NCBI GenBank assembly: GCA_021835845.1
Contig: JAKBJU010000007.1
Span: 9,559-73,558 of the forward strand
Direction of reading: 5' to 3'
From: Pseudomonadota bacterium
Lineage (GTDB): Bacteria; Pseudomonadota; Gammaproteobacteria; Burkholderiales; JABEVD01
DNA: 64,000 bases
Shown piece after piece: positions 1 to 64,000 of the stretch. A program made the translations under genes and the position numbers. Under the pieces are notes generated by a model. It was given only the letters and a program-made list of their open reading frames with translations. It was not told the DNA's origin and searched no databases. The first letter of the stretch is position 1; each line of letters begins with the position of its first letter.

Positions 1-1282
1 CGGTATCCTGAGGCACGATCCCGATCGCCGAGCGCAGCGACTTTTGCGTGACATCCCGGACATCCTGGTCGGATATCATTATCCTGCCGCGATCCGCTTC
101 GTAGAACCTGAAGAGCAGTCTCGCCAGGGTCGATTTTCCAGAACCGCTGTGACCGACCACGGCAACCGTCTTCCCCGCCGGAATTTCGAAGCTGATGTCG
201 TGAAGGATCTGGCGGTTTCCTTCATAGCCGAAATCGACATGTTCGAACCGGACCTGAGCCTGCCCGGGAACCAGATCCTGCGCATCTTCCCTGTCCCGGA
301 TTTCGGGATACTGCTCCAGAAGAGCGAACATTCTTTCCATGTCGGCAAGGGAATGCCTGATCTCGCGATAGACGAACCCCAGGAAATTGAGCGGCATGTA
401 CAGCTGGAGCATGTAAGCATTCACCAGGACGAGATCCCCGATGGTCATTTTCTTCTCGACCACGCCTTTTGCGGCCAGCCACATCAGGATCGTGATCCCG
501 ACCGCGATGATCGCGCTTTGCCCGGCATTGAGCCAGGCCAGCGAAGTCTGGTTGCGCACCGCTGCGTTCTCCCAGCTTTCCAGGCTTTCGTCGTAGCGCC
601 CCGCCTCGAAGGCCTCGTTGGAGAAATACTTGACCGTTTCGTAATTGAGCAGGCTGTCGATTGCGCGCGTGTTGGCTTTCGAGTCCATGTCGTTCATGGT
701 CCTGCGGAAAATCATGCGCCATTCGGTGATGGCGAGGGTGAAGCCGATGTAGACAAGGAGGGTGATGCAGATGATGACCGCGAACCAGAGGTCGTACTTC
801 GAGAGCAGGATCACCGCGACGAGCGCGATCTCGACGATGGTCGGAATGATGTTGAACAGCATGAAATTGAGCAGGAAGCTGATGCCCTTGGTGCCGCGCT
901 CGATGTCCCTCGACATGCCGCCGGTCTGCCGTTCGAGATGAAAGCGCAGGCTGAGCGAATGCAGGTGGAGGAATATTTTCAGCGCGACGCGGCGTATCGC
1001 GCGCTGCGTCACCTTGGCGAATACCGCATCGCGCAGCTCGCCGAAAAACGTGCCGAGAAATCTCAGCAGCCCGTAGGCAAGCAGCAGGAAAACCGGCAGA
1101 AAAACCACGCTGTTTCTGGCATCGAGGGCATCCACGACATGCTTGAAAAGGATGGGCACGGTGACGCCTGCAGCCTTTGCCAGGATCAGGAAAAGCGCCG
1201 CGAGCGCCACCCTCCCCCTGAATTCCAGGAGGTAGGGAATCAGGGTTCTGACGGTTTTCCAGTCGCTCCTACCTGAACTCAT
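1..1282 (-). CDS. ATM1/AtmA-like ABC transporter, fused permease and ATPase (3' end runs off the window)
   Basis: Not in the ORF track; read manually. ATG at 1282 gives MSSGRSDWKTVRTLIPYLLEFRG, and the window edge reads DVRDVTQKSLRSAIGIVPQDT, typical of ATM1-type exporters. Confidence 0.9.
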   Translation of the reverse strand, partial: MSSGRSDWKTVRTLIPYLLEFRGRVALAALFLILAKAAGVTVPILFKHVVDALDARNSVVFLPVFLLLAYGLLRFLGTFFGELRDAVFAKVTQRAIRRVALKIFLHLHSLSLRFHLERQTGGMSRDIERGTKGISFLLNFMLFNIIPTIVEIALVAVILLSKYDLWFAVIICITLLVYIGFTLAITEWRMIFRRTMNDMDSKANTRAIDSLLNYETVKYFSNEAFEAGRYDESLESWENAAVRNQTSLAWLNAGQSAIIAVGITILMWLAAKGVVEKKMTIGDLVLVNAYMLQLYMPLNFLGFVYREIRHSLADMERMFALLEQYPEIRDREDAQDLVPGQAQVRFEHVDFGYEGNRQILHDISFEIPAGKTVAVVGHSGSGKSTLARLLFRFYEADRGRIMISDQDVRDVTQKSLRSAIGIVPQDT

Positions 1283-2456
1283 GGTCCCTTCCGTAGCCTG
1301 CCATGCCGGTCAGGAACCTGACCAATCCGTAGCTCAGCCATGTCATGAAGCGGGTGGTGATCGGCTGCCTCGCCCAGCTGTCCGGGAGCAGCCTGCTGGA
1401 ATCGCTTGCGATCGCATCCAGCAGGCTTTGCCTCAGCTCGTGCGCGAAAGGCTCGTCCCTGATCACCACGTTGGCCTCCCTGGCAAGAAGCAGGCTGAAC
1501 GGGTCGATGTTGGACGAGCCCACGGTCGTCCAGCGCCCGTCGATCACGGCAACCTTGGCGTGCATCAGGCTCCTGTGATACTCGTGGATTTCGATTCCGG
1601 AATCGAGGAATTTGCCGTAAAGCGCCCGGGTGGCGTAGTGCAGCAGCAGGTATTCCACCTTCCCCTGCAGCAGCAGGACGACGCGCACCCCTCGCGAGGC
1701 GGCATCGACGAGCGCATGGCGGAAGCTCAGCCCGGGAAAGAAGTAGGCGTTCGCAATGATGATTTCCCGCTTCGCGGAGGCGATGGCGCGCAGATAGGCG
1801 AGTTCGATATTGCGGCGATGGCGCAGGTTGTCGCGCACCAGAAATGCCGCAACCTGATCCCCGGGTTTTTCATGGTTATTCGGGGTGAATTTTTCCTTCC
1901 AGGGCTTTCTCAGGTGTATCCACGCGCGCAGGATCCAGAGATTCCTGACCGAACGATGGATGTCGGATACCAGGGGGCCGCGGATTTCGACGGCATAATC
2001 GAAGCGGGGAGGAATGCTCTCTCCCCTGATCGGGATGCCCGGTATGTTCCTGTCGTCGATGACATTGATTCCGCCGACGAAGCCGATTCTTCCGTCGATG
2101 ACGGCGAGCTTCCGGTGCAGTCTTCTCAGGCGGCTGCGCCGCAGTGTCCAGGGGGAAGTCCTTTGCCCGAAAAAGAGCACATGGACCCCGGCATTTCCCA
2201 ATGTCTCGACGAATGCCTCCGGAAGCTTCCTGGAACCGAAGCCGTCGATCATGAGATGAACGGAAGCCCCCCTTTTTGCGGCGCGAATCAAGGCCTCTCC
2301 GATCCTGACTCCCGCACTGTCCTGCTCGAAGATGTAGGTTTCCAGGAAAACTTCATGCGCAGCGCTGTCCAGGGCGGCTTCGAGGGCGGGGAAATAGGCA
2401 TCGCCGTTCTTCAGGAGCCTGATGGCATTTCCGGAAACGAAGCGCTCGCCTCTCAT
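1269..2456 (-). CDS. clsB: Cardiolipin synthase ClsB (phospholipase D family)
   Basis: Two HKD motifs (LHRKLAVID, MHAKVAVID). Start MRGERF overlaps the upstream stop (ATGA). Adjacent to a ybhP-like gene. Confidence 0.9.
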   Translation of the reverse strand: MRGERFVSGNAIRLLKNGDAYFPALEAALDSAAHEVFLETYIFEQDSAGVRIGEALIRAAKRGASVHLMIDGFGSRKLPEAFVETLGNAGVHVLFFGQRTSPWTLRRSRLRRLHRKLAVIDGRIGFVGGINVIDDRNIPGIPIRGESIPPRFDYAVEIRGPLVSDIHRSVRNLWILRAWIHLRKPWKEKFTPNNHEKPGDQVAAFLVRDNLRHRRNIELAYLRAIASAKREIIIANAYFFPGLSFRHALVDAASRGVRVVLLLQGKVEYLLLHYATRALYGKFLDSGIEIHEYHRSLMHAKVAVIDGRWTTVGSSNIDPFSLLLAREANVVIRDEPFAHELRQSLLDAIASDSSRLLPDSWARQPITTRFMTWLSYGLVRFLTGMAGYGRDHEFR

Positions 2457-3205
2457 TTCAGAACCAGCGTCGTCGAGAGCGGCGCGTGGTCGGAAATCCT
2501 GGACCAGGGCTGCCCCTGATGAACTGAGGCTGCTCTGACGCTGAATCCCCTGACGTATATCCTGTCGAGGCGCAATAGCGGAAGCGCGGAAGGGAAGCTC
2601 CTTGCCACCTTTCCCCGCGTGGTCTCGAAAACCTCGTTCAGGGGCTTGCCGTGGACCATGATCTTCCCTGCCCTGCATGACCAGTCGTTGAAGTCGCCTG
2701 CAACGATCAGCGGGGAATCCCGAGGGACGATCTCCTCGATTTTTTTCTCGAGCGCTGCGATCTGCTTCCTCCTCACGCGGGAAGAAAGCCCCATGTGGAT
2801 GCAGATGCAGTGCAGATGCCTGTCCCACGAGGGCACCTCGACTTCGCAGTGAAGCAGTCCGCGGCTTTCGAAGCGATGTCCGGAAATGTCGAAGTTGTCC
2901 CAGTTCAGGATGGGAAAACGGCTCAGAATCGCATTGCCGTGATGGCCTTCTTCGTAGACGGCATTCTTGCCGTAGGCGAATTCGGGCCATGCCGACTCCG
3001 CCAGAAATTCGTATTGGGGCGCCTCCGGCCAGTTCTCGTGGGTGAGCGCATGCTCCTCGTTCACCCCCTGCACTTCCTGGAGAAAAATCATATCGGCCCC
3101 GATGCCGTGCAGGTTCTCGCGCAATTCATGCACCATCAGCCTTCTGTTGAAGTGCGAAAAGCCCTTATGGATATTGTAGGTCGCGATGTGCAGCGTTCTG
3201 GACAT
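2453..3205 (-). CDS. Endonuclease/exonuclease/phosphatase family protein (YbhP-like)
   Basis: TYNIHKG, LQEV, GDFND and SDHAP motifs. Confidence 0.9.
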   Translation of the reverse strand: MSRTLHIATYNIHKGFSHFNRRLMVHELRENLHGIGADMIFLQEVQGVNEEHALTHENWPEAPQYEFLAESAWPEFAYGKNAVYEEGHHGNAILSRFPILNWDNFDISGHRFESRGLLHCEVEVPSWDRHLHCICIHMGLSSRVRRKQIAALEKKIEEIVPRDSPLIVAGDFNDWSCRAGKIMVHGKPLNEVFETTRGKVARSFPSALPLLRLDRIYVRGFSVRAASVHQGQPWSRISDHAPLSTTLVLK

Positions 3206-3206
3206 T

Positions 3207-4295
3207 TCAGGAAACTTCTAGCATCCGCGAAAGCGCGAGCCTTGCGAGTTCGGCTTCGCTATCAGGCACCGTTATCCTGTTGACCACATGGCCCTCAAGA
3301 AGGTTTTCCAGCGTCCAGGCAAGATGCTGCGGGTCGATCCTTGCCATGGTCGAGCACATGCACACCGTGGGGGACATGAATCGCACCGTCTTGCCCTGAG
3401 GCTTGAACTCCTCCGCCAGGCGATTGACCAGATTGAGTTCCGTTCCGACCAGCCAATGCGTGCCGGCAGGGGAATTTTCGATGGTCTTGATGATGGTCTC
3501 GGTCGAACCCACCTCGTCGGAAAGCCTGCAGACATCGAAGCTGCATTCCGGGTGGGAGATCACCCTGCCCTCGGGGTAGCTTTTCCTGAAATTCTCGATA
3601 TGCTGCGGCTGAAACATCTGATGGACAGAGCAGTGCCCTTTCCACAGGAGGATCTTCGCCTTCTTGATGGCCTCCTCGCTGTGCCCGCCCATCGGCTGGT
3701 CGTAATCCCATACCAGCATCTCTTCCAGGGGAATGCCCATCTTGTGACCGGACCAGCGTCCCAGGTGCTGATCCGGGAAGAACAGCACCTTTTCCCGTTT
3801 CGAAAAAGACCATTCCAGGATCTTTCCGGCATTGCTGGAAGTGCAGACGATGCCGCCGTGTTCGCCGCAGAACGCCTTCAGGTCGGCGGCTGAATTGATA
3901 TAGGTTACGGGGGTGATGGTTTCATCCGGATCGAGGATGGCAGAAAGCTCGCGCCAGGCGCGCTCGACTTTCGACAGGTTGGCCATGTCAGCCATCGAGC
4001 ACCCGGCAGAAAGATCGGGAAGGATGGCGACCTGTTCCGGCCCTGTCAGGATGTCCGCCACCTCCGCCATGAAATGCACGCCGCAGAACACGATGTATTC
4101 CGCTTCCGACCTTGCTGCCAGGCGCGAGAGCTTGAGCGAATCTCCCGTCAGGTCGGCATGCCTGTATACATCCGAGCGCTGGTAGTGGTGGCCCAGGATG
4201 ACGACCTGCTTTCCCAAAGCGCTTTTTGCGGCGAGAATGCGCGCCTGACAACTCTCGTCATCCAGATTACGGTAAAGGTCGAAGGCAATGGCCAT
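3207..4295 (-). CDS. nadA: Quinolinate synthase A
   Basis: GHHYQ, FCGVHFMAE, GCSMADM, HPEC and CMCSTM motifs. GGAG RBS upstream of ATG at 4295. Confidence 0.95.
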   Translation of the reverse strand: MAIAFDLYRNLDDESCQARILAAKSALGKQVVILGHHYQRSDVYRHADLTGDSLKLSRLAARSEAEYIVFCGVHFMAEVADILTGPEQVAILPDLSAGCSMADMANLSKVERAWRELSAILDPDETITPVTYINSAADLKAFCGEHGGIVCTSSNAGKILEWSFSKREKVLFFPDQHLGRWSGHKMGIPLEEMLVWDYDQPMGGHSEEAIKKAKILLWKGHCSVHQMFQPQHIENFRKSYPEGRVISHPECSFDVCRLSDEVGSTETIIKTIENSPAGTHWLVGTELNLVNRLAEEFKPQGKTVRFMSPTVCMCSTMARIDPQHLAWTLENLLEGHVVNRITVPDSEAELARLALSRMLEVS

Positions 4296-4306
4296 TTTCG
4301 CTCCAG

Positions 4307-4750
4307 TCATTTGTTCAGCATTTCGGGCAACTTCAGTATGGCAGATGCGTTGCTCGAGGAAAAAACCCTGGCCGCCGCGTCCTCGAAAGAGAGCCAGAGG
4401 TAATTCAGGTGCTCCCTGGGAGAAAGCCTGACAGGTTGAGGCTTCTCCAACCTGAAGCCGAAGACATGCTCGATGTTGCGGGTCACGCCAGGCGCATAGC
4501 GATGACGCCATTCGGGGTAGATCTCGTATTCGGTCTCGATTTCCCAATCCAGGAGCTCTCCCTGTTGGAGTCCCGTTTCTTCGCCGAGTTCGCGCATCGC
4601 CGCATTCCCCGGGCTTTCGCCCGCTTCCAGGCTGCCGGTCACGGATTGCCAGTAACCGGGATGGTCGGCGCGCTCGAGCAGCAGGACATCGAGGTCACCA
4701 GTATGCACGACGACCAGAACCGAAAAGGGACGCTTGCAGGTCTCAGCCAA
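4307..4750 (-). CDS. nudB: Dihydroneopterin triphosphate diphosphatase (Nudix)
   Basis: KRPFSVLVV, WQSVTGSLE...RELGEETGL Nudix box, WRHRYAPGV. TTG start is inferred. Confidence 0.9.
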   Translation of the reverse strand: MAETCKRPFSVLVVVHTGDLDVLLLERADHPGYWQSVTGSLEAGESPGNAAMRELGEETGLQQGELLDWEIETEYEIYPEWRHRYAPGVTRNIEHVFGFRLEKPQPVRLSPREHLNYLWLSFEDAAARVFSSSNASAILKLPEMLNK

Positions 4751-5063
4751 GCTGATCCAGTGCGTTTCCGGATGCGACCCAGCCGATGATCCCGCCCTGG
4801 AGGTTGGCAAGATTGCTCCAGCCCTTGGCTGCGAGGAAGCCGCAAGCCTGACCTGATCGGCCTCCGGACTGGCAATAGATGACGGTGGGCGTGCTGCCGT
4901 CCAGTTCGTTCATCCTGACGGGAATGAGGTGCAGCGGAATATGGATCGCACCGGGTATGATCCCCCTTGCCACCTCCGCATCCGTTCTGACATCGACCAG
5001 CCTGATATTTCCCGATTTTTGCAGCTTCACCAGTTCCGCTGCATCGACATTATTGAAGCTCAT
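4743..5063 (-). CDS. Single-domain rhodanese/sulfurtransferase
   Basis: DVR...G.IPGA motif, active-site CQSGGR, LQGG..W. Confidence 0.9.
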   Translation of the reverse strand: MSFNNVDAAELVKLQKSGNIRLVDVRTDAEVARGIIPGAIHIPLHLIPVRMNELDGSTPTVIYCQSGGRSGQACGFLAAKGWSNLANLQGGIIGWVASGNALDQLG

Positions 5064-5172
5064 CCTGTTGCCTTAAAGAAACGTAGCCACCGCTATGCTA
5101 AAGACGGTTTGCCGATATGGCAAGCCTTGCGCCTGTAGATTGGGTTCATTCCATTTCTTTCAAGCGCCTGTA

Positions 5173-5200
5173 GGAACTCATTCGCAAAAGATTTATCATA
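5173..5200 (+). promoter_or_regulatory. Candidate sigma-E (RpoE) promoter for bepA
   Basis: GGAACT-N17-TCATA, 6 nt before the ATG. bepA/yfgC is an established sigma-E regulon member in E. coli. Confidence 0.45.
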
Positions 5201-5206
5201 GATGCC

Positions 5207-6649
5207 ATGAAATTGGCGATCACCGTCCTGCTGCTTCTTTTTTCCTTTGCCGGCTTTGCCGAGGGGCTGCCCGACATTGCCGACGCTTCCCAGGCGGCGC
5301 TGTCTCCCGAACAGGAGAAACAGCTGGGCGAGCAGATCATGCGGGAGATTCGCGCCGACCCTTCCTATCTGGACGACCCTGAACTGGTTCAATATCTGGA
5401 CGACCTAGGACAGCGCCTCGTCGTCAACACCACCATGCCCGGCCTGAACCTCAATTTCTTCATGGTCCAGGATAACACGGTCAACGCCTTCGCCCTGCCA
5501 GGCGGCTTCGTCGGGGTGAACACCGGGCTGATCCTGACCGCGGAAAGCGAGTCCGAGCTGGCAAGCGTGCTTGCACACGAAATCAGTCACATCACGCAGC
5601 GGCATTATGCGAGGATGGGGGTCGAAACCAAGGGAAGCTCGCTCGAATCTCTCGCCGCCCTTGCCGTGGCCATACTGACGGCCAGGGGGGGCAGCCAGGT
5701 GAGCGGCGCAGCCCTCGCGGCAGCGCAGGCCAATGCCATCCAGTCCCAGCTGGATGTCACCCGGGCGCACGAAGAAGAGGCAGACAGGGTGGGGCTCGGC
5801 GTCCTTGCAAAATCCGGATTCGATCCCAGGGCAATGGCGACCTTCTTCGAGCGCCTGCAAAAATCGACGCGCCTTTACGAAAACAATGCCCCCGTTTATC
5901 TGCGCGACCACCCGCTCACCAGCCAGCGTATCGCCGCGATCGAGAACCGGGTCCAGGGCTATCCCTACAAACAGGTTGTGGACAGCCCCGACTTCTGGCT
6001 GCTCAGAGAGAGACTGCTAGCCGACCAGGGAGAGCCGAACGATGCCCTAAACTACTTCGAGACGGCGTTGAAACAGGGGAAATACGAGAACGAGGCAGCT
6101 TACCGCTTCGGCCTTACCGAAGTGCTGATGCGGCTCGGGAAATACGACAGGGCCGAGCAGGAACTTGCCAAGGTCCAAAAGGCCTTCGGGCCAAACCCCA
6201 TCATAGCGACGATGCGGGGACGGGTTCTGCTCGCGCTCGGCAGGAAAAAGGAGGCTCTGGCGCATTATGCCAATGCCCTGGCATCCTACCCGGACTACAA
6301 GGCGCTGATCTACGATTATGTCGGGGCGTTGATCGACAACGGGCATGCTGCAGAGGCAGCCCGCCTCGCCACATCGCGGCTGCGCCAGGACACTGACGAC
6401 ATCGACCTTTATCAGTTGAGCGCGCGAGCTTACGCATCGCTCGGAAAGAATCTGCTGGAACACCAGGCGCAGGCCGAAGTGTATTACCTGGCGGGGAACC
6501 TTTCAGCCGCGATAGACCAACTGCAGCTCGCCGAGAAATCCGGTGACGGGGATTTCTATTCGCACTCCATGGTCGAAGCCAGGCTCCGGCAGTTCAAGGC
6601 CATGGCAGCCGAGGCGGGCGGCAAAAAGAAGAAGCGCCGGGGCTTATAA
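5207..6649 (+). CDS. bepA: M48 periplasmic metalloprotease with TPR repeats (BepA/YfgC)
   Basis: Signal peptide, [13 protein letters not shown] zinc motif, YLRDHP, TPR-like C-terminus. Confidence 0.9.
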
Positions 6650-8107
6650 CCCCAGATCACCCCACAGCGCATCGATGCGTTCTTTCACCTTGCCATCCAT
6701 AACAATGGGTTTTCCCCATTCCCGACTGGTCTCCCCTTGCCACTTGTTGGTCGCATCCATCCCCATCTTGCTTCCCAGGCCGGATACCGGGCTCGCGAAA
6801 TCAAGGTAATCGATGGGCGTGTTCTCGACCATGAGGGTATCGCGCGCCGGATCCATGCGGGTCGTGATCGCCCAGATGACTTCCTTCCAGTCGCGAATGT
6901 CGACGTCGTCGTCGACCACGACGATGAATTTCGTGTACATGAACTGCCTGAGGTAAGACCAGATGCCGAACATCACCCGCTTCGCGTGACCCGGATACTG
7001 CTTCCTGATCGAAACCACGGCGAGACGGTAGGAGCAGCCCTCCGGAGGAAGGTAGAAGTCGACGATTTCGGGAAACTGTTTTTGCAAAAGCGGCACGAAC
7101 ACCTCGTTGAGCGCTACGCCCAGGATGGCGGGTTCGTCGGGAGGCTTTCCGGTATAGGTGCTGTGGTAGATCGGATTTTCGCGCATCGTGATGCGGTCGA
7201 TGGTGAATACCGGAAACCGGTCCTGCTCGTTGTAATAGCCGGTATGGTCCCCAAAAGGCCCTTCGAGCGCGGTCTCCCCAGGATGAATCGCCCCTTCAAG
7301 GATGATTTCCGCACTGGCGGGCACCTCCAGATTCGACCCCAGGCATTTGACGAGTTCCGTCTTCGATCCTCGCAAAAGACCCGCGAACTGGTATTCGCTC
7401 AGGCTGTCGGGAACCGGGGTAACTGCGCCGAGTATGGTCGCGGGATCGGCCCCGAGTGCAACTGCGACGGGAAAAGGCTCTGCGGGATGCGCATGCAGGT
7501 GATCGCGCAAATCCAGTGCCCCTCCCCTGTGGGCCAGCCATCTCATGATGACCTTGTTTTTCGCGATCACCTGCTGGCGGTAGATGCCGAGATTCTGGCG
7601 GGGCTTCAATGGCCCCCTCGTGACCACCAGTCCCCAGGTGATGAGCGGGGCGATGTCTTCAGGCCAGCAGGTCTGAATGGGGAGCTTCGACAGATCGACT
7701 TCGGATCCTTCCCATACGATTTCCTGGCACGGCGCATGCTTGACGGTTTTGGGCGTCATGTTGAGCACCTGCTTCAGGACCGGCCATTTCTCCCAGGCAT
7801 CCTTCAGCCCTCTGGGCGGCTCGGGCTCCTTGAGGTAGGCGAGCAGCCTGCCAATTTCGCGAAGCGCTCCGGCATCTTCCTCCCCCATCCCGAGCGCCAC
7901 CCGACCGGGCGTACCGAAAAGGTTGGCGAGCACCGGGATTTTCGAGTTCTTCGGATTTTCGAAAAGCAGGGCAGGCCCTCCCGCGCGCAATACCCTGTCG
8001 CATATTTCGGTCATTTCGAGATTCGGATCGATCTCGACGGAAATACGCTTCAGCTCGCCGCGCGCCTCGAGCTGCGCGATGAAATCCCTGAGGTCGCCGT
8101 ATTTCAT
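6644..8107 (-). CDS. ubiD: 4-hydroxy-3-polyprenylbenzoate decarboxylase
   Basis: [38 protein letters not shown]. Confidence 0.97.
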
Positions 8108-8117
8108 TTCCAGCCTT

Positions 8118-8441
8118 TCAAGAATACATTTCCTTTCTGTCGCTGAAATAGAGCCAGCCCTTGACGATGCGGTAGATGACCCATATCGCGTCCATGCCCA
8201 GAATGACCCAGCCTATCAGCAGAACATAAGTGATGGAGCCGATGATGCCCCACAGCAGGCTGTACCAGAATGTCCTCATCTGCCATCTGAAGTGGGATTC
8301 GAGCCAGGTTCCCCTGACGTCGGGAAGCTTGACGTAATTGATGATGATTGCGATCAGATAGGTAATGCCGAAAAAAAAGGATGCCGCCTGCAGCGCGTAG
8401 ATCGCCGGCGTGAGCGTCTCTGCGGAATCCCGTTCACGCAT
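8118..8441 (-). CDS. Small membrane protein (DUF4870-like)
   Basis: Three hydrophobic segments and [14 protein letters not shown]. Start is uncertain (8441 or 8465). Confidence 0.8.
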
Positions 8442-8706
8442 CGCCTGCGAGCTTTCCCCTGGCATTCTTGTAAAGCCCCCAGAAAAACCAGCCTCGCTTC
8501 AGCCATCTGAAAGTTCTGGCAGGTCTCAGCACGACAAATATTGCAGCGGCAAGGGCGGGAACGAGCGGATGTTCCCTGAGGTAGCGGGCAAAGGCAACCC
8601 CCCTGTCGATCGCGGCAAGGGGCGGCTTGAGGATCTGCGCTTCACGGGCGAGATCCCGTCTCTGACTTGCGATCCTTGCCAGAATCGCCTGTTTGCGCAC
8701 GTTCAT
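8434..8706 (-). CDS. YqjK-like protein
   Basis: RKQAILARIASQRRDL, third gene of a yqjD-yqjE-yqjK-like cluster, overlapping start/stop. Confidence 0.75.
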   Translation of the reverse strand: MNVRKQAILARIASQRRDLAREAQILKPPLAAIDRGVAFARYLREHPLVPALAAAIFVVLRPARTFRWLKRGWFFWGLYKNARGKLAGDA

Positions 8707-9071
8707 TCCAGCTCGCTCATGTCCCGGGAGAACTCGGCAAGGCTCTGCGAGAAAAGACCGGATTTCGATTTTGCCTTCTTCATGAAAACCGCTCCGGCAT
8801 AGAGACCGGCTGCCGTGAACAGCGCAGCGAGAACACCCAGAGCAATCAGCCTCTCGTCCCAGAAGGCCACCAGAACCAGAACAACGGCCAGGACCACTGC
8901 GATGCCGATGAAGAAAAGGGAAAGCGCTGCGCAAAAAGCTAGCCCTGCAAGCCGCGCCACCTCCTCCTCGAATTCGACGGAAAGCAGTTCAACGCGCGTT
9001 TTGGCTATCCCGACCAGGGTCGCCAGAAGCCGCTTCACGGAAGAAAACAGCCCCGACCCATCACTGCCCAT
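8703..9071 (-). CDS. YqjE-like inner-membrane protein
   Basis: TRVELLSVEFEEE followed by two transmembrane segments. Context fits. Confidence 0.8.
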   Translation of the reverse strand: MGSDGSGLFSSVKRLLATLVGIAKTRVELLSVEFEEEVARLAGLAFCAALSLFFIGIAVVLAVVLVLVAFWDERLIALGVLAALFTAAGLYAGAVFMKKAKSKSGLFSQSLAEFSRDMSELE

Positions 9072-9076
9072 ATCGC

Positions 9077-9382
9077 TCAGCGGCGGCCGATCAGCATGCC
9101 GATGACGAGGCCGACTCCGGCTGCGATTCCGACTGATCTCCATGGATTTTCATGGACATAGCCGTCCGCCACCTTGGCGGCTTCCTTGCCCTTGTCGAGC
9201 AATATGCCCTCCGCTTCCCTGAGCTTTGCCTTGGCTTCGGTAATTTTCTTCTCGAGCTTGACGCGGGTTGCCGAGAATTTCTCCCCGGCCTCGCTTGCCG
9301 TCGCCTGGAGCAGCTCCTCAGCATCGGCTATGACGACCTTGAAGTCCGCTACCAGTTTTTCTTTTGATTCTGCTGAATTCAT
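9077..9382 (-). CDS. ElaB/YqjD/DUF883 membrane-anchored ribosome-binding protein
   Basis: C-terminal YVHENPWRSVGIAAGVGLVIGMLIGRR. Confidence 0.92.
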   Translation of the reverse strand: MNSAESKEKLVADFKVVIADAEELLQATASEAGEKFSATRVKLEKKITEAKAKLREAEGILLDKGKEAAKVADGYVHENPWRSVGIAAGVGLVIGMLIGRR

Positions 9383-9458
9383 GATGGAATCCCTTTTCGT
9401 GAAATGACCTGCTCCCGATTCCATTATAAGGAGTATGGGAAGGGTTTTCCAGTTCGGA

Positions 9459-10382
9459 TCAGCCGTTCAGCTGTTTCGGGATGGGAAAGGAGACGTTTTC
9501 GCGGATGCCCTGCAATTCGCAAACCTCGTCGGCCCCCAGCTCCTTCAGCCTTTCGATCACTTCCTGAACCAGTTGCTCCGGCGCGGATGCCCCGGCTGTG
9601 ACGCCTATCCTGTTCTTTCCGGAAAACCATTCAGCTTTCAGCTCGCCCGCATTGTCGACCATGTGGGATTCCACCCCGAGGGATCTTGCGACTTCCCTCA
9701 GCCTGTTCGAATTGGAGCTGTTCGGGGAGCCGACCACGATGACGAGGTCGCTTTGTTCCGAAAGCATCTTGACCGCATCCTGGCGGTTCTGTGTGGCATA
9801 GCAGATGTCGTCCTTTTTCGGCCCGACGATTTTTGGGAAGCGCGCCTTGAGGGCTTCGACGATCCTGGAGGCATCGTCCACGGAAAGCGTGGTCTGTGTC
9901 ACGAACGCGAGGTTATCCGGGTCATTGACCCTCAAAAGAGGCACGTCCTCGGGCTTTTCGACGAGATACATCCCCCCTGCCGACTGGCCCATGGTGCCTT
10001 CCACTTCGGGGTGCCCGGCATGCCCTATCATGATGATCTCCCTGCCCTGCTCGCGCATCCTGACTACTTCGACATGGACTTTCGTGACGAGCGGACAAGT
10101 CGCATCGAACAGCCTGAATCCGGCATCCTCCGCCTGTTTGCGCACGGCAAGGGAAACGCCGTGGGCGCTGAATATCAGCGTAGCGCCCAGCGGAACCTCC
10201 GCGAGGTCCTCGATGAAAATCGCCCCCTTCTTCTTGAGATCGTCGACCACGAACTTGTTGTGGACGACTTCGTGGCGCACGTAAATCGGCTCGCCAAAGT
10301 TGGCGAGCGCGCGCTCGACGATTTCGATGGCGCGGTCGACACCCGCGCAGAATCCCCTGGGATTGGCAAGCAGCACCTTCAT
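9459..10382 (-). CDS. ispH: 4-hydroxy-3-methylbut-2-enyl diphosphate reductase
   Basis: [31 protein letters not shown]. Confidence 0.97.
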
Positions 10383-10846
10383 GACTTGCCTCTGCGCAAA
10401 TTGTCCAGAATCAGCAGCGCAGCTCCCAGCGTGATGGCCGAGTCGGCCAGGTTGAAGGCCGGGAAATGATGTTCGGCGAGATGAAAGTCGAGGAAATCGA
10501 CGACGTGCCCTATCCTGACCCTGTCGACAAGGTTGCCCAGCGCTCCGCCCAGAACGAGGCTCAGGGCGAGGCTGAAAAGGAATTCCCCCCTGTGCTTCCT
10601 GAGCAAGAAGAGGATCAGGATCGAAGCGGCAACCGCGATGACCATGAAAAACTCCCTTTGCCATCCCCCGGCATTGTTGAGAAAGCTGAAGGCGGCACCT
10701 TCGTTGTAAACAAGGGCAAGACTGAAAAATGAAGTGAATGCCAACTCCCCTTTCCCGGAGAGCATTTTCACGATTTCCCATTTACTCGCCTGGTCGAGCA
10801 GGACGACGGCAAGACTCAGGAAAAGCCAGCGCATCCACTCAAGCAT
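10379..10846 (-). CDS. lspA: Lipoprotein signal peptidase II
   Basis: [25 protein letters not shown]. Confidence 0.96.
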
Positions 10847-13664
10847 GGGGCCGCTCCTCGCCTTCCCCGTACAAATTGGCGGTGCAACGCCCGCAGATCG
10901 AGGGATGGCGCCTGTCTGCCCCCACATCCTCCCGGTAATGCCAGCAGCGCTCGCATTTCTGATGGGGACTCGCCTTCACGACGATGCCTTCCTCTGGTGA
11001 TTCGACGAGAACCGCTTGCGATGTCACGAGCAGGAAGCGCAGATCATTGCCGAGCGAACTCAGCAGCCGGTATTTTTCGCCACCGGCGCGAATTTCGACT
11101 TCCGCTGCAAGGGATGAGCCGATGAGTCCGCTTTGTCTCGCTTCCTCGAGATGCTTCTGGGCTTCGGAGCGGTATTCCCTGAGCCTTGCCCATTTCGCAA
11201 GCAGGGCATCCCCCTGCTCCAGCCCGGGAAACGAATGCCAGGTATGGAAGAACACGCTCTCCTCCGCGTCATTCGTGAAGAACGCCCAGGCTTCCTCGGC
11301 CGTGAAGGAAAGGATGGGGGCAAGCAGCCTCAGCAGGCTGTGGAGCACATGGTAGAGGGCGTTCTGGGCGGAGCGGCGTGCGACAGCATGCTCTCCCGAA
11401 GTGTAGAGCCTGTCCTTCAGGATGTCGAGGTAGAATCCGCCGAGGTCTTCGGAACAGAAATGGTGCAGGCGCTGCGCGACGAGATGGAATTCGTACCGAT
11501 CGTAATGCGCCACCAGCTCCTTCTGCAGGGAATCCGCAAGCGCCAGCGCATACCGGTCTATCTCGAGCCATTGCTCGACGGGCATGCCATGCTTTTCGGG
11601 ATCGAAATCGGCGAGATTGGCAAGCAGGAAGCGCATCGTGTTCCTGATCCTGCGGTAGCTTTCCGTGACGCGCTTCAATATTTCGTCGGAGATCGTGAGC
11701 TCCCCGGAATAGTCGGTCGATGCGACCCACAGGCGCAGTATGTCCGCGCCCAGCGTATCCATGACCTTCTGGGGACTCACCACATTGCCTCTCGACTTGC
11801 TCATCTTGTGGCCGTGTGCGTCGACGACGAAGCCGTGGGTGAGCAGGGCCCTGTAGGGGGCACGGGCATCGATCGCGCAGCCGGATAGAAGGGAGGACTG
11901 GAACCATCCCCTGTGCTGGTCGGAACCCTCGAGATAGAGGTCCGCTGGATAGGCGAGGTCCGGTCTTGTCCGCAATACCGAGAAATGCGTGGTTCCCGAA
12001 TCGAACCAGACATCCAGCGTGTCTCTCAGCTTCTCATAGGACGGATCGACGCCGAACTCCTTCTGGTCGAGCGAGAACCAGGCTTCCACGCCGTCATTTT
12101 CGATTCTCTTCGCGACTTTTTCGATGAGCTCCGGGGTGTCGGGATGAAGCTCGCCGGTTTCCTTGTGGACGAAAAAGGGAATCGGCACGCCCCAGTTCCT
12201 CTGCCTGGAGATGCACCAGTCCGGCCTTTTCTCTATCATGCCTTCGAGTCTTGCCTTCCCCCAGGAGGGAAAGAATTCGGTGCTTTCCACGGCGCCTGAG
12301 GCGATTTCCCTGAGGGGTTTCTCTCCCGAATCCATGCCGATGAACCACTGGGCGGTGGCGCGGAAAATGATCGGGCTCTTGTGGCGCCAGCAATGGGGAT
12401 AGCTGTGCCTGATCTGCTCGACCTTCAGGAGATGCCCGCTCGCCTCTAGCGCTTCGATCACGACGGCATTGGCCTTCCAGACGGAAAGCCCGCCCACGAG
12501 CGGCACGGAATCGAAAAACTTGCCGCTGCCGTCCACGGGGTTCTCGACTTCAAGTCCGTATTCCAGTCCGACGAGATAGTCGTCCACGCCGTGCGCGGGG
12601 GCGGTATGCACGGCCCCCGTGCCTGCATCGGCGGTCACATGTTCGCCCAGTATCACCGGCACTTGCCGATCGTAGAACGGATGCTTGAGCAGAACACGCT
12701 CCCAGTTTCTGCCAAGACAGTTCGCGATGATGTTAATACGGTTATCGCTCAGAGGATCGATGCCATATCGTTGCAAAGCCTCATCAGTCAACTGGTCGGC
12801 GAGTACGAGATATTCCTTGCCTGTATCGACCACGTCATAGTGAAATTGCGGATTCAGGCAAACGGCTTCGTTGGCTGGCAATGTCCAGGGCGTCGTGCTC
12901 CAGATTACAAAACAAACCGGTTTATTATAATCCGGGTTGATATCAACTCCGAATAAGGGCCTGTGTCCCTGACGCGGCAACGTTCTGCCGGCAGCCTTGT
13001 CCCAGAAACCTTCCCGGTCTATCACCTCGAATTTCACGTCTATCGCGGGGGAGGTCTTGTCCTCGTACTCCACTTCGGCTTCCGCAAGCGCTGAGCCGCA
13101 GTCGATGCACCAGTTGACGGGCTTCTGCCCCCTGTAGATGTGGCCGTTTTCCAGGATTTTCCCGAGCGCCCTGACGATGTCGGCCTCGGTTCTGAAATTC
13201 ATCGTGAGATAGGGGTTTTCCCAGTCGCCGAGAACGCCGAGCCTGATGAAGTCGTTTTTCTGCCGCGCGACCTGCACGGCCGCATATTCACGGCACAGGC
13301 GCCTGAATTCGTCGGGAGCAACTTCCTTCTTGCCGAGCTGCTTCTCGACCATCAGTTCGATGGGCAGGCCGTGGCAGTCCCATCCCGGAACATAGGGGGC
13401 GTCGAAGCCGGAAAGGGTCTTCGACTTGACGATGATGTCCTTCAGGATCTTGTTGACCGCATGCCCGATGTGAATGTCGCCGTTGGCATAGGGCGGGCCG
13501 TCGTGCAGGATGAATTTCGGCCTGTTCGCCGCGATTTCGCGGATTCTTCCATAGCGGTTCTTCTGGCGCCAGGATTCCAGCATGCCCGGCTCGCGTTTTG
13601 CGAGATCGCCCCGCATGGGAAACAGCGTATCCGGAAGGTTCAGTGTTTGCTTGTAGTCTGTCAT
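10839..13664 (-). CDS. ileS: Isoleucine--tRNA ligase (type 1)
   Basis: [18 protein letters not shown]-terminal CERCW..CGRC zinc site. Confidence 0.98.
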
Positions 13665-13665
13665 G

Positions 13666-14586
13666 TCAATTTTCAAAATATCGCCTGGCGTCCTGCACGT
13701 CCCTGCCTATCCGGGCCTTCAAGGTTTCGAGATCGGGAAACTTTTCCTCGTCGCGCAATTTGAACAGAAAATCGACGCGCAGGCGAGCGCCGTAGATTTC
13801 CCCTTCGAAATCCAGCAGATGCACTTCGAGCACGGGATTGCCGCCGCGAACCACCGTGGGCCTCACCCCCAGGCTGGCCGCTCCCCTGACGGGATCCTTC
13901 CTGATGCCGTGAACTTCGACCACATGGATTCCGGAAAGCGGCGGCTTGTTGTGCTTGAGCCTGATGTTCGCCGTGGGGTAGCCCAGGGCCCTGCCGAGCT
14001 TGTCGCCGTGGACAACCCTGCCGACGATGCTGTAATTTCGCCCCAGAAGGCGCTTCGCGAGCCCGAGATCCCCAGCTTTGACGGCCTCCCTGACGAGGGT
14101 GCTGGAAATCCGCTGACCGTCCAGCTTCACGCTGCGCATGGCCTCGACTTCAAAACCGAATTGCTTCCCCGCATCCGTCATCGAGCCGAAATTCCCGGCG
14201 CGCTTCGCTCCGTAGTGAAAATCGTCCCCTATCAGCACCCATTTCGCGCCCAGCCCGGAATGGATCTTATATTCGAATTCGGAGGAATCCATTTTCGCGA
14301 ATTTCGCATCGAAGCGGCACAGGTGGACCCGGTCGATATTCAGCGCCGCGAAAAGCGAGAGCTTCTCGCGCATGTCCGTGAGCCTTGCCGGAGCACTGGC
14401 AGGATCGAAGAATTCCCTGGGGTGGGGCTCGAAGGTCATGACGCAGGCAGGAACACCCAGGGATCTTGCCTTTTCGACGAGGCGTGCAAGAACGGCCTGA
14501 TGCCCGAGATGAACGCCGTCGAAGTTGCCTACGGTGAGGGCGACCGGAACTTCGGCTTTTTCGGGGATTCCGCGGAAAACCAGCAT
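13666..14586 (-). CDS. ribF: Bifunctional riboflavin kinase/FAD synthetase
   Basis: [23 protein letters not shown]. Confidence 0.96.
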
Positions 14587-14629
14587 AGTTCTTGCAAAAT
14601 AATGGATTTTACTGCTTATCCCCGCAATT

Positions 14630-15763
14630 TCAAAGCATGGCTTTGGCTGCATTCCACCAATGGGTCAGCCAGCCCGCCTTTTCCACGGGCGTCAGGGCCA
14701 CCAGGGGAATCTCGACGACTTTCCGGCTGCCGTCGCTCAGTACCAGCTTGCCGACCGCCTGCCCGCGCTTCAAGGGCAGGGAAATCGACGACGGGACTTC
14801 CAGGCTGGGCTTGAGACTTGAATAGGTGCCTCTGGGCACGGTCACCCAGACGTCTTCCAGGGGGCCTACCTGAATTTGCATGGGACTCGCTTTCGGATCC
14901 TGCAGCTTGCCGACCGGCTGCCCGGCATGGTATGCCTTGTGCGTTTCGAAGAAACGGTAGCCATAATCCAGCAGCGCTTCGGCCGACTTGGCGCTGGCTT
15001 CGCGGGAAGAGGCGCCAAGCACCACTGCAATCAGCCTGTGCCCGCCGCGCACTGCGGTCGCATCCAGGCAGTAGCCCGCATCGTCGGTGTGGCCGGTTTT
15101 CATGCCCGTCACCGTGCTGTCGCTGAAAACCAGGGGATTCCAGTTGTTCTGGGTGACATGGTTGTAGGTGAAGGTCTTTTCCCCGAAGTAATGCAGGTAT
15201 CCGGGATACTTCCTGATGATCGCCTCGGTCAGGATGCCGATATCCCTCGCACTGGTCAGGTGGGATGGCATCGGCAGACCGTCGACGTTGAGAAAGTGGC
15301 TTTCGTTCATGCCGAGCTGCCCTGCGGTGACATTCATCATTTGCACGAAACTGTCCATGTTGCCCGCAATCGCCTCCGAAATGGCCACCGCGGCGTCGTT
15401 TCCGGACACCACCACCATTCCCTGGATCGCCTGTTCCACCGTCACCGGCAACCCGGGCTGCAGGAACATGGTCGAGCCGCCCGCCTTCCAGGCAGCCACG
15501 CTGACCGGCACATTCTGGCCCAGCCCCAAAGTGCCGTTCGAAATCGCCTGGAAAGTCAGATAGGCGGTCATCAGCTTGGTGAGGCTCGCAGGCGGCACCT
15601 GTTTTTCCGCATCGTGAGCGGCGAGCATCTGCCCGGACAGCGGGTCGATCAGCGCATAATTGCGCGCATCCACCTGGGGCGCTGCGGGAAGCGGCAGCGG
15701 ATCGGCAGGGGCGTTCGATGCGGCCAGCAACAAGATGCCCAGGGGCAGGATCGGTAATTTCAT
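14630..15763 (-). CDS. D-alanyl-D-alanine carboxypeptidase (PBP5/6 family)
   Basis: PASLTK (SxxK), SGN and KTG motifs, signal peptide. Confidence 0.93.
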   Translation of the reverse strand: MKLPILPLGILLLAASNAPADPLPLPAAPQVDARNYALIDPLSGQMLAAHDAEKQVPPASLTKLMTAYLTFQAISNGTLGLGQNVPVSVAAWKAGGSTMFLQPGLPVTVEQAIQGMVVVSGNDAAVAISEAIAGNMDSFVQMMNVTAGQLGMNESHFLNVDGLPMPSHLTSARDIGILTEAIIRKYPGYLHYFGEKTFTYNHVTQNNWNPLVFSDSTVTGMKTGHTDDAGYCLDATAVRGGHRLIAVVLGASSREASAKSAEALLDYGYRFFETHKAYHAGQPVGKLQDPKASPMQIQVGPLEDVWVTVPRGTYSSLKPSLEVPSSISLPLKRGQAVGKLVLSDGSRKVVEIPLVALTPVEKAGWLTHWWNAAKAML

Positions 15764-15817
15764 GGAGTTTCCTATGCGCGGTCAATCCCGCAATTATACG
15801 GAAACCCAGCCAGGAAT

Positions 15818-17068
15818 TCAGATCATCATGCCGGCCGCCACCGTGTTGTTGGTGGCTTCGTCGATCACGATGAAGCTCCCGGTGGCACGGTTCTTAGCGT
15901 AGCTGTCGATTGCCAGTGCATGCTGCACCTTGAATCCCACCCTGGCGATGTCGTTCATGGAAAGCGCCTCCACTCCCGGCTCCTGCTCCAGCGTATTGAC
16001 GTTCACCCTGCAGGCTATCCTGTCGATAATGATCCTGGCGGTTTTCGTCGCATGCTTGATCAGGTATCTGCGCCTCACATCGAGCCGATCTTCCGAAAGC
16101 CAGCAGAGCATCGCTTCGAATTCCTTCGAAAGACCGGGACGGTTTTCCGATTTCACGATCATGTCGCCGCGCGAAATGTCGATTTCGTCTTCCAGCAGCA
16201 GGGTGACGGACTGCGGGGCGACGGCCTCGATGAGGTTGCCGTCAAAGGTCGAAATGGCCCTGACCCTGGAAGTCCTGCCGGAGGGCAGGACAGTGACCGC
16301 ATCGCCTATCCTGAGGCTGCCCGACTCTATCCTTCCCATGTACCCCCTGAAGTCGTGCCATTCTTCCGTCTGGGGCCTGCATACCCATTGCACCGGAAAG
16401 CGAAAATCTTCCATATTGATGTCGTGGTTGATCTCGATGTTTTCGAGCACTTCCAGCAAGGTTTCCCCGCCGTACCAGGGCATGCTGCTTCCCCGCTCGA
16501 CGACATTGTCCCCGGCCAGCGCCGAGATCGGAATGGGAATGATGTTCCTGAGATTGAGGCCGGATGCGAATTCCTCGAATTCTCTGACGATGGACTCGAA
16601 CACCTCTTTCGAATAGCCGACGAGATCCATCTTGTTGACTGCGACGACAAGGTGCGGAATGCCGACGAGGCTCGCCAGGTAGGCATGGCGCTTCGTCTGG
16701 GTGAGCACGCCGCGTCTCGCATCGATCAGGATGATCGCGAGATTCGCGGTGGAAGCGCCAGTCACCATGTTTCTCGTGTATTGCTCGTGCCCCGGCGTGT
16801 CGGCAATGATGAATTTGCGCTTCGGGGTGGCGAAATAGCGGTAGGCGACGTCGATCGTGATGCCCTGCTCGCGCTCTGCCTGGAGCCCGTCGGTAAGCAG
16901 CGAAAGATCGACCCCTTCGAGGCCGCGCCTTTTCGTGGTTTTTTCGATGGCGCAAAGCTGGTCCTCGAAGATCGATTTCGAATCGTGCAGCAGCCTGCCG
17001 ATCAGGGTGCTCTTGCCGTCGTCGACGCTTCCCGCAGTGATGAAGCGCAACAGTTCGATATTTTTCAT
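15818..17068 (-). CDS. cysN: Sulfate adenylyltransferase subunit 1 (GTPase, no fused APS kinase)
   Basis: GSVDDGKSTLIG, DTPGHEQY, NKMD. Confidence 0.96.
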   Translation of the reverse strand: MKNIELLRFITAGSVDDGKSTLIGRLLHDSKSIFEDQLCAIEKTTKRRGLEGVDLSLLTDGLQAEREQGITIDVAYRYFATPKRKFIIADTPGHEQYTRNMVTGASTANLAIILIDARRGVLTQTKRHAYLASLVGIPHLVVAVNKMDLVGYSKEVFESIVREFEEFASGLNLRNIIPIPISALAGDNVVERGSSMPWYGGETLLEVLENIEINHDINMEDFRFPVQWVCRPQTEEWHDFRGYMGRIESGSLRIGDAVTVLPSGRTSRVRAISTFDGNLIEAVAPQSVTLLLEDEIDISRGDMIVKSENRPGLSKEFEAMLCWLSEDRLDVRRRYLIKHATKTARIIIDRIACRVNVNTLEQEPGVEALSMNDIARVGFKVQHALAIDSYAKNRATGSFIVIDEATNNTVAAGMMI

Positions 17069-17988
17069 CAGAAATATCCTTCCTTTTTCCTGAGCTCCAT
17101 GGAAGCTTCCGAAGTCTGGTCGTCCATCCTGGTCGCTCCCCTTTCCGTGATCCGGGTCGTCGCCGTCTCGATGATGATGTCTTCCAGGGTGGATGCGTCC
17201 GATTCGACCGGGCAGGTGCAGGTCATGTCGCCCACGGTCCTGAAACGCACCGACAGTTCTTCGACCCGTTCGTTTTCCTGAGGCCTCACCAGATGCGAGA
17301 CGGGAAGCAGGCTGCCCCCCCTCCTGATCACCTGGCGCCGATGTGCGAAATAGATGCTGGGGATTTCAAGCCTTTCCCTGGCGATATACTGCCAGACGTC
17401 CATTTCGGTCCAGTTGCTGATGGGAAACACGCGGATGTTTTCTCCCGGATGAACCCTGGCGTTGTAAAGATCCCACAATTCCGGCCTCTGGTTTTTCGGA
17501 TCCCACTGACCGAATTCGTCCCGGAATGAAAATATCCGCTCCTTGGCTCGCGCCTTTTCCTCGTCGCGTCTTGCTCCGCCTATGCAGGCGTCGAATCTGA
17601 ATTCCGCTATCGCATCGAGCAACGTGACCGACTGGAAGGCATTTCTGCTCTGGCCGGGATGCTTCAGGATGACGCGATTCTGCCTTATCGAGTCTTCCAT
17701 CGATCGCACGATCAGCCTTTCCCCGAGATCGAGAGCGCGCCGGTCCCTGAAGTCGATCACCTCGGGAAAATTGTGCTCGGTGTCGATGTGCAGAAGCGGA
17801 AAGGGAAATTTCGCGGGCCTGAACGCCTTTTCCGCAAGACGCAGCAATACGATGGAATCCTTGCCTCCCGAGAAAAGCAGGGCCGGGTTGCCGCATTCGG
17901 CCGCGACCTCCCTCATGATGTGGATGGCTTCGCTCTCCAGCACGTCGAGATGAGTGAGTTTGCGGGAAATGATATTCAAATTGCCCAT
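17068..17988 (-). CDS. cysD: Sulfate adenylyltransferase subunit 2
   Basis: FSGGKDS, GGARRDEEKARAKER, MELRKKEGYF. Confidence 0.97.
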   Translation of the reverse strand: MGNLNIISRKLTHLDVLESEAIHIMREVAAECGNPALLFSGGKDSIVLLRLAEKAFRPAKFPFPLLHIDTEHNFPEVIDFRDRRALDLGERLIVRSMEDSIRQNRVILKHPGQSRNAFQSVTLLDAIAEFRFDACIGGARRDEEKARAKERIFSFRDEFGQWDPKNQRPELWDLYNARVHPGENIRVFPISNWTEMDVWQYIARERLEIPSIYFAHRRQVIRRGGSLLPVSHLVRPQENERVEELSVRFRTVGDMTCTCPVESDASTLEDIIIETATTRITERGATRMDDQTSEASMELRKKEGYF

Positions 17989-17989
17989 G

Positions 17990-18664
17990 TCATGCCTTTT
18001 TCCTGTGAAGTCCGCATTCCCTGCCGGCGGCCTCTTCCCACCACCAGCGCCCTGCCCGCACGTCTTCGCCGCGAGTGATCGCACGGGTGCAGGGAGCGCA
18101 GCCTATGCTGGGATAGCCCCTGTCGTGCAGGTCGTTGTAGGGAACATTCTGCATGCGGATGTAATTCCACACTTCCGCCTCCGACCATTCCAGCAGCGGG
18201 TTGAATTTGTAAAGCCGGTTTTCTTCGTCATAGACGGCATCCAGCAGGTCGCTGCGCGTCGGGGACTGCTGCCGCCTCATGCCGGTGATCCATGCCCCTT
18301 TTCCCTCCAGCGCCCGCGAGAGCGGCTCGACCTTCCTGATCTGGCAGCAGAACTTCCTCAGCTCGACCGACTCGTAGAAGGCGTTCGGGCCGTTCCTTTC
18401 GGCATAATCCTCTACCGAGCCCGCTTTCGGGAAGTAAACCTCGATTTCCAGTCCGTAGCGCTGCCTGGTTTTTTGCATCAGCTGATAGGTTTCCTCCGGA
18501 AGTCGCCCGGTATCGAGCGTGAATATCGAAACCGGGATGCCGTGCCTCGCTATCATGTCGATCAGCACCATGTCTTCCACGCCAAAGCTGCTCGCAAGGC
18601 ATGCGGGGGCATGATCGGCCGCAATGTTTTCCAGGGCATTGCGCAATGCTTCTATCTTTTCCAT
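17990..18664 (-). CDS. cysH: APS/PAPS reductase (Fe-S cysteine pattern of the APS-type)
   Basis: CCQIRKVEPL, SIGCAPC, ECGLH. Confidence 0.94.
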   Translation of the reverse strand: MEKIEALRNALENIAADHAPACLASSFGVEDMVLIDMIARHGIPVSIFTLDTGRLPEETYQLMQKTRQRYGLEIEVYFPKAGSVEDYAERNGPNAFYESVELRKFCCQIRKVEPLSRALEGKGAWITGMRRQQSPTRSDLLDAVYDEENRLYKFNPLLEWSEAEVWNYIRMQNVPYNDLHDRGYPSIGCAPCTRAITRGEDVRAGRWWWEEAAGRECGLHRKKA

Positions 18665-18665
18665 G

Positions 18666-20678
18666 TCAGGCTGCCCTCGGCAAGGCTTCGCTCAGATCGA
18701 GCTGGCCGTCGTGCTGCAGGCAATATTCGGCAGCCTCCCGGGTCCAGGCATCGAGCAATTTGAAGAGGCCGGAGAGCGAATCCGTTTCCGAGTCCTGAAG
18801 ACGCCTGACGATGTCCTCGAAAAGCTCGCTCAATTTCCCAGGAACCAGGGATTTCATCTGTTCGGAAATCTCCGCAAGCGCATCCCCGGCATTGCCGCCA
18901 TGAAGATGCACCAGCCCCTGCCCGATCAGGGTCAGGATGGACTCGGCGCACTTCGCCGCCTCCCCGTATTTGCGCTGCATGAAGAGCGCATCGCGATAGC
19001 GCCGCTCATGAGCCGCCTCGAAGAAGCTCGACCCGATCCTGACCTGGGATGCGCCTGCGCATTCTCCGCCGCCCAACTGGAGCACCTTGAATTCCCTGGA
19101 TTCCCCATGATCGTGCAGGACAGCGAGGATTTCATCGGATTTCACTTCGACGAGGTCCGAGAGCAGTTCGTTGATAACGTGTTGTCCGCTGTTTCTCACC
19201 CAGTCGAAGAAGGATCCGTTGCCGCCATGGGCGCCTTTCAGGCGAGAGATCGCCTCCTCTATTCTGGCCGAGGGAATGGAAGGCCCCTTGATCGCAAGCG
19301 CACCTTCCCCCATGCCGTTTCCGCCCAGGTAGAGCTGGTAATGGGGAACCAGCTTGCCGTGGATGCGCCGCCCTTCCCCGTAGAGACCGATGTCTCCGGT
19401 CTCGGGCTGGGCGCATCCGTTATGGCAACCCGACACCCTGATGCGCAGATCGCTTTTCCCGCCGTCGAGCTTTGGCGCCAGGACCATGCTGGAGGAAATG
19501 CCCAGCCTGCAGGTAGTGGTGCCAGGGCAGGCGGTCACATTGTCCCCTGCCGCAGGCTCCTTGAGGCCGAGTTCCGAGAATTCCGCGCGCAATGCAGGGA
19601 TCTTTTCCTTCGGCACGTTCAGGATCACGAGGTTCTGGTCCTGGGTGGTGCGCAATGCTTCGAGGCCGTGCCGCCGGGCGATTCGCGCAATTCCCCGCAA
19701 CTGGCCGGAGGCGAGATTCCCTATGGGAAGCCGGACCGGGAAAACGAACAGCCCCTCCTGCCTCTGGCGGAAAATGCTCCTCGGCGCGCCCTGGCCGCAG
19801 GGCTCCGCAGCATCCCCCTTCTTCCAGCTTCCCTCAGGGTAGGAGTGCTGTGCCAGCGCGCTGCGGGTTACCGCCAGTTCCTCGCGATATCGTTCGATGA
19901 AGCCTTCCGTTCCAAAGCGGTCGACCAGGAATTTGATCCTGGATTTGGCGCGCTTGGTTCTGTCGGAATAGCGGTTATGGAGCGAAATCAGGGCCTCCAT
20001 CACGATGAGCAGTTCCTTCTCCTCGATGAAGGGTTCGACGACTATGGCCTCGTGAGGTTTATGTCCCAGTCCTCCCCCTGCGTAAACCCTGAACCCGAAA
20101 CGACCTTCATCGCTCACTGCGACGATGCCGACATCGTGGATCATGGCCTGTGCGCAGTCGGCTTCGCAACCCGAGAGGCTGATCTTGAACTTCCGTGGCA
20201 TCTGCTGGCTAAGCGGATTCCTCAGAAAATGCAGCACCGCCCCTTCGAGATGGACGGATACGTCGACATGCTCTCTGGAGCACACGCCCGCCATGGGGCA
20301 GGCGGTGATGTTGCGCACAGTATTGCCGCAGGCCTCCCTGGTGGTGAGGTTCGCCTTCTCCAGGATGCGCATGGCCGAAGGAGTCTCGGCAAGCGGCACG
20401 GAATGGATCTGGATGTCCTGGCGTGTCGTGACGTGCACCGTATCGTTTTGCGAGTGGATATCCAGCACATCGGCTATCGCCTCGAGCTGCGCCGGATTGA
20501 TCGAGCCCCCGGGAATCTTCACGCGCAGCATGTTGACTCCATCCTGGCGCTGCCCATAGACCCCCTGCTGCAACCGGATCGCGGTGAACCGCTCGGCGTC
20601 GATCTGCAGGTTGAAATAGCCTGCCAGCGCCGACTCGAAACGATCGATCTCTTCGGAATTCGTCAATACCTCGTTCAT
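18666..20678 (-). CDS. Siroheme nitrite/sulfite reductase (assimilatory sulfite reductase by context) with C-terminal extension
   Basis: GVYGQRQ, HVTTRQD, PRKFKISLSGC, CPGTTTC...GCHNGC. Lies upstream of cysH-cysD-cysN. Confidence 0.88.
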   Translation of the reverse strand: MNEVLTNSEEIDRFESALAGYFNLQIDAERFTAIRLQQGVYGQRQDGVNMLRVKIPGGSINPAQLEAIADVLDIHSQNDTVHVTTRQDIQIHSVPLAETPSAMRILEKANLTTREACGNTVRNITACPMAGVCSREHVDVSVHLEGAVLHFLRNPLSQQMPRKFKISLSGCEADCAQAMIHDVGIVAVSDEGRFGFRVYAGGGLGHKPHEAIVVEPFIEEKELLIVMEALISLHNRYSDRTKRAKSRIKFLVDRFGTEGFIERYREELAVTRSALAQHSYPEGSWKKGDAAEPCGQGAPRSIFRQRQEGLFVFPVRLPIGNLASGQLRGIARIARRHGLEALRTTQDQNLVILNVPKEKIPALRAEFSELGLKEPAAGDNVTACPGTTTCRLGISSSMVLAPKLDGGKSDLRIRVSGCHNGCAQPETGDIGLYGEGRRIHGKLVPHYQLYLGGNGMGEGALAIKGPSIPSARIEEAISRLKGAHGGNGSFFDWVRNSGQHVINELLSDLVEVKSDEILAVLHDHGESREFKVLQLGGGECAGASQVRIGSSFFEAAHERRYRDALFMQRKYGEAAKCAESILTLIGQGLVHLHGGNAGDALAEISEQMKSLVPGKLSELFEDIVRRLQDSETDSLSGLFKLLDAWTREAAEYCLQHDGQLDLSEALPRAA

Positions 20679-20691
20679 GATTCTTCCTTTT

Positions 20692-21447
20692 TCAAAATAC
20701 CAATTTACCGCCGATCAACATCAGCATGCTGGCCAATGCCCCTCTCAGCATGCTTTCTGGAATCTTCGAACCGATATGGCTGCCGATATAGATTCCCGGC
20801 AATGATCCCAGCAGCAGGCTGCCCAGCAGATGAAAATCGACCTCCCCCAGCGCGGCATACCCCAGCCCCGCAATGGCCGTCAGGGGAACGGCGTGCGCGA
20901 TGTCCGTTCCGACCACACCGCTTGCGGACAGGCGCGGATACAGGTAGAACAGGGCGACGGTGCCGAGCGCGCCAGCCCCGACTGACGAGAAAGTTACGAG
21001 AAAACCCAGAACCACGCCAAGTATCACTGTCGCAATGCCGGTCCTGTTTTCCGCAACCCTGACGATTTTTCCTATCCCCACCCTGAAAACGAGCGCGACG
21101 GAAGTGAGGATGAGCGCAATCCCGAGGGTGGTCGATACCACGGATGCCAGGGCATGCCTGTCCACGGAAAGATTCTTCAGCACGAATATGCTCAGAATGG
21201 CGGCAGGAATGCTGCCGGTTGCAAGTAATCGCGCGATCTTCCAGTCGACATGGCCGCTCGTGCCATGCACCCATGCGCCTCCCGCCTTGGTGATTGCGGC
21301 ATAGAGGAGATCGGTTCCCACCGCGATTGCCGGGGGGATGCCGAATACGATCACGAGCAGCGGGGTCATCAATGATCCTCCGCCAACTCCCGTCATGCCC
21401 ACGATGGAGCCTATGAGCAGCCCGGACAGGGCATATCCGAAATCCAT
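20692..21447 (-). CDS. TauE/SafE-family (TSUP) sulfur-anion transporter
   Basis: GMTGVGGGSLMTP, AVGTDL, VGTDIAHAVP; polytopic membrane protein. Confidence 0.92.
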   Translation of the reverse strand: MDFGYALSGLLIGSIVGMTGVGGGSLMTPLLVIVFGIPPAIAVGTDLLYAAITKAGGAWVHGTSGHVDWKIARLLATGSIPAAILSIFVLKNLSVDRHALASVVSTTLGIALILTSVALVFRVGIGKIVRVAENRTGIATVILGVVLGFLVTFSSVGAGALGTVALFYLYPRLSASGVVGTDIAHAVPLTAIAGLGYAALGEVDFHLLGSLLLGSLPGIYIGSHIGSKIPESMLRGALASMLMLIGGKLVF

Positions 21448-21554
21448 TCGCTTCCTTCTGAAATACCGAGTGGACCCATGATAGCAAGCAGGCTATATAT
21501 TCTTAAATAATTTTATGTTAGAGTTTTATAACCACGCGGAATTAGGATGGAATC
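21448..21554. promoter_or_regulatory. AT-rich divergent control region between the cys operon and cysB
   Basis: AT-rich stretch (TATATATTCTTAAATAATTTTATGTTAGAGTTTTATAA) between a LysR gene and its divergent target. Exact sites were not resolved. Confidence 0.5.
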
Positions 21555-22475
21555 ATGAAGCTTCAGCAATTGCGCTATCTCTGCGAAATCGTGCGCCAGG
21601 ACCTTAACGTTTCCGATGCGGCGGGCTCGCTTTTCACTTCCCAGCCCGGAATCAGCAAGCAGATCAGGCTGCTCGAAGAAGAGCTCGGCATCGATGTTTT
21701 CGTGCGCAACGGCAAGCGCCTGGTTGCGGTGACCGAGCCCGGGCAAGCTGTGGTCTCGATCGCTCAGCGCATGCTGCAGGATGCGGAGAATCTGAAGCGG
21801 GTCGGTGAAGAATTCGGCGATCAGATCACGGGAAGCCTCAGGCTTGCCACGACGCATACCCAGGCGCGCTATGTACTGCCGGCCGTAGTGCAGAAGTTCA
21901 TCGCGCTCTATCCCGGGGTCACGCTCAACCTGCATCAGGGAAGCCCGATGCAGATCGCCGAAATGGTGCGATCGGGAGAAGTGGACATCGGGATCGCAAC
22001 CGAGGCGATAGAGCTTTTCGAGGATCTCGTGATGCTGCCGTGCTACGAGTGGAACAGGTGCGTGGTGACGCCGCCCGGGCATCCGCTATTGAAATGCAGG
22101 CCGCTCAGGATCGATGACATTGCGCAATATCCGATCATCACCTACGATTTCGCTTTCACCGGGCGCTCCAAGATCAACAAGGCCTTCGAGGCGAAGGGGC
22201 TGAGCCCGAATGTCGTCCTCACCGCGATCGACTCTGACGTCATCAAGACTTATGTGGAAATGGGACTCGGTGTGGGAGTGCTGGCGAAAATGGCTTTCGA
22301 TCCGAATCGCGATCGCGATCTCAGGGCGATCGACGCATCGCATCTTTTCGAACCCAGCATGACGAGAATCGCAATCCGGAAAAACAGCTACCTGCGGGGA
22401 TACATGTACGACTTCATCAGCCTTTTCGCCCCGCACCTGGATCGAAAGCAAATCGAATCCAGAATGGGCAGCTAG
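21555..22475 (+). CDS. cysB: CysB/Cbl-family LysR regulator
   Basis: MKLQQLRY, LFTSQPGISKQI, ATTHTQARY, DSDVIKTYV. Confidence 0.94.
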   Translation: MKLQQLRYLCEIVRQDLNVSDAAGSLFTSQPGISKQIRLLEEELGIDVFVRNGKRLVAVTEPGQAVVSIAQRMLQDAENLKRVGEEFGDQITGSLRLATTHTQARYVLPAVVQKFIALYPGVTLNLHQGSPMQIAEMVRSGEVDIGIATEAIELFEDLVMLPCYEWNRCVVTPPGHPLLKCRPLRIDDIAQYPIITYDFAFTGRSKINKAFEAKGLSPNVVLTAIDSDVIKTYVEMGLGVGVLAKMAFDPNRDRDLRAIDASHLFEPSMTRIAIRKNSYLRGYMYDFISLFAPHLDRKQIESRMGS

Positions 22476-22490
22476 GGCCTGTTACAGGCC

Positions 22491-24428
22491 CTAGTCCAAA
22501 GGGCATTCCCAGAAATATTTTCCGTTGCCCAGGGGAAGTCGATCTTCAGGCAGCCCCGGCGCGAGCAGCCTGGTTCTCAATTCCTTGTGCGGGAGGTCGA
22601 AAAGCGTTACAGGCTCGGCATGCCTTTTCCAGATCATCGTATCCTTGGCGACGCTGTCGATGGCGCAGGATATTCCATTCGAGGCTTCCTTTCCCTCCTG
22701 CTCCATCGAAGCGATTTCCTCTTCGAGCGCCTTCTGCTCCTCCTGAAGGGCCCGGATTTCCGAGCCGACGGAGGAAATGGCTTTCAGCTCGGGAGCGATC
22801 CTAGCCCCGAGCCTCTGCCAGTTGGCCTTCTGTTCGTCCGTCAGAACAATCTCCTTCCTTTGGACTTTTCCCGCAATGAGAAGATAGCTCCTGACTTCCT
22901 GCTGTCCTGCAATGGCGGCGCTCTTCTTGCGCCTTTCCTCGATTTTCAGCCCGATCTCGGCGATCCGTTTTCCGATTTCGGCGGCTCTGGCTTTGAATCC
23001 GGACAAATCCGGGAGCAGCACCGACACCACAGTCTGGGTATCCCTGAGGGAGTGGGCGATCTTGATGCGAATTTCCTTTCCGGCCACGGCGCATCCTTCC
23101 GCTATCTCGATTTCGATGGCCACGCCCACAATGGTGCAGTTTTTTGCAGATTCGACAACCACGCGTTCACCCACGATCAGGGAGTTCTCGGCGCGCTTGA
23201 TGGAAACCGTGCCATGCCTGGCGTGAACCTGCGCATTCGATGTCAAGCCTTCCACGGTGATGTCGCCATCATGATTCGTCGCCGAACCGCCGCCAAGATT
23301 ATGCTTCAGCAGCACTTTCCCGCCTGAGGAGACGACTTTTCCGTAAACATCCGCCATCACGGTGATGTTTTTTCCCTCGATGACCCGGTTTTCCTGGACT
23401 TCCCCATGCTCCTCGAAATGCTCCCCGTCAAGCGAGATGTCGCCAGTCGTCTTCATGCTGACGCCGGTATAATTGACGATCTTTTCCATGACAGCGATTC
23501 GATTTGTCGCGTTATCGATGTTGAGGAACCCGCTCATGCTGGCGACGATGAATTCGCCGTCGGCAGTGGTCTCGATACGCGTTCCCTCGCCAGCCAAAGC
23601 CGAAAGATCGAAATCTTCGGGCAAAGGGGCCTCGATCGGCTTTCCGTTGAGATCCATGCCCGGAGTTCCCAGGACGCGCGGAGACTTTCTCAGCAAGCGC
23701 TCGCCTTCCCTGATCTGCGGAAATCGGTTGCTGAATTGCTTCAGGTCGAATCTTCCATCGCTCAATTTCCGAGGAGAGTTGTCCCTGCGAAGCTTGTTCG
23801 TTTCTTCCTTGAGGCTGGAATCCTGTCCATCATTGGGAGGAAGGGCTCTGGCGATGGTGAATCTGCCTGTTTTGCCGCTTGCGATGATTGACTTCACGGT
23901 ATCGGCATCGATGCCATAGCGGACACCCTTCATCCACATGGCAGCGACGAATTCGTCGAAGGATAGCGCATCCTTTACCGTGACGGTCCGCTGCTCGACG
24001 CCGACGATTTCCTGCACCCCGTCCGCATTCTCGGCATGGAGGGGTTCCTCTACCGTCTTGTCGACCATGATCAGTTCGAACAGATACTCCGCCTTCCCTG
24101 AAGAAATCCGCGCATCCCTGTAAAATTTCAGCCTTTCGGGAGGGAAAGCCACGATATTGGAAGCGAAGCGCATCCTTCCGGATCGCTTCACCTCGGCAGG
24201 ATTCTTCGCGGCGATCATCTCCGGAGTATATTCACTGAGCAGTTCGAGAAATGTCTTGTAGTCGATCTCGGAAAAGAAGTACCCGGTCGAAAATACGCGC
24301 TCGACAAAAAGCGAAAACTGCTCGGAAGATTCGAGGTTCGCGAGGTCGACAAAGACCCCATCGCCAGTCTTGACGATGAAGCTGGAGGCGCCGAATTCGT
24401 TGAAATTGTCTGGCTGATCGCTCTGCAT
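22491..24428 (-). CDS. FapA/DUF342 family protein
   Basis: GVRYGID, VNYTGVSMKTTGDI, beta-helix-like repeats followed by a coiled coil. Confidence 0.8.
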   Translation of the reverse strand: MQSDQPDNFNEFGASSFIVKTGDGVFVDLANLESSEQFSLFVERVFSTGYFFSEIDYKTFLELLSEYTPEMIAAKNPAEVKRSGRMRFASNIVAFPPERLKFYRDARISSGKAEYLFELIMVDKTVEEPLHAENADGVQEIVGVEQRTVTVKDALSFDEFVAAMWMKGVRYGIDADTVKSIIASGKTGRFTIARALPPNDGQDSSLKEETNKLRRDNSPRKLSDGRFDLKQFSNRFPQIREGERLLRKSPRVLGTPGMDLNGKPIEAPLPEDFDLSALAGEGTRIETTADGEFIVASMSGFLNIDNATNRIAVMEKIVNYTGVSMKTTGDISLDGEHFEEHGEVQENRVIEGKNITVMADVYGKVVSSGGKVLLKHNLGGGSATNHDGDITVEGLTSNAQVHARHGTVSIKRAENSLIVGERVVVESAKNCTIVGVAIEIEIAEGCAVAGKEIRIKIAHSLRDTQTVVSVLLPDLSGFKARAAEIGKRIAEIGLKIEERRKKSAAIAGQQEVRSYLLIAGKVQRKEIVLTDEQKANWQRLGARIAPELKAISSVGSEIRALQEEQKALEEEIASMEQEGKEASNGISCAIDSVAKDTMIWKRHAEPVTLFDLPHKELRTRLLAPGLPEDRLPLGNGKYFWECPLD

Positions 24429-24488
24429 GGGATTTCTGTTTCTATGCCACAGGGCAGTTTAGACTTTTTCCAACCCGTTGACAATGAA

Positions 24489-25322
24489 TCAGAATCTGTT
24501 CACCTCAAGATTGTCGATGAGGCGCGTTTTCCCCAGCCATGCAGCGCCCAGGACAACCAGTCTTTTTTCGGAAAGGCCGGGCTTTCCCAGGCTTTCCGCT
24601 TCCCTGGCTTCCAGATAGTCGACCTTCCAGCCGCGACTTGCAAGATCCTGCCGCGCTTCCGACTCGAGTCTCCGGAAATCCCTATCTCCGGCAGCCAGGG
24701 CTCGCGCCACCTGCTCGAGGTTGTAGTGCAGCCGCGGCGCTTCCAGGCGCTCCGCCTCGGTCAGGTAGCGGTTTCTCGAACTCATGGCGAGCCCGTCCGC
24801 CTCGCGCACCGTTTCTCCAGCGACGATGGCTATGGGAAGATCGAACTGGGAAACCATTTTCCTGACAAGATGGAGCTGCTGGCAGTCCTTCTTGCCGAAC
24901 ACCGCATAATGAGGCTGGACGATGTTGAAGAGCTTGAGGACGACCGTGGCCATGCCGCGGAAATGTCCCGGGCGACTGGCGCCGCAAAGCTCTTCGGCGA
25001 TCGGCGGCAGGTTCACCGTCACTTCCTGGAAAACGGGATAGAGCTCCGCTTCTTCAGGAGCGAACAGGACATCGACCCCGGCCTTCCCGAGCTTTTCGCA
25101 GTCCTCGCCGAAGGTACGGGGATAGCGATCGAAATCCTCGCCCTGTCCGAACTGGAGCCGATTGACGAACAGGCTTGCGACGACGCACCCGGCATGCTCT
25201 CTGGCGATGCGCATGAGCTCAAGATGCCCCTGATGCAGATTCCCCATCGTCGGCACGAATGCGACGCCGGCCTCGCCCTTCAGCCTTGCGCGCAGGGCGG
25301 AAATGGTCCGCAGCACTTCCAT
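24489..25322 (-). CDS. panC: Pantoate--beta-alanine ligase
   Basis: FVPTMGNLHQGH, RPGHFRG, GLAMSSRN, RLIDN. Confidence 0.97.
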   Translation of the reverse strand: MEVLRTISALRARLKGEAGVAFVPTMGNLHQGHLELMRIAREHAGCVVASLFVNRLQFGQGEDFDRYPRTFGEDCEKLGKAGVDVLFAPEEAELYPVFQEVTVNLPPIAEELCGASRPGHFRGMATVVLKLFNIVQPHYAVFGKKDCQQLHLVRKMVSQFDLPIAIVAGETVREADGLAMSSRNRYLTEAERLEAPRLHYNLEQVARALAAGDRDFRRLESEARQDLASRGWKVDYLEAREAESLGKPGLSEKRLVVLGAAWLGKTRLIDNLEVNRF

Positions 25323-26113
25323 CAGAAAGTATGCTCGGGACCGGGAAAAACGCCGCTTTTCACTTCATCGACGTAGCGCCTGACCGCATCCCCGATGTCG
25401 CTCGCGCCAGCCATGAAGTTCTTCACGAATTTCGCCTGCTTGCCGGGATAAATTCCGAGCATGTCATAGAGCACCAGAACCTGGCCGGAACAGGCGCTTC
25501 CCGCGCCTATCCCTATGGTGGGGATCGAGATGCTCTCCGTGATCTCCTCCGCGAGTTCTCCGGGAATCGCTTCCAGCAGCAGCATCGCTGCGCCCGCCTG
25601 TTCGAGCGCAGCCGCCTCCCCGAGAAGGCGCTTCGCCTCTTCCTCCGTTTTCCCCTGAACCCTGTAGCCGCCGAGGCGATGCACGGACTGCGGCATGAGT
25701 CCGATATGGGCGCAAACCGGGATGCCGCGCTCGGACAAGAAGCGCACCGTGTCGGACATCGCCAGCCCCCCCTCGATCTTAACCATGTGGGCGCCTGCGG
25801 AAAGCAGCATCGCGGCATGCGAAAAAGCTTTTTGCGCATTTTCCTGATAGCTGCCGAAAGGCATGTCGGCCATGACGAAGGCGGATTTCGAAGACTGCGC
25901 AACGCATTTCGTGTGGTAAGCCATGTCTTCCATGGAAACGGACAGGGTCGTCTCCTTCCCCTGAATCACCATGCCCAAAGAATCCCCGACCAAGAGGAGA
26001 TCCACGCCCGCCCCCTCGAGGAGAGCCGCAAAGCTCGCATCGTAGCAGGTCAGCGCCGCGATGGGGATGCCTTCCTCGCGCATCCTGAGCAGCGAAGCGA
26101 GCGTTTGCATCAT
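25322..26113 (-). CDS. panB: 3-methyl-2-oxobutanoate hydroxymethyltransferase
   Basis: LLVGDSLGM, ADMPFGSY, KIEGG, HIGLMPQ. Confidence 0.97.
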   Translation of the reverse strand: MMQTLASLLRMREEGIPIAALTCYDASFAALLEGAGVDLLLVGDSLGMVIQGKETTLSVSMEDMAYHTKCVAQSSKSAFVMADMPFGSYQENAQKAFSHAAMLLSAGAHMVKIEGGLAMSDTVRFLSERGIPVCAHIGLMPQSVHRLGGYRVQGKTEEEAKRLLGEAAALEQAGAAMLLLEAIPGELAEEITESISIPTIGIGAGSACSGQVLVLYDMLGIYPGKQAKFVKNFMAGASDIGDAVRRYVDEVKSGVFPGPEHTF

Positions 26114-26757
26114 GCCCCCCTGCTGAAGAATTCCCGACCGCCGCGCATACGATCGATGCGCTCCAGAAGAAGATCGAAGTCGTGGCTTTCTTCGATGAAG
26201 TTGAAGTTGTCGCTGTTGACCATGAAAACCGGTGCCGCATCGTAATGCAGGAAGAACCGGCTGTAGCCCTCGACCAGCCTGCTCAGGTAATCTTCGGTGA
26301 TTCCCTTTTCATAGGCCACACCGCGCCGCCTGACCCGCTCGATCAGCTTGTCGGGGGAGGCCTGCAGATAAATCACGAGATCGGGAACCGGCACCTGGGG
26401 CTGCAAATGCCGGTACATCTGCTGATAAAGATGGAATTCGTCGTCGCTCAGGGTCAGCCTTGCGAATAGCGGATCCTTGTCGATCAGAAAATCGGTCACC
26501 GTCGCCCTGCTGAACATGTCGGGCTGAATCAGCTCCTGCAGATCCTGGATGCGCTGGAACAGGAAGAACATCTGGACCGGAAGCGCGAAGCGCTGGGGGT
26601 CGTCGTAAAATCTCGCCAGGAAGGGGTTCCTTTCCGGCTTTTCCAGAAGAAGCCGAGAATGATCGCCGAAATGGGCGGCGAGACGCCTCGCCAGGCTCGT
26701 CTTGCCGACGCCTATCGGCCCCTCGACTGCGATATAGCTGTATTTTTCGAAAAGCAT
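26110..26757 (-). CDS. Deoxynucleoside kinase family protein
   Basis: EGPIGVGKT P-loop, PDLVIYL. Usual folK-dnk-panB context. Confidence 0.92.
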   Translation of the reverse strand: MLFEKYSYIAVEGPIGVGKTSLARRLAAHFGDHSRLLLEKPERNPFLARFYDDPQRFALPVQMFFLFQRIQDLQELIQPDMFSRATVTDFLIDKDPLFARLTLSDDEFHLYQQMYRHLQPQVPVPDLVIYLQASPDKLIERVRRRGVAYEKGITEDYLSRLVEGYSRFFLHYDAAPVFMVNSDNFNFIEESHDFDLLLERIDRMRGGREFFSRGA

Positions 26758-26760
26758 GCG

Positions 26761-27249
26761 CTACTCCGTCATTTTCTGCAGCATTTGGCCGGACAATGCA
26801 GGCAGCAAATCCTGCGCCCTGCCGAGCCCCGGAATCTTGCAATCCGGCTCGATCTCGAGAAGCGGGCACAACACGAACCTGCGCTCGTGCATGCGGGGAT
26901 GCGGAATGGTCAGATGGGGCCCGGACAAGACGAGGTCATTATACAACAGGATGTCGAGATCGAGCGTCCTGGGCGCATTCTGCGCCGTGCGCACCCTGCC
27001 GCGGGAAAGCTCGATGGCAAGCAGCGCATCGAGCAGGGCATGGGGCTCGAGCCCAGTCTCGACCAAGACAACCGCATTGACATAATCCGGCTGGGCGATA
27101 GCGGAGATCGGGGTGCTGAGATAGAGGCTGGAGCGGGCAAGGAGCCGCGTCCTGGGCATGCGCGAGAGTTCATCGAACGCTGCGGTCAGCTGTGCCTTCG
27201 GTTCGGAGAGATTGCTTCCGAGGGCGATGTACGCCCGGTTCCGGGTCAT
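26761..27249 (-). CDS. folK: 2-amino-4-hydroxy-6-hydroxymethyldihydropteridine diphosphokinase
   Basis: ALGSNL, PRTLDLDIL, PHPRMHERRFVL. Confidence 0.96.
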   Translation of the reverse strand: MTRNRAYIALGSNLSEPKAQLTAAFDELSRMPRTRLLARSSLYLSTPISAIAQPDYVNAVVLVETGLEPHALLDALLAIELSRGRVRTAQNAPRTLDLDILLYNDLVLSGPHLTIPHPRMHERRFVLCPLLEIEPDCKIPGLGRAQDLLPALSGQMLQKMTE

Positions 27250-27250
27250 G

Positions 27251-28579
27251 TCAGGTCGCCGCAGGCGCCGCCTTGGGTCGGCGCCTGCGGCGGCGCTTCG
27301 GCGCCTCGTCGGCAAGCAGCAGCCCTTCCCGCGCTTCGCTCGATGCAGCCTGAAAATCCTCCCACCATTTCCCGACTGCGGCATCGACTTCGCCGCTCTG
27401 ACAGCGCAGCACCAGGAAATCGTATCCCGCGCGAAACCTGGGGTGCTCCAGCAGCAGATACGGCCTGCGCCCCGAACGCTGCAGAAAGCGCGGCTGCAGG
27501 CTCCATATCTCCTTCATGGTGGCGGTATATCTTCTCGGAATGGCAAGCTTCTCCTGCTGCATTCCGAGCACATGATCCATCGCATCGAAAAGCGCGGGAA
27601 CCGGCCTCTCCCCCTTCTCCTGGGCGGCCTTCCATGCCACGAGCACCTCGTGCCAGAGCAGGGAGGCGAACAGGAACGCGGGGGAAACCGGCTTTGCCTC
27701 GGCCACCCTCTCGTCGGTATTCCTGAGGGCGGCCATGACGAAGCGCTCGCCCATCGGCTGCTCCAGAATGACGTCCAGCATGGGCAGCAATCCGTGATGC
27801 AGTCCGGCCCGCCGCAATTCCAGGATGCACGGCACAGAATGCCCGGACATCAGGAGCTTCAGCATTTCTTCGAAAAGCCTCGCCTCCGGAACATGCTGCA
27901 GCAGTTCTCCCAGGGTTTCGATGGGCGCTTCGGTTTTCCGGTCGAGCTTCATCCCGAGCTTGGCGGCGAAGCGCACTGCGCGCAGCATGCGCACCGGATC
28001 TTCCCTGTAGCGGGTCGCAGGATCCCCGATCATCCTGAGCCTGGACTCCCTGACATCGGCATAGCCGCCGTGGTAATCCCAGATCTCCTCCGTGGAAGGA
28101 TCGTAGAACAGCGCATTGACCGTGAAATCCCGCCTTTGCGCATCTTCTTCCATGTTGCCGAAAACATTGTCAGCAAGCACCCTTCCGTGAGCATCGGTCC
28201 TTCCCTCGCCCGCTTCCTCGTTCTCGTCGGAAGCATGCGATCGCCTGAAAGTCGAAACCTCGATCACTTCCGCCCCGCACATCACGTGAACCAGCCTGAA
28301 GCGCCTGCCTATGATTCTGGAGCGCCTGAAGATCGCCCTGACCTGGTCGGGATCGGCATCGGTCGCCACATCGAAATCCTTGGGTTTCCTGCCCAGCAGC
28401 AAATCCCTGACGGCGCCGCCCACGACAAATGCCGAAAAGCCCGCTTCCTGCAAACTCGATGTCACTTTTCTCGCGCAGGAACTCACGCTTTCGCGACGGA
28501 TGCCGTGTTTTTTCAGGGGAATGACGACCGGGCCGTTTTTCGGCTTTTCGAAAACCCGTTGGATGAATTTGCGGATCAT
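27251..28579 (-). CDS. pcnB: Poly(A) polymerase I
   Basis: VGGAVRD, KDFDVAT, IGRRFRLVHV, RRDFTVN, EDPVRMLR. Confidence 0.96.
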   Translation of the reverse strand: MIRKFIQRVFEKPKNGPVVIPLKKHGIRRESVSSCARKVTSSLQEAGFSAFVVGGAVRDLLLGRKPKDFDVATDADPDQVRAIFRRSRIIGRRFRLVHVMCGAEVIEVSTFRRSHASDENEEAGEGRTDAHGRVLADNVFGNMEEDAQRRDFTVNALFYDPSTEEIWDYHGGYADVRESRLRMIGDPATRYREDPVRMLRAVRFAAKLGMKLDRKTEAPIETLGELLQHVPEARLFEEMLKLLMSGHSVPCILELRRAGLHHGLLPMLDVILEQPMGERFVMAALRNTDERVAEAKPVSPAFLFASLLWHEVLVAWKAAQEKGERPVPALFDAMDHVLGMQQEKLAIPRRYTATMKEIWSLQPRFLQRSGRRPYLLLEHPRFRAGYDFLVLRCQSGEVDAAVGKWWEDFQAASSEAREGLLLADEAPKRRRRRRPKAAPAAT

Positions 28580-28615
28580 TGCACCGGAGCAGGAGAGAAA
28601 TTGATCATCCGCGGA

Positions 28616-29287
28616 TTATAACGGAAAACCCTCTCGCAAGCTGATGATTTGCCATCCCATTCTCTCGGCGTGGCTCTTTAGCGTAGGATCCGGATCGACG
28701 GCGACAGGATGACTCACCTCCTGAAGCAGGGGAAGATCGTTGAGCGAGTCGCTGTAGAACCAGCTCGATTCGAAATCGGAAAGTCTCTGCCCGCGCGATG
28801 TTAGCCAATGCTTCAGGCGAGTGACCTTGCCTTCCCTGAAACAGGGGGTGCCAGAAGGATTCCCGGTAAATTCCCCGCCTACAATTTCGGGCTCGGTGGC
28901 GAGCAGGTGCCTTATCCCGAATGCCGATGCGATGGGCCCGGTGACGAAGCTGTTCGTCGCGGTGACTATGGCGCAAAGGTCTTCCCTGTGGCGCTCGATC
29001 AGCCTGAACGCGGATTCCTGCATCATGGGCCTGACCTTCGCCTCCATGAATTCGGCATGCCAGAGATCGAGCTCGCTCCTGGCATGCCTGGACAAGGGTT
29101 TGAGCTGGAAAGCGAGAAATTCGCGGATGTCGAGCGTGCCGGACTTGTAGTCTTCGTAGAACTGCCTGTTCCTGGCCTCAAACACTTCCCGGTCGAGCAC
29201 GCCCTTTTCCATCAGGAACTGGGCCCACTCGAAATCGCTGTCCCCTTTCAGCAGGGTATTATCGAGGTCGAACAGGGCTAGGCGCAT
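28616..29287 (-). CDS. HAD-IB family hydrolase
   Basis: FDLDNTL, YSDSLNDLPLL. Confidence 0.92.
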   Translation of the reverse strand: MRLALFDLDNTLLKGDSDFEWAQFLMEKGVLDREVFEARNRQFYEDYKSGTLDIREFLAFQLKPLSRHARSELDLWHAEFMEAKVRPMMQESAFRLIERHREDLCAIVTATNSFVTGPIASAFGIRHLLATEPEIVGGEFTGNPSGTPCFREGKVTRLKHWLTSRGQRLSDFESSWFYSDSLNDLPLLQEVSHPVAVDPDPTLKSHAERMGWQIISLREGFPL

Positions 29288-29949
29288 TTCATTCTCTCCA
29301 TGATTTCTTTCAGCAGGGGAATCGTTATCGGGCGCCTGTTTTCGAGCGAATAATCGTCGAGCGCATCGAGCATCGCAACCAGCGTCGGCAGGTCGCGCCG
29401 GACATGATGCATCAAATAATTGACCACTTCCGCAGACAGGTCGAAGCCGCGCGCCCTGGCGTGGGACTGCAGCGCCTCGCGCTTTTCATCGTCCACCAGG
29501 GCATGGACCTGGTAGACGAGGCCCCAACCGAGGCGGGTGGCGAGATCGGGGCGCAAGCCTATCCGGAGAGGCGGCGCATTCCCGCTCGCAAGCAGCCCCC
29601 CTCCCTTCTCGCGCAGGCTGTTGTAGAGATGGAAAAGCCCGATCTGTCCTTCCTCTCCCAGATTTTGCACATCGTCCACGGCGACGAAATCGGCTTCGAC
29701 ATCGAAGCCCGTATCCGCTTCGCAAGAGATATATGCGGATTTCAGCCCTGCATCCGATGCTTCATTGCAGCATGCCGCAAGCAGATGACTCTTGCCGCTG
29801 CCTTCCTCTCCCCAGAGATAGACCATGCGTTCCCTTACCCTGCCGCCCAGGAGATCGCGCAGCATCTGCAGCATTTCCGTATTGGAGCCGGTGACGAAAT
29901 TCGAAAGGGTGGGATTGCCGGAGGAGAGGCCCAGAAGCAGTTGTTTCAT
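29278..29949 (-). CDS. hda: DnaA regulatory inactivator Hda
   Basis: N-terminal clamp-binding QLLL, GSGKSHLL, DLATRLGWG. Confidence 0.94.
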   Translation of the reverse strand: MKQLLLGLSSGNPTLSNFVTGSNTEMLQMLRDLLGGRVRERMVYLWGEEGSGKSHLLAACCNEASDAGLKSAYISCEADTGFDVEADFVAVDDVQNLGEEGQIGLFHLYNSLREKGGGLLASGNAPPLRIGLRPDLATRLGWGLVYQVHALVDDEKREALQSHARARGFDLSAEVVNYLMHHVRRDLPTLVAMLDALDDYSLENRRPITIPLLKEIMERMKCA

Positions 29950-30054
29950 TCAGCGCTTGACATTCATTTGCGGTAAAATCGGCAATAACTTGCAAAAATC
30001 GTATTCTAGCAGCACTGCCAGTGCATCCATGACACTTTTTCGAAGAGAACGACA

Positions 30055-31092
30055 GTGAACCCAGACTCCCTTTCCTACAAAGACGCCGGCGTGGACATCG
30101 ACGCGGGCGACAGGCTGATCGAGAACATCAAGCCGCATGCCAGAAAAACCCTGAGAGAAGGCGTTCTGGGCGGCATAGGCGGTTTCGGTGCGCTGTTCGA
30201 AATTTCGAAGAAATACCGGGAGCCCGTGCTGGTGTCCGGGACCGACGGCGTGGGCACCAAGCTGAAATTGGCCTTCATGCTCGGCAAGCACGACACGGTC
30301 GGAATAGACCTCGTCGCGATGAGCGTCAACGACATCCTGGTGCAGGGCGCGGAGCCGCTTTTCTTTCTCGATTATTTCGCCTGCGGCAAACTGGATGTGG
30401 GCATCGCCACGGACGTGATCCGCGGCATCGCCAAGGGTTGCGAACAGGCGGGATGCGCCCTGATCGGCGGAGAAACGGCGGAAATGCCCGGAATGTACCC
30501 GACAGGGGAATACGATCTCGCCGGATTCGCAGTGGGCGCCGTCGAAAAATCGAAGATCATAGACGGCAGCAGCATTCGCGAAGGCGATATCGTGCTGGGG
30601 CTCGCATCAAGCGGGGCGCATTCCAACGGCTACTCCCTGATCCGCAAGATCATCGAGCGCGACAATGCCGATCTTTCCGCAGTATTGCCCGGGGAATCCC
30701 GCCCCCTATCCGAAGTCGTCATGGCGCCCACCCGGATCTATGTCAAGTCCATGCTGGCGCTTTTCGAGAAATTCCCGCCCAAGGGGCTCGCCCACATCAC
30801 TGGAGGCGGCCTGCTCGAAAACATTCCGCGCATCCTCCCGGAAAACCTGACTGCCGCCCTGCAAAAATCCTGGCCCATGCCTCCGCTTTTTTCATGGCTG
30901 CAGGAAAAAGGCAACGTTCAAGACTCCGAAATGCACCGGGTATTCAACTGCGGAATCGGCATGGCCGTGGTGATTTCTCCCGAAAATGCCGAAGCATCGA
31001 TCAGGCTGCTGCAAGATGCAGGGGAATCCGTCTGGACAATAGGCGAGATCCGCAACCGCAGGCCTGGGCAGGCGCAGACCTTCGTCGAATGA
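30055..31092 (+). CDS. purM: Phosphoribosylformylglycinamidine cyclo-ligase
   Basis: [30 protein letters not shown]. Confidence 0.97.
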
Positions 31093-31727
31093 AGCGCATC
31101 GTCATCCTGATCTCGGGAAGGGGGAGCAACATGCTGTCCATCCTGGATGCCAATCTCCCTGTGGAAGTGGCCGCAGTCATCAGCAACAGAAGGGATGCTG
31201 CGGGACTCGCTTCGGCCCATGCGCGCGGGATAAAGACCCTTGCGGTGGAACACCGGGACTATGCTTCGCGCGAAGCATTCGATGCTGCGCTTGCCGAAAA
31301 AATAGACGAGCTCTCCCCGGATTACGTCATCCTCGCAGGCTTCATGCGCATTCTGGGAAACGATTTCGTGAGACGCTACGCGGGGCGCCTCCTCAACATC
31401 CACCCCTCCCTGCTTCCCGCCTTTCCCGGAATGGCGACCCACAGAAGGGCGCTGGAAGAAGGCGTCAAGATCCACGGCTGCACCGTCCATTTCGTCACGG
31501 AAAAGCTCGATCATGGCGCGATCGTGATCCAGGCCGCAGTTCCGGTGCTGGAAACCGATACGGAAGAGACGCTCGCCACGCGCGTTCTGAAGCAGGAGCA
31601 CAGAATCTATCCCGAAGCGATACGCTGGCTCGCTGCAGGCAGACTGAAAGTCGAGGGCAACAGGGTATGCATCGGCATCCCCGGGACCCCGAAGGGAACC
31701 CTGATTTCGCCGGAAATGTCGCGTTGA
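31089..31727 (+). CDS. purN: Phosphoribosylglycinamide formyltransferase
   Basis: [27 protein letters not shown] at 31089 overlaps the purM stop. Confidence 0.96.
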
Positions 31728-31731
31728 TTCG

Positions 31732-32721
31732 ATGAACCGCATCTGGAAAACCCTGCTGGTTTCCCTGCTGGTTTCCCTGCTGATTCACCTTCTGCTGCTG
31801 GGCCTTTTCCCCAGGACCACCTGGCCCGATTTCGGAAAACCATCCATCGTTCTGGATACCCGACTCGTCCCCCCGAAAAAACCGATCCACTTCAAGCCGA
31901 TCGTCCCGCCAAGACCCAAGGCTAGAAAGTCCGCAACAGCTGCCGCAAACAGCGCATCCGCTGGTTCGCCGCAACCCGTGAGTCTACCCAGGCCGGAGAG
32001 CGCCCCGCTGCCCGCAAGCATGCCAGTGCCTGAGAGCGCGCCCCAGGCGGCAAGCGCCCCGCAGCCCGAGCAGGAGGCCGGGGTGCCGAATCACGCCGTC
32101 CTGACTTTCAATGTATTCAGGGGCACCGTGCCCGTGGGAGTCGCAACCCATACCTGGGACATCATGGGCGATGGGCGCTATGCGATCACGAACAGGGTCG
32201 AAGCGGCAGGCATATTCGCCCTGTTCGTCAAGGGCGCCATGATCCAGACAAGCGAAGGCCGGGTCACCGAAAACGGACTCCAGCCGGAGCACTACACGAT
32301 CACCCGGGGAGGCGCGCAGAACCGGCAGGAAGCGCATTTCGACTGGAAAGCCATGAAGCTCGAACTCGTCGCCAACGGGACTTCCCGGGAAGCGAAGCTG
32401 GAGCCCCTGACCCAGGACCAGCTGAGTTTTCTCTACCAGTTCGCCTACACGCCCCCGAAGGCAGGCATTTTCAGCTTCCATTCGACTGATGGCCGGAAGA
32501 TCGATGTCTACGATTACCAAATCATCGGGGAGGAAACCGTTCTCGCAGGGACAAAAAAAATCAGGACGCTGCATCTGAAAAAATTGCACGATGCCGGAGT
32601 GGAAGGCACCGAGATATGGCTCGACGAAGACCATTACTACTGGCCGGTAGAAGTGCTGATGACGGACAGGAACGGCGACACGATGAGGCAGATGATCTCG
32701 AAAATCGAGGAAAACCGATGA
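31732..32721 (+). CDS. DUF3108-type membrane-anchored protein with Pro-rich linker
   Basis: N-terminal TM, Pro/Ala linker, QTSEG..GLQPEHY, QDQLS..YQ, TEIWL. Commonly found after purN. Confidence 0.8.
   Translation: MNRIWKTLLVSLLVSLLIHLLLLGLFPRTTWPDFGKPSIVLDTRLVPPKKPIHFKPIVPPRPKARKSATAAANSASAGSPQPVSLPRPESAPLPASMPVPESAPQAASAPQPEQEAGVPNHAVLTFNVFRGTVPVGVATHTWDIMGDGRYAITNRVEAAGIFALFVKGAMIQTSEGRVTENGLQPEHYTITRGGAQNRQEAHFDWKAMKLELVANGTSREAKLEPLTQDQLSFLYQFAYTPPKAGIFSFHSTDGRKIDVYDYQIIGEETVLAGTKKIRTLHLKKLHDAGVEGTEIWLDEDHYYWPVEVLMTDRNGDTMRQMISKIEENR
31751..31785 (+). repeat. 12-bp tandem repeat (CCCTGCTGGTTT x~3) in the N-terminal TM
   Basis: Directly visible; encodes LLVS-LLVS-LLI. Confidence 0.85.
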
Positions 32722-33908
32722 AGCAGGTGCCGAATCGTTCGATCCCGGAAATTTTCCTGATTTTTCTCGGGCTGGGGATTTCGTCTTTCGGCGGACCTGT
32801 CGCTCATCTCGGGTACTTCAGGCGCGAATTCGTCGAAAAGCGAAAATGGCTGACCGAGCAGGCCTATTCCGACCTGGTCTCGCTTTGCCAATTTCTGCCC
32901 GGGCCTGCCAGCAGCCAGGTCGGCATCGCCCTGGGGCTTTCGCGCGGCGCAATTCCCGGCGCAGTCGCGGCATGGCTCGGCTTCACCCTGCCTTCGGCCT
33001 TGCTGCTGGTGCTCTTCGGCCTGGGACTGCCTTTCCTTGGAGAAATCCACGGCAACGGCTGGCTGCACGGACTCAAGGTGGTGTCGGTCGCCGTGGTGGC
33101 CCAGGCGATCTGGATCATGGCAAAGCCTATCGCCCGGGATAGCCTGCGCATGGCCATCGTTCTCGCTTCGGCGGCAACGGCAACGCTCTTTCCTTCCTCC
33201 GCCGGACAGATCTGCGCCATCGCAGGCGGGGGGCTTGCCGGGCTCGCATTGCCCGGGGCCTCCATCCTCCCCCACAGCCCCTTGCGCACCGCAGTGGGCC
33301 GCACCACCGGAACGGCGCTGCTTTCGCTTTTTTTCATCCTGCTGCTTGCCCTGCCCTTCCTGGCGACAGAGTCCGGAAGCTACGGCATCAGGCTGTTCGC
33401 CAGCTTTTACCGCGCGGGCGCCATGGTTTTCGGCGGCGGGCATGTCGTGCTGCCGCTGCTCCAGTCCCAGGTAGTGCCGAGCGGCTGGGTTTCCAACGAT
33501 TCATTCCTCGCCGGATACGGGGCGGCCCAGGCTGTTCCCGGACCGCTTTTCACCTTCTCGGCCTATCTCGGCGCCGTCTCGTCGGGGTCGCCTTCCGGCT
33601 GGGTCGGCGCGGGTATCGCACTGGTTGCGATTTTCCTGCCCTCATTTCTGCTCGTCGTCGGAATCCTCCCCTTCTGGGAAGAATTGCGCCGCATCGAGGC
33701 GCTGCAGAAAGCCATGCCAGGAATCAACGCGGCAGTCGTGGGGCTGCTGCTCGCCGCGTTCTACAATCCGGTATGGAAAACCGCGATCCTGAGCGGCACG
33801 GATTTCTTCATGGCTGCCGCCGTCTTTCTGCTGCTGACATTCGGGAAAGTGCCGCCCTGGCTGATGGTGATATTCACGGCAGCCATTGCGGAAGCATTGA
33901 GTCGATAA
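32718..33908 (+). CDS. chrA: Chromate efflux transporter (long-chain CHR)
   Basis: SFGGPVAHLG, QFLPGPASSQ, FGGGHVVLP, AQAVPGP. Confidence 0.93.
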   Translation: MKQVPNRSIPEIFLIFLGLGISSFGGPVAHLGYFRREFVEKRKWLTEQAYSDLVSLCQFLPGPASSQVGIALGLSRGAIPGAVAAWLGFTLPSALLLVLFGLGLPFLGEIHGNGWLHGLKVVSVAVVAQAIWIMAKPIARDSLRMAIVLASAATATLFPSSAGQICAIAGGGLAGLALPGASILPHSPLRTAVGRTTGTALLSLFFILLLALPFLATESGSYGIRLFASFYRAGAMVFGGGHVVLPLLQSQVVPSGWVSNDSFLAGYGAAQAVPGPLFTFSAYLGAVSSGSPSGWVGAGIALVAIFLPSFLLVVGILPFWEELRRIEALQKAMPGINAAVVGLLLAAFYNPVWKTAILSGTDFFMAAAVFLLLTFGKVPPWLMVIFTAAIAEALSR

Positions 33909-33963
33909 GCGACGGCGCCACGGGGCTGCCGAGCGAAGCCCCCTCATCGGCCGAGTCCCGATC

Positions 33964-33992
33964 CTGTCACAAAACCATCACAATTCTTTCAC
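33964..33992 (+). promoter_or_regulatory. Putative Pho box (three 11-bp-phased half sites)
   Basis: CTGTCAC-AAAA-CCATCAC-AATT-CTTTCAC resembles the PhoB consensus CTGTCAT-A(A/T)A(T/A), about 75 bp upstream of the receptor ATG. Confidence 0.7.
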
Positions 33993-34066
33993 GTTGCCCT
34001 AATTCTGGCTGCGTAAATTTCGCCCCACAAATTGGTTTTCTGTCAATTCTCAAAAGGGAGACGTGA

Positions 34067-36238
34067 ATGAAAAAGGAATTCGGTTTCAGGAAGAAGCTTA
34101 TCGCTCAACTGGTTTTCGGCAGCCTTCTTGCGACAGGCAACGCCTTCGCGCAGGATGCGGTAAATCTGGGTACGGTGCAGAGCAACGCCGGTGACGGCGG
34201 CGTCACCGGTCCAGGCACGGCATCCTATGTCGCGCCCACCCAGGGTTCTCTGGTCGCAACCCAGCCCCAGTCGATCATCAGCCAGCAGTATATCCAGCAA
34301 AATGCTTCCGCCACTTCGAACTACACCGACATCATCAACATCGCACCCAGCGTCTACAGCATCGATCCGAACGGCCCGGGCATGATGGAATCCCAGTCCG
34401 GCGGTCCGTACATCCGGGGCTTCCACGACGGGCAGTACAACGTGACGTTCGACGGCATCCCCTGGGGCGACTCCAACGACTTCACGCACCATACCACGTC
34501 CTACTTCATGGCCCAGGATCTGGGTGGAATCACGGTCGACCGCGGTCCCGGCGATGCCAGCAATATCGGCTATGCCACCTTCGGCGGCACCATCGCAGTC
34601 CAGTCCAAGAATCCCATGGCTTCGACCAACTTCAATCTCTACGGAACTGTCGGCAGCTGGAACACCAGAATGATGGGCGGCGAGTTCGACACCGGCGTGA
34701 TGCAGAACTACGGAGACAGCGCCGCGTTCATCGACTACCGGAAAGTCCAGACCGACGGATACCTGACCAACTCCAATCAGAATCGCGGCAACCTGTTCGT
34801 CAAGTTCGTGAAGCCGGTTTCCGACAACACGCTCCTGACCTTCGTGACCATGCAGAACACCGTTCACCAGAACGTTCCTTACGGTGCGACGCTTTCGACC
34901 ATTGCGCAGTACGGCAAGAACTATGGACTGAGCGCCAATCCATTGAGCCAGGACTATTACGGCTACAACTATGATTCGATCAACTCGGATTTTGAATACA
35001 TCGGCCTGAACACCACCCAGGGCAACTGGAAGATCGACAACAAGCTCTACACCTATGCCTATTACCACAACGGCTATAACGGCATGAATGTCGGGATCAA
35101 CCAGCCCAATGGAACGATTTATGGTGCGAACAATGTGCCAGGCGGCGAAATGTACATGAACTATCGCTCCTGGGGCGACATCCTGAAGACTTCCTATGCC
35201 GTCGGCAAGGACAGCATCGATGTCGGCGCCTGGATGGACCGCCAGAACAACAACCGCGGGGCATGGAACACGGATGCGACGCTCGGCAACGCATTCGTCA
35301 GCTGGAATGGCGGCAGACTGATGACCGACTCGCTGACCACCATCCAGCCCTATGCGCAGTACGAGTGGAAGGCAACGGATGCCCTGACCGTCACGCCCGG
35401 GGTGAAGTACACATCCTTCACCAGGACCATCAATGCCCCCATAAACAATGGCGGCAATCCAGCCTACAACGGTAGCCAGACCTGGGGCAAGGCACTTCCC
35501 TCTCTCGATGCGCATTACATGATCCAGCCAAACTGGAGCGCCTACGCCCAGTATGCCCAAGGCTTCCTGGCGCCCAATCTCAATGTCTTCTCCACAGCCA
35601 ATGGCACCCCGCTGCCCAGCGAGCTGAATCCCGAGACGACGCAGAACTTCCAGCTCGGCACGACCTGGAAGAGCAAGCAGCTCACCGTCTCCGGAGACGT
35701 CTACAAGATCGACTTCACCAACCAGGCTCAGGGCATTGCGTGCGGCGCCTATACCTGCTACCAGAACACCGGCGGGGTGAAGTACAACGGCGTAGAGGGC
35801 GAGGCGACCTACGTGATTGGCGGAGGCTTCAGCCTCTACGGCAACTATGCCATCAACAACTACTCGATGAGCACGGCAGGCGCCTCTCTCTATGATGTGC
35901 CGAAAAACACGGCAACCGCAGGGGTGATCTACAACCAAGGTCCCGCCTACGCCTCCCTGATCGCCAAGGAAATCGGCAGCCGCTACGGCTTTGCGCAGGA
36001 TGCCAACGGCAACCCGATCCCTTTCTCGAGCTTCACGGTGACCAACTTCAGCTCCAGCTACGACTTCAAGGGACTCGGCGGATGGGGCAAGGATGTCAAG
36101 GTCGGATTCCAGATCAACAACATCTTCAACTACAACAACATCTACGACTCGGCCGCCAACGACTCGACGACCAATGCGCCGATGTACTTCGTGTATCCCG
36201 AGCGCAACTACGAGCTGACCCTTTCAATCGACATGTGA
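34067..36238 (+). CDS. TonB-dependent outer-membrane receptor
   Basis: Signal peptide, plug motifs (YIRGF, TFDGIP, VDRGPG...ATFGG), amphipathic strands, INNIFN...PERNY end. Followed by exbB-exbD-tonB. Confidence 0.95.
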   Translation: MKKEFGFRKKLIAQLVFGSLLATGNAFAQDAVNLGTVQSNAGDGGVTGPGTASYVAPTQGSLVATQPQSIISQQYIQQNASATSNYTDIINIAPSVYSIDPNGPGMMESQSGGPYIRGFHDGQYNVTFDGIPWGDSNDFTHHTTSYFMAQDLGGITVDRGPGDASNIGYATFGGTIAVQSKNPMASTNFNLYGTVGSWNTRMMGGEFDTGVMQNYGDSAAFIDYRKVQTDGYLTNSNQNRGNLFVKFVKPVSDNTLLTFVTMQNTVHQNVPYGATLSTIAQYGKNYGLSANPLSQDYYGYNYDSINSDFEYIGLNTTQGNWKIDNKLYTYAYYHNGYNGMNVGINQPNGTIYGANNVPGGEMYMNYRSWGDILKTSYAVGKDSIDVGAWMDRQNNNRGAWNTDATLGNAFVSWNGGRLMTDSLTTIQPYAQYEWKATDALTVTPGVKYTSFTRTINAPINNGGNPAYNGSQTWGKALPSLDAHYMIQPNWSAYAQYAQGFLAPNLNVFSTANGTPLPSELNPETTQNFQLGTTWKSKQLTVSGDVYKIDFTNQAQGIACGAYTCYQNTGGVKYNGVEGEATYVIGGGFSLYGNYAINNYSMSTAGASLYDVPKNTATAGVIYNQGPAYASLIAKEIGSRYGFAQDANGNPIPFSSFTVTNFSSSYDFKGLGGWGKDVKVGFQINNIFNYNNIYDSAANDSTTNAPMYFVYPERNYELTLSIDM

Positions 36239-36246
36239 GAACCTGA

Positions 36247-36924
36247 ATGAATATCGAGACATTTCAACATGTGGCCGAATCTTCCGGCGGGATCATCTAC
36301 CTGATGGGGCTGCTGCTTCTGGTAGCCCTGACGGTAGCCATCGAACGCAGCTGGTATCTCTGGAAGGTAATCACGCAGGGCAAGCAGGTCATGTCCCAGC
36401 TCGAAGCGGCGTCGAAAGTAGAGCATCAAACGCTGGAGCATCTGGGAGAAAGCTTTTCCCAGCTGCCCCATGCCAGGGTGCTGACGGTCGCTTTGCAGCA
36501 TGACCTCAACCATGACTTCGAACGGATTTCAGACAAGCTGGAGGAATCCATCATGAGAGAGGCCCCCGGAATCGACCGCCACCTCTGGGTACTGGACACG
36601 ATCGTGACCATGGCGCCGCTGCTCGGATTGCTCGGCACCATCATCGGCATGTTCAACGCCTTCCAGGTGCTGGGAGACCCAGGCAATGCCCCGACCAAGG
36701 TGACAGGGGGTGTGGCCGAGGCATTGCTCGCCACCGCTTCGGGCCTCTTCATCGCAATCCTGGGCCTGTTCTTCTTCAACGCACTGAGCAACCGGGTGCG
36801 GGTCATCATGCATCAGCTCGAAACGCTGAAAGTGATGCTGGTGAACCGCATGTATCCGCATTACCACGACGCCCCGAAAAGGAATGGCAAGACCATTTCC
36901 GAAATCAGATCGCAGGCAGCCTAG
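36247..36924 (+). CDS. exbB: ExbB/MotA/TolQ proton channel
   Basis: APLLGLLGTIIGM, GVAEALLATASGL. Confidence 0.92.
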   Translation: MNIETFQHVAESSGGIIYLMGLLLLVALTVAIERSWYLWKVITQGKQVMSQLEAASKVEHQTLEHLGESFSQLPHARVLTVALQHDLNHDFERISDKLEESIMREAPGIDRHLWVLDTIVTMAPLLGLLGTIIGMFNAFQVLGDPGNAPTKVTGGVAEALLATASGLFIAILGLFFFNALSNRVRVIMHQLETLKVMLVNRMYPHYHDAPKRNGKTISEIRSQAA

Positions 36925-36925
36925 C

Positions 36926-37312
36926 ATGAAATATTTCGAAACCAAGAAGGCCAGGATAGAGATCATCCCCATGATCGACATCATGTTCTTCCTGCTGGTC
37001 TTCTTCATCATGATCACGCTGCACATGATCCCCTCTTCGGGGATCCCATCCAGCCTTTCCAAAAGCTCGACCGCCACGCCGCTCAACCAGCCCAAAGTGG
37101 TTCTGAGCGTCGATGGGCAGGGAAACATCGGCTTCGACGGCAGAACGGTCGGTCCGTCCGAACTGACCGCCATGCTGCAGCAGAAGGGCCCCAATACCGT
37201 CGTCACCATAGCGGGAGCGAAGGACACTTCGCTCCAGCATCTGATGGCGGTGATGGACGCATGCCGCGCCGCAGGGGTCACCCAGATCGGGCTGGCAGCC
37301 CGCAAAGAGTAG
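36926..37312 (+). CDS. exbD: ExbD biopolymer transport protein
   Basis: IEIIPMIDIMFFLLVFF. Confidence 0.92.
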   Translation: MKYFETKKARIEIIPMIDIMFFLLVFFIMITLHMIPSSGIPSSLSKSSTATPLNQPKVVLSVDGQGNIGFDGRTVGPSELTAMLQQKGPNTVVTIAGAKDTSLQHLMAVMDACRAAGVTQIGLAARKE

Positions 37313-37319
37313 GGCGATC

Positions 37320-37949
37320 ATGAGGTTCGCACTTTCCAGATCAGCCCTGATCGCGCTCGCGCTAGAAATCCTGATCATCGCAGTTTTTGCCATGGCCCTG
37401 GAGCGGCATCCCGCCCAGAAAGAACCCGAGCAGCCCCCAGTCATGCTGACCTTCCCTGCGCCTCCCGAGCCGCCCAAGCAGGAGAAGCCGCCCAAGCAGG
37501 AGAAGCCGGTTTCCAGGCCCAAGCCCGTGCATCACCAGCAACCCAGACCGGATCCCGTACAGCAGCCGAAGATCGCCGATGCTGCGCCTTCGCCGACCCA
37601 GGCACCGGCATTGCCGCCCGACCCGCCCAAGGTCGAGAGTCCCGCCCCGGCACCGGACATCACGGCATCCTTCCGCAGCGCCGTAAAGGCCTCGGTACAG
37701 GCTGCGGTGCGTTACCCATATGCCGCAAGGATGGCGCATGTCTCAGGAAAGGCTCTGGTTTCCTTCTCCTACCATGACGGCACGGCAAGCCATGTGTCGA
37801 TCATCGCATCCAGCGGCTATGCCATGCTCGACAATGCCGCAAGGCAGGCTGTCGAAACAGCTTCCTATCCCCCTCCGCCTCCCGATCTGGCCGGAAGAAC
37901 CTTGCAGTTCCAGGTATGGGTGCGATTCAACCAGAACCAGGCGCAGTAA
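37320..37949 (+). CDS. tonB: TonB energy transducer
   Basis: N-terminal TM, Pro-rich linker, RYP..AR...SG, SSG..LD.AA. Confidence 0.9.
   Translation: MRFALSRSALIALALEILIIAVFAMALERHPAQKEPEQPPVMLTFPAPPEPPKQEKPPKQEKPVSRPKPVHHQQPRPDPVQQPKIADAAPSPTQAPALPPDPPKVESPAPAPDITASFRSAVKASVQAAVRYPYAARMAHVSGKALVSFSYHDGTASHVSIIASSGYAMLDNAARQAVETASYPPPPPDLAGRTLQFQVWVRFNQNQAQ
37468..37508 (+). repeat. 18-bp tandem duplication in the TonB linker (PPKQEK x2)
   Basis: AGCCGCCCAAGCAGGAGA occurs twice in exact tandem. Confidence 0.85.
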
Positions 37950-37950
37950 C

Positions 37951-39300
37951 ATGAAGTATCTGATGCCGATCTTCGCGCTCCTGGCTGCGGCATCTTTCCG
38001 GACGGCAGACGCAAGTCCGCAGGACAGGATCTACGCGGCCTATGTGCTGCTCGGGAACAACGGACAGGGCATTGCCCGGGTCATAACCGATGCGCCGGCC
38101 TGCCCGGACGTGAGATTCGACGGGAAGCCGGAAAGAATGCAGCTCAGGGCCTCCCCTGCAGACGTTCCGGCACGCCCCGGCTCGCTCAAGGATGCAAAGT
38201 TTCCCGTGCTGGTCTGCGAAGCGAAATTGCCGGTCCATGTCGGACATGTCAGCATCGCAGGAAAGGCGCTGCCCGTTCCCAGAAGAAATCCGCAGCGCAT
38301 CGTCGTCATCGGGGATACGGGTTGCCGCATGAACCAGTCGGAGCACGCCTTCCAGTCCTGCACCGATCCGGAAAAATGGGCGTTCCGGCAGATCAGCGCG
38401 GCAGCCGCAGCCTTCAAGCCCGATCTCGTGATCCATGTCGGCGACTACCTTTACCGGGAAAGCCCCTGCCCGAAAGGAGCGGACGGGTGCACAGGCAGCC
38501 CGTGGGGCTACGGATTCGACTCGTGGCAAGCCGATTTCTTCGATCCCGCAAAACGGCTCCTTGCGGCTGCCCCATGGGTCATGGTGCGCGGCAACCACGA
38601 ATCCTGCATTCGCGCAGGCCAGGGATGGTTCCGCTTTCTCGATACGCAACCCTTTGCTCCATCGAGATCCTGTGACAATCCCGAAAACGATGCCCGGGGA
38701 GACTTCAGCGAACCCTACGCGGTGCCGATCGCTGGCGATACGCAACTGATCGTGTTCGATTCGTCGAAAGCCGCCAGTTCGGCATACTCTCCCGAAGACG
38801 GCGCCTATCAGCGCTACCTGTCCCAGTTCCGCAAAGTGGATGCACTGGCCGGCAGGATGCCGCACAGCTTCTTCCTCAGCCATCATCCGGTGCTTGCTTA
38901 CGCTCAGGAGAACGAGACGACCCAGCCCGGAAATCGTGCCCTGCAATCCGTCATGCAGGCGCTTCACCCGGCACGCCTCTTTTCGCCCGGCATCGATGCA
39001 GCGTTTCACGGCCATGTCCATCTTTTCGAGGCGCTCGACTTTTCTGACGATCACCCCGCCACTGTAGTGACCGGAAATTCCGGAACTGCAACCGACCATC
39101 CGCTCCCGAAAACACTGCCCGAAGGCGAACAGCCGGCTCCGGGGGCAATGGTGAGCCGAATCGTTTCGGATTCGGAGGTCGGCTTTCTCACCATCGAGCG
39201 CACCGGCAAACAATGGCTGATAACCGAACGAAACCGCTACGGCAAACCGCAGGTGCGCTGCACCCTGCGCGGCCAGTCCCTGCTTTGTGCCAGACTGTAG
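37951..39300 (+). CDS. Secreted calcineurin-like metallophosphoesterase with purple-acid-phosphatase motifs
   Basis: Signal peptide (..RTADA/S), GDTG, GDYLY, GNHE, SHHP, GHVH. Confidence 0.88.
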   Translation: MKYLMPIFALLAAASFRTADASPQDRIYAAYVLLGNNGQGIARVITDAPACPDVRFDGKPERMQLRASPADVPARPGSLKDAKFPVLVCEAKLPVHVGHVSIAGKALPVPRRNPQRIVVIGDTGCRMNQSEHAFQSCTDPEKWAFRQISAAAAAFKPDLVIHVGDYLYRESPCPKGADGCTGSPWGYGFDSWQADFFDPAKRLLAAAPWVMVRGNHESCIRAGQGWFRFLDTQPFAPSRSCDNPENDARGDFSEPYAVPIAGDTQLIVFDSSKAASSAYSPEDGAYQRYLSQFRKVDALAGRMPHSFFLSHHPVLAYAQENETTQPGNRALQSVMQALHPARLFSPGIDAAFHGHVHLFEALDFSDDHPATVVTGNSGTATDHPLPKTLPEGEQPAPGAMVSRIVSDSEVGFLTIERTGKQWLITERNRYGKPQVRCTLRGQSLLCARL

Positions 39301-39349
39301 CCAAATGGCGCTCGACTTGCTCTGCTTCATGGTAGGATAAGGACCCTCA

Positions 39350-40018
39350 ATGGAGCTGAATATGCGCGTCCTGATTGTCGAAGACGATCCCATGATCGGC
39401 CGGAATCTCGCCCTGGCGCTGAAGGAAGCCGGCCTGATCGCGGACTGGGTTCAGGACGGCATCCAGGGGCTGGAGGCTGCCAAAACCGGGCATTATGCCG
39501 TGGTTCTGCTCGATCTGGGATTGCCCCGGAAATCCGGAACGGACGTGCTGAAATCGATGCGTGACAGCGGGATCGACACGCCGCTCCTCATTGTCACCGC
39601 AAGGGACGGCATCGATGATCGCGTCGAAGGGCTGGATCTTGGCGCCGACGATTATCTCATCAAGCCTTTCAGCTTCAAGGAACTGCTGGCAAGGATACGC
39701 GCGATCCTGCGCAGGCAGGGGGGGCACGCCGCATCGCTCATCGGCAACGGTGAAATCACCCTCAACCTGGCATCCCACGAGGCCACCTACCGGGGCAAGA
39801 CCCTGGCCCTTTCGGCCAAGGAATTCGCACTGCTGCACACCCTCGTCGCCCATCCCGGAACGATCTATTCGCGCAGTCAGATCGAGGAGCATATCTACGG
39901 ATGGGGCGAGGAAGTCGAAAGCAATGTCGTCGACGTAATCATCCATTACTTGCGCAGGAAATTCGACAGCGAAATCATCCGCAATGTGCGCGGCATCGGC
40001 TGGATGGTGGTGAAATGA
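39350..40018 (+). CDS. OmpR-family response regulator (QseB/PmrA-like)
   Basis: VEDD, LLDLGLP, GADDYLIKPF, winged helix RNVRGIG. Alternative start at 39362. Confidence 0.94.
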   Translation: MELNMRVLIVEDDPMIGRNLALALKEAGLIADWVQDGIQGLEAAKTGHYAVVLLDLGLPRKSGTDVLKSMRDSGIDTPLLIVTARDGIDDRVEGLDLGADDYLIKPFSFKELLARIRAILRRQGGHAASLIGNGEITLNLASHEATYRGKTLALSAKEFALLHTLVAHPGTIYSRSQIEEHIYGWGEEVESNVVDVIIHYLRRKFDSEIIRNVRGIGWMVVK

Positions 40019-41355
40019 ACTCCCTGAAGAAGCAGCTCATCATTCTGCTGGTCGGACTGCTGAGCATAGTCGGCATGCTCGCCGGCAGCATTTCCTACAT
40101 GCTCGCAAAGAACGACGCCGGCGAATTGCTCGACCATCAGATGCGCGAGGTCGCCCGGAGCATCGACGAAGGCTCACAGCTTCCCGCGATGCAGGCCAGA
40201 TTCTTCTCCGAAACCGAGGAAGAACGGGAAAGCGATTTCGTCATCCAGTCGTGGTATGAAAGTGAACCGGTCAAGTCATCCCGGCCCGGTTTCATCTTGC
40301 CCAGGGAAAACAAGACCGGGTTTTCCGACCTCACGATGCATGGCAAGAAATGGCGAACCTATACCATCATCTACCCCGATCGCACCGTGCAGGTTTCCCT
40401 GTCAGGGGACGTCCGCCGGGAAATCGCTACCGCTGCCGCCCTGCGTTCGGTATTGCCCATAGCCGGGCTGATCCCGCTTTCCTGGATTCTCGTGGCCGTG
40501 GTTGTCGGGCGCATCCTCAAACCGCTGGACGCCGTCACGGCGGCCGCGACCCAGCGGGATGCTTCGAGCCTCGACCCATTGCCTGCCGAAAACATCCCGC
40601 AGGAAATCGCTCCCCTGATCGCAGAAATGAATGCCCTGCTGCTGCGTCTCGGGGATGCGCTCGAATCGCAGCGCCAGTTCGTGTCGAATGCCGCGCATGA
40701 ACTGCGCACGCCGCTCGCCGCACTTCAGCTGCAGATCGAGAATCTTTACCTTTGCCAGTCCCGGGAGGACATGGATGCCCGCATCGGGGAATTGAAAGCC
40801 GGCGTTCACCGCGCTTCCCACCTCGTCAACCAGCTGCTGAGAATGGCTCGCTTCGAAGCGGAAAATGCGCCTTCCAGGCATAATGCCGATCTCGGCCAGA
40901 TCGTAAAAGCCTGCATCGGCAGCCTCATTCCGCTTGCCGAAAAAAAGGGCATAGACCTAGGCATGGTGCGCGACGAGACGGTCGTCATTCAGGCAAATTC
41001 GGATGCATTGCGCATCCTGTTCGACAATCTCATCGACAACGCCATACGCTATACGCCGTCCAATGGCAGGATCGACGTCAGCGTGATTTCGGCAGGGAAA
41101 AAGGCTTATGTGGAAATCGCCGACAACGGCCCCGGCATCCCAGAGCATCTGCTGCCGCGCGTCTTCGACCGTTTTTTCAGGGCGAGCGGCCAAGTGATCG
41201 AAGGGAGCGGCATCGGGCTTGCCATCGTGAAGGCGATAGCGGACCGGGAATCAGCCGAAGTCACCCTGTCCAACAGGACAGACGGGACCGGTCTGATTGC
41301 GAAGGTCGCGCTTTCGATGCCCTTGAGGTCGGACAGAAAGAATGGAGTCCAATGA
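40015..41355 (+). CDS. Sensor histidine kinase (QseC/PmrB-like); the last ~10 codons come from an IS end
   Basis: Two TMs, AAHELRTPL, NLIDNAIRY, DNGPGI, GSGIGL. Confidence 0.93.
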   Translation: MNSLKKQLIILLVGLLSIVGMLAGSISYMLAKNDAGELLDHQMREVARSIDEGSQLPAMQARFFSETEEERESDFVIQSWYESEPVKSSRPGFILPRENKTGFSDLTMHGKKWRTYTIIYPDRTVQVSLSGDVRREIATAAALRSVLPIAGLIPLSWILVAVVVGRILKPLDAVTAAATQRDASSLDPLPAENIPQEIAPLIAEMNALLLRLGDALESQRQFVSNAAHELRTPLAALQLQIENLYLCQSREDMDARIGELKAGVHRASHLVNQLLRMARFEAENAPSRHNADLGQIVKACIGSLIPLAEKKGIDLGMVRDETVVIQANSDALRILFDNLIDNAIRYTPSNGRIDVSVISAGKKAYVEIADNGPGIPEHLLPRVFDRFFRASGQVIEGSGIGLAIVKAIADRESAEVTLSNRTDGTGLIAKVALSMPLRSDRKNGVQ

Positions 41356-41367
41356 TTCTGTAAAATG
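41324..41367 (+). repeat. Orphan IS3-family left-end (IRL) fragment
   Basis: TGAGGTCGGACAGAAAGAATGGAGTCCAATGATTCTGTAAAATG is nearly identical to the reverse complement of 42599-42641. Confidence 0.85.
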
Positions 41368-41405
41368 AGAGGTGAGGTCGGACGGATTTCATGGAGTCCA
41401 ACGGG

Positions 41406-42280
41406 TTAAGCGGCGACCAGGTTTTCATAGTAACGCCGCATGAAGGCAGCGGGTGACAGGTAGCCAAGGCGAGCCTGCTTCCGTTGCCGATTATAGAAGA
41501 CTCGATGTACTCCGCGATCTCCTGTTTTGCTTCTTCCCGGGTGGCATAGCGCCGATGATGCACGAGCTCGGTTTTCAGGGTTCCCCAGAAGCTTTCCATC
41601 GGCGCATTATCCCAGCAGTCCCCTTTGCGACTCATGGAAAGTTTCATGCCGAATTGCTTGGCCAGCTTCCGGTAATCATGGGAGCAATATTGGCTGCCCC
41701 GATCCGAATGAAGAATCAGCCCCTTCTCCGGCCGCCTGGCGGAGGCTGCCCGGAACAATGCCTGCATCACCAGTTTCCTGCACATCCGCGCTCCCATCGC
41801 ATGACCGACAAGCTCACCGCTGTAGAGATCCTTCAGTCCGGCAAGGTATAGCCAGCCCTCATCAGTGGCAATATAGGTCAGGTCCCCAACCCACGCACGA
41901 TTCGGCGCGGGCACCCTGAAGTTCCGCTCAAGCAGGTTCGGGGCAACTGGAAGATTGTGCTTCGAATCAGTTGTCGCCTTGAACTTGCGCTTCTGCTTGC
42001 AGCGCAGGCCGAGTTTACTGCGTATACGCTTGATGCGATGAATTCCGATCTCGATGCCATGATCGGCGAGATCTTGCTGCAGGCGCTCAGGGCCACAGGT
42101 TTCCCTTGTCCGGATATGCGCAGCCTTCACTTCCAACTCCAGTCGCGCCGCTTCCTGAGCCCTCGACGACGGCGGGCGATTCCGCCAGGCATGGTAGCCG
42201 CTTTCTGATACCGACAGCGCCCGACACATCAGCGATACCGGATACTCTGGTCGCATGGATTCAATCTGGGCGTATCTCAC
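41406..42280 (-). pseudogene. IS3 transposase OrfB (DDE) with a 1-bp deletion near the C-terminus
   Basis: WVGDLTYI, HSDRGSQY, DNAPMESF. After IAEYIE the conserved FYNRQR...LGYLSP continues in another frame (break near 41500) to TAA at 41406. Confidence 0.85.
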
Positions 42281-42579
42281 CGCGACTCCTTCGCGAAATA
42301 CGCCGCAAACTTTTTTAGCAGATCTCGCTCCATCTTTACTTCAGCAAGTTCCCGCTTTGCTCTGGCCAGTTCCATTTCCAGTTCCGTCAACGGCTTCTGA
42401 TGCTTGCCGATCTCCTGCAACTGACCATTACGGTAGGCCAGCACCCAGTTCTTCAACGTCCCGCTGGGAATCGACAAGCGCCGGGCCGTTTCCCTCAACC
42501 CAAGCTTCTCGACTTCCACCATCCGGACTGCTTCTTCCCTCAATTCCTTCGTATATTGCCCATGTGGTATTCGTGCCAT
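42277..42579 (-). CDS. IS3 transposase OrfA
   Basis: YTKELREEAV HTH, leucine-zipper-like ELARAKRELAEVKMERDLLKK. Confidence 0.9.
   Translation of the reverse strand: MARIPHGQYTKELREEAVRMVEVEKLGLRETARRLSIPSGTLKNWVLAYRNGQLQEIGKHQKPLTELEMELARAKRELAEVKMERDLLKKFAAYFAKESR
42310..42316 (-). other. Programmed -1 frameshift site A AAA AAG
   Basis: CTA AAA AAG TTT; the -1 frame is open into OrfB (KVCGVFREGVAVRYA). Confidence 0.85.
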
Positions 42580-42705
42580 TTCGTTCCTCCGATTCCTGCA
42601 TTTTACAGAATCATTGGACTCCATTTTTCCGTCCGACCTCAGTGCGGCTGGGTCGGTTTTATCGTGGGCTTTTTTTGGCAAGTGTCCCGCCAGTGTCCCA
42701 CAATA

Positions 42706-42737
42706 GAAAATGGCCCAGAGCTACAAGCTCTAAGCCA
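42706..42737 (-). terminator. Intrinsic terminator-like hairpin after the tRNA-Lys pair
   Basis: TGGCTTAGAGCT-TGT-AGCTCTGGGCCA followed by TTTTC on the minus strand. Confidence 0.6.
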
Positions 42738-42747
42738 TTGATAATGC

Positions 42748-42823
42748 TGGTGGGTCGTGACAGGATCGAACTGTCGACAAACGGATTAAGAGTCCGCTGC
42801 TCTACCGGCTGAGCTAACGACCC
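42748..42823 (-). tRNA. tRNA-Lys(CTT)
   Basis: GGGTCGTTAGCTCAG...ACTCTTAAT...GTTCGATCC...CCA, 76 nt. Confidence 0.97.
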
Positions 42824-42866
42824 ATCGGTGCAATCGGGGCGGAAAGGGGGAACCCTTTCCTGATAC

Positions 42867-42942
42867 TGGTAGGTCGTGCCAGATTCGAACTGGCGACCAA
42901 CGGATTAAAAGTCCGCTGCTCTACCGACTGAGCTAACGACCC
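42867..42942 (-). tRNA. tRNA-Lys(TTT)
   Basis: GGGTCGTTAGCTCAG...ACTTTTAAT...GTTCGAATC...CCA, 76 nt. Confidence 0.97.
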
Positions 42943-42979
42943 GGGGAAACGTGGAATTATACCGTGCAGGATTTCGATG

Positions 42980-43660
42980 TCAATCCTGGAAGTAGCGCGT
43001 CGGATCGGGCAGCCCCGCAGACAGAAAGCCTTCCCGCCTCAGCCGGCAGGAATCGCACCTGCCGCAGGCGCGCCCTTCCGGATCGGCCTGGTAGCAGGAC
43101 ACGGTGAGGGAATAATCCACCCCGAGCCCGGTACCGAGCTTCACGATTTCGGACTTGGAAAGCCGGATCAGCGGCGCATGCAGCGCGAGCCTTTTCCCTT
43201 CCACCCCGGCCTTGGTGGCAAGATTCGCCATCGATTCGAATGCCTCGACATATTCCGGCCTGCAGTCGGGATAACCGGAATAATCGACCGCATTCACGCC
43301 GATGAAAATGTCCTTCGAATCCAGCACCTCCGCCCAGGCAAGGGCGAGGGACAGCATGATGGTGTTTCTCGCCGGAACGTAGGTGACGGGAATGCCGCTC
43401 GAAGCTTTTTCAGGAATGGCGATCGATGCATCGGTGAGGGCGGAGCCTCCGAAGGCGGTGAGGTCGAGTTTCACGGTCCTGTGCTCAAGCGCGCCCAGCG
43501 CCCTGCAGACCTTTTCCGCAGCGAGAAGCTCGGATCTGTGGCGCTGGCCGTAGTCGAGGCTCAGCGCGTAACAGGCAAATCCCTGGCGCTTTGCGAGCGC
43601 CAGGGTGGTCGCCGAATCCAGCCCTCCCGAGACGAGGACTACCGCGCCCCTAGTGTCCAG
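42980..43660 (-). CDS. queC: 7-cyano-7-deazaguanine synthase
   Basis: [36 protein letters not shown]. The frame extends beyond the track ORF to a probable CTG start. Confidence 0.93.
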
Positions 43661-44291
43661 GTTCGTTCCCCCATATCAGCTTGTGCAGCTGGATCTGCAT
43701 CCTGACATTCAAACCGTCTTCGAGTATCCATGCCGCAAGATTTCCGGGATCGAGCCTGCCCTGCACTGGAGAGAAAAGCACCGGGCTGAGCGAAGCAAGC
43801 CTTCTCTCTTCCAGCACGCTCCTCGCCCATTCGTAGTCGGCGCGATCCGTGAGCACGAACTTGATCTCGTCGCCCCTGTTCAGGAAATCCAGGTTCGACC
43901 AGAGATTCTTCTCTTCTTCCATAGAACCTGGCGTCTTGATGTCGACTATCCTGGAAACCCGCGTGTCCACTTTCGAGACGTCCAGCGCCCCGCCTGTCTC
44001 CAGGGACACGGCATGGCCCGCATCGCAAAGCGCTTCCAGCAGCGCGATGCAGTGCTTCTGCGCGAGCGGCTCCCCTCCCGTCACGGTGACGTACTGCGTG
44101 GGATATTTTGCGACCTCGGCGAGGATGGCGCCGAGTTCCATGGTTCTTCCTTCATGGAAGGCGTATTCCGTGTCGCAATAGCTGCAGCGCAGGGGGCAGC
44201 CCGTGAGCCTGACGAAAACGGTGGGAAGTCCCGTCCGGCTGGTCTCCCCCTGCAGGGAAAAGAATATCTCGTTGATCCTGAGGGTGTGCAC
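43650..44291 (-). CDS. queE: 7-carboxy-7-deazaguanine synthase (radical SAM)
   Basis: [24 protein letters not shown]. Confidence 0.95.
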
Positions 44292-45079
44292 TACTTCAGG
44301 CTGTTCAGGCGCTGTTTCGCCTTGGCTGCAGCATCGGATGAAGGATATTTGGAAACGATGGACTTGAGCGTTTTCCTCGCCTCCTTCTTTTGCCCGAGTT
44401 CCTGCTGGCTGCTCGCGATGTTGAGGAGGGCATCCGGCGCCTTGGGGCTGTCCGGATACTTCGAAATCACGATCTTCTGGGCGGAAATCGCGCTCTTGAA
44501 GTCGCGCGTGGCGAAATAGGCATTGCCGATCCAGTACTGAGCGGAAGGCGCATAGCTGCTGGAAGGATGGGCTTTCAGGAAATCCTCGAACCCGGAGATC
44601 GCTCCGGCATAGTTGCCGATCCTGAAAAGGCCGAAGGCTGCCTCGTATTCGCCCGCCTCTGTCGCAGGTTTGGCCGCCGGGGCCGGGGTCGCAGCAGGAG
44701 CTGAAGCCGCAACTGGCGCCGCAACTGCGGCAGGGGCCGAGGCCGTTTCGGAAGCGGGCGCCCCATCGGAAGACTGGGGCTCGAGACGCCTCAGCCGGGT
44801 GTCCAGATCCACGTAGAAGTCCTTCTGGCGCTTCTGGGCGGTATCGAGCCCGTTGCCGAGTTCCTCGATCCTGCCGCGCAACGCGGCAATGTCCGCGTTC
44901 TGCGACTGGATCTGGCTCGCCATGTCGACCAGGCTGCCCTGCAGCTTCTGGACCATGGCTTCGAGCTTTTGTATTTCCTGCTGGTTTTCGACGATCTTCT
45001 GGCGCGCCACGTCGTCGTCGAACAACCCGGCATGGGCCTGGGTCGCGAGCAGGAAAAGAAATGGGGGGAACCGCCTCAA
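44291..45079 (-). CDS. cpoB: Tol-Pal system protein YbgF/CpoB
   Basis: AHA/GLFDD signal cleavage, coiled coil, TPRs (AQYWIG, KAPDALL). Start is uncertain (TTG 45079 or 45109). Confidence 0.93.
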   Translation of the reverse strand: MRRFPPFLFLLATQAHAGLFDDDVARQKIVENQQEIQKLEAMVQKLQGSLVDMASQIQSQNADIAALRGRIEELGNGLDTAQKRQKDFYVDLDTRLRRLEPQSSDGAPASETASAPAAVAAPVAASAPAATPAPAAKPATEAGEYEAAFGLFRIGNYAGAISGFEDFLKAHPSSSYAPSAQYWIGNAYFATRDFKSAISAQKIVISKYPDSPKAPDALLNIASSQQELGQKKEARKTLKSIVSKYPSSDAAAKAKQRLNSLK

Positions 45080-45109
45080 GAGGCGGTTCCAGTTCGCCTC
45101 AAACAGCAA

Positions 45110-45604
45110 TTATTCGCTCTGATAGACGATGTCGGTGCGGCGGTTCTGCGCCCAGGCTTCTTCGTTGTGGCCGGCGGCGCGTGGCTTTTCGGAGCCGTAG
45201 CTGACCGTCGATACCTGCGCTCCAGAAACGCCTGCAGCTTCCATCAGCTTCTTGACGCTGTCGGCACGGCGCTGGCCGAGGGCGAGGTTGTACTCGCGGC
45301 TGCCGCGCTCGTCGCAGTTGCCCTGGAGCTGCACCTTGGCGCTGGCATGGCCGACCAGGTACTCGGAATGGGCCTTGACCATCGGCTTGTACTCGTCCTT
45401 GACGATCGACTTGTCGAAGTCGTAGTACACGCTGCGGTGCGACAGGATATTGTTCGGGTCGTTGAGCGGGTTGACGGCGACCGGCTTGGTTGCGGCGGCT
45501 GCGGCAGCCTTCTGCTCGGGAGCCTTCGCGGCTTCCTTGGTGGGCTGGCTTCCGCAGGCTGCAAGCAGGCTAACGAGCAGCGCACTGAACATCATTTTTT
45601 TCAT
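45110..45604 (-). CDS. pal: Peptidoglycan-associated lipoprotein
   Basis: LAAC lipobox, DERGSREYNLALGQRRA, NRR. Confidence 0.97.
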   Translation of the reverse strand: MKKMMFSALLVSLLAACGSQPTKEAAKAPEQKAAAAAATKPVAVNPLNDPNNILSHRSVYYDFDKSIVKDEYKPMVKAHSEYLVGHASAKVQLQGNCDERGSREYNLALGQRRADSVKKLMEAAGVSGAQVSTVSYGSEKPRAAGHNEEAWAQNRRTDIVYQSE

Positions 45605-45638
45605 GGTTATCTCCTTATATTGGTTTACAAATCAGAAC

Positions 45639-46898
45639 TTACTTCACAAACGGCCCCCAGGCAGGCTCGCGAATGTCCCCGGACTGCATGGTCAAGCGTT
45701 GTTTGATTCTACCATCCGTCGATACGACGGCTAATATACCACGTCCGCCGTAAATGGATGCATACAAAATGAGCTTCCCGTTGGGGGCGAAAGTCGGCGA
45801 CTGGTCGAGATCCTCGTCGGTCAGAAGCTGGGACTGGCCGGTGGCAAAGTCTTGCTCGGCGACATTGAAGTGCCCGCTGTTGCGCTCCAGATAGATGAAG
45901 CTCTTTCCGTCCGGGCTGTAGTGCGGCGAAACGTTGTAGGTTCCCTCGAAAGTCAGGCGCTCGGCAGGCCCGCCGGAAACCGCGATGCGGTAGATCTGGG
46001 GGGAGCCGCCCCTGTCGGAAGTGAAGATGATCTGCTGCCCGTCGGGAGAGAAGCTGGGCTCCGTGCTGATTCCCGGGGACGCCTCGACCAGCCTGGGGTT
46101 CCCCCCCGCCTCGTTCACGATGTGGATTCTGGAATGCCCGTCCCGGCTCAGGGTGAAGGCGATATCCTTTCCGTCCGGAGACCAGGCCGGCGCGCTGTTG
46201 CTTCCCCTGTAGTTCGCCACGACATGCCGCTTGCCCGAAAGCAGATCCTGGACATAGACCACCGCCTTGCCCTGCTCGAAGGAAACATAGGCGATCTTGC
46301 TGCCGTCGGGCGACCAGGCCGGGGAGATGATGGGAGAGGCAACCGAAACCACGGCCTGCGCCCCGTAGCCGTCGGCATCGGCCACCTGCAGTTCGAAGCG
46401 CTTTTCCCGCTTCAGGATATAGGCGATCTTGGTGCTGAATATCCCCTGGTCCCCGGTCATCTGCTGGTAGATGACATCGGCTATCCGGTGCGCCGTCAGC
46501 CTGAACTGGTCTTTGGAGACCGTATAGCTGAATCCGGCGAGCTGGACCTGCTTGGCGACGTCGAGCAGCCTGAAGCGCACTTCGAACTGCCCCCCGGCTG
46601 CAGGATAAATGCCGCCGATGACGAGCGCATCCGCCCCCTTTGTCTTCCAGCCCGGGAAGCTGACCTGGGCGATATCGTGGGTCTGGTCGCTTCCGGGGTC
46701 GATCATCTTGAACATGCCGCAGCGCGCGAGGTCCGCCGCGATCACGCTGGAGACTCCCGGCGCATCGGATTCGAAGGGAACCACGGCTATCGGGATCTGG
46801 TTCTCCCCTCCTCCCACGATCTCGATGGAAAGGGCGGCTACCGCCGGCCTGCAGAACACGCAGAAAAGAAGGGCAATACAGCTTGCAAATTTTTTCAT
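45639..46898 (-). CDS. tolB: Tol-Pal beta-propeller protein
   Basis: PIAVVPF, repeated PAWSPDG. Confidence 0.96.
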   Translation of the reverse strand: MKKFASCIALLFCVFCRPAVAALSIEIVGGGENQIPIAVVPFESDAPGVSSVIAADLARCGMFKMIDPGSDQTHDIAQVSFPGWKTKGADALVIGGIYPAAGGQFEVRFRLLDVAKQVQLAGFSYTVSKDQFRLTAHRIADVIYQQMTGDQGIFSTKIAYILKREKRFELQVADADGYGAQAVVSVASPIISPAWSPDGSKIAYVSFEQGKAVVYVQDLLSGKRHVVANYRGSNSAPAWSPDGKDIAFTLSRDGHSRIHIVNEAGGNPRLVEASPGISTEPSFSPDGQQIIFTSDRGGSPQIYRIAVSGGPAERLTFEGTYNVSPHYSPDGKSFIYLERNSGHFNVAEQDFATGQSQLLTDEDLDQSPTFAPNGKLILYASIYGGRGILAVVSTDGRIKQRLTMQSGDIREPAWGPFVK

Positions 46899-46965
46899 GT
46901 CATTACCGTCATACCCGCTGCGGCGGGTGAAAAAAATTTTATACCAAATGGCTTACGCCATTCTT

Positions 46966-47733
46966 TCATTCGCTGGGCCTGAAATGCAAGTCCAGCGTCC
47001 TGAATGCCTCGAAAAGCGAGGCGTCCGGCGGCAGCGGCAGGGGGGAAGCCCTCAGGATGGCCCGCTCGACCGCAGCGTCGTAGGCGGGATAACCGCTGGA
47101 TTTCACCAGGGTCGCCTTCAAAACCTCTCCGTCAGGCAGCAGCACCACGGTGAATTCCGCCTCCGGATTGCCTTTCAGATCCGGAGGAACCACCACGAAG
47201 CGCTTGATCCTGTTGTGGATCATCGCCTTGTACTTGTCGATCAGGCTGGATTTCTCCGCAGCCGCCCTTTGCTGCATCATCCTGTTCAGGGCATCGACCT
47301 TCTCCTGCTGCGCCTGCCGCATCTGCTTTTCCAGCTTCTGCTTTTGAAGCTGCTGCTTCTGAAGTTCCTTCTGTTTTTCTTCTTTCTGCTTTTCGATCTG
47401 CTTCTGCTTTTCTTCCTTCAGCTTTTCCTGCTTCAGCTTTTCCTCGCGCGCCTTCCTGAGCGCAATGTCGGGCTTCTCGACTTCCGGCTTTTGCACCGGG
47501 GCAGGTTTCGGTTTCGGCGCGGGCTTCGGTGGCTGCGCGGGCGCAGGCTTCGCAACAGGCTGCGGGGCAGGCGGGGGGGGCGCACTCTGCACGGGGGGCA
47601 GATCCCGCCAGATATCGGCCTGCAGCACCACGGGCTCGCTTTCCTGCCACCTGAATCCGAATACCAGCACGGCCAGGAGAATCAGGTGAACCGTCACGGC
47701 AAGAATCGCCGCGGGGATTTTCCGATCCGTCAT
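46966..47733 (-). CDS. tolA: TolA cell-envelope integrity protein
   Basis: TM with His, Pro- and K/E/Q-rich linker, SSG..YD.AVERAI..ASPLP. Confidence 0.9.
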   Translation of the reverse strand: MTDRKIPAAILAVTVHLILLAVLVFGFRWQESEPVVLQADIWRDLPPVQSAPPPPAPQPVAKPAPAQPPKPAPKPKPAPVQKPEVEKPDIALRKAREEKLKQEKLKEEKQKQIEKQKEEKQKELQKQQLQKQKLEKQMRQAQQEKVDALNRMMQQRAAAEKSSLIDKYKAMIHNRIKRFVVVPPDLKGNPEAEFTVVLLPDGEVLKATLVKSSGYPAYDAAVERAILRASPLPLPPDASLFEAFRTLDLHFRPSE

Positions 47734-48155
47734 TTCGTATAGGGTTTGGCGAGCAGGCCGACCTTCTTCACCTGCTGCCCTTCGAGGATGTCCATGACCT
47801 TGATCACCTCCTCGTAGCGCACGGACTTGTCGGCCGATATCACGACCGGCTGGTCCGGGTTTTCCTGCTGCTTCCGCTTGATTTCGGAAACCAGTTCGTC
47901 CCTGGTCATGGCTTCGAGCGTGCCGGATTTCGACCTGTCCCGGAGGGCGAGCGAGGAGTCCGCCTTGATGACCACTTCCAGCGGAGAAACGGGAGTCTTC
48001 AGCGACTGCCCGACTTTCGGCAGATCGATCTCGCCGGGATTGATCATGGGCGCGGTGACCATGAAGATCACCAGCAGCACCAGCATCACGTCGATGTACG
48101 GCACGACGTTGATCTGGTTCATCTGGCGGCGCGGCCGCCGCGATGCGATGCTCAC
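47730..48155 (-). CDS. tolR: TolR
   Basis: INVVPYIDVMLVLLVIFMVTAP. Confidence 0.95.
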   Translation of the reverse strand: MSIASRRPRRQMNQINVVPYIDVMLVLLVIFMVTAPMINPGEIDLPKVGQSLKTPVSPLEVVIKADSSLALRDRSKSGTLEAMTRDELVSEIKRKQQENPDQPVVISADKSVRYEEVIKVMDILEGQQVKKVGLLAKPYTK

Positions 48156-48835
48156 GACCTGCCCGCCTGGCGCTGCAGCACGTTGGAGAGCTCTTCCATG
48201 AAGCTGTCGAAGCGGCTGGCGAGCCGGTCGACTTCATGGGAATAGCGGTTGTAGGCGACCACGGCGGGAATCGCCGCGAAAAGGCCGATGGCGGTGGCGA
48301 TCAGGGCCTCCGCGATGCCCGGCGCGACATGCGCGAGGGTCGCCTGAGCGACGTTGGCAAGCCCCCTGAATGCGTTCATGATCCCCCACACCGTGCCGAA
48401 CAGGCCGACATAGGGGCTCACCGAGCCGACCGTGGCGAGAAAGGGCAGATTGGCTTCGAGGCTGTCCATCTCCCGCTGGTAAGTCGCGCGCATCGCGCGC
48501 CGCGTGCCTTCCATCACGGCCCCGTTCTCCATGCCGGGCTGCCTCTTGAGCTTCATGAATTCCCTGAATCCGGCTTCGAATATCCGTTCCATGCTGCCCG
48601 TTTCGTGCCGCCCCGAGGATGCGCCCTGGTAGATGGCATTGAGGTCGGAGCTGCTCCAGAATTCCCGCTCGAAATTGTCGGACTGCCTGTAAGCCTGTCT
48701 GATCGAGAACATCTTCAGGAAGATGTGCCACCACGACATCAGGGAGACCAGCAGCAGCAGGGCGAGGATGACCTGAACGACGACGCTGGCGTTCGCGATC
48801 ATGCCGATGAAAGACAAATCCTTGGTGATTTCCAT
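48152..48835 (-). CDS. tolQ: TolQ
   Basis: SPYVGLFGTVWGIM, VAPGIAEALIATA. Confidence 0.96.
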   Translation of the reverse strand: MEITKDLSFIGMIANASVVVQVILALLLLVSLMSWWHIFLKMFSIRQAYRQSDNFEREFWSSSDLNAIYQGASSGRHETGSMERIFEAGFREFMKLKRQPGMENGAVMEGTRRAMRATYQREMDSLEANLPFLATVGSVSPYVGLFGTVWGIMNAFRGLANVAQATLAHVAPGIAEALIATAIGLFAAIPAVVAYNRYSHEVDRLASRFDSFMEELSNVLQRQAGRS

Positions 48836-48837
48836 GT

Positions 48838-49233
48838 TCAGCTTTCCAGTTTTGACCTGATCGCGCGCGGCACGCTGACAGGCTTGAATGTATCGGTGGC
48901 GGCGCAGACCAGGCTGACCCTGGCGCTTACCAGGACATCCTCGCCGCGCTTCACGTCCTGCCTGAAAACCATCAGGCTTCTCCCGGTTTTCTCGATTTCG
49001 ACGCCCACATCGAGCAGATCGTCGAGAACGGCAGGCCTGAAATAGGTGACTTCAAGGGCGCGCACCACAAAAAAAACCCGATGCTCTTTCATCAGGCCGG
49101 CATTCGTGAACCCCAGGCTTCTCAGCCATTCCGATCTCGCCCGCTCCATGAAATCGATGTAGCCGGAGTGGAACACCACCCCTCCCGCATCGGTGTCCTG
49201 GTAATAGACCCTGACCGGAAGCGAGAAATTCAA
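48838..49233 (-). CDS. ybgC: Tol-pal-associated acyl-CoA thioesterase
   Basis: [15 protein letters not shown]. Confidence 0.94.
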
Positions 49234-50246
49234 AGCAATGTCCCTTCGGCCGCAGTCAGCCCGAAATGGCTGTAGGCGGAGAGCGTCGCGATTCTACCAC
49301 GCGAGGTTCTCTGGATGTAACCCTGCTGGATGAGGTAGGGTTCGATCACGTCCTCGATCGTGTCGCGCTCCTCCCCGATCGCAGCGGCGAGATTGTCGAC
49401 GCCCACCGGCCCCCCCGAAAACTTCTCGATGATGGCGAGGATCAGCTTCCTGTCCATCACGTCGAAGCCGACCGGATCGACGTCCAGCATGGAAAGCGCG
49501 GCATCCGCCACTTCAGCCGTCACATCGCCGTCCGCCTTCACTTCGGCGTAATCGCGCACCCGCCTCAGGAGCCGGTTCGCGATCCTGGGCGTTCCCCGAG
49601 AGCGGCGCGCGATTTCGATCGCCCCGTCCAGGGACATGCTGACATTCAGCAGGGCCGCCGACCTCGTCACGATTTTCGCGAGCTCCTCCACCGTGTAGAA
49701 TTCCAGCCTCGCGACGATGCCGAAGCGGTCGCGCAAGGGATTGGTGAGCATGCCGGCGCGCGTGGTGGCCCCCACCAGGGTGAAGGGCGGAAGGTCGAGC
49801 TTGACCGAGCGCGCAGCCGGCCCTTCCCCGATCATGATGTCGAGCTGGAAGTCTTCCAGGGCGGGATAGAGGATTTCCTCGACCACCGGGCTCAGCCTGT
49901 GGATTTCATCTATGAAGAGCACGTCGTGGGGTTCGAGATTGGTGAGCAGCGCTGCAAGATCCCCGGCACGCTCCAGCACGGGCCCCGAAGTCTGCCTGAG
50001 ATTGACCCCCATTTCCCGGCTGATGATGTGGGCCAGGGTAGTCTTGCCGAGCCCGGGCGGGCCGAAGAGCAGCACATGGTCGAGCGTCTCGCCGCGCATC
50101 CTTGCTGCCTCGATGAAGATCTGCAGCTGCCCGCGGATTTTTTCCTGCCCGACATATTCGTCCAGCAATTTGGGGCGCAGCGCCCGCTCGATCACTTCCT
50201 CCTGGGCGGTGGAAGAACCGGAAATCAGCCTGTCCGATTCGATCAT
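49230..50246 (-). CDS. ruvB: Holliday junction branch migration helicase
   Basis: [22 protein letters not shown]. Confidence 0.97.
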
Positions 50247-50812
50247 GCCTGCCCCCTGGAAAGGAGCTTGAGTCCCATCCGGATGCCTTCTTCGGTGGAT
50301 ACGGCAGGATCGATCTGTTTCACCGCCTGGGCTGCCTCCTTCTCGCTGTAGCCGAGGGAAATCAGGGCATTGAGCACATCGCTGCTCGCTCTGGACGGCA
50401 GCAGCGCAGGCCCTTCGATCTTGTCGCGCAATTCGAGCAGCAGCCGCTCCGCGGTTTTCCTGCCCACGCCCGGAATCCTGGTGAGACGCCCCGCCTCCCC
50501 GGACTGCACGGCGCCGGCAAGCTCGGGGATGGAAAGCCCGGAGAGCACGGCAAGGGCGAGCTTCGGCCCCACGCCTGAAATCTTCAGAAGCTGCCTGAAT
50601 ACGCGGCGCTCCTCCTGGGTCGAAAAGCCGTAAAGGACATGGGCATCCTCCCTGACGGCAAGATGGGTGTAGAGGGAAACCGCTTCGCCTGTGGCGGGAA
50701 GGAGGAAGAAAGTGCTCATGGGCACGTCGATTTCGTAGCCCACGCCGTTCACGTCGACGAGGATCAGGGGGGGGTGCTTCTCGATCAGCTTTCCGGAAAT
50801 CCTGCCTATCAT
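50243..50812 (-). CDS. ruvA: Holliday junction branch migration protein
   Basis: [18 protein letters not shown], HhH motifs. Confidence 0.97.
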
Positions 50813-51309
50813 GACCTTCTCCTTCCGTAGACCAGATTTCCCGTGTGCGCATGGCAGATCGCGCAGGCGAGCGCATCGGCTGCATCGGCCTGGGGCACGC
50901 CGCCGAGATTCAGAAGCCTTTTGACCATTTCCTGGACCTGCTCCTTGGCGGCATGCCCCTGTCCCACGACGGCCTGCTTCACCTGGAGCGCGGTATATTC
51001 CGAGACGGGCAAATCTTTCGATACTGCGGCGCAGATCGCCGCCCCCCTCGCCTGGCCGAGAAGGAGCGTGGACTGCGGATTGACGTTGACGAAAACCTTC
51101 TCCACCGAAACTTGCGTGGGAGCGTGCAGCGCGATCACTTCCAGAAGCCCCTCCAGTATCGATTTCAGCCGCTCCGGCAGTTCGCCCTCAGGCGTCCTGA
51201 TGCAGCCGCTGGCGACGTAGTCGAGCTTCGAGCCGTGCTTGTCCAGGATGCCAAAACCCGTCACCCTGAGCCCCGGATCGATGCCCAGTATCCTTACTTT
51301 TTCCTTCAT
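50809..51309 (-). CDS. ruvC: Crossover junction endodeoxyribonuclease
   Basis: [20 protein letters not shown]. Confidence 0.96.
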
Positions 51310-51410
51310 GATTCTCGACGGGTTTCAGAGCAGGCTAATTTGCGCAAGCAAGTTATGCCGCAACTAAAACCCGTCACCCTGAGCCCCGGATCGATCCCCA
51401 GGATGCGCAT
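51306..51410 (-). other. Duplicated ruvC 5' fragment forming a 34-aa mini-ORF with a hairpin
   Basis: 30 identical bp (51366-51395 = 51253-51282). Reads [34 protein letters not shown], with its TGA overlapping the ruvC ATG. Confidence 0.8.
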
Positions 51411-51412
51411 CT

Positions 51413-52138
51413 TCAGTCCTCGATCACCGCCGTGGTGTAGACTTCCTGCACATCGTCCAGGTTCTCGAGGGCGTCCAGCAGCTTCTGCATTTTTACCGCA
51501 TCGTCCCCTGAAAAAACCGTTTCGTTCTCCGGGCGCATCGTCACGTCCGCATGCTCGGGTTTGATTCCGGCATTTTCCAGCGCAGCCTTCACCGCCGCGA
51601 AATCCTGCGGGGAAGTGATCACCTCGAAGCTGCCGTCGTCATGGCTCATCACGTCTTCCGCCCCGGCATCCAGCGCGACTTCGAAGAGCTTTTCCTCATC
51701 CGTTTCGGGGGAAAAGACCAGCTGTCCGCAATGCCTGAAGAGAAAGGCAACCGACCCGTCCGTGCCGAGATTCCCCCCGAACTTCGTGAAGGCGTGGCGC
51801 ACGTCGGCCACCGTCCTCACCCGGTTGTCGGTCAGGCAGTCGACCATCACGGCGGCCCCGTTGATGCCGTAGCCCTCGTAGCGGATTTCCTCGTAATTGA
51901 CGCCTTCCATGTCGCCCGTGCCCCGCTTGATGGCGCGCTCGACATTGTCCTTGGGCATGTTGTTGTCGTAAGCCTTGTCGACTGCGAGCCTCAGCCTCGG
52001 GTTGGAAGCGACATCCCCCCCTCCGAGCTTCGCCGCAACGGTGATTTCCTTGATGAGCCGGGTGAATATCTTGCCGCGCTTGGCGTCAGTCGCCGCCTTC
52101 TTGTGCTTGATGTTCGCCCATTTGGAATGTCCTGCCAT
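51413..52138 (-). CDS. yebC: YebC/PmpR family protein
   Basis: [29 protein letters not shown]. Confidence 0.96.
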
Positions 52139-52189
52139 GATGCTTTCCCGAATCAAAACTCGATTCTACCACCTTTGCCCTGCACGGGC

Positions 52190-53212
52190 TCAGGCCGAAA
52201 TGCGCCATGCGACCTTTCCCCCGGCCCTGAGCGGAATCAGCGATTCGCCGCCGAAGGAATAGGATTCCGGCACCTCCCATGATTCCCTGGAGAGTACGAT
52301 CTTTTTCCGGTTTCTCGGCAGGCCGTAGAAATCCGCGCCGTGAAAACTGGCAAAGGCTTCCAGCCGGGGAAGCGCGCCTGCCTCCTCGAATGCTTCCGCA
52401 TAGAACTCGATTCCCCCATGGGAAGTGTAGATTCCGGCGCAGCCGCAGGAAGATTCCTTGGCGGATTTCGAGTGCGGGGCGCTGTCCGTGCCGAGAAAGA
52501 ATTTCGGATTCCCCGAAATTGCGGCTTCCAGCAAGGCCCGCCTGTGGGTTTCCCGCTTCAGAACGGGGAGGCAGTAATGGTGCGGGCGAATGCCTCCGAC
52601 AAACATGGCATTCCTGTTCATCAGCAGATGATGCGCCGTGAGGGTTGCGCCCATGCCGTTTTCCTTCACGTATTCCACCGCATCCCGGGTGGTGATGTGC
52701 TCGAAGACGACTTTCAGCTTCGGATGGCGCTGCATGAGGGGGCCGAGCACCCGGTCGATGAATGCCTTTTCCCTGTCGAACACGTCCACAATCGGATCGG
52801 TGACTTCCCCGTGGACCAGCAGCGGCATGCCGCATGCAGACATGGCCTCCAATGCGTCATGGCATTTGCGGATGTCGGTGACCCCCGAATCGGAATGGGT
52901 GGTGGCCCCCGCAGGATAGTATTTGACCGCATGCACGATGCCGCTCTTTTTTGCCCTGGCCATTTCTTCGGAGGGAGTGTTGTCGGTCAGGTAGAGCGTC
53001 ATCAGGGGCTCGAAATCCGATCCTTGCGGCAGCGCATCGATTATCCTTTGCCTGTAGGCAGCGGCATCCGCAGTATTCAATACGGGCGGCCTCAGGTTCG
53101 GCATGACGATGGCGCGGCCGAAGCGGCTCGCGGTGTGCTGCAGCACGTCCCGCATTGCGAGTCCGTCCCGCAGGTGGAGGTGCCAGTCGTCGGGCTGGGT
53201 GAGGGTCAGCAT
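52190..53212 (-). CDS. pyrC: Dihydroorotase (homodimeric type)
   Basis: [27 protein letters not shown]. Confidence 0.97.
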
Positions 53213-53261
53213 TGTCGCTTCTCCATGACAAAGCGGCATTTTACACCTATTACGCCTTTCC

Positions 53262-53290
53262 TTGACATTCTCCGGCAGGTAGCGTAAAAA
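53262..53290 (+). promoter_or_regulatory. Sigma-70 promoter of the cold-shock gene
   Basis: TTGACA-N17-TAAAAA, giving a ~110-nt 5' UTR, as is typical of csp genes. Confidence 0.6.
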
Positions 53291-53404
53291 CCCATTGTGC
53301 TCGGCTTCAAGGTTTTATGCGGTCTTTGTCGTATGCGGTCTTGAAACCTGGTCATCGATTCGGGTTTCTCCCGGTTTTTTCATTACGGCAAGGATTATAA
53401 AGTC

Positions 53405-53608
53405 ATGGCAACAGGTACAGTAAAGTGGTTCAACGATTCCAAGGGCTTCGGTTTCGTGACCCCGGACGACGGCAGCGAAGATCTTTTCGCGCATTTTTCC
53501 GCAATCAACATGGACGGCTTCAAGACGCTCAAGGAAGGCCAGAAAGTGAGCTTCGAAGTCACCCAGGGCCCCAAGGGCAAGCAGGCTTCCAACATCAGGG
53601 CAGCCTGA
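53405..53608 (+). CDS. Cold-shock protein (CspA family)
   Basis: GTVKWFN..KGFGF, FAHFSAI. Confidence 0.97.
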
Positions 53609-53626
53609 CCTTCCGGGTCTGAAATG

Positions 53627-53659
53627 AAGCCCGTCACCTGAAAAGGTGACGGGCTTTTT
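53627..53659 (+). terminator. Intrinsic terminator after csp
   Basis: AAGCCCGTCACCT-GAAA-AGGTGACGGGCTT then TTT. Confidence 0.85.
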
Positions 53660-54728
53660 AACTGGCCCTGACAGGGAGAACATCATCCGGAATCGATTCA
53701 CCGCGCAATGGCTTTTCGGGGCATCCGTCCTGCTCCTTGCGCTCTGGCTGATCCACAGTTACCTCCCCGCCCTCGCCTGGGCGGGCATCATCGCCCTTGC
53801 CAGCTGGCCGCTCTATGAAAGGTTCGTCTCCCGCCTGCCGGCGAAAGCAAGACGCTGGGCGCCGCTCCTTTTCACATCGCTGGTTGCGCTGCTTTTTCTC
53901 GGGCCGCTCGCCTACATCCTGCTCGTTCTGGGCGGAGAAGCGAGCCTGCTCGCCAGACTGCTTCTGGAAGCGCAGACGCACGGACTGGCACCTCCCGCCT
54001 GGGTAGGGCGCATCCCCTTCGCCGGAGAATCGATACTCTCCTGGTGGAACGCGGTTCTGGCAAATCCCGGAGGCTTCGCCATCTGGTTCCAGAAGATCGG
54101 ACAGGGTGCGGTTCTCGGCTGGGTCAGGCTGTTCGGCGCGGAAATGCTGCACCGCTCCCTGATCCTGCTGTTCGCCCTGCTTTCGCTCTATTTCCTCTAC
54201 CGTGACGGCGAAATGCTCGCCATGCGCCTGCTCTCCCTGATCCAGAGGCACCTCGGGCAGCCCGGAACGCACCACGCGAAGCGGGCGGTGGACACCATAC
54301 GCGGCACGGTCAACGGGCTGATCCTGGTGGGACTCGCGGAAGGCATCCTGCTGGGTCTGGCCTACCGGATCGCAGGACTCCCCTCCCCTGCACTCTGGGG
54401 GGCGCTCACGGGGCTGCTGGCCGTCATTCCTTTCGGCATGCCGGCGCTTTACGGCGCAGCCTCCCTGATCCTGTTCGCCCAGGGGAATCAGACCATGGCG
54501 CTCATCATCCTGATCTGGGGAACGCTGGTGATGCTGGTCTCGGACCATGTGGTGAGGCCCATGCTGATCGGCGATTCGGCGAAGCTCCCCCTCATCTGGA
54601 TTCTTCTCGGCATACTGGGCGGAATAGAGACGCTCGGCCTGCTGGGCATTTTCCTCGGACCTGTCGTCATGGCGACGCTGGTATCGCTCTGGCGCGAATG
54701 GACCCATGTTCGAGATCATCCTGTTTGA
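53646..54728 (+). CDS. AI-2E family transporter (start uncertain)
   Basis: Polytopic; FLYRDG, DHVVRPMLIG, GLLGIFLGPVV. Confidence 0.9.
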   Translation: MTGFLTGPDRENIIRNRFTAQWLFGASVLLLALWLIHSYLPALAWAGIIALASWPLYERFVSRLPAKARRWAPLLFTSLVALLFLGPLAYILLVLGGEASLLARLLLEAQTHGLAPPAWVGRIPFAGESILSWWNAVLANPGGFAIWFQKIGQGAVLGWVRLFGAEMLHRSLILLFALLSLYFLYRDGEMLAMRLLSLIQRHLGQPGTHHAKRAVDTIRGTVNGLILVGLAEGILLGLAYRIAGLPSPALWGALTGLLAVIPFGMPALYGAASLILFAQGNQTMALIILIWGTLVMLVSDHVVRPMLIGDSAKLPLIWILLGILGGIETLGLLGIFLGPVVMATLVSLWREWTHVRDHPV

Positions 54729-55170
54729 ACCGGAAATCCCGCCCAACACCGGCAACATCATCAGGCTCTGCGCCAATTCGGGAACGGCTCTCAACCTGGT
54801 CGAGCCGCTCGGCTTCAGGCTCGACGACAGGCAGCTGAGAAGGGCCGGGCTCGACTATCACGAATTCGCCAACATCAGGGTCCACCCAAGCTGGGAATGC
54901 TGCATGGCGCATTTCCCGGAAAAGCGGCTTTTCGCATTGACCACCCGAGGGAAAGTGCGCCACGACCGCGTCTCCTACCGGCCGGGGGACGTTTTCGTTT
55001 TCGGCCCGGAATCGAGGGGATTGCCGGAATCCGTGCTCGATTCATTCCAGGACGAACACCGCATCAGGATTCCGATGCTTCCCCACAGCCGCAGCCTCAA
55101 TCTTTCCAATGCAGCGGCAGTAGTGATTTTCGAGGCATGGCGCCAAACGGGTTACGCAGGGGGGGGATGA
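54706..55170 (+). CDS. trmL: tRNA (cytidine/uridine-34-2'-O)-methyltransferase
   Basis: PEIPPNTGNIIR, RRAGLDY, FGPESRGL, RSLNLSN. Confidence 0.96.
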   Translation: MFEIILFEPEIPPNTGNIIRLCANSGTALNLVEPLGFRLDDRQLRRAGLDYHEFANIRVHPSWECCMAHFPEKRLFALTTRGKVRHDRVSYRPGDVFVFGPESRGLPESVLDSFQDEHRIRIPMLPHSRSLNLSNAAAVVIFEAWRQTGYAGGG

Positions 55171-55257
55171 CCATCGCCCATCCGGGCTATTTTCCCGCTC
55201 AAATGAAAGGGCTACAGTCAATCGGAGGACTTTTACCCACCTTCAGACGGGGATCAA

Positions 55258-56160
55258 ATGAGCGCGATACGGAAAGGTTTTGCAGGACTCTTGCTGGCAC
55301 TGGGACTCGGAGCGGCGCACGCCGATGATGCGCTGTTGAAGCCCTTCATCCTGGGCTCGAAGGGGCCGGGGGAGGTGGCCGCAAAAGCGGATGCGGCGAA
55401 GAATGCGCTGGCAGCCCAGGGCTTCACCCTGGCCGGCAGCTACACGCCCTATCCCGACACCACGATACTGGTGGTGACGAACGACGAACTCAAAAGGAAT
55501 GCGGCCCAGTCCGAGCACGGCGGCTTCGGCGCGATGGAGCGCGTTTCGGTCGTCAAGGCCGGGGGAGAGGTGCAGGTTTCCTACACCAACCCGGTTTACA
55601 TGGCGAATGCCTACCGCATGCAGGGCGACCTCAGGGATGTCGCCGCGAAAATGCAGGCAGCCCTCGGCAGAATCGAGGAATTCGGGGCGAAGGGACTGAC
55701 CGCATCGCAATTGCGCAAATACCATTACATGTTCGGCATGGAATATTTCAACGAGCCCAGCACGCTTGCCGAATACGGCAGCTACAATGACGCGGTGAAG
55801 GCCGTCGAAGCCGGGCTTGCCGCAGGCAGGGGCGGCGTCACCAAGGTCTACCGGATCGACATCCCGGGCAAGCAGGAATCGGTTTTCGGCGTGGCGATGA
55901 AGGGGGCGGGCGACAACAGGGCCATGGACGACCGGTACATCATGAGCGAGATCGACTTCAAGGATCTCAAGTCGGCCGCGCACCTTCCCTACGAGATGCT
56001 GGTGTCCGGAAACAAGGTCTATGCGCTCTACGCGCGCTTTCGCATCGCCATCGATTTTCCCGACCTTTCCATGATGGGCTCCCACAGCTTCGTGAACATC
56101 ATGAGTTCTCCGGAAGCGATCCGCAAGGCGCTGACCCTGGCAGCGGGCGGCAAGGGCTGA
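55258..56160 (+). CDS. Secreted hypothetical protein
   Basis: Signal peptide (..AAHA/DD) and host-like codon usage. No family recognised with confidence. Confidence 0.8.
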   Translation: MSAIRKGFAGLLLALGLGAAHADDALLKPFILGSKGPGEVAAKADAAKNALAAQGFTLAGSYTPYPDTTILVVTNDELKRNAAQSEHGGFGAMERVSVVKAGGEVQVSYTNPVYMANAYRMQGDLRDVAAKMQAALGRIEEFGAKGLTASQLRKYHYMFGMEYFNEPSTLAEYGSYNDAVKAVEAGLAAGRGGVTKVYRIDIPGKQESVFGVAMKGAGDNRAMDDRYIMSEIDFKDLKSAAHLPYEMLVSGNKVYALYARFRIAIDFPDLSMMGSHSFVNIMSSPEAIRKALTLAAGGKG

Positions 56161-56161
56161 T

Positions 56162-57154
56162 TCAGCGGGCGTTCTCGGCCTTCGAGTCGCGCTTCATGAG
56201 TTCTTCCACCGCATCCCTGGCGGGGACCCCTTCGTAGAGCACCGAACATACCGCCTGGGCGATGGGCATCTCGACTTCCTGGCTTTTCGCGAGATCGCAG
56301 ACTTCCCTCGCCGTATAGACGCCTTCGGCCGTCGAACCCAGCTCGGCGAGAATGGCTTCCAGGGGCTTTCCCCCGGCGAGCTCGATGCCCACGCGCCTGT
56401 TCCTGGAAAGATCCCCGGTGCAGGTGAGAGTCAAGTCCCCCACGCCCGACAACCCGAGGAAGGTCTCCATTTTCCCGCCGAGCTTCAGCCCGAGGCGCGT
56501 GATCTCGGCAAGTCCTCTCGTGATGAGGGCGGCCCTGGCATTCAGGCCCAGTTCGAGCCCGTCGGAGATGCCTGCCGCGATCGCCATCACGTTCTTGACC
56601 GCCCCGCCCACTTCCACCCCGATCAGGTCTGTCGAGGAATAGATGCGGATGCGCTGGCTGTGCAGGGCGGCTGCCGTTTTCGATGCGAAAACAGGGTCGT
56701 TTGATGCCAGGGTGAGCGCGGCCGGCAATCCATGCGCGACCTCCATTGCGAAACTCGGTCCCGAAAGCGCCCCGACCGGGGCGATTTCATCGTATTCCTC
56801 GAGCGCAACCTGGTGGGGGAACTTGGCCGTTCCAGATTCGAATCCTTTCGAAACCCATATGACGGGAACCCTGCTGCCGGAGGCCACGATCATCCTGAAA
56901 ACCTGCCTCATCCCCGACATGGGCACGGCGATCATCGCAAGATCCACCCCGCTGACCGCCTCGTCGAAGTCATTCGAAACATGGATACCTTTGGGCAGGC
57001 GGATGCCGTCGAGATGGCGCCTGTTGATTCCGGTCGAGGCCATATCCCGGTAATGGGAAGGATCTCTGACCCAGAGCGTCACCCGATGGCGGGAAGAAAA
57101 GCCGATCGCGAGGGCCGTTCCCCAGGCGCCGGCCCCGAGAATGGCAATCTTCAT
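56162..57154 (-). CDS. gpsA: NAD(P)H-dependent glycerol-3-phosphate dehydrogenase
   Basis: GAGAWGTA, GGAVKNV, GDLTLTCTGDLSRN. Confidence 0.97.
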   Translation of the reverse strand: MKIAILGAGAWGTALAIGFSSRHRVTLWVRDPSHYRDMASTGINRRHLDGIRLPKGIHVSNDFDEAVSGVDLAMIAVPMSGMRQVFRMIVASGSRVPVIWVSKGFESGTAKFPHQVALEEYDEIAPVGALSGPSFAMEVAHGLPAALTLASNDPVFASKTAAALHSQRIRIYSSTDLIGVEVGGAVKNVMAIAAGISDGLELGLNARAALITRGLAEITRLGLKLGGKMETFLGLSGVGDLTLTCTGDLSRNRRVGIELAGGKPLEAILAELGSTAEGVYTAREVCDLAKSQEVEMPIAQAVCSVLYEGVPARDAVEELMKRDSKAENAR

Positions 57155-57585
57155 CCGCCCCAGACCTGGCTCGCCTTCACAAAACCGCCCTGGCCGTCCT
57201 GGTGCTGTACGCCGATCCAGCCATTGGCAGGCGGCACGGAAATTTCGAGCAGAACCCCGTTTTTGGCCTGAAACACGAGCGGCGAGTCATCGGATGCAGC
57301 CTGCCTGATATCCGCAACCGGGACCGAAACCAGGGCGTAATGCTTGTCCCCGAGCATGGACTTTTCCACCCAGAACAGCTTGCCGGTTTTGTCCCGCACC
57401 TTCACCCAGTTTTTCAGGACCACCATCTGTTCGAGCGGATAATGGGGGCTCAGCACGAAAAGCCTGTTCGCCTTCATGGAAGGCGCATCGTAGAGTATCG
57501 CAGGCTGGTCCCCGACGGAAACGAAATTCTGGGAAAAGGCCGCCCCGCAGAATCCGAACAGGAGCAGGAAAACGATGCGGTTCAT
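57151..57585 (-). CDS. Secreted tandem SH3-domain protein
   Basis: Signal peptide, WVKVRD..G..WV, conserved position between secB and gpsA. Confidence 0.85.
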   Translation of the reverse strand: MNRIVFLLLFGFCGAAFSQNFVSVGDQPAILYDAPSMKANRLFVLSPHYPLEQMVVLKNWVKVRDKTGKLFWVEKSMLGDKHYALVSVPVADIRQAASDDSPLVFQAKNGVLLEISVPPANGWIGVQHQDGQGGFVKASQVWGG

Positions 57586-57586
57586 T

Positions 57587-58048
57587 TCAATGCGTTTGGT
57601 GCTCTTGCTCTTGCTCGGCCTGGGCCTGCTGGCGCTGCTGGTAAAGTGCCTCGAAGCTCATCGGACTCAGGATGACCGGCAGGAAGCCAGCGCGCGTAAT
57701 GACGTCTGAAACCGTTTCCCTCGCATAGGGGAAAAGGATGTTGGGGCAGGTGATGCCGAGTATCGGCTCGACATCGGCAGCGGGGACATTCTGGATCTGG
57801 AAGATGCCCGCCTGCGCGACTTCGACCAGGAAAAGCGTCTTCTCGGTAAGCTTCGCCGTGACGGTGACAGTCAGGATGGCCTCGTAAATGTTGTCTGCAA
57901 CCGGCTTCCCCTCGGTATGCAGCTGGATGTCGATCTGGGGTGATTCGCGCTCCAGGAAGATCTGGGGGGCATGGGGGATTTCGAGGGAAAGATCCTTGAC
58001 GTAAATCTTCTCTATCGCAAACACGGGTTGCTGTTCTTCGCTCATCAT
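57587..58048 (-). CDS. secB: Protein-export chaperone SecB
   Basis: [20 protein letters not shown]. Confidence 0.97.
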
Positions 58049-58314
58049 TATTCCTGTTCTAGCAGTTCGTTTAATTTTCCGGCACGGTCGAGCGCCGCGA
58101 GATCGTCATAGCCGCCGACATGATAATCCATGATGTAGATCTGCGGAACGGTGCGCCTGCCGGTTTTTTCCATCATTTCAGCCCTGACCGCAGGATCGAG
58201 ATCGACCCTGATCTTTTCGATCTCGGTCACGCCCTTCGATTTCAGAAGGCGTTCTGCCATCGAGCAATAGGGACACACGGCAGTGCAGTACATCCTGACC
58301 TTGGGCATGCTCAT
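58048..58314 (-). CDS. grxC: Glutaredoxin 3
   Basis: CPYC, TVPQI, GGYDDL. Confidence 0.95.
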
Positions 58315-58721
58315 TTCTCCACCGGAAGCTTGGCACCCTCCCAGGAGAGAATTCCCCCCTTGAGGTTGTGGACCTTGCCGAAACCCCGCTTCGACAATAA
58401 CACACAAACGCTGGACGATCTAGCGCCGCTCCTGCAATAGACGACGATCGGCCTGTCCTTCAGATTCTCGATCTCGCCGATTCGCTCGTTGACCTTCCCG
58501 GACGGGATATGCCTGGCATTGTGCAGATGCCCGGCGGCATATTCGTGGTGCTCGCGCACGTCGAGAATGGCGGCATCCTGATGGTTGATCAGATTGACCG
58601 CTTCGACGGTGTCGATTTCCGGAAAATTGACGAACAGTTTTCTGAAATAAGGCCAGAGCAGCATGAGTCCGCTGAAGCATGCCGCCAGAAAAAGCGGCAG
58701 ATTACTGGTGATGAAATGCAA
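58311..58721 (-). CDS. Membrane-anchored rhodanese (YibN-like)
   Basis: N-terminal TM, DVRE..EY..GH, CRSGAR, LKGG..W. Confidence 0.9.
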   Translation of the reverse strand: MHFITSNLPLFLAACFSGLMLLWPYFRKLFVNFPEIDTVEAVNLINHQDAAILDVREHHEYAAGHLHNARHIPSGKVNERIGEIENLKDRPIVVYCRSGARSSSVCVLLSKRGFGKVHNLKGGILSWEGAKLPVEK

Positions 58722-60438
58722 AGTTTCGCTCCTTCAGTTTCAATTTCACTTCCTCGACGAGGGGTTCGAATTTCCCCGGTTCTTTCCCGGCCAGATCCGA
58801 ATAAAGATCCAGGGCATCTTCGAGCAGATCGGGGTCGGACGAAGCCGCCCGTCGGATTTCCAGCTTCGCCGCAGCCTCCCTGCCGGCAAGCGCGAGCAGC
58901 GCCGCGCGCCTGTAGACAAGCATTCCGGAAGGCGAAAAATGCAGCGCCCGGCGGCTCAGCCTGAGCTTGTCGTCGAGGTTTGTCTCGTCGACAGGCAACA
59001 TCTCGGCCATCGGGTATTCGACATAGGGAACGAGCAGCGTTCCCTTCCTGAAGCGGTAAAGCGCATCGTAAAGCGCAGCCGGCCTGAGGGGCGGCTTTCC
59101 ATTATGATAACTTGGATAGAGCAATCCTTCCAAATCGAGATAATCCTTCATCAATCCTGCCATCAAGTAGCTTCCGGCAGCCAGCAGGAGAATCGTGACG
59201 CCCTGCGCGCCAGGCAGGCGCAGCGAGCGGGCCTCTCCCATGCCGAGTAAAAGCATGAAAATCCCGAGAAAATGCGCATACCAGAGGGGATATTCGTCCA
59301 GGCTGTGCAGCGCGATGACCAGCAGCACCGCGAAAAGCCACCAGGCATGGATGTCGAATGCGATGTCGATGCGCCTTGCCCAGAAGAAAATCCCCCCGAA
59401 TACCAGCAGGACTCCCGCAAGCCCGGTCTCGGCAAGCAGATGGAACGCAATGTCATGGGCATTGCTGTACAGCCCCGTGATCTGCGGATCGTTGAATGCC
59501 GGACCGTACCCGAAATGATGCCAGGCGAACTGGCCGAATCCCACCCCGAGCAGGGGGCTCTTCAGGAACATCATCCAGGCTTCGCGCCAGAGGTAGAACC
59601 GGATGCCGCTGTCCCGCCCGATGACGAGCAGCCTGTCCCCGGAAGTCAGAGTGCCGTGCCCGCCCATGAACGAGAAGTGGGCAAGAAACTGCATCAGGGC
59701 GAAGGCAGGCACCAGGAGCAGCGCAGCGGTCAGCAGCACCCCGTTCCTTTGCCGTCCATGCAAGAGAAGCGCAAGCACGGTCAGCGCAGCGAGGTAGAGC
59801 CAGGCGCTTCTGGAGCCGCTCAAGGCAAGCATGAACAGCAGAAACCCTCCGAGCGGCAATGCGGCAAGCGGGTGAATTTTCCGGGATGCCGCAAGATAGA
59901 GCAGGGACGCTATGGCAAGCGCCGTGTAATCGGAGAAATGGTTCTGCTGGGCAAGGTTGCCGTAAACTCCCCCGGAGGCATCGGGCGTTACAAAGACACC
60001 GAAGGCAGCGTGATCGAAATAGTGCTGCAGCACTGCGGCGACTCCGCTCGCCAGGCCTCCCGCAAGAATGAACCATGCCATGGTCCGGGCGATCTTTTCC
60101 AGCCCGAATTCATCTTTGAGCGCATATCCCAGCATGGCGAGCAGGGCTCCCCAGACGAGATACAGCGAGGCCAGGGCGGCCTGCTGGGGGTAGATCATCC
60201 TGCCGAGCAAGAACTGCACCCAGATGAGCAGCATCAGGGCTAGCGGAACGAGAGACACCAGGGGAAGCCTCGAAAGCCGCCTGCAATTGCAGGCGAGCGC
60301 GCAAATCCCCAGGAAAGCCGCGACCCACTCGGTATAGAAATCGGTGATGGGATAATAATGCTTCCATTGCAGGAAGGGCACAACCCCCATCAACCCGACG
60401 AAAATCAGGCTGAGGCGCGACCAGGAAGCCTGGTTCAA
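58702..60438 (-). CDS. PglL-family O-oligosaccharyltransferase (Wzy_C)
   Basis: GNLAQQNH, SGSRSA, GVGFGQF, AHD...AETG, HSLDEYPLWY. Start is uncertain. Confidence 0.85.
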   Translation of the reverse strand: MNQASWSRLSLIFVGLMGVVPFLQWKHYYPITDFYTEWVAAFLGICALACNCRRLSRLPLVSLVPLALMLLIWVQFLLGRMIYPQQAALASLYLVWGALLAMLGYALKDEFGLEKIARTMAWFILAGGLASGVAAVLQHYFDHAAFGVFVTPDASGGVYGNLAQQNHFSDYTALAIASLLYLAASRKIHPLAALPLGGFLLFMLALSGSRSAWLYLAALTVLALLLHGRQRNGVLLTAALLLVPAFALMQFLAHFSFMGGHGTLTSGDRLLVIGRDSGIRFYLWREAWMMFLKSPLLGVGFGQFAWHHFGYGPAFNDPQITGLYSNAHDIAFHLLAETGLAGVLLVFGGIFFWARRIDIAFDIHAWWLFAVLLVIALHSLDEYPLWYAHFLGIFMLLLGMGEARSLRLPGAQGVTILLLAAGSYLMAGLMKDYLDLEGLLYPSYHNGKPPLRPAALYDALYRFRKGTLLVPYVEYPMAEMLPVDETNLDDKLRLSRRALHFSPSGMLVYRRAALLALAGREAAAKLEIRRAASSDPDLLEDALDLYSDLAGKEPGKFEPLVEEVKLKLKERNFAFHHQ

Positions 60439-60644
60439 CAAGCATCCTTGACGCCGAATTTCCTGAGGATGTTCTCCAGGGGGCAGAAGCGGGTGAAGCC
60501 GCTCTGGAACAGGTTGAATCCGACGAAAGCGGTAAACCAGAGCCATTTCGAGTTCATGAAAAGCGGGCTGCCCTCGGCGCCGAGCGCCAGGGACACCATG
60601 ACGAAAAATCCGGCGACAATTCTAACGATTCGGTTGGTGTTCAT
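60435..60644 (-). CDS. DUF2892 (YgaP-like) small membrane protein
   Basis: R..RIVAG, FVGFNLFQSGFTRFCP. Confidence 0.88.
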   Translation of the reverse strand: MNTNRIVRIVAGFFVMVSLALGAEGSPLFMNSKWLWFTAFVGFNLFQSGFTRFCPLENILRKFGVKDAC

Positions 60645-60660
60645 CAAACATTGCTCCTTG

Positions 60661-63600
60661 TTAAATTTTATCAATTTTCCTGTAGGACAGGGCGTAATAC
60701 AGCACCGGGATCACGACCAGGGTGAGAATGGTCGAAACCAGTATGCCGAAAATCAGGGAGATGGCGAGTCCGTTGAAGATGGGATCATCCAGGATGAAGA
60801 ACGCCCCTATCATGGCGGCAAGCCCGGTCAGCAATATGGGTTTGGCGCGCGTCGCGGCTGCCGAGATCACCGCCTCCTGGAAATCCACTTCCTCGGCGAC
60901 CTGCAGGTTGACGAAATCGACCAGCAGAATCGAATTCCTGACGATGATGCCGGCGAGCGCGATCATGCCTATCATCGAGGTCGCGGTAAACTGAGCGCCC
61001 AGAAGGGCGTGCCCCGGCATCACGCCGATGATGGTGAGCGGAATCGGCGCCATGATCACGAGCGGAACGAGATAGGACCTGAACTGCGCCACGACCAGAA
61101 GATAGATGAGCACGAGTCCGACGCCATAGGCAATGCCCATGTCCCTGAATGTCTCATAGGTGACCTGCCATTCACCATCCCATTTCAGGGCATAGCCGGC
61201 ATAGGGGTCCCCGGGCTGGTGGATGAAATATTCCTTCAGAATGCCGCCCTGCGGGAGCTTCATGCCGAGAATCTTCGAGCGGATATCGAACATCCCGTAG
61301 AGCGGACTGTCGATCTTGCCGGCCATGTCCCCGACCACATAGACCACGGGAAGCAGATCCTTGTGGTAAATCGTCTTCTCGCGCGGCACATGCACCACTG
61401 CGACAAGGTCGGACAAGGGAATCATCTCGCCGCTTCTCGACCGCACTTCCAGCTTGAGCAGATCGTCGAGATTGCCTTTTCTGTCCGAGGGCAGCGCCAC
61501 CCTGACGGGAATCTCGTACTTCGCATTCAGGCTGTGCACGGGCGTCACGTTCTCGCCGGAGAGCCCCATCTTCATCACCTCGACGATATCCTTCTGCGCA
61601 ACGCCTCGCAAGGCCGCCTTGTTCTGCAGCACTTTCAGGGTGATTTTCCCGGCGTCGGCATCGACGCTGTCGTCTATCCCGACGATGCCGGGAGTTTGCG
61701 CGAATGCAGCCTTGATCTTTTCGGCCACCGCGATCTGCCCGGCATAATCCGGGCCGTAAACTTCGGCAACCAGCGGGGACATGACCGGAGGCCCCGGCGG
61801 CACTTCGACGATCTTGGTCTTTGCGCCGTATTTCCTGGCGATTTGCGCAATCGGAGCGATCACGGAGGATGCGATCTCGTGGCTCTGCCTGCTCCGTTTG
61901 TGCTTGTCCAGGAGATTGACCTGGAGATCGCCATATTCCGGGCCGTCCCGGAGATAATACTGGCGCACCAGTCCGTTGAAATTGATCGGCGCGGCAGTGC
62001 CCGCATAGGCTTCGTAATCGGTGACTTCGGGAACCTTTGCGATATAGTCGCCTATCTCGTGCAGCACTTTGGCTGTATCCTCGAGGGGAGTTCCGACGGG
62101 CATGTCGACCACGACCTGGAACTCCGACTTGTTGTCGAAAGGCAGCATCTTGAGCACGACGAGCTTCACCGCGGCAAGCGACACCGCGAGCAGAATCAGG
62201 ACCACGATCCCGATCAGGAGAAGCTTCCTGTTCCTGCTCCCCTCCTCCTTCCTCAAAAACGGAGTGAGCTTCGAGGAAAAGAAGGCGCCGATCCTGTCGG
62301 ATCCCGATTCATGATGGACATGCTTGCCCGCGAGCCTGAAGGCGAGCCAGGGCGTCACGATAAAGGCGATGGCGAGCGAAATCAGCATGCCGATACTCGC
62401 ATTGATCGGTATCGGACTCATGTAAGGCCCCATCAGCCCGGTCACGAAAGCCATCGGCAGGAGCGCCGCGATAACGGTCAGGGTGGCGAGGATGGTGGGG
62501 CCGCCCACCTCGTCCACCGCCTCAGGTATGATCTCGGACAAGGGAGCTTCCGAGAGCAGCCGCCTTCTGTGGATGTTCTCCACCACCACGATCGCATCGT
62601 CGACCAGGATGCCTATCGAAAAAATCAGCGCGAACAGGGAAACCCGGTTCAGGGTGAACCCCCAGGCCCAGGATGCGAAAAGCGTGGCAAAAAGGGTGAG
62701 CATCACCGCGACGCCGACGATCACGGCTTCGCGGCGGCCCAGCGCGACCCATACCAGCACCACCACGGACGTGGTGGCGAAGATCAGCTTCTCGATCAGC
62801 TTGATTGCCTTGTCATTGGCCGTCACGCCGTAATCGCGCGTCACCGTGACTTCCACGCTGGAAGGAATCACGCTGCCCTTGAGCTGCCCGATTCTTTCGA
62901 TCAGCTGCTTCGCCACCTTGACCGCGTTTTCGCCGGGCTTTTTCGATATGGCGAGGGTCACCGCGGGATGCTCGCCCGGCTTGCCGCCTATCCACACGTA
63001 ATGCTCGGGCTGGTCCGGACCGTCCACGACCTGCGCCACATCGCCCATGAAAATCGGCCTGCCCCCCTCGACACCGACCACGAGGCGTCTCACGTCGTCG
63101 CTGGACGTGAGGAATGTGCCGGTCTGGACCAGCACTTCGCGATTGTTCCTGATCAGATTTCCGGAGGGCTGGGAGGCATTGGAAAACTGCAGCGCATCCC
63201 TCAGGTCTTCCGCCGAAAGATGGTAGGCATTCATCCTGTCCGCATCCATCAGCACCCTGATCATGTGCCTGGGGCCTCCTACGGTCCTGACCTCCCTGAC
63301 GCCTGCCACGCGCTTCAGTTCGATTTCCGCGGAATGCGCCACCTGCTCGAGCTCGAAGGCACCCTCGTCGGTGTTTCTGGTCCAGAGCGTGAGGGTCAGA
63401 ATGGGAACATCGTCTATCCCTATCGGCTTGATGATCGGCTTGGAGACGCCCAGATAGGGGGAGACCCAGTCTTCATGCGAATTGATCGTGTCGTACAGCT
63501 TGACGAGCGACTGTATCCTGTCCTCGCCGACCTTGAACTGCACGGTGAGAACGGCCATCCCGGGGCGGGACACCGAATAGACATGATCGATTCCGGCGAT

Positions 63601-63828
63601 CTGGGAAAGCACCTGCTCGGCGGGAGTGGCGACGAGATGCTCGACGTCGCGCGTGGAAGCCCCGGGAAAGGGAATGAACACGTTCGCCATGGTGACATTG
63701 ATCTGCGGTTCTTCTTCCCGCGGCGTCACGATCACGGCAAAAAGCCCGAGCAGCACCGCAACCAGCGCGATCAGCGGAGTCAGCTGGGAATGCAGGAAGA
63801 ATTTGCTGATGCGGCCCGATATCCCCAT
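60661..63828 (-). CDS. RND efflux permease subunit
   Basis: PREEEPQI, ILVDDAIVVVEN, RNSILLVDF, RAKPILLT; 1055 aa. Confidence 0.95.
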   Translation of the reverse strand: MGISGRISKFFLHSQLTPLIALVAVLLGLFAVIVTPREEEPQINVTMANVFIPFPGASTRDVEHLVATPAEQVLSQIAGIDHVYSVSRPGMAVLTVQFKVGEDRIQSLVKLYDTINSHEDWVSPYLGVSKPIIKPIGIDDVPILTLTLWTRNTDEGAFELEQVAHSAEIELKRVAGVREVRTVGGPRHMIRVLMDADRMNAYHLSAEDLRDALQFSNASQPSGNLIRNNREVLVQTGTFLTSSDDVRRLVVGVEGGRPIFMGDVAQVVDGPDQPEHYVWIGGKPGEHPAVTLAISKKPGENAVKVAKQLIERIGQLKGSVIPSSVEVTVTRDYGVTANDKAIKLIEKLIFATTSVVVLVWVALGRREAVIVGVAVMLTLFATLFASWAWGFTLNRVSLFALIFSIGILVDDAIVVVENIHRRRLLSEAPLSEIIPEAVDEVGGPTILATLTVIAALLPMAFVTGLMGPYMSPIPINASIGMLISLAIAFIVTPWLAFRLAGKHVHHESGSDRIGAFFSSKLTPFLRKEEGSRNRKLLLIGIVVLILLAVSLAAVKLVVLKMLPFDNKSEFQVVVDMPVGTPLEDTAKVLHEIGDYIAKVPEVTDYEAYAGTAAPINFNGLVRQYYLRDGPEYGDLQVNLLDKHKRSRQSHEIASSVIAPIAQIARKYGAKTKIVEVPPGPPVMSPLVAEVYGPDYAGQIAVAEKIKAAFAQTPGIVGIDDSVDADAGKITLKVLQNKAALRGVAQKDIVEVMKMGLSGENVTPVHSLNAKYEIPVRVALPSDRKGNLDDLLKLEVRSRSGEMIPLSDLVAVVHVPREKTIYHKDLLPVVYVVGDMAGKIDSPLYGMFDIRSKILGMKLPQGGILKEYFIHQPGDPYAGYALKWDGEWQVTYETFRDMGIAYGVGLVLIYLLVVAQFRSYLVPLVIMAPIPLTIIGVMPGHALLGAQFTATSMIGMIALAGIIVRNSILLVDFVNLQVAEEVDFQEAVISAAATRAKPILLTGLAAMIGAFFILDDPIFNGLAISLIFGILVSTILTLVVIPVLYYALSYRKIDKI

Positions 63829-63829
63829 G

Positions 63830-64000
63830 TCATTGCGCGCTTCTGCTTATCCCGGCCCTGACCGGATCGAGCGCAACGGTTTCGCCCTCGACCAGCCCCG
63901 CCAGAATCTCGATCTCGCCCCCAGAAGGCTCGCCGAGCCGCACCTGGCGCAGTTCATACTTGCCGCCCGGCCGGACCACGTAAACCGCCGTGACTTCGCT
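63830..64000 (-). CDS. RND periplasmic adaptor subunit (C-terminal part only)
   Basis: Read manually: VYVV...LRQVRLG...IEILAGLVEGETVALDP...TGA. Confidence 0.85.
   Translation of the reverse strand, partial: SEVTAVYVVRPGGKYELRQVRLGEPSGGEIEILAGLVEGETVALDPVRAGISRSAQ

Follow-up and report, generated by a model that had tools for sequence, protein, structure and literature searches.

A candidate PhoB-activated operon joining a TonB-dependent receptor and its motor to a purple-acid-phosphatase-like enzyme

Five co-oriented genes on the + strand of the 64-kb stretch of DNA that we analyzed (the window) encode a complete TonB-dependent transport set and a phosphoesterase. The first gene encodes a TonB-dependent outer-membrane receptor of 723 aa (34067 to 36238; Pfam Plug, 7.7e-09, and TonB_dep_Rec_b-barrel, 8.5e-37). 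It is followed by genes for the proton-channel subunit ExbB (36247 to 36924, 225 aa; MotA_ExbB, 4.5e-32), ExbD (36926 to 37312, 128 aa from the ATG at 36926; ExbD, 6.3e-27), TonB (37320 to 37949, 209 aa, with a proline-rich linker in its translation; TonB_C, 8.6e-13), and a two-domain, purple-acid-phosphatase (PAP)-like metallophosphoesterase predicted to be secreted (37951 to 39300, 449 aa; Metallophos, 4.7e-15). All five Pfam families of the transport set scored above their cut-offs, and the intergenic gaps are, in order, 8, 1, 7, and 1 bp, which confirms the tightly packed cluster of the original prediction. The closest solved structures to the receptor were those of YncD/PqqU only (E = 2.4e-07). 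The receptor had also been proposed to use a TonB motor of its own, and exbB, exbD, and tonB do adjoin it, but this is not special to the locus, since another receptor of the same genome adjoins its own ExbB and TonB genes. The sequencing runs listed for the source carry the label "mine drainage metagenome."

Following a gap of 49 bases, in which no terminator-like site was found, a two-component pair (39350 to 41355) lies downstream of the enzyme gene on the same strand. It consists of an OmpR-family response regulator (39350 to 40018; Response_reg and Trans_reg_C) and a QseC/PmrB-like sensor histidine kinase (40015 to 41355; HisKA and HATPase_c), the ATG of the kinase at 40015 overlapping the stop of the regulator. 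The regulator resembles PmrA (221.5 bits; cut-off, 330) and QseB (214.1 bits; cut-off, 345), and the kinase resembles QseC (217.7 bits; cut-off, 475), in each case below the curated cut-off. Judging from its hydrophobic segments, the kinase has two membrane segments on either side of a roughly 110-aa periplasmic domain, which holds the acidic stretch ETEEERE. The locus had been called self-contained; receptor, motor, and enzyme do stand together, but the description was incomplete because it missed this receptor-linked regulator and kinase. A homologue of one or the other adjoins 4 of 34 enzyme loci and 9 of 20 further receptor loci (L181 to L185, L187, L189, L197, and L200). The linkage of an OmpR-type regulator and a sensor kinase to the receptor locus is conserved, and the arrangement resembles that of systems of the PfeRS/PirRS type. 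In PfeS/PfeR-PfeA, an OmpR/EnvZ-type pair lies beside the receptor gene, the ligand being ferric enterobactin and the global regulator Fur. The likeness lies in the pair adjoining the receptor and in the combination of a global starvation regulator with a local ligand sensor; unlike in that system, the global signal here would be PhoB, with the local pair in a presumed sensory role.

The structure of the enzyme was modeled with AF2 (pLDDT, 90.9). By structure alignment with VIA-align, the model matched kidney bean PAP (6hwr/2qfp) with a Z score of 27.6 and an rmsd of 3.0 over 341 residues, and wheat purple acid phytase (6giz) with a Z score of 24.3. The kidney bean alignment spans both domains (residues 23 to 446 of the model versus 23 to 432 of the chain), whereas that to mammalian one-domain PAPs starts only at residue 112 of the model. 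The model thus has the N-terminal beta-sandwich and the metallophosphoesterase domain of plant-type PAPs, although sequence identity to these is only about 16%. PAPs are recognized by the motifs DxG, GDxxY, GNH(D/E), VxxH, and GHxH, which hold seven metal ligands (D, D, Y, N, H, H, and H). The enzyme harbors GDTG, GDYLY, GNHE, SHH, and GHVH, which align to wheat PAP 6gja, and all seven ligands, including the tyrosine, are kept. All 30 sequences compared have D122, D165, Y168, N215, H216, H311, H312, H355, and H357. These sequences also share ten invariant cysteines, a feature that sets the family apart from the plant PAPs and is compatible with an exported protein; the N terminus looks like a signal peptide (signal peptides and lipoboxes were assigned by eye throughout). 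Family models and sequence searches were less specific: no NCBIfam model matched (0 families), Pfam at an E value of ≤0.001 returned only the general PF00149, and the best PAP match of phmmer against the PDB had an E value of 0.38. Fold and metal ligands bear out the PAP-like assignment made earlier, and we take the product of 37951 to 39300 to have, in its model, a two-domain plant-type PAP-like fold with predicted enzymatic activity.

Upstream of the receptor gene we found the 11-bp-phased repeats that had been reported, CTGTCAC (33964 to 33970), CCATCAC (33975 to 33981), and CTTTCAC (33986 to 33992), separated by the spacers AAAA and AATT. Together with a degenerate fourth half-site, CCCTAAT, they form two candidate tandem Pho boxes of four 7-bp half-sites (33964 to 34003, + strand). 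A candidate -10 hexamer, TAAATT (34014 to 34019, + strand), begins 10 nt past the last half-site; half-sites and -10, the fourth half-site included, were picked by eye on an alignment of promoters. No sigma-70 -35/-10 pair was found upstream of the receptor, and the -10 has no -35 partner. In PhoB promoters of Escherichia coli, 7-bp direct repeats in an 11-bp phase replace the -35, with about 10 bp between their end and the -10. Positions 33964 to 34019 show this architecture, from which PhoB dependence is predicted. When we aligned seven orthologous promoters (receptor identity, 58 to 100%), the repeats were the sole conserved upstream block: the repeats, CCTAA(G/T), and CGTA.ATT were invariant or nearly so within unalignable flanks, and the CGTA.ATT columns, which overlap the candidate -10, were identical in all seven. 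In agreement with the original reading, no Fur-type palindrome emerged. No match to the Fur consensus used, with three or fewer mismatches, was found anywhere in the window, and the best match between 33850 and 34100 reached only 11/19. On this promoter evidence, the locus does not classify as a Fur-regulated iron-uptake receptor locus.

We then scored half-sites in the 11-bp phase against CTGTCAY, a half-site consensus patterned on the E. coli Pho box. With 18/21 over three repeats, the receptor promoter is among the top two places of the genome: a score of at least 18 occurred three times, at two places, in 2.2 Mb, and in one of five shuffled genomes, once. The two-repeat score of 12/14 was not above chance genome-wide (23 matches versus 36, 31, and 47 in three shuffles). 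At a three-half-site score of at least 17/21, the genome gave six matches at five places, four of which lie 35 to 75 nt upstream of co-oriented genes. These are the receptor gene of the window, an Acetyltransf_5 and Acyltransferase pair of the ornithine-lipid type (four repeats), a secreted Zn_dep_PLPC (phospholipase C), and a GT4 glycosyltransferase and PAP2 pair. Ornithine-lipid synthesis, phospholipase C, and glycosyltransferase/PAP2 are classical lipid-remodeling functions of phosphate starvation. No site of at least 17/21 was found at the two other receptor genes of the genome. The genome encodes a PhoB orthologue (C31, 8168 to 8845; TIGR02154, 360.2 bits; cut-off, 296.2). Counting against control by PhoB, the pstS and phoB promoters of the same genome reach only 10/14 against this E. 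coli-type consensus.

The scan of homologous receptors that had been proposed was positive. A two-repeat score of at least 12/14 was reached by 18 of 34 upstream regions of receptor homologues in other genera versus 9 of 4,000 background windows, and a three-repeat score of at least 16/21 by 18 of 34 versus 8 of 4,000; another 20 receptor loci gave 8 at the latter threshold. All these are counts across homologous loci, and they overstate independence because the loci are phylogenetically related. At L038, a locus with full synteny, the box is no more than weak (14/21, scored by eye), which argues against PhoB.

The proposed synteny search showed that the linkage of receptor and phosphoesterase recurs in relatives. 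In one set of 34 loci and another of 80, the enzyme gene is joined to genes for a homologous receptor, for Ton proteins, or for both at 9 and 28, respectively; at the other 25 and 52, a linked receptor or Ton gene is absent, and these unlinked loci take in every Burkholderia species among those listed. In a hand tally over 400 genomes of this order, sampled once for both genes, the enzyme was present in 19 of 28 receptor-bearing genomes versus 12 of 372 without the receptor. Furthermore, 7 of the 20 further receptor loci have a different co-oriented phosphoesterase with a signal-like N terminus: NPP/Phosphodiest (L181, L182, L183, and L185), a small Metallophos lipoprotein (L196 and L198), or PAP2 (L200). 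In three paralogous clusters (L189, L194, and L197), cytochrome b561 and PepSY replace the phosphoesterase, and L194 keeps a promoter similar to that of the receptor studied here. These clusters and the unlinked enzyme loci weigh against a phosphorus-scavenging role. That receptor and promoter are kept in relatives while the enzyme is swapped for other phosphatases points to the scavenging of a phosphorus compound.

Related concepts have already been published. The Pus loci of Flavobacterium johnsoniae place a TonB-dependent transporter beside phosphomonoesterases and phosphodiesterases and are induced by phosphate depletion (Lidbury et al. 2021, PMC8115612). As far as that account describes them, they share with our locus the proposed logic of import followed by periplasmic hydrolysis, but they are SusC/SusD pairs of Bacteroidota with measured induction, whereas the locus here combines a classical receptor, an ExbBD-TonB set dedicated to it, and a PAP-like enzyme behind a proteobacterial Pho box, and induction is predicted. 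No gene between 34067 and 41355 has a SusD-type Pfam match; the locus would thus function much as a Pus locus does while falling outside the SusCD type. Clusters of Acidithiobacillus and Leptospirillum combine a receptor, ExbBD-TonB, a surface-layer protein, PhoD or AcpA, and PhoB-like regulators; they carry predicted Fur sites and were interpreted as iron uptake (Osorio et al. 2008, PMC2631029). Gene logic, acid mine water habitat, and purely in silico evidence are common to both, in the terms of that description; PhoD/AcpA and Fur sites there contrast with a PAP-like enzyme and a Pho box here. In Caulobacter crescentus, the PhoB regulon includes TonB-dependent receptors, which may transport alternative phosphate donors according to Billini et al. 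(2024, PMC11208175); the likeness to our locus lies in the predicted PhoB control, and that transcriptomic work, in its treatment of these receptors, defines neither a substrate nor a dedicated enzyme partner. The phdA-pdtB-exbB2D2-tonB4 operon of Pseudomonas aeruginosa is expressed under phosphate starvation in a PhoB-dependent manner, via the sigma factor VreI, and is linked to two-partner secretion (Quesada et al. 2016, PMC4971064); as described there, it too has an ExbB-ExbD-TonB set but lacks a receptor-phosphatase pair.

Taken together, we consider it likely, with room for doubt, that the locus is a PhoB-activated phosphorus-scavenging operon. The same genes could instead serve to acquire metal (iron), the receptor importing ferric phosphate or a ferric organophosphate, the phosphatase freeing the metal or making a phosphate chelator, and the PmrB-like kinase detecting Fe(III) or Al(III). 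Such a role, put forward in silico for the Acidithiobacillus and Leptospirillum clusters (Osorio et al. 2008, PMC2631029), would suit the QseC/PmrB-like kinase with its acidic ETEEERE, the cytochrome b561 and PepSY of the paralogous clusters, and the mine drainage label. We nevertheless find it unlikely, given a window free of detectable Fur boxes, a promoter resembling the sites before lipid-remodeling genes, and partner enzymes of four phosphoesterase types, which fit phosphorus better than metal release. Moreover, mine drainage is as a rule rich in soluble iron and poor in phosphate.

A quite improbable reading, in our estimate, is that the phased repeats bind the adjacent PmrA/QseB-like regulator instead of PhoB, the operon answering to the signal of the cognate kinase. 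OmpR-family regulators generally bind phased direct repeats, the linkage of the pair to the receptor is at least as faithful as that of the enzyme, which counts against PhoB, and L194 has a similar promoter in a cluster devoid of the phosphoesterase. However, the recognition helix of the local regulator is unlike that of PhoB at most positions, making PhoB the better candidate for TGTCA-type repeats. The same repeat type also precedes genes with no linkage to the locus, those of the ornithine-lipid, phospholipase C, and glycosyltransferase types, and strong canonical boxes precede receptor homologues at loci such as L082, L088, L104, L114, and L133, where the pair is absent (no homologue of ≥45% identity within 9 kb). 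Enzyme and receptor might, finally, be co-expressed and act on different molecules, for example an enzyme released extracellularly and a receptor importing something unrelated. Most enzyme loci indeed have no linked receptor, and many enzyme homologues carry lipoprotein-like signals (by eye) that may place them at the cell surface. Still, the 1-bp gap, the linkage recurring across genera, the occupation of the same slot by differing secreted phosphoesterases, and the strong co-occurrence at the genome level make this very unlikely.

For phosphorus scavenging under PhoB, we hypothesize that phosphate limitation would lead phosphorylated PhoB to occupy the two tandem Pho boxes, standing in for the -35, and to bring RNA polymerase to the TAAATT -10. 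The transcript would encode the receptor, its dedicated ExbB-ExbD-TonB motor, and the Sec-exported PAP-like enzyme, and would probably extend through the downstream two-component pair. The receptor would take in a phosphorylated compound whose size or scarcity keeps it from entering adequately through porins, and the enzyme would free orthophosphate in the periplasm for uptake via Pst. The PmrA/QseB-like sensor pair may provide a second tier of control, specific to a substrate or a metal.

The original prediction had described five tightly packed, co-oriented genes behind phased repeats, and this arrangement was borne out by the ORF listing and by Pfam. On the plus strand, a TonB-dependent receptor with a Plug domain and a barrel (34067-36238) is followed by ExbB (36247-36924), ExbD (36926-37312), TonB (37320-37949), and a 449-aa Metallophos protein whose N terminus resembles a signal peptide by eye (37951-39300; here called the enzyme), with gaps of 8, 1, 7, and 1 bp between successive ORFs. 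The G+C content of the window is about 59%, without a compositional break at the operon. NCBIfam matched the receptor only to PqqU, an identity rejected because the 53 bits fall below the cut-off of 1200; a protein-atlas search with the receptor gave only generic "TonB-dependent receptor" clusters, and the cluster look-up returned no informative names. The receptor had also been predicted to use its own TonB motor. The operon does encode ExbB, ExbD, and TonB, but this is not special, since a second receptor in the same genome likewise has its own ExbB and TonB-C protein (G000:C8:49853-52910, minus strand). In total, the genome carries three receptors and three TonB-C proteins. Upstream of the operon, a gene for a ChrA chromate transporter (32616-33908, plus strand; TIGR00937, 330.9 bits) ends 55 nt ahead of the repeats. 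Its position is kept in locus L036/L071 (a single contig), while in locus L037 the match upstream of the receptor is limited to the first 49 residues.

The repeats themselves, CTGTCAC-AAAA-CCATCAC-AATT-CTTTCAC, lie at 33964-33992 and read as originally stated. We scored two (n/14) or three (n/21) 7-bp half-sites in 11-bp phase against the E. coli Pho half-site consensus. Two-repeat matches at 12/14 are not unusual in the 2.2-Mb genome (23 versus 36, 31, and 47 in three shuffles). Three-repeat matches are rare: at least 17/21 was reached by six matches at five places genome-wide and at least 18/21 at two places only, and among five shuffled genomes one contained a single match of at least 18/21. 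The best site of the genome, at 19/21, consists of four phased half-sites on the same contig past the end of the window (G000:C24:104035-104075), 44 nt ahead of two ornithine-lipid-type genes, one for an OlsB-like Acetyltransf_5 protein and the other for an OlsA-like Acyltransferase. Of the three places with a score of 17/21, two lie ahead of a secreted zinc phospholipase C (plus strand) and of a pair encoding a GT4 glycosyltransferase and a PAP2 phosphatase (minus strand). These two convergent units, each with its own site, occupy G000:C11:23377-26078, which looks from its gene content like a compact lipid-remodelling locus. Ornithine-lipid, phospholipase C, and glycosyltransferase/PAP2 functions are classical in phosphate-starvation membrane remodelling. 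Near the second receptor, no Pho-like site of at least 17/21 was found. The genome carries a true PhoB and a pstS gene; the promoters of phoB and pstS score no more than 10/14 with the E. coli consensus, which counts against the Pho-box reading.

The promoter comparison used the 165-nt region preceding the receptor gene, aligned between the window's genome and six orthologous loci, whose receptors range from 97% to 58% identity. The distal parts were unalignable, and a single block was invariant or nearly so across the seven sequences. Within it, the three repeats are followed by a fourth, degenerate half-site, CCCTAAT (33997-34003), and, after a further ten bases, by TAAATT (34014-34019). At PhoB-dependent promoters of E. 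coli, two Pho boxes replace the -35 element and end about 10 bp before the -10 element. The predicted layout of the receptor promoter, lacking a -35 element and a Fur box, is consistent with this arrangement. Indeed, a consensus scan found no -35/-10 pair at the receptor promoter, and no Fur box matched within three mismatches across the window (best in the upstream region, 11/19), so that the reported absence of a Fur-type palindrome held.

Pho-like boxes also recur upstream of homologous receptors, as the original prediction had expected. With the E. coli half-site consensus, at least 12/14 was reached upstream of 18/34 receptor homologues versus 9/4000 background windows from the same loci, and at least 16/21 upstream of 18/34 versus 8/4000. 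At least 12/14 was found upstream of the enzyme gene in 3/114 cases and upstream of ExbB in 0/14. Furthermore, 8/20 promoters reached at least 16/21 in 20 further loci, which were found with the receptor as query and then mapped. Because the box sequences differ between genera, they are not merely inherited flank. L038, a fully syntenic but distant locus, has a weak box by eye (14/21).

The enzyme had been called purple-acid-phosphatase (PAP)-like, and its predicted fold sustains that description. With a confident AlphaFold model (pLDDT 90.9) as query, Foldseek placed purple acid phosphatases and phytases at the head of its list (E = 4.5e-15). VIA-align superposed residues 23-446 of the model on kidney bean PAP (Z 27.6, rmsd 3.0, 341 residues aligned), spanning the N-terminal sandwich as well as the catalytic domain, while one-domain mammalian PAPs were alignable only from residue 112 onward. 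The seven PAP ligands and ten cysteines were invariant in a 30-sequence alignment. By sequence, the link to PAPs is weak (phmmer E = 0.38) and the Pfam match is to the general family only; we therefore term the enzyme PAP-like and not a member of a curated family. No NCBIfam model matches it. The family is large, with 5812 of 8000 scored candidates at E ≤ 0.001, mostly from Burkholderiales, and its source annotations read only "metallophosphoesterase" or "hypothetical." A "purple alkaline phosphatase" of Burkholderia, reportedly described by Yeung et al. in 2009, may be akin to it.

A class-level genome sample, with the enzyme in 3/401 genomes, was too thin, and an order-level sample was therefore used, in which 32 of 401 evenly drawn genomes carry the enzyme. 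Among 34 loci fetched from this sample, the enzyme is chained to a homologous receptor and/or Ton genes in nine, three of which have the full five-gene string. Chaining was found in 28 of 80 loci on named genome contigs (one of which, L071, shares its contig with a locus among the 34), and eight of these include receptor, ExbB, and ExbD. Actimicrobium antarcticum (L073) has the full string, and in many Undibacterium species the enzyme gene is followed by the receptor. The predicted synteny thus recurs, but most enzyme loci (25/34 and 52/80, including all listed Burkholderia) are unlinked. Across the order sample of about 400 genomes, the enzyme occurs in 19/28 genomes with the receptor versus 12/372 without it, related genomes not being independent.

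Among the ORFs of the receptor loci, 18 were chosen for Pfam analysis. In L181 and L182, from sister species in the genus of the window's organism, and in L183, receptor, ExbB, ExbD, and TonB are followed by a 480- to 497-aa protein with a signal-like N terminus, which is a type I phosphodiesterase/nucleotide pyrophosphatase (NPP; PF01663) and not a metallophosphoesterase. An NPP also follows the receptor in L185, a small Metallophos lipoprotein in L196 and L198, and a PAP2 protein in L200; overall, a phosphoesterase of another family occupies the same-strand slot in 7/20 further loci. Judged by gene order, what these loci conserve is the receptor, with the enzyme as a cassette. A metal or redox role for the receptor clusters is kept alive by three paralogous clusters (L189, L194, and L197) in which the gene after TonB encodes cytochrome b561 instead of a phosphoesterase; L194 and L197 also carry a PepSY protein, and L197 a MOSC protein. 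L194 retains a similar promoter (repeats plus CCTAAG). The interpretation best supported by the sequence evidence is the original one, a PhoB-activated phosphorus-scavenging operon, which we consider probable.

The original prediction, whose five genes hold, had overlooked an adjoining two-component pair. Starting 49 bases after the enzyme gene, 39350-40018 (plus strand) encodes a PmrA/QseB-like response regulator, and 40015-41355 (plus strand) a QseC/PmrB-like histidine kinase, whose periplasmic domain of about 110 aa is flanked by two membrane segments. The predicted periplasmic domain contains an acidic stretch, ETEEERE (within 40100-40450), presumably reminiscent of the ExxE metal-sensing motifs of PmrB. 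An IS-type transposase (HTH_21 and rve integrase core; 41261-42280, minus strand) overlaps the 3' end of the kinase ORF. A simple scan, whose count was not above that of shuffles, detected no terminator-like site in the 49-base gap or between the genes of the operon, which weakly supports a single transcript. Among the sequencing runs listed for the locus, none is an RNA run carrying it; the three metatranscriptome runs contain almost none of its sequence words. Homologues of the pair (at least 45% identity) adjoin 4/34 enzyme loci, and a regulator or kinase homologue stands beside the receptor, upstream, downstream, or divergent, in 9/20 further loci. Because the recognition helix of the local regulator differs from that of PhoB, we think that the TGTCA-type repeats would be read by PhoB and not by the local regulator. 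No PmrA-type box matched the consensus within one mismatch across the window. Receptor genes controlled by neighboring two-component systems exist, and by analogy we think that the local pair may add a second input.

Taken jointly, and tentatively, a Burkholderiales-wide, Pho-box-driven receptor family could form the constant part of proteobacterial "phosphorus utilisation loci." Its partner would be an interchangeable periplasmic phosphoesterase (plant-type PAP, NPP, PAP2, or small metallophosphoesterase lipoprotein), and expression would be doubly gated: PhoB would report the need for phosphorus, and the dedicated sensor pair the presence of substrate. Among known systems are low-phosphate-induced TonB-dependent transporters co-localized with phosphatases in the Flavobacterium Pus loci (PMC8115612), PhoB-regulated receptors in Caulobacter (PMC11208175), a low-phosphate ExbB2D2-TonB4 operon in P. 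aeruginosa (PMC4971064), and, described in silico, receptor-ExbBD-TonB-PhoD clusters with PhoB-like regulators in acidophiles, read as phosphate-assisted iron uptake (PMC2631029). Phosphate-regulated TonB-dependent transporters are already known. Five features were absent from the literature that our search turned up and appear new: the receptor family, its PAP-like partner of plant type, the slot with its interchangeable enzymes, the conservation of the promoter, and the linkage of a sensor pair. In our literature search, the receptor family, the PAP-like family, and their linkage were undescribed; the Caulobacter and Flavobacterium supplementary tables may list homologous receptors.

Phosphate-regulated TonB-dependent transporters have been reported in several bacteria, none with a defined substrate in the papers compared here. 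The locus joins one such receptor family to a recognizable enzyme slot and a clean promoter, and cultured carriers exist (Actimicrobium antarcticum JCM 16673 and several Undibacterium), so that the cargo of the transporter is directly testable. It also offers a first functional context for a large bacterial two-domain PAP-like family unnamed by curated models. If the reading of a fixed receptor core with an enzyme cassette is true, working out the locus would yield the first defined phosphorus-bearing substrate for a TonB-dependent transporter, and a function would be assigned to an uncharacterized bacterial PAP family of more than 5800 members. In iron-rich acid mine water, where ferric minerals scavenge phosphate, a locus of this kind could play a central part in supplying phosphorus.
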